A program made the position numbers and the translations under genes. A DNA stretch of 20,000 bases from Catajapyx aquilonaris. Its lineage: Eukaryota. This document shows positions 1-20,000 of this stretch, piece after piece (the stretch's first letter is position 1; every line of letters starts with the position of its first letter). Location: assembly GCA_000934665.2 (NCBI GenBank), contig KZ538062.1:116034-136033 (forward strand). The letters run 5' to 3'. A model generated the notes under the pieces. That model was not told the origin of the DNA. It made no database searches and was given only the letters and a program-made list of their open reading frames with translations.

Positions 1-149
1 TTTTATTTACTGCTCTTGCAAATACAACGTTGTGAAATGTTGCCAGAGAAGCTGCGTGGTATTCAGTTATTAATTATTTACCCAGTAACTATTAAACATT
101 TCCTTCTCCAGGTCTTTAAAAGCTTATTGTTGGCATATACTAGTCACAA

Positions 150-247
150 TGGGTGAAATTTTCGTCCCATTGCTAGTTATACCCGCAATATTGCGGATGG
201 TTACTACTAAGTTAGCAGTAACTAGCAGTGCGACAAAAATTCCACCA
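150..247. mobile_element. Small degenerate MITE / inverted repeat
   Basis: TGGGTGAAATTTTCGTCCCATTGCTAGTTA (150-179) is an imperfect reverse complement of TAACTAGCAGTGCGACAAAAATTCCACCA (219-247). Confidence 0.6.
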
Positions 248-3200
248 AATTTTTCTAAAGTAGATAACATGGTGTCTCACATATGCTCAGTAAGAAATGA
301 TACAAAAGTTGGTTGAAAATCAACTCATTATCTTCACAGAATTGAATTACTGATTGAATGACTGGACCTGTTTCTTCGATTTGGATCAAACAGGAATGGA
401 GCCCCACTTTTATCTCCGAATTTGCACAAATACCTCACGGTCCTAAAATTTATTTGTTATCGACACAAAATGCCCATGAAATTGATTGAAGCGTATGAAA
501 CACGTCCCTGTGTCCGTTGTCCAGAAGGAAGCATGCGTGATACTCAATCACGCACATTATTCTGAGCTAGCCATTTAAATCGGTCTGAGTCACGTGCTTA
601 ATATTTTGAAGTACAAAAAAAAACAACATATATCTCACCCCTCCCAGTCACCTTGGCAGCCATATAACTCGACCTTCCCTTTGCCTGCAATTCATTCACT
701 CATTTTTGCCTCCTGTTCTAAGAAGAGGGGCAAAAAAGAGTATCTCCTTGGGTCTATTTGTTGATCTATATGCACGCGAATTTTTTGGTCCGATAGGAAT
801 CGGCGTTCTCATGTAGACATCAGATACAGAAATGTGGCAATCGCTAATTGCAATCGCTAATTGCAATCCAAAATGAGGACATGTTTACACGTGCCTGTTG
901 TTCATTTAACACTGTGGACGTAACAGCTTCAACCAATGCCACTCTCGTCAAATTTTTTTCTTCTTCAACTCTTTTCTTATCCGTCAAGTGCGTGTCTTTG
1001 AGGCGACCTTCAGGTTGAGTTAATGTTGGGGGGTCTGTTTTAAAAATGGCACACGTGTCTCCGAACTTTCTACAGTGTTTTGAGACTATATATTTTTTGG
1101 AGCCTGGGGATCTTACGTTAGTCACATATGGACAGAGCAATTATGAGTCATGCCTGCAGGATATGGCGTTTGTACTATCCTCTCAGCAAGTGCAATAAAA
1201 TTGAGTCTCTTAACAGGTTGCAAACTGTTAAAAATCTGCGCCTTGCCATATGGTCCAGGTCGACAAAAAAAAAGTTTGCGGAAACCACAGGCCAACATAG
1301 TTTATTGCCATTTGAAATCAGGTGTTGTCACACTTCATAATTCATTCAGATTTATTAATATCGTCCACCCCTTTATGTCTTCGGATGATATGCATATTAA
1401 TAATGTGAATATATATGTAAATTTTTGGTACTATATCCGGGCATAGTGTGCAATATTACTGATCGAAATATAGGAAACTGGCGTTTGGTACGTTCACCCT
1501 AGCAACAATGTAATTCCACATAATTTATCGCAACCAGAAAAGATGATAAACACGATACTTGACCACGGAAATGAATCGCTATTTCCATGTCGTTCCTTAG
1601 GTCACTCGTAGCTCATAATGAGCATTCATTTTGTCTGAAATTTGCTTTTGGCCTCGGGGCAGTCAAAAAAAACCAAATTCCTCAAAATATATGGGTCATT
1701 CCTAATAAAGTATGCCTAAATTGTGCTAGAACATCCCGGATTATGCAGAATAAAATCACAGCTGTATACACACATATAGCATGCCATGACGCTTCATAAA
1801 AATTTCAGCCATATTGCGCAATACTGTAGGGAGGGAAAAATCTCGATAATTTGAACAGTGCTGAGGCCTTTTTTTTGGATAATTTTTTCGGTTACTGGAA
1901 GTGGTTAAAACCCAACACTGATCAAATGAAAGAAAAACTAGAGGACTATGCGACTGTGGAATTAATGTTCTTCTAAAATGCAACCAGAAAGACCTGAGTG
2001 GCATTCATTCGGTCACATGACCAAGAATTTGGGTCCTTCAAAATTAATGGTATATTTGCAAAACTTGTCTATTATTTTCTCACGAGCCATGCATGAACCA
2101 GGCTTCAAACGAATCATATTAAAACCTTGTATTGGTCACAACTCCTGTCATCAAATATGAATGATGTCACGCAAATGCATCACTACCGTTTTGCTTTTTA
2201 CCACATGTGTATATGTTGTGCTTGTGGTCTTATTACCAGCAGGATGTACGAGGAATACTGTTGTAACGATAATAATTGTTATGAAGCAATGCATTTTGAA
2301 AGTGAATGTTACAGGACTGTGACGGTCTTTAGGCCTATATACTTTGCGTTTCGACATATATCAGCTCAGCTTAAAACTATCGTAGAAAGAACTGCGAACA
2401 CAAGAAATATTTCAAAATAATAATAATAATGTAGTTCCAAACTTGGGCACCGGGGACGAATTGGTATCTTTGATAGTAATAAATAAATCAGTTTGTGAAT
2501 TATTTCAGAAACGTCTAATGTCTTCTATACATAACTTATACTCTTTATTAAACCTTGTTTGGTCCAAGTTTGGATCAGTTCTTGGCTGTTGCCGTGGTAA
2601 ATTACGAACCTTCCCTCGTGATTCGTTAAAATGGCCAGATGGTATACCATGCCAACTGCCAAACAACCCATTACGGTACAAGTTGGCCTTAGAGAAGGCG
2701 TACGAATCAGTCAAGATTAGGATGAATAATGCATTGTGAAGTTTGGAAATAGTTACCTCCTATTATTGCAATCCGTAGCCCACAAAACTGGTTATAGTAT
2801 TAGATTAAAATGGGCTGATAACTTTATTATTGCAGCAATAAACGCATTTATTTTCTCATCACTCTTAGAAATTGCGCTACTATTCCCGAACTATTTCCTA
2901 ATAAGACGATATCTGAGCCATGTAGTTTTATACAACTCGTCCTGATTTCGAAATTTGATGGTCATTCCATTCTTGGTAGTTTGAATGCAAAATTACGCCC
3001 ATTATAAGCTCACTTGTAAATGATGGCCGTACTTACAACCATCGCTATTAGTCTCAGATAACAGATAAAAATCCAAGGCAGTAATTCTTGCCTGTCCCAA
3101 TTAGTTTGAATTCCGGCATTTCCAGTTCACATTTCCTGATATTTCCTAATTGGTGAATATCTTATGGTATTTATTCTCAAGGTGCATTTTTATTGGGTGT

Positions 3201-3862
3201 ATGTCGCAGGTATATGTCGTTAAGAGTAATATTTTCGGGCTATAGGATGGAAGACTTGATAATGTCCACCTTTTTCCTTATAGACCTTCGTTAAAATGGG
3301 TGACAATGTAAGCAAATAATCGCTTCAGCATTATGCCAAATCTCAGGAATATATATTTTTCACCCATTAAGCGCTTAAGTGAGGCGCGGCAGTATATTCT
3401 TAGTACAGCCTATATAGAGTACGTTAATTGGATCGGCCTTGTTGAAGCCTATTCGTCACGTAAATATCTCCAAACTACTCCAGCATCAGTATATTTTCTG
3501 TGGACAATAAGCTTCTGTGCATGTCCCACATTCACCTGAAGAAAAGGCTATACGACAAATCCCCTTTATAATGTATATCACGTAACTCATGAGAACCTGC
3601 TCTTCTATATAATAATGACGCTCAACTTTTCTTCCATCATATTCTAGTTCTAAGAAAATCAATTTTAAAAATCAGGCTTATGAGTGCACCCCCCCCCCCC
3701 TATATCTAGCATACGGTATATATTTATGCATGTGCCCTTGCACATCACAGCATAACCAAAAGTGCGACAAGCTGGCCCATTAGCTTCAAACATGCTTACG
3801 TAAAAAGATGCATAGCAGAAAATGTTGTAGTATGAACGACGTATATATAGCTCAGGCACTTT

Positions 3863-3943
3863 TGTTTGTCATTAAGATTGTGATGGACATGTTTATCATT
3901 AATCTTGTGATGGACATGTTTATCATTAATCTTGTGATGGATA
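3863..3943. repeat. 27-bp minisatellite, 3 copies
   Basis: TGTTTATCATTAATCTTGTGATGGACA x3 with few mismatches. Confidence 0.92.
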
Positions 3944-4435
3944 TATATTTTTCGCGGGGCATTTGAATTATTTTTCTTGCACTGACCCTTATTATTTTTT
4001 ACTGCATATTTTGTCATTGTCCGTATAATGGAAAATGCTAATAATAAGAATGTGCACAGTGAATCCTATCCACAACCTATCCCTTCCGCAAAAATATGAT
4101 CTGTTCCGGGGTTTATATTGCTTCATATCCAAAATAAACTTTAGTGGAAGGTGTATCTATCTAATAATTTTAGAGATGAAAAGCGAATAACACAGTATTG
4201 TAAATAGCTGTTCTCTTGAATTCACAATAGCGTTTCCATTTATTGCCGTTTTTTAAAAGTGGCCACAGAAAGAGCTAGGAATTTTTCAGATTTTATTTTT
4301 ATATTTAGAGTCCCATATTCCTCACAAAACCACAACTTTGATGAAATTGGTATGTGGGTATCCATTTATCCATTGTACGACGTATTTGCAGGTATTTGTA
4401 TCATCCAGTTTCTTGGGTTGCAGCATGTTACAGCC

Positions 4436-4619
4436 CAAGGGGGTAATCACTCGACTGAAAAGTGTACACTGGAGTACCAAATTAAAGGAGTACCACGGAG
4501 TAATAAAGAGTGAGGTGCCTGAGGAGTACCACGGAGTAATAAAGAGTGAGGTGCCTGAGGAGTACCAGGGAGTACCACTCCCAGGTGTACACCGGAGTGC
4601 CGAAGTGATTACCCCCTTG
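4436..4619. mobile_element. 184-bp MITE with perfect 16-bp TIRs and 8-bp TSD (P-element- or hAT-type)
   Basis: TIR CAAGGGGGTAATCACT (4436-4451) / AGTGATTACCCCCTTG (4604-4619); TSD TTACAGCC at 4428-4435 and 4620-4627. Confidence 0.9.
4487..4567. repeat. 36-bp tandem repeat (2.25 copies) inside the MITE
   Basis: GGAGTACCACGGAGTAATAAAGAGTGAGGTGCCTGA x2 + GGAGTACCA. Confidence 0.92.
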
Positions 4620-5217
4620 TTACAGCCAGTCTTTCGTATTGAATATTATTTCGTAAATGTCAGGTTTACTAAACCGATGCATGTTCGTGCACAATTATTA
4701 CAAGACTTTGAGCAAATGGAGAAAAAAAACCTCTAAAGCTGGTATTCCATTTTGCTCTGATGCAATTTACTGAAACGATTTCTGACCATATGTATCAAAT
4801 GTAAGAGCTATAAAAATGAGGCCTACAATAAGTCACATCATGCAAAATCCAAAAACAGTAGGCTCTGCACACATTTCGCATGTAATTTCCTTTTTTTTCT
4901 TACTCTACGTACTATATATGAAAGTGATGTTCAATAATAATAAAACAATAAGCACTATACAATTACGGCACATGGCTGTGATATCATCTGAATCTTATCC
5001 CTTAGTTTAGTATATTAAGGCCATGTAACTGGGAAAGTCCTCCGGGCACATGCCAACTACCAATTAAAAGCCGTGCAACTAATGTCTCATCCCAGTCTCC
5101 TCATACTCCAAACAGGACTCAATCTCTGCTTATTATCGTAGTTCCTCGAAGTTATGAAGATCTACTCTTGAGGCTGCGGTGGTCCTACCTGAGCCCAATA
5201 TCAGGTCAGGTTGGAAG

Positions 5218-5560
5218 AGGGAGGCGGAGTGGTGCTGCGGTAATGTATGTGCCCACGGATGTTAAGGTCCCGGGTTCGATCCCAACCCGGGGACACCCCC
5301 CTCATCTCGTGCAGAGTTCATTGGGTCACCTCTGGCTTCGTCTCGGGTGGTATTTCCTACAGACTAAACCACCCGGGGGAGTGACTCACTAAAATTGGCC
5401 ACAGCGTCAGATGCACTGCACCTTGCACATCCCCTCCTGTCATCCTGCCCGTGGGCCCGGGCGCTTCAAAATCATTGGCTCCATGTATATAATGGTTCAA
5501 TAAAGGTTCCGTGTGATATACCCCCCACCGGGGGTGAAAGCACTTACCCAGGATTATTAT
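5218..5560 (+). mobile_element. tRNA-derived SINE, full length, with 21-bp target-site duplication
   Basis: A-box-like TGGTGCTGCGG, B-box GGTTCGATCCC and a short (ATT)n tail. Direct repeats AATATCAGGTCAGGTTGGAAG at 5197-5217 and 5561-5581. A second copy lies at 6904-7147. Confidence 0.88.
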
Positions 5561-5930
5561 AATATCAGGTCAGGTTGGAAGTCGAATCTCGCCGGGCAGG
5601 ACTTGCAGATAAGACCAACCGAGATGTCAGCACCAGTCGGTGCCTTGAATAAGTAAAAGCGCCGAAAAGTCAACGCGGCGGAATAGAAAAGCTCAATGTC
5701 GAATTCACATTTTTTTTTGTTATGCACATTTAAATAAACTGTAAAAGTATACTTATTATCCACAAAATGCGTGGGTACCTGTTGATGTGGAATAAATGCA
5801 ATGGTTTTCATTTGAAATGGGTTTAAACTAATTTCATCTCCGGCCTTTCCAAGCGGCGTGTGTTGGCACCCCTTCCGCCCGTTCCCTCCTCCCCTCGTGT
5901 CTCTTCTAGAAGCTTTTGTTCCAGACCACG

Positions 5931-5938
5931 CTCTTTCC
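5931..5938 (+). promoter_or_regulatory. TCT (polypyrimidine initiator / 5'TOP-like) core promoter motif for CCT2
   Basis: CTCTTTCC matches the YYC(+1)TTTYY consensus, 35 nt upstream of the ATG, within a pyrimidine-rich stretch of a GC-rich island. The TSS itself is not verified. Confidence 0.55.
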
Positions 5939-5967
5939 CCTTGTCCCCGACTCCAAACCGGATCAAC

Positions 5968-5970
5968 ATG
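5968..5970 (+). CDS. CCT2: CCT2 exon 1 coding part (initiator ATG only)
   Basis: CAACATG|GTAAGA gives a good start context followed directly by a strong donor. Exon 2 starts in phase 0 with V-S-L-N-P and has no Met of its own. Confidence 0.85.
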
Positions 5971-8900
5971 GTAAGAACACTCTCCGGGGGCCGCCCCTGG
6001 GCCGACCCGGGACTAGTATTAGCCAGAAAGTAACATGGTTATGGTTGAGAAAGAAAAGGTTGAGTCATCTTTCTTCCGGAATGGTCCGCCGGGCGTGGTC
6101 CGCACTCCCCAATTTGGTCATGTTCTACGCTCGATTATTAACATGGGGGGAGAAAAGAAAAACCTTCCTGCACAAACCAGAACCTCGCCTGACTCCGAGC
6201 TTCTTGGCCCTGCTTAGGTGGGGCCAGGGGCAGGAGGTTGAAGGCGCAGGTAGTGCCTCAAAAGGGAAGGAGATTAATGCCTTCCATTTTTAATGGAAGG
6301 CTCCGGTGTTCTTTGTGGGCCCCTGCGGTAGACCTCTATCTTTATGTCTGGTTGCAGTCGGCCTGGGGAACGCCGAACAATGATTTAAGTGCAATCAGTA
6401 TAATTACCGTTAATCTATAGCGTATTTTCATAGTCACAAGCTAATAATTACAATAAACACCAATAGTTATAGTATATTAATAATAGTTACAATATATCAC
6501 ATTGTAATCAGAACTAATATATAATAGTTATAATTATTTTAGTATTTATTATTTTTATTTATTATTTTTACTAGCAGGTTACCCGGTGTTGCCCGGGTAT
6601 GTTGGGGTGCTGGTAAAGATAGGGGTACATATCTGTGATAGATTACCTGCTTGTCTTAGAGCGTACAGTCGACACGGATATTCTGATTGGATGTGTAAAA
6701 GGCGGAATGCGGATGGAGTTGGCCCAGGAAAAGACTGCACAGCCATGTGTTTTTCCCCTGCATTTTTGACCCCTTGACCCTCCCCTCCCCCCCAACCCCA
6801 CTTCACACCCCCACCTCGTTCTATATGTTTGCTCTGGATAACTTTAGAAATGTACGCACAGATGTATTATGGGAAATTTTGTTTTCAACACGGAGTAATA
6901 TAAAGTGGTGCTGCGGGAACGTCGGGTTCGATGCCAGCCCGGGGTTCCCTCCTTCATGCCGTGCAGAGTTGGGTCGTCTCTGGCTTCGTTTCGGGTGGAA
7001 TCTCTTCAGACTAATCCACCTGGTGGAGTTCACAAAATACACCGCTTGAGAATTGCACTTGCACCTTGCACATCCCCTCCCAGTCACCCTGCCCGTGGGC
7101 CCGGGCGCTACGTCAAAAAGGTTCCATCGAGACAAAATAAAGGTTCCCTCCCTGCGGTACGATGCAGGGAGGTAAATAGCTAAAAAAAGATAGGCATGTC
7201 CATGGGAATGCAAATTGATTTATTGCTATTGATGTAAGCTAATTGTTGAGGCAGGAATATGCGTGTTGTGGGAGTTAGGTACATTTTTGGAAGCTGAAAC
7301 ATGCGGCGTTAGATTCCTTGGAAAAAGTAACCCCCGATATGCTAATTTAAGGCGGTGTAAGGGCCTTCCCCTGGATTTCTATAAGGGACAAACATCCAAA
7401 CTTCCTTATTTATAGATATAGAGATTATTTATTTTTATTATATTTTAATATATTTATTATTATATTATTTTTGTTTCTGAGGTGAGCAGGGGTGGGGGGT
7501 GGGACGGGTTGATTTTAGGTTTATACTCACATGAGTTTTATTAGTTCATATGTTGGGGTAGCTTGCGTCTCCCTTCATCGCTGACTACCCCTCATAGGGA
7601 AATGTCATGATGACGTTGTTGTTGTTGTATAATTATTACTATGTAATAGTTATATAATATGAATAAAATAATTTGACTGTATTTACAGGTATCCCTAAAC
7701 CCAGTGCGTGTTTTAAAGCAAGAGGCGGAGGAGGAGAAGGCGGAGATAGCTCGCCTGTCGTCCTTTGTGGGCGCAATTGCTATAGGGGACCTGGTAAAGA
7801 GCACTCTTGGCCCCAAGGGGATGGATAAGATCCTTGTGGGTTTGGGTCGGCATAACCAGGGTGAGGTGGAGGTGACCAACGATGGGGCCACTATCCTGAA
7901 GGCTATTGGGGTGGACAACCCGGCAGCTAAGGTTCTGGTGGATATGAGTCGGGTGCAGGATGATGAGGTTGGGGATGGGACCACCTCGGTTACGGTGCTG
8001 GCTTCTGAGCTGCTCAGAGAGGCGGAGAAGCTCATCGACATGAAGCTCCATCCTCAGACTATTATTGCTGGGTGGAGGAAGTCCACTGACGTTGCCAGGC
8101 AGGCCTTGGAGGATGCATCTAAGGATAACAGGTATGTGAAGCCAGCAAGTACCACAGTGAGACATGAAAAGATGCTAATCATTGACTTGTATACAATCTT
8201 GGCAGTTCTGATGATGCAAAGTTCCGTGAAGATCTTCTGAACATTGCCCGCACGACCCTGTCCTCGAAGATCCTTTCTCAGCACAAGGATCATTTCTCGA
8301 CTCTGGCAGTGGAGGCAGTTTTGCGGTTGAAAGGCTGCTTCAATTTGGATGCGATTCAAATCCTGAAGCAACGTGGGGGCACCCTGGATGACTCCTACTT
8401 GGACGCTGGTTTTCTCTTGCCCAAGAGCATTGGCGTTAATCAACCAAAGAGGGTAGAGAAGGCCAAGATCCTCATTGCCAACACGCCAATGGACACAGAC
8501 AAGATCAAGGTGTTTGGATCCCGTGTCCGGGCCGAGTCCACTGCGCAGGTGGCTCAGCTGGAGATTGCTGAAAAGGAGAAGATGAAACAGAAGGTTCAGA
8601 AGATACTCAAGCATGGTTGCACCGTCTTCATCAACAGGTGAGAGCACAGCATTGCTGACAATTTCAACCTTCCCGCACAACCAGAATCCCACAGGACTCC
8701 TTGTTCCCTGGTTTCGTGACTTGCTTTTTCAAAGTGGGTCTGAAGCCAGGTGCGGGAGGGTGACAGTGTGGATAGTGCGTCAAAGGAAGGAGATTATTGT
8801 GCTTTTAAAGTGCGCTAGTGCTCCTCTATGGGCCCCCATGGTGGACCTCTATCTTTATGTCCGGTTGTGGAAGGCCTCGAGAGCGCTGGACAGTTGCTTC

Positions 8901-9994
8901 GTATAATAATTGCTGTTGATTAAAATAACCCAATGCAACATCGCTAATTTTGTCAAACATTCAACAGACAACTGATCTACAACTACCCAGAGCAGCTGTT
9001 TGCCGATGCAGGTGTGATGGCTATTGAGCATGCGGACTTTGATGGCATTGAGCGTCTTGCACTGGTGACTGGTGGTGAAATTGTGTCTACCTTCGACAAT
9101 CCTGACCATGTTAAGCTGGGGCAATGTGATGTAATTGAGGAGGTACTGTCATTTAAATTCTTGTACATGTTTTGGGCCTAGGTGATGATGATGGTGTTTG
9201 TTAATTTGTACTGACTTTCAGGTGATGATTGGAGAAGACAAGCTGATCAAGTTCAGTGGGGTGGCCATGGGAGAAGCCTGCTCCATAGTTATTCGAGGTG
9301 CAACACAGCAAATCCTGGATGAAGCAGAAAGATCTCTTCATGACGCCTTGTGTGTGCTGGCATCAACTGTCAAGGAGACGCGAATTGTGTATGGCGGAGG
9401 TCAGTATTTCCTCTAGGTATATTTGTTGCGATGACTTAATTGCTCATTGTTAAACTTTGCAGGTTGCAGTGAAATGCTGATGGCAAATGCAGTGACCAAG
9501 GCTGCCTTGGAGACTCCTGGTAAGGAAGCTGTGGCCATGGAGGCGTTTGCGAAGGCTCTTCAGATGCTGCCAAGGATCATTGCGGACAATGCAGGATATG
9601 ACTCGGCACAACTGGTGGCTGAGCTTAGAGCGGTGCACAACAAGGGAGATTGCACCATGGGGCTAAGTGAGTTTGATTTCATTTCTTCACGGCCTCACAA
9701 GCCTTGGAAGCCAACTTGATTCTCAAAAAAATCTATGAATTGTGAATAGCCTGAGTGTGATGATGGAACATCCCAAAACATTCATACAAGTATTATTCCA
9801 CAATCTCTTGACATATTTCAGACATGGATGAGGGTAAGGTGGACTGCATGTCTAAGCTGGGAGTGACTGAGTCTTATGCTGTGAAGCGCCAAGTGCTGGT
9901 CTCAGCTTCCGAGGCTGCAGAAATGATTCTCCGTGTGGACAGCATCATCAAGAGTGCTCCACGCAGGCGGGTACCAGATAGGCATCCTTGCTAA
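5968..9994 (+). CDS. CCT2: T-complex protein 1 subunit beta (CCT2), complete spliced CDS: join(5968..5970,7689..8131,8206..8637,8968..9142,9222..9399,9463..9666,9822..9994)
   Basis: All introns are GT..AG and phases are consistent. The joined length is 1608 nt = 535 aa + stop. Group II chaperonin motifs: [43 protein letters not shown]. Beta-subunit-type ends [11 protein letters not shown]... and ...[12 protein letters not shown]. Confidence 0.97.
6161..6382 (+). ncRNA. Intronic box H/ACA-type structured RNA, copy A (CCT2 intron 1); possibly SNORA81-related
   Basis: 5' hairpin closed by CCTTCC(6163-6168)/GGAAGG(6265-6270). H box AGATTA at 6271-6276. Small hairpin GCCTTCCATT/AATGGAAGGC. 3' hairpin closed by CGGTGTTC/GAACGCCG. 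ACA at 6377-6379. Paralogous to 8666-8895 with compensatory changes. Confidence 0.8.
6570..7425. mobile_element. Non-autonomous Helitron/HINE (Lep1/DINE-1-like) element in CCT2 intron 1, containing the nested SINE
   Basis: One end is ACTAGCAGGTTACCCGGTGTTGCCCGGG (short hairpin) and the other is ...TTATTTATAGATATAGAGAT. It is inserted in a T-rich (TTTA)n tract without a TSD. Family assignment rests on end motifs only. Confidence 0.6.
6904..7147 (+). mobile_element. Second, diverged and truncated copy of the same tRNA-SINE family
   Basis: Shares AGTGGTGCTGCGG, GGGTTCGAT, CGTGCAGAGTT, CTCTGGCTTCGT, TGCACCTTGCACATCCCCTCC, CCTGCCCGTGGGCCCGGGCGCT and AATAAAGGTTCC with 5218-5560; deletion between the A and B boxes. 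Confidence 0.85.
7689..8131 (+). CDS. CCT2: CCT2 exon 2
   Basis: tttacag|GTATCC...GATAACAG|gtatgt; [17 protein letters not shown]...ASKDN. Confidence 0.96.
8206..8637 (+). CDS. CCT2: CCT2 exon 3
   Basis: ggcag|TTCTGAT...ATCAACAG|gtgaga; [21 protein letters not shown]...HGCTVFINR. Confidence 0.96.
8666..8895 (+). ncRNA. Intronic box H/ACA-type structured RNA, copy B (CCT2 intron 3); possibly SNORA81-related
   Basis: CCTTCC(8668-8673)/GGAAGG(8785-8790). H box AGATTA at 8791-8796. Small hairpin TGTGCTTT/AAAGTGCG. 3' hairpin CTAGTGCTC/GAGCGCTGG. ACA at 8890-8892. It fills most of a 330-nt intron and ends about 72 nt before the 3' splice site. Confidence 0.82.
8968..9142 (+). CDS. CCT2: CCT2 exon 4
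   Basis: caacag|ACAACTG...GAGGAG|gtactg; [43 protein letters not shown]. Confidence 0.96.
9222..9399 (+). CDS. CCT2: CCT2 exon 5
   Basis: tttcag|GTGATGATT...GGCGGAG|gtcagt; [13 protein letters not shown]...IVYGG. Confidence 0.96.
9463..9666 (+). CDS. CCT2: CCT2 exon 6
   Basis: tttgcag|GTTGCAGT...GGGCTAA|gtgagt; [10 protein letters not shown]...[14 protein letters not shown]...TMGL. Confidence 0.96.
9822..9994 (+). CDS. CCT2: CCT2 exon 7 (last coding exon)
   Basis: tttcag|ACATGGAT...[26 protein letters not shown]...[27 protein letters not shown]. Confidence 0.96.
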
Positions 9995-10145
9995 CTTATG
10001 AAATTTAATAACCCCAGCCTTTGTATTGACCTCGTTGTATTGTTTCTAATTTGGTGTTTGTAACGTTGTTTCACAAGAGGAGAGAGCAAGAAGAAGAAAA
10101 TAACCTGATAATTAAGTCCTGCTGATTTTTTTCTTACTGGTACGG

Positions 10146-10151
10146 AATAAA
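10146..10151 (+). terminator. Probable CCT2 polyadenylation signal
   Basis: AATAAA about 150 nt after the stop, followed by GT/T-rich sequence. Confidence 0.55.
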
Positions 10152-10538
10152 AGCTTACTCTGGTAGAAGTGGTTGACACTTTTTAACCTTCAAGAGACAT
10201 TTTCAGGTTTCATGATCCTCATTTATGCTATGGCTTCCGAAAGGGTGTGGCTGGATATTCAGAAAGAAGGTAATCTGAAAATGGTCCTAGACACCATAAA
10301 AATGAGCTTCTCAAGAGATTTTTAATGAACTACCCCCACTAGTGTCACTGTCAAAAAGGTGGAAGTGCCTTTGCAGGGAAAAGCATAGGAAAAATCACAA
10401 ACGAGCCCTCCATTCAGAACGATGCAATACTATAATCAGCTGAAGATAGCCAACTTTGGAAATCACATTTGATGAAGAGAGCTGACTTGGGCTAATTTCG
10501 CAGATTTCCTCATCTTGTTATGGCCCCAAGAATACTAA

Positions 10539-11310
10539 TTATCTTCGGATCTTTCGGAACAGGAAATAGTCCCTTGGGGCAAGGTCTGGGCTGTATGGCG
10601 GATGGTTCAGTGTTTGGAAGCCACATTCAGCAATGGTGGCCTGTGATTTGTGCGACATGTGCACAGGTGCGTTGTCGTGGAGAAGAAGAATGCCTAATGC
10701 AAGTCTCCCACGACTTTTGTCCTTAATTGCCTGTTGCAGAGCCCTCACAGTTGCAGCATAAGACTCCCCAGTGATGGTCTTCTTGTGAGGCATGAATTCC
10801 AGTAGTAGTAGTAGGCCATCTTCGTCCCAGAAAACAGTGGCCATGATCTTCCCTGCGGAGCGCTGCACACGGGACTTCTGCGTCGGAGAACCCTTGTGCT
10901 TCCACTACATTGACTCTTTGTTTGGATTCAGGGTCCCACTGATGGACCCATGTTTCGTCACCTGTCACCACTCGAGGGAAAAATCCATGGGGATCATCTC
11001 CAAGGCGCTCCAAATTCTCCTGACTGTACTCGCTGCGGCAGGCTTTTTGCATTGGCGTGAGCATTCTGGGCACCCACCTGGAACTGACCTTGGACATCCC
11101 CAAATTTTCATGGATAATTTTCCAAACTGTTCCTGCTGAAATGTCCAATCCCTTCACGATTTCTACAACCTTGACTCGACGGTCCATCATAATGAATGTC
11201 TCCACTTTGTCGCACATTTCCTCTGAAGATGCACTCACCGGCCGCCCTAGGTGGGGGTCATCTTCAGTTGACTCCCGTCCCCATTTGAACGGCTTACTCC
11301 AGAACTTTCA
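10539..11310 (-). mobile_element. Decayed mariner (D,D34D) transposase, 5'-truncated pseudogene
   Basis: Motifs GRESTEDD..GRP, WVPRMLT, TGDETWV, KIMATVFWD, HDNAPVH, HPPYSPDLAPRDY (34 residues between the 2nd and 3rd Asp). +1 frameshift near 10917, in-frame TAG at 10905-10907 and an early stop at 10539. No TIRs recognised. Confidence 0.92.
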
Positions 11311-11460
11311 ACAATGAAGAAATGCGATGATTAAATAGTTCCCCTCTTCAGAACCCAGATACCCACTCTTACACGTTCCAAGAAGGCAATTGACAAGTCC
11401 TCTTCTTACTGGTTAACTCCTTTCAATAATTTACACATTTTATGTTGTTTCATCTGTTTA

Positions 11461-11466
11461 TTTATT
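11461..11466 (-). terminator. Candidate ArfGAP2/3 polyadenylation signal
   Basis: Overlapping AATAAA hexamers on the minus strand (11457-11466), about 620 nt after the stop, just before the mariner remnant. Confidence 0.4.
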
Positions 11467-12080
11467 CCCAACCTATGAATGTTGCTCTAAGTTATCATTT
11501 TTTTCTTGCAATAACAGTAGATTCTTGAAGCGGTGTCCCTTTTTCTCCCATAAAGAACTACACTTGAATGCTAAGTTCCAACTGAAACTTTGCTCCATAT
11601 ACAGCATAACTTGATTTTTTCTTTTTAAAAGGCATTTTCTCCACACAAAGTAAATAACTGTACACAACATAGCACTTTCTTTAAAAATATGGGTAGTTCA
11701 ACATAAAAAGGAAAACTAACCCTTTTCTTTCACGGAAAACACTTTCACGGTTCATGAATTTCACAGTTTTCAAACTACACGTTTTCAGATACAGCACTGG
11801 GGAGGACCATGAAGTAAAAAAAGTGACATGAAAATTGCGAGTGTTGGGCAGGGATGAGCATGGGATTTGGAAGGGTGGGACAGTAAATTAAAAGAGGGAC
11901 CAATCATTGTAGCCACAAACAGACGGTGAGCTTGACGCAATTTGCACTCCTCTCGGCATCCAAACGCAATCAAATGAAAATCACCACTGACTTCCAATCT
12001 TCACTCTCTTTTGCATGTTTGCCTTTTTTTCCTCCATCATGTTATGAATAATTTTAATGTTATCAGAATTGGCTTCTTCT

Positions 12081-12101
12081 TCAGTAGTTCCCATAGCGCT
12101 C
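12081..12101 (-). CDS. ARFGAP2/3: ArfGAP2/3 canonical last coding exon (ERYGNY*)
   Basis: ttgcag|GAG CGC TAT GGG AAC TAC TGA; matches the family's (Q)DRYGSY-type C-terminus. Confidence 0.85.
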   Translation of the reverse strand, partial: ERYGNY

Positions 12102-15100
12102 CTGCAACAATGAACAGAGTAGTTAGAAATAGTAGTTAGAATAACTAAAATTACATGGAAACTGAGGGGTAATAGCCATGCATTACATTATGTGGAGACA
12201 CAAAATTTACTCGAAATATTAATTCCTCTGCCCTTAATGGCGCTCTTCCTGCAAAATTAAATTAACGTATTCATTTGCTACCCAATTCTGAAGCCTTCGC
12301 TGTTTAGGGGGGGTGTGGACACACTCTGTACATAACAATTCCAACCCTCCTCCACCCTCGTCACAAAGATGTTGGTCACTATTCTGGAATATATGACTGA
12401 ACTTGCAATATTTCATTGATACATTCAAAATAGTACAGAGGGGTGGGAGGGATAAACAAAGGTAAGTTCTAGTATGCAAAATTACAGCCTACTCATTTTG
12501 ATTACATAGTGTGGTAAGATTGAGATGCCCAAGTTAGCTCTACTTTGGCTGGCTTTTTCATGAATTAGTAAATGACAAGACACAACAATGCACAGACGGA
12601 CAATTGGAACACACAGACACAGACACACACATGCTTACCGAAGATGCTAGGGTCTTTCCAGCCAAGTCATTTACGCTGGATTGGTCAAAAAAGTAAACAG
12701 GAAGAACAAAGCTTTTGTTAGATTATTACGAATTATTCCTGCTGCACATTAGGCTACATCTAATGGTACTGTTAATTAGAATGGGGTATATGGCTAAAAG
12801 ATATTCAGTATTTTAGAACACACTTCCAACTTCTCAACACACAACTGCACAAAAAAGCATATACTTTTTACGCCAAAGCAGATGCCAGCGTACTTCTCAT
12901 AAAAATTATAATGGCATCACTGACTTTACGTTAGCTATTAGCTAGAGATATGAGTGATGATTCATTTGTTGATGCCAACTATTTCCATACTATTGTCTTC
13001 CCTTTAGTGATAACTAATCACCACTTTCATACAATCATTATAGAAAGCTTTTTAAAAACTTCCCTTTGGTCGGCATCCAAGCTTTGAAGCTAGCGCCACA
13101 CACACACATGCTTAGTCTGCCTACTGAGTAAGCCAGTGATGTGGTCAGCCATTGGATCACTACTGAGCCCACAAATGATACCTAGGACTACCAAATTTAA
13201 AAATTAATGGAACAGGACTATGGCGTAATAAAGGATACACTTAAAATGACTTCTCACATTAACAAAGGACAAACTGTACAGTCCTGGTGCAGGTCTCATT
13301 AAAATTCCAAAAGATCACTAACAGATGCAGGCCAACTTTCTGCAGATCTTACCACTCTCCTCTACCCCAGTGACACAATTCACCTCTAAGTGCATCAACC
13401 ACTACCCACTCTATTGTAGTGATGCATTTAGGTCTTCCTAAAAGAGTAAGTAACATAAGCACTCCCATTTGCCTAATGGATTGAACTTGATCAGTATTTG
13501 TATACAGTGAGTATTTGGGGTACTTTTAGTTATTGCAAATTGCACTCAAATTATTATCTTTGTGTAGCTTTTTGCACCCAATTATGTAGCAACTGCTATA
13601 TTCAAGCACACCTGGGAACAATAAATTGGGCACCTCGCTCGGTGCACAAAAAATAACAAAGCTCCAAGAGCAATGTTTCAGTATCATAAAAGTACAGTAC
13701 TATTATATACCCAACCAAAATCTAAAAAGACCTGCCTTAAAATACATCAAAAATGTCCAATAAAATTGGCAGATGACTCGGCTCACCAGTGAGTGCAGCA
13801 TCCCATTGGCTAGACTGCTGATCTTCCCTGCCACTTTCGTGACTCCCTGACGTACACTCTCCTTTACATCATCAAAGTCAGGTGCCTGGAGGCTAGAAAA
13901 GGAGGCTGATCCACTCATTCCACTACCCATTCCCCTGTCCTCGCTTCGGCCAAAGTAGTCAGCAGAAGAGATACTGCTTGAGCCTTCAAATCGGGAAAGG
14001 TTGGCACGCTTCTCCATCTGTATAGTGCAAAATTAGAATCACTTGAGAGAACCCACACACCACATAGACTTAACTCATAAGTCTCTTCCATCCAAAAAAA
14101 TCCTTTGGGTGCAATGCACTTTCTAATTTCTTCGCATTCAAACTCTAATACAGATTGTATGCACACTGCATGCGGAAGGAATAAAAACATTTTTATTACA
14201 TCTATGTCGTTGTTGTCCTGGAAGAACTGCTGTGAGGAAATGGCTTTTGCATTGCCAAACTTCTTCTGGGCCTCATTCCCAAATGATGGCTCGGAGGTAA
14301 CAGGGGCAGCTTCCCTCCTGGAGTGATGATGCCTGCTGCTGCGCTCCTCCTCTAAAATTTCACTGAGTGACGAAGAAGCTGACTTGCGCATTGGACCAAA
14401 GTCATCGTTGTCCCATAAACTCTTCTTGTTGCTGCTGCTGGAACCAAACCCAAGGTCTGACTCAAGAGAAGAGAATCCTCCAAGCTTTGATTCGAAGGAA
14501 GGGCTCTTGAATCTGCTAGGACCAGTGCCACCAATCACTTCAAAATCATCTAGAAAGTCGTCCACTCGGCGATCAAAGGAGGAACGCGGTATGGATGGGC
14601 TCTCTTGCTCGATGGTATGCATGTCACTTATTGCTGAATGACTCACACCGCTGCAGGAATGGGAGAGACGGAATGCATTTGAAAGATTTAATATAATTTA
14701 AAAACCTTTGGCAAGTTGATTGAACTCACCCTCTTGCCCCAAATCCCATTCCCAGCCTCTCGACTTGTTCTGCTTTCTTGGGATCAAGTTGCTTAATCTT
14801 CTCTTCCTCTTTCTTTCGCTGGATGGACAGGTCCTGGTAGGCCAGGCGCATAGTGGCCATCTGGCGCTCCTCCTCCTCTGCCCTTTTGGCATCACGCACT
14901 TTTGCCTCTTCAGCCATTCGCTCTCGTGCTTCATCAGCCATATGGGCTTCACGTTCAATCTCTGCAAAGTCCATCTTCACCTTTTGGGCTCCCAGGCCAC
15001 CCTTCTTGACTCCCAACTAACAACCAAGAATTGATATGTTAGCCCTGTCGTCCATAATTAATGCATATTCGAAACAAATCTTCACAAACATGCTTAGGAA

Positions 15101-18100
15101 AGAGTTGCTTTGTCACGTTCTTTTTAATTCCTCACCCCCAGCCACCGCTAAGATGTGACAACATAACATTGTCTCAGCATACGGGCAGGAACATCATTGT
15201 CAACAAGAATAATTTTTGTAAATCCCCAATCACGTAATTTAATAACTGGCAAGCAACGTTGAAGTAACTTGAACAAGTAAATTGTCAAACTCAAGTACTA
15301 CTGTAGATCTTTTAAAATATCTGGTCATCACTGAACATAAAAAAGCACTTACTCCTGCCTTCTTAGGTGCTGGTTTCCTCTGCCCAATTGTTGCTTTCCT
15401 CCCCTCATTCATTTTCAGAGCATCTGTGGGACTGGTGCTAAGTGCTGCTTCTACACTTGGAGCGCCAACATCACCAAGGTGCTGCTGGGGCTTCATCTGG
15501 GTCAGCGATGGAGACCTACCATTTTCCCAGCCCCCAGCACTGTCAGAATTCAATATGTAATCACCTGACGATTGGGTGTGCTCTTCAAAGAAGTCAATGC
15601 TCTTGTCCTCTTCCTTGTTACTTTCAGCAGGGACAGATTCAAGGTGAAGCTGAAAAGTCATTGAAGTGTAATTATTTTTACACTTACAATGGCAATGCAG
15701 GCATGCTCATATGCAAACTTGCATGATTATCATCATTACAAAATGTGACACATGAACAAATCACGATTGCGTTGGATAATTACTTTGCTTCACTGCCAAA
15801 ATTATGCTTTCAGCATGGCACACTATCGGAGACCACCAAAGTCCTGTATTTATATGAGTAGTAACTGTATTAACTTCATGCTACTGCTGCAGAAAAACAA
15901 TGCATCAGAGGTCGACTTTCCAGGCAACACACTTAGAAAGTACACCCTACGGTTATGTGCAGATACATTGTTCTTCGAAAGTATGGCAGAGTAACACACT
16001 GCATTTTTTATCTTTAAATATAATGTGAGCAATAATAATCACCATTTGACCCAACATCAAAATTAATGAGACTTTCAAAAAATTAAAACAATTGACCTGC
16101 AATTTCAGAAGACTCTCTGAGAGAAGATATTTTTAAACCTAACGGGTTGGGTAAAATCTCAGTACCAGGCCACAATCAATAGTATCGTAAAAAATTTAGC
16201 TTAAAAATATCACTCCATGGCCATATTAGAAGCAGTTATGAGTAGTAACAGCAATGGTAAAATTTCTATGATTATGTTAGAAGAAAAAAGGTGGTTAATT
16301 GGTGCAAAGTGGAGGCAGAAATGAGGTGCTTTCTCACCCCTTGTACTTGGGATTGAGTCCCAGAAGCAATACTCAGCAGGGCTGTGGGCCACAGCTGTCA
16401 TAAAAATAAAATTAAACAAAAATAACAACAGTCATGTGTGAAACCTAAGGTTTGAGGAAGGACATTTCCTTGGGATATTTCGTATGTGAGAAGGACAGAC
16501 CTTGTTTCCATGGATCCTCATTGCCTGTACAGCCAGCTGGTGAAGCTTTTCTCGGTACAGATGAGCAGCTCGAGAGTTGTACTTTTGCTGGGCGTCAGTT
16601 GATGTGCAGTTATGTTGGCAGAAGAATGTCATCTGTGGAAATACACAAGATATAATGCAGTGGTTCATTGTTTCATTAATGCACTGCACATTGCTGCATC
16701 AAGTACCATGAAAATGAGCATGTCAAAAACATCAACTGACCATGTGAAATGAATGTGATTAGAAAGAAAGTGCATACACAATGCATCATGTGTTTATTTC
16801 GTGCATTTCAACACAATTAACTCAGATATGCCTGAAAGATCTTTTGTTTAAATTTTGTTTTTTTGTTTGTTTTTATTAGTTCATGATAGTCCCCAAAACA
16901 CAACAAAAATGATAAAAAAAATTATGGAACGCTAGATTGTAAGGAAAGGGCCGTCCCCTATAGGGGACACTCGGCAAATGTAACATCTAGTATGGCTATA
17001 CTGTACAAGAAAACGTAAGATATACTCGTAGGCTGCTGTATTGAAATAAAGATTAAAGTGGTTTTTTAATTCATTGAAAAATATAGAGAAGGAATGTTAT
17101 AGCTAAGACCCAATGTCCTATTTATAGGACATCTAATTTTGCAATAAGTGATTGCAACAAAAATATGAAATTCTGAAAAATGGCTTCTACACCTCCACTG
17201 CAGAGGGTTCTTCCAAAGTATTACTAAATAATTGCACAAATGGCTTCTCTGGTCTCAGGAGGGTATAACGGAAACGTGTTCATTGCGGAATTTTAGAGTC
17301 ACGTGCTATTCAGATATGTACAGGTTTCGCTGTGTATAAATACACAGTGAAACCTGTCAACAACGGACCCTGTGTATAATGGAAACTAGCCTATTGCGAA
17401 ATTTTTCTGGTAACTGGCATATGAAAATCACACAATTTCCGCTATATTCGACACGGAAATCGTGTACGTTCCATACGCCAGTTACCAGAAGAAATCCGCA
17501 ATAGGCAAGTTTCTGTTATCCACAGGGTCCGTTGTGGACAGGTTTTACTTCCCATCTAGCTATATCAGTGAAATCTGCGCATGGCGGAAATGCACGGGAT
17601 GATAAAACTTTCCGTAATGAGCAAGTTTCCGCTATATTCGACGCGGAAATCATGTACTTTCCATACACCCGTTACCAGAAAAATTCTGCAATAGGCAAGT
17701 TTCCGTTATGTTCAGGGTCCGTTATGGACAGGATTCACTTTAGATAAATATGTAGTGAAACCTGTCCATAACGTAGCCTACCCTGAGTGTTACAAAAACT
17801 TGTCCATTGCGGAATTGTTCCGGGAACGGGCGTATGCATAGGACATAAATACCGTGTCGAATATAGCGGAAACGGCTGATATACCGTACTAGGCCTTATA
17901 TTATATCCAACATCATTAAATGGTTCGCGCGCGCTATCCGCAAAAACAGCACCACTTTTTTTTCTCCCCCCACTCTCTACCACCTCTGCCCACAATGCTT
18001 TGCGGCGTTGCAGCTTTCACTTCCAATTTTACCCGTTTGGTGCTGATGACTGGGAAAATCGTAATTTTCAGCGGAAACTTGTCAATTACGATTTTTAGGG

Positions 18101-19397
18101 CACTGTGCTATTCTGCTGTACACAGGTTTCACTGTATCCAAAAGCGAAAGTTTGTATGCATGTATGTTTGATTGTACATGGCAGTGGGTTACCATAGCTA
18201 CGATGGTTGTCGGGTAACCCTAGTTTTAAAAATAGGGATCCATAAAAATTCAGTTCGACAAAACGCACAAAATCCGCACGCATACAGTAGCTTACAGTAC
18301 TGGTACTTGACTTGCCGGTCCACATGTGGTGCATTTGCCGAGTGTCCCTCATAGGGGACACCCGATTTCAACGCCACCCTCAGACAAGGAAAGTAAAAAA
18401 TATGCCCATATTTCTACATCGACATCATCATTCATGTTTTCTAAGTATTACAAACAAAAAATGACTCATAATGCTAATCAACATTCGATAATTAATTACT
18501 AATCGTCTTCGGAACGTGGAGGTGCAGCCATTATTTCCTGCGTTAAAATTCAAACACCTGTATCTTAAAAATCTGCAGCAATATTGAGCAGGTTTGAACT
18601 TGCATCGTTAACTGGGACTCTGTCACTACTGCCAGCTCTTTAGCAGCAGAAGAACCTGCCCAAAAAAATTAAAATGTAACAACTGTGCAGGTGTCCCCTA
18701 TAGGGCACACTGGGCATATCTGGGTTAAACTGCCAAAGAGACTTGTAAGACAAAATCAGAAAGCCTCAACCATTCATGGAACAGAAAAACCACATGTGGA
18801 CTTGGAAGCAAATCCAGGCCGTAACATGCCCTGTGAATGCCAAATCACCTCTCTTCATGTAATATTAAATCATGCAGCTCAAATCAAATGAGACCATGGG
18901 AATAATCGCCAAAATCAGTTATCACCAAGCATGGCAACTACGCCATATCTCTAGTGTTCAAAGGTCCAATCTAGCATTACTTTAGCAATAGAAACCAACA
19001 TCGGGCAGTAAATAAAGAAAAATGACTACGAGGCTAAGTAGGAACACTGAACTCTAGTTGCTGTTTACATCAAAATCACTCCCAGTCCAAATGGGCACAA
19101 CCACAGCAAAAATTCATCCAGCTTTAATCTGCAAACTGGCACTTTTAATTTCACGTGGACAATGTGATGTTGAAAGTCGCCACCGAGTCATCATGGACAA
19201 CTTACAGCACTTGCATTTCCACCAAGCTGCATGTGTCTGAGCTGCACCCACGTCCAGTTGGTGTCCAGTTGTGTGGAGCGAACAAACGAGATGTGAACAC
19301 CCAGGCTGCGATGGACGGCTGAGCAGTCTATGCAGATAAAGACTCCATAAGTCACGCTTGCCCATGTTGGATTCTTGGCACTGCAGTCGAAGCACAC
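12081..19397 (-). CDS. ARFGAP2/3: ADP-ribosylation factor GTPase-activating protein 2/3 (Glo3-type), 5'-partial: complement(join(12081..12101,13787..14017,14200..14650,14730..15016,15353..15649,16501..16632,19206..19397))
   Basis: ArfGAP zinc finger CFDC-x16-CIDC followed by SAVHR and [15 protein letters not shown]. Also KYNSRAA, GLGAQKV, MRLAYQD, ERLGMG, paired Glo3 motifs AISSQQFF / SISSADYF, and C-terminal ERYGNY*. GT..AG introns with consistent phases. The first coding exon is not in the window. Confidence 0.94.
13787..14017 (-). CDS. ARFGAP2/3: ArfGAP2/3 exon
   Basis: tacag|ATGGAG...TCACTG|gtgagc; [17 protein letters not shown]...[23 protein letters not shown]. Confidence 0.94.
14200..14650 (-). 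CDS. ARFGAP2/3: ArfGAP2/3 exon
   Basis: ctgcag|CGGTGTG...ATAGAT|gtaata; [15 protein letters not shown]...[17 protein letters not shown]. Confidence 0.92.
14730..15016 (-). CDS. ARFGAP2/3: ArfGAP2/3 exon
   Basis: gttag|TTGGGA...AGAGG|gtgagt; [13 protein letters not shown]...MRLAYQD...ERLGMGFG. Confidence 0.94.
15353..15649 (-). CDS. ARFGAP2/3: ArfGAP2/3 exon
   Basis: ttttcag|CTTCAC...GCAGGA|gtaagt; LHLES...DFFEEH...[13 protein letters not shown]. Confidence 0.9.
16501..16632 (-). CDS. ARFGAP2/3: ArfGAP2/3 exon
   Basis: cacag|ATGACATTC...AACAAG|gtctgt; MTFFCQHNC...[14 protein letters not shown]...HGNK. Confidence 0.93.
16821..18724. mobile_element. Non-autonomous piggyBac-like element in an ArfGAP intron
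   Basis: TTAA|CTCAGATATGCC ... GGCATATCTGGG|TTAA (11/12 TIR match; TTAA at 16817-16820 and 18725-18728). An internal palindromic motif GTCCCCTATAGGGGACAC recurs at 16953, ~18342 and 18691. Confidence 0.7.
17262..18134. mobile_element. Cluster of four adjacent Tc1/pogo-type MITE copies (CAGTGAAACCTGT ends)
   Basis: Copies at ~17262-17332 (partial), 17345-17549 (almost fully palindromic), 17566-17739 and 17753-18134. Shared blocks TTTCCGCTATATTCGAC, GCAATAGGCAAGTTTC and CAGGGTCCGTT. Confidence 0.8.
19206..19397 (-). CDS. ARFGAP2/3: ArfGAP2/3 exon (GAP zinc finger)
   Basis: tttcag|GTGTGCTTC...AGTGCT|gtaagt; [30 protein letters not shown]...GGNASA; 64 codons. Confidence 0.96.
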
Positions 19398-19909
19398 CTG
19401 AAAGAAAACCATAATTTCCATTACATTACAATCACCAACCCTTAAATACTACATTAATCTGAAAATAGCAGCCTGCATGTGATAGTATTTGTTATGTACA
19501 ATAAAACTAATCATGCAAGACAAGAAAATAATGGGCAAATTCTATTATGGCAATAAATAGCTTAGGGTCTACTCATGATTACACAACAACGAACTGCACC
19601 TTACTGTGCATGTAGCTAATTCCTCGGAAAGGCATTTTGTCTATACCGTGCATTGTTTCATTTCAGTGGTGACTTGTAATAAGTGATGTTCTGCAGATTC
19701 CAGTTTTGCAAAAATCTGCATTTCAAATTCTCAGTTTTGCAATACCTACTATAAAATGATGACAGGAGGCACTAGGAAAGTTAGATCAATTACATTTTTA
19801 ATTGTCAAGATTATGATTCATTTTTCAAGCTGTCAATAGTTCATTAACATGCAAATAATGATATTAATGTGTCCCAAATAATATTTCCCACTGCATATTA
19901 CCATATATA

Positions 19910-20000
19910 CAGGGTGTTTATTGTAACTCTGCAAAGACTTTCAGGGGTAATAGAGGGGACCAAGACAAGTATTTTAGACATAGGAACCTGTGTCCGGAAA
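19910..20000. mobile_element. Start of a Tc1/mariner-type non-autonomous element (runs off window)
   Basis: TA|CAGGGTGTT terminal motif typical of arthropod Tc1/mariner MITEs; the other end is not visible. Confidence 0.45.

Follow-up and report, generated by a model that had tools for sequence, protein, structure and literature searches.

U17/snR30 is a long box H/ACA snoRNA required for 18S processing, whose conserved single-stranded internal-loop elements need not guide modification; its defining m1 and m2 elements lie directly before the ACA box, within the internal loop of the 3' hairpin. Another long H/ACA RNA is SNORA81 (HBI-61; RF01241). According to Jorjani et al. (2016; PMC4914119), SNORA81 is conserved in vertebrates only, and the human RNA, which lies within EIF4A2, has 178 nt and a reported target at 28S-4606 on hairpin 1, with none reported on hairpin 2. 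Recent studies also tie SNORA81 to a single, partially modified pseudouridine of 28S helix 96 with an effect on translation and on the growth of ovarian cancer cells.

Here we describe two related RNAs predicted in introns of CCT2 in a 20,000-nt stretch of Catajapyx aquilonaris DNA (the window). Taken together, the evidence leads us to consider them, with good though not full confidence, paralogous intron-encoded H/ACA snoRNA genes and distant, longer relatives of vertebrate SNORA81.

Results

The host gene was identified through the product of exon 2, which matched T-complex protein 1 subunit beta with an E value of 4e-62 and showed approximately 75% identity to mammalian CCT2 (109/145, counted manually on the match line), a value that we take to be below the level among vertebrates. 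According to the intron coordinates (Table 1), the two copies, A and B, therefore lie within introns 1 and 3. Copy B starts 28 nt past the 5' splice site and ends 72 nt ahead of the 3' splice site. No relevant literature linking CCT2, as intron or host gene, to a box H/ACA snoRNA was retrieved in a literature search. Other repeats are present within the 20-kb window.

Table 1. Coordinates in the window of the CCT2 introns and of the predicted parts of copies A and B
Feature	Position	Strand	Remarks
CCT2 intron 1	5971-7688		Contains copy A
CCT2 intron 2	8132-8205		
CCT2 intron 3	8638-8967		Contains copy B
Copy A, whole predicted RNA	6161..6382	+	222 nt; CCT2 intron 1, 190 nt past 5' splice site
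Copy A 5' hairpin	6163..6270	+	Lower stem CCUUCC 6163-6168 / GGAAGG 6265-6270; long distal stem above
Copy A 5' hairpin, conserved internal loop	5' strand 6169-6181, 3' strand 6252-6264	+	
Copy A box H	6271..6276	+	AGAUUA, fits ANANNA (direct reading); same in B
Copy A hinge hairpin	6279..6301	+	10 bp; absent from vertebrate SNORA81
Copy A 3' hairpin	6304..6375	+	Nearly fully paired; 14-nt apical loop CCUCUAUCUUUAUG at 6333-6346
Copy A box ACA	6377..6379	+	1 nt past 3' hairpin; then 3 nt, 6380-6382
Copy B, whole predicted RNA	8666..8895	+	230 nt; CCT2 intron 3
Copy B 5' hairpin	8668..8790	+	Lower stem 8668-8673 / 8785-8790
Copy B 5' hairpin, internal loop	5' strand 8674-8685, 3' strand 8774-8784	+	
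Copy B box H	8791..8796	+	AGAUUA
Copy B hinge hairpin	8798..8814	+	7 bp, several G-U pairs
Copy B 3' hairpin	8815..8889	+	14-nt apical loop as in A, at 8846-8859
Copy B box ACA	8890..8892	+	Directly past 3' hairpin; then 3 nt, 8893-8895

When copy A was compared with the window by blastn, it aligned with copy B at 71.5% identity over 158 nt (E = 4e-15), and a second block was found at the 5' end (80.6% over 36 nt). The divergence between the copies was approximately 31%. The sole other match with an E value below 0.01 was that of A's hinge hairpin against itself, and no third copy was detected in the 20 kb. In MAFFT alignments the similarity extended from the AACC start, where the predicted 5' start of the RNAs is AACCUUCC, to about 3 nt past ACA, and the flanks were unrelated. 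A and B are old, diverged, paralogous intron-encoded copies.

These results agreed with the original prediction, which had placed two colinear sense-strand paralogues with unrelated flanks in introns 1 and 3 of CCT2 (blastn and MAFFT gave the same picture) and had described copy B as filling most of its intron (230 of 330 nt). The shared blocks that it listed, namely AACCTTCCyGCACAA(A)CCAGAA, GACTCC, TAGTGCsTCAAA, GGAAGGAGATTA, TGGGCCCC, GACCTCTATCTTTATGTC, GGCCT and the terminal ACA, were all present in the MAFFT alignments, and direct reading of the flanks revealed neither a poly(A) tail nor a target-site duplication, also as claimed.

Both copies showed the same order of elements, with a 5' hairpin, AGAUUA, a small hinge hairpin, a long 3' hairpin, and ACA followed by 3 nt. 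The hairpin-hinge-hairpin-tail architecture, plus the small hairpin in the hinge, was found in both minimum free energy (MFE) folds and in the consensus fold; the distal stem of the 5' hairpin was 18 nt longer in B than in A. The MFE was -105.9 kcal/mol for copy A (z = -5.5) and -91.8 kcal/mol for copy B (z = -3.3), and none of 200 shuffles was as good in either case. The minus strands reached only -83.9 and -63.0 kcal/mol, respectively, the plus strand folding 22 to 29 kcal/mol better.

The differences between the two copies were then read pair by pair. Between these two sequences, on which the covariation rests and from which the consensus structure was itself derived, 14 of 62 consensus pairs had changed on both sides and 10 on one side only, and none was broken. 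Slid controls gave 0 to 3 both-side changes, and none of 500 shuffles reached the observed values. Helices 1 to 3, which form the 5' hairpin, accounted for 31 pairs (6 changed on both sides, none broken), whereas helix 4, the hinge hairpin, had 4 such changes in 7 pairs. G-U pairs numbered 8 and 11 of the 62 in the two copies. When A's own MFE structure was read onto B, 39 of its 72 pairs were unchanged, 24 were changed but kept, 5 were broken and 4 fell at gaps. Columns that differed between A and B were equally frequent among paired (38/124) and unpaired (27/87) positions; therefore, the stems evolve as fast as the loops, yet in a compensated way, while boxes and single-stranded blocks have not changed. 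All the compensatory stem differences reported earlier (e.g., ACCT/AGGT versus ATCC/GGAT and AGAC/GTCT versus GGAC/GTCC) were found in the per-pair table. The substitutions between A and B preserve structure, which reveals selection on structure.

A diverged pair could also consist of mobile-element or retroposed copies, such as those of a SINE or a retrogene of a snoRNA, or of a segmental duplicate that is neutral and lacks its own function, and the other repeats in the window would suit such an origin. However, a single gene harbors both copies in its introns, each in the sense direction; they show neither a tail nor a target-site duplication, and the 20 kb contain no third copy. Moreover, despite the divergence, B retains pairing at 24 of the 29 pairs of A's fold that have changed, and compensated stems accompany invariant boxes and single-stranded blocks. 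We consider this origin extremely improbable.

With respect to the hallmarks of the H/ACA class, AGAUUA was located immediately past the lower-stem strand GGAAGG in both copies, and ACA was located 0 to 1 nt past the 3' hairpin, the similarity between A and B fading about 3 nt further on, at the predicted 3' ends. The internal loop of the 5' hairpin comprised 13 + 13 nt in A and 12 + 11 nt in B. The distance from the top of this loop to box H was 19 nt in A and 17 nt in B, compared with the canonical 14 to 16 nt, and a subconfiguration in B gave 15 nt. In the 3' hairpin, the sole internal loop with suitable spacing is paired, and the A/B differences there (helix 5) are compensatory, so that this hairpin lacks a guide pocket. 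The folds and the per-pair table were in concordance with the earlier description of a nearly fully paired 3' hairpin without a usable pocket and of an extra hairpin in the hinge. Overall, A and B are very probably box H/ACA snoRNAs.

Other kinds of structured intronic RNA were also considered, namely an H/ACA RNA of the Cajal-body or telomerase type and an element acting in cis on the splicing of CCT2. Among modification guides, such a length, an additional hairpin and a 3' hairpin lacking a pocket are unusual, and Cajal-body signals sit in conserved apical loops. Against these readings, direct reading revealed no UGAG-type motif in the apical loop, the UUAG tetraloop on the 5' hairpin of A is not kept in B, and the similarity stops sharply 3 nt past ACA, which suits a stable RNA produced by trimming rather than a cis element. 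The Cajal-body and telomerase-type readings were rejected, their motifs being missing in folds and sequence, and the whole set of readings appears very unlikely. A U17/snR30 (SNORA73) reading was rejected as well. As had been pointed out, m1 and m2 are absent, the corresponding region of the 3' hairpin being the compensated stem of helix 5, and Rfam searches with E values up to 10 gave no match to U17/snR30.

At the gathering score, the Rfam comparison proposed in the original prediction yielded no match in the window; below it, a match to SNORA81 was obtained in both copies. A search of positions 5900 to 9200 with E values up to 10 gave five weak matches, none of them to an H/ACA family. Per copy, under the same limit, there were three weak matches for A and two for B, with SNORA81 (RF01241) as the only H/ACA family. 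Positions 123 to 148 of its model matched 6327-6352 in copy A (12.8 bits, E = 4) and 8840-8865 in copy B (16.1 bits, E = 0.76), scores far below the RF01241 gathering cutoff of 45 bits. As a positive control, a bona fide vertebrate SNORA81 located in an eIF4A intron (L001) scored 189.9 bits (E = 3.5e-39).

The 26-mer at the apex of the 3' hairpin was identical to that of L001 at 22 of 26 positions in A and at 24 of 26 in B, and lay 30 nt from the 3' end in both copies versus 31 nt in L001. Since L001 was retrieved with a pattern built from the apex, the apex match to it exists by construction, and the new evidence in this comparison is limited to the bits that the remainder of the 3' hairpin adds. 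A covariance model of the A/B 3' hairpin (R1) aligned positions 370 to 451 of L001 over model positions 1 to 83 with 25.9 bits (E = 1.1e-5), the next best match in 27.8 kb scoring 12.9 bits. In the resulting alignment of the three hairpins, which was fitted to the model, 98.6% of the cells were paired. With a model of the A/B 5' domain, the 5' domain of L001 was the best nonself match and aligned end to end, at a nonsignificant 11.9 bits (E = 0.29). MAFFT of A, B and L001 gave a sensible alignment only at the apex and the 3' end; outside the 26-nt apex, the sequence similarity to SNORA81 was weak.

These data could also be explained by a lineage-specific H/ACA family unrelated to SNORA81, in which the shared apical loop would reflect convergence on the same partner or chance. 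In keeping with this explanation, clear likeness is limited to 26 nt, the E values from Rfam are those given above, the 5' domains are not significantly alike, and host, length and hinge hairpin differ. However, the matched family is of the H/ACA type, and the match falls on the correct strand, in the 3' hairpin apex, with almost equal spacing to the 3' end; over its full length the 3' hairpin aligns with an E value of 1e-5, and both the ACCUUC start and the pocket-less 3' hairpin are common to the two groups. We therefore regard an unrelated family as decidedly unlikely, and homology of the CCT2 pair to SNORA81, as judged from sequence comparison, as reasonably well favored. Of the original H/ACA reading, the paralogous, structure-conserving intron-encoded RNAs with H box, ACA box and hairpins stood, but the idea of a family without known relatives was not supported as worded, given the agreement with vertebrate SNORA81 in 3' hairpin apex, layout and 3'-end distance.

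Pairing with rRNA was scanned on two animal-type large-subunit (LSU) fragments, L002 and L003, used as stand-ins for the organism's rRNA. The pocket of L001 ranked the helix 96 uridine, L002:682, first of 165. Copy B ranked the helix 96 uridine first in both fragments (L002:682 and L003:4635), at 15 nt to box H, with 25/300 and 15/300 shuffled guides scoring as well at this uridine. For copy A, the same uridine (human 4606/4636) ranked 26th of 165 and 25th of 144. With canonical geometry, the scan at the SNORA81 site lacked significance for B and gave a negative result for A. The best L002 duplex of the 5' loop strand of copy A fell on the 5' strand of helix 96 (13 nt, with 1 mismatch and 3 G-U pairs). 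In light of these scans, guiding of SNORA81's helix 96 site by the 5' loop of the CCT2 pair is conceivable but doubtful.

As for the apical loop, the best shared site of pairing to the LSU (11 nt) falls within a group I intron of L002 and was therefore rejected. A 6-nt stretch of the loop can pair with the purine-rich junction of lower stem and box H in all three RNAs (A, B and L001); a pyrimidine loop and a purine run are easily matched by chance, so this internal pairing carries no weight. Viral contigs gave no match for the apex 26-mer, the two-block pattern or the rRNA motif, and a literature search for the apical-loop motif returned nothing relevant.

Discussion

Following established H/ACA biology, each RNA would be transcribed within the CCT2 pre-mRNA, and dyskerin, Nop10, Nhp2 and Gar1 would assemble on the two main hairpins, box H and box ACA. 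After splicing, exonuclease trimming of the intron would leave a protected RNA of ~222 or 230 nt ending 3 nt past ACA. The 3' hairpin may serve as a conserved structural or recognition module, with its 14-nt apical loop as the most constrained part, rather than as a pseudouridylation guide, and the conserved internal loop of the 5' hairpin may be the part that contacts the target RNA. The best candidate target, as yet unproven, would be the 5' strand of helix 96 in 28S rRNA, the location of the pseudouridine guided by SNORA81. A bolder proposal, which we judge unlikely, is that the apical loop and its closing stem are an ancient module retained from the CCT2 pair to SNORA81 while guide, host and other sequence turned over; such a module would have a role other than guiding (e.g., docking of the snoRNP on pre-ribosomes or binding of a dedicated protein), and the CCT2 RNAs, given the size and noncanonical spacing of their 5' loop, would mainly be helix 96 pre-rRNA chaperones and not modification guides.

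Should the CCT2 pair, from a more distant animal, turn out to be a genuine relative, the SNORA81 family would be older than annotated and its host gene would have changed. The best-kept part would then be the apex of the target-less 3' hairpin and not the known guide, which points to a putative function of the apical loop and offers a concrete element for mutation. For annotation, the pair is an example of real snoRNA genes missed by Rfam models.

In comparison with known systems, the CCT2 pair shares with canonical two-hairpin guide snoRNAs (~130 to 150 nt) the hairpin-hinge-hairpin-tail architecture, ANANNA plus ACA and the intronic sense location, but differs from them in a third hairpin in the hinge, a 3' hairpin without a pocket, ~80 nt of extra length and an oversized 5' loop at noncanonical spacing. 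The likeness to U17/snR30 lies in a long H/ACA RNA with conserved single-stranded internal-loop elements. SNORA81 is likewise intron encoded and of unusual length for this class; it starts with ACCUUC and has a long 3' hairpin that aligns end to end with that of the pair, with the same closing stem and the 14-nt apical loop CCUCUWUCUUWAUG. Both also lack a pocket in this hairpin, for which no target is reported in human SNORA81 either, so that the "atypical" 3' hairpin belongs to the traits of a family already described. Unlike SNORA81, the CCT2 RNAs carry an additional hairpin that separates box H from the 3' hairpin and are ~45 to 50 nt longer (222 to 230 nt versus 178 to 181 nt); their 5' internal loop is about twice the size, lies 17 to 19 nt from box H and has another sequence, and the host is CCT2, with two copies, instead of EIF4A2/eIF4A. 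The two genes, although unannotated, are probably of a fairly ordinary kind, from a family that is probably already known.

Host gene and paralogy of the two copies

The gene hosting both elements was CCT2, as the original prediction had proposed. Its exon/intron borders were drawn from reading frames and splice signals, and the exon 2 product matched T-complex protein 1 subunit beta of the solved TRiC structures (E 4e-62). Identity to mammalian CCT2, counted on the match line, was about 75% (109/145), which we take to be consistent with a non-vertebrate animal. Copy A starts 190 nt into intron 1, and copy B makes up most of intron 3 (230 of 330 nt), leaving 28 nt to the 5' splice site and 72 nt to the 3' one. 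Also as predicted, the two copies run in the sense direction of the gene.

When copy A was compared with the whole window by blastn, copy B was recovered with 71.5% identity over 158 nt (E 4e-15), in addition to a match over the first 36 nt (80.6%), and no third copy was found in the window. Every sequence block said to be common to the two copies was present in MAFFT alignments made with and without flanks. The flanks had been described as unrelated, and indeed the likeness began at AACCUUCC and faded about 3 nt past the ACA, with unrelated intron sequence around it. Judged from these alignments, the two stretches are real paralogues.

The window also holds a dispersed repeat of about 200 nt (79% identity over 208 nt) that resembles a short interspersed element; no tRNA gene was predicted in the window by ARAGORN. 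Further repeats, open frames and exons are listed in the table. A weak box C/D-like Rfam match, snoR32_R81 (25.1 bits, E 2.4; gathering score 45), lies antisense to intron 3 and reaches into the 3' end of copy B; it is most likely a chance match.

Features of the window and loop-junction pairings
Feature	Position	Strand	Basis or remark
Dispersed repeat, unit upstream of CCT2	5271-5471		
CCT2 ATG	5968-5970	+	reading frame
CCT2 intron 1	5971-7688	+	splice signals
Copy A (222 nt)	6161-6382	+	
Lower-stem words repeated, copy A hinge hairpin	6265-6301		
Loop-junction pairing, copy A	6338-6343 with 6269-6274		
Dispersed repeat, unit in intron 1	6923-7118		
CCT2 exon 2	7689-8131	+	reading frame, splice signals
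CCT2 intron 2	8132-8205	+	splice signals
CCT2 exon 3	8206-8637	+	reading frame, splice signals
CCT2 intron 3	8638-8967	+	splice signals
Copy B (230 nt)	8666-8895	+	
Loop-junction pairing, copy B	8851-8856 with 8789-8794		
snoR32_R81 match	8890-8975	-	Rfam
Open frames (121 and 194 aa), just downstream of CCT2	10539-11307	-	presumably a mariner/Tc1-type transposase remnant, recognised by eye in translation
Exons of convergent neighbour gene	about 13700-15700; 19191-19448	-	ArfGAP-type zinc-finger motif presumably present in one frame, by visual inspection
Cluster of inverted and direct repeats, between/downstream of genes	17264-17873		units about 115-130 nt, 67-87% identity
Loop-junction pairing, SNORA81 of locus L001	RNA positions 135-140 with 85-96		

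Fold and compensatory change

The minimum free energies of copies A and B were -105.9 kcal/mol (z -5.5) and -91.8 kcal/mol (z -3.3), respectively, and in neither case was any of 200 shuffles as good. Since the reverse complements folded less well (-83.9 and -63.0) and G-U pairs were present (8 in A and 11 in B among the 62 consensus pairs), the plus strand was taken as the RNA strand.

The RNAalifold consensus of both copies consisted of 62 pairs in six helices. The compensatory stem differences of the original prediction were borne out: 14 pairs had changed on both sides, 10 on one side only and none was broken. In slid controls, with partners shifted by 1-3 columns, 39-46% of cells were paired and 0-3 pairs had changed on both sides; none of 500 shuffles equalled the observed pair values. 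Because the consensus derives from the same two sequences, the structure of A alone was also read onto B, and of its 72 pairs, 39 were the same in B, 24 differed yet still paired, 5 were lost and 4 fell at gaps; for the structure of B on A (80 pairs), the figures were 40, 22, 6 and 12, respectively. Differences were equally frequent in paired (38/124) and unpaired (27/87) columns. The stems are not merely conserved; change in them occurs in compensated form. At about 30% divergence, such change is not easily accounted for unless the fold is under selection, although the comparison is of two sequences only and not a formal covariation test. That copies A and B are mobile or neutral duplicates we regard as very unlikely.

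Box H/ACA anatomy

In both copies, the 5' hairpin rises from a lower stem, CCUUCC paired with GGAAGG, through a conserved internal loop of large size (A, 13+13 nt; B, 12+11 nt) to a long, variable distal stem; box H (AGAUUA) follows immediately 3' of the hairpin. The small hinge hairpin between box H and the 3' hairpin is unlike in sequence between the copies, yet folds in both, as foreseen. The 3' hairpin (72-75 nt) carries a 14-nt apical loop invariant between A and B, and box ACA lies 0-1 nt past it, followed by 3 nt. The predicted lack of a guide pocket in this hairpin held: the sole loop at a plausible distance from the ACA is paired (helix 5), with compensatory differences between A and B. 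From the top of the 5' internal loop to box H there are 19 nt in A and 17 nt in B, the canonical distance being 14-16 nt. A structured intronic RNA of another class seems very unlikely.

The lower-stem words recur in the hinge hairpin of copy A but not of copy B (GGAAGG ... CCUUCC ... GGAAGG), which would allow the 3' side of the lower stem to pair there instead of with the 5' end; R2, the covariance model of the 5' domain of A and B, also matches this place on the minus strand (10.9 bits). The central 6 bases of the apical loop can form a short pairing with the purine-rich stretch where the lower stem meets box H, in A, B and L001, the SNORA81 locus described below.

Probable relationship to SNORA81

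No Rfam match in the window reached the gathering score. With each copy searched alone, the sole H/ACA family among matches at E up to 10 was SNORA81 (RF01241), whose model positions 123-148 (of 179) fell on the 3' hairpin apex (A, 12.8 bits, E 4; B, 16.1 bits, E 0.76). These scores alone are not significant, yet class and strand are right and the structural position is the same.

A 26-base degenerate pattern of the apex (closing stem plus apical loop) returned a single locus from metagenome contigs, L001, in which positions 370-550 of the minus strand are SNORA81 according to Rfam (189.9 bits, E 3.5e-39), in an intron between eIF4A exons. The apex identities, 22/26 for A and 24/26 for B, hold by construction, since the pattern was built from the same apex; the 26-mer ends 31 nt from the RNA 3' end in L001 versus 30 nt in A and B. 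R1, the model of the two 3' hairpins of A and B only (83 positions, 24 pairs), was run unfiltered on 27.8 kb and matched L001 370-451 from first to last model position (25.9 bits, E 1.1e-5), the next non-self match scoring 12.9 bits. In the alignment of the three hairpins, which is biased toward pairing because it was fitted to R1, 98.6% of cells were paired and 11 of 24 pairs had changed on both sides. The best non-self match of R2 was the L001 5' domain (452-551), end to end but not significant (11.9 bits, E 0.29). Two apical-loop differences between A/B and L001 accompany a different hinge sequence.

Copies A and B are best read as two probably functional, paralogous box H/ACA snoRNA genes, distantly related to SNORA81. 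A lineage-specific H/ACA family unrelated to SNORA81, with a convergent apical loop, would suit the result with R2; beside the end-to-end match of R1, we find it unlikely.

Possible target of the 5' loop

Passages in PMC8759569 and bioRxiv 10.64898/2026.10.06.757013 give the SNORA81 target as the pseudouridine at 28S U4606 (newer U4636) in helix 96, a uridine that, in the latter, is not universally conserved among eukaryotes. Two eukaryote-type LSU rRNA fragments (L002 and L003), found in genome contigs by a sarcin-ricin-region motif, served as stand-ins for the organism's own rRNA. They were scanned in canonical H/ACA geometry, with the target uridine flanked by pairing of the 3' and 5' loop strands and 13-17 nt to box H. 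The L001 pocket ranked the helix 96 uridine first of 165 (L002:682), with 5 of 300 shuffled guides as good there. Copy B also ranked it first (of 165 at L002:682 and of 144 at L003:4635), at 15 nt to box H, with 25 and 15 of 300 shuffled guides as good, a match that is only suggestive. Copy A did not pick it in this geometry on either stand-in (26th of 165 and 25th of 144; shuffled as good, 203 and 145 of 300), and the best ungapped L002 duplex of its 5' loop strand fell on the helix 96 strand (13 nt, 1 mismatch, 3 G-U) in non-canonical geometry. Helix 96 may accordingly be called the best lead for the 5' loop, and a lead only, given the suggestive result for B, the negative one for A and the non-canonical duplex.

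Both stand-ins lie in bacterial MAG records, probably as contamination of the bins. The L002 LSU holds a group I intron (116.5 bits), and L003 has two LSU pieces with about 4.2 kb of unassigned sequence between them; the regions concerned are L002 62-373 and L003 98-4348.

Comparison with known SNORA81

In the open-access papers searched, we found no report of an H/ACA snoRNA tied to a CCT2 intron and no mention of the apical-loop motif. The A/B pair is newly found and Rfam-invisible, and of an already known kind. As listed by Jorjani et al. (2016; PMC4914119), human SNORA81 is a 178-nt RNA hosted by EIF4A2, with the H box at position 92 and the 3' box at position 173, conservation "Vertebrates", target 28S-4606 for hairpin 1 and none reported for hairpin 2. 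The pocket-less 3' hairpin, held to be atypical in the original prediction, is therefore a known SNORA81 trait. Like the human RNA as given there and that of L001, which start with ACCUUC, A and B do so after one extra A; unlike them, they have about 45-50 nt of additional length, taken up by the hinge hairpin and by an extended 5' hairpin whose loop is larger. It is of some interest that what A and B have in common with vertebrate SNORA81 is the apex of the target-less 3' hairpin and not the known guide.
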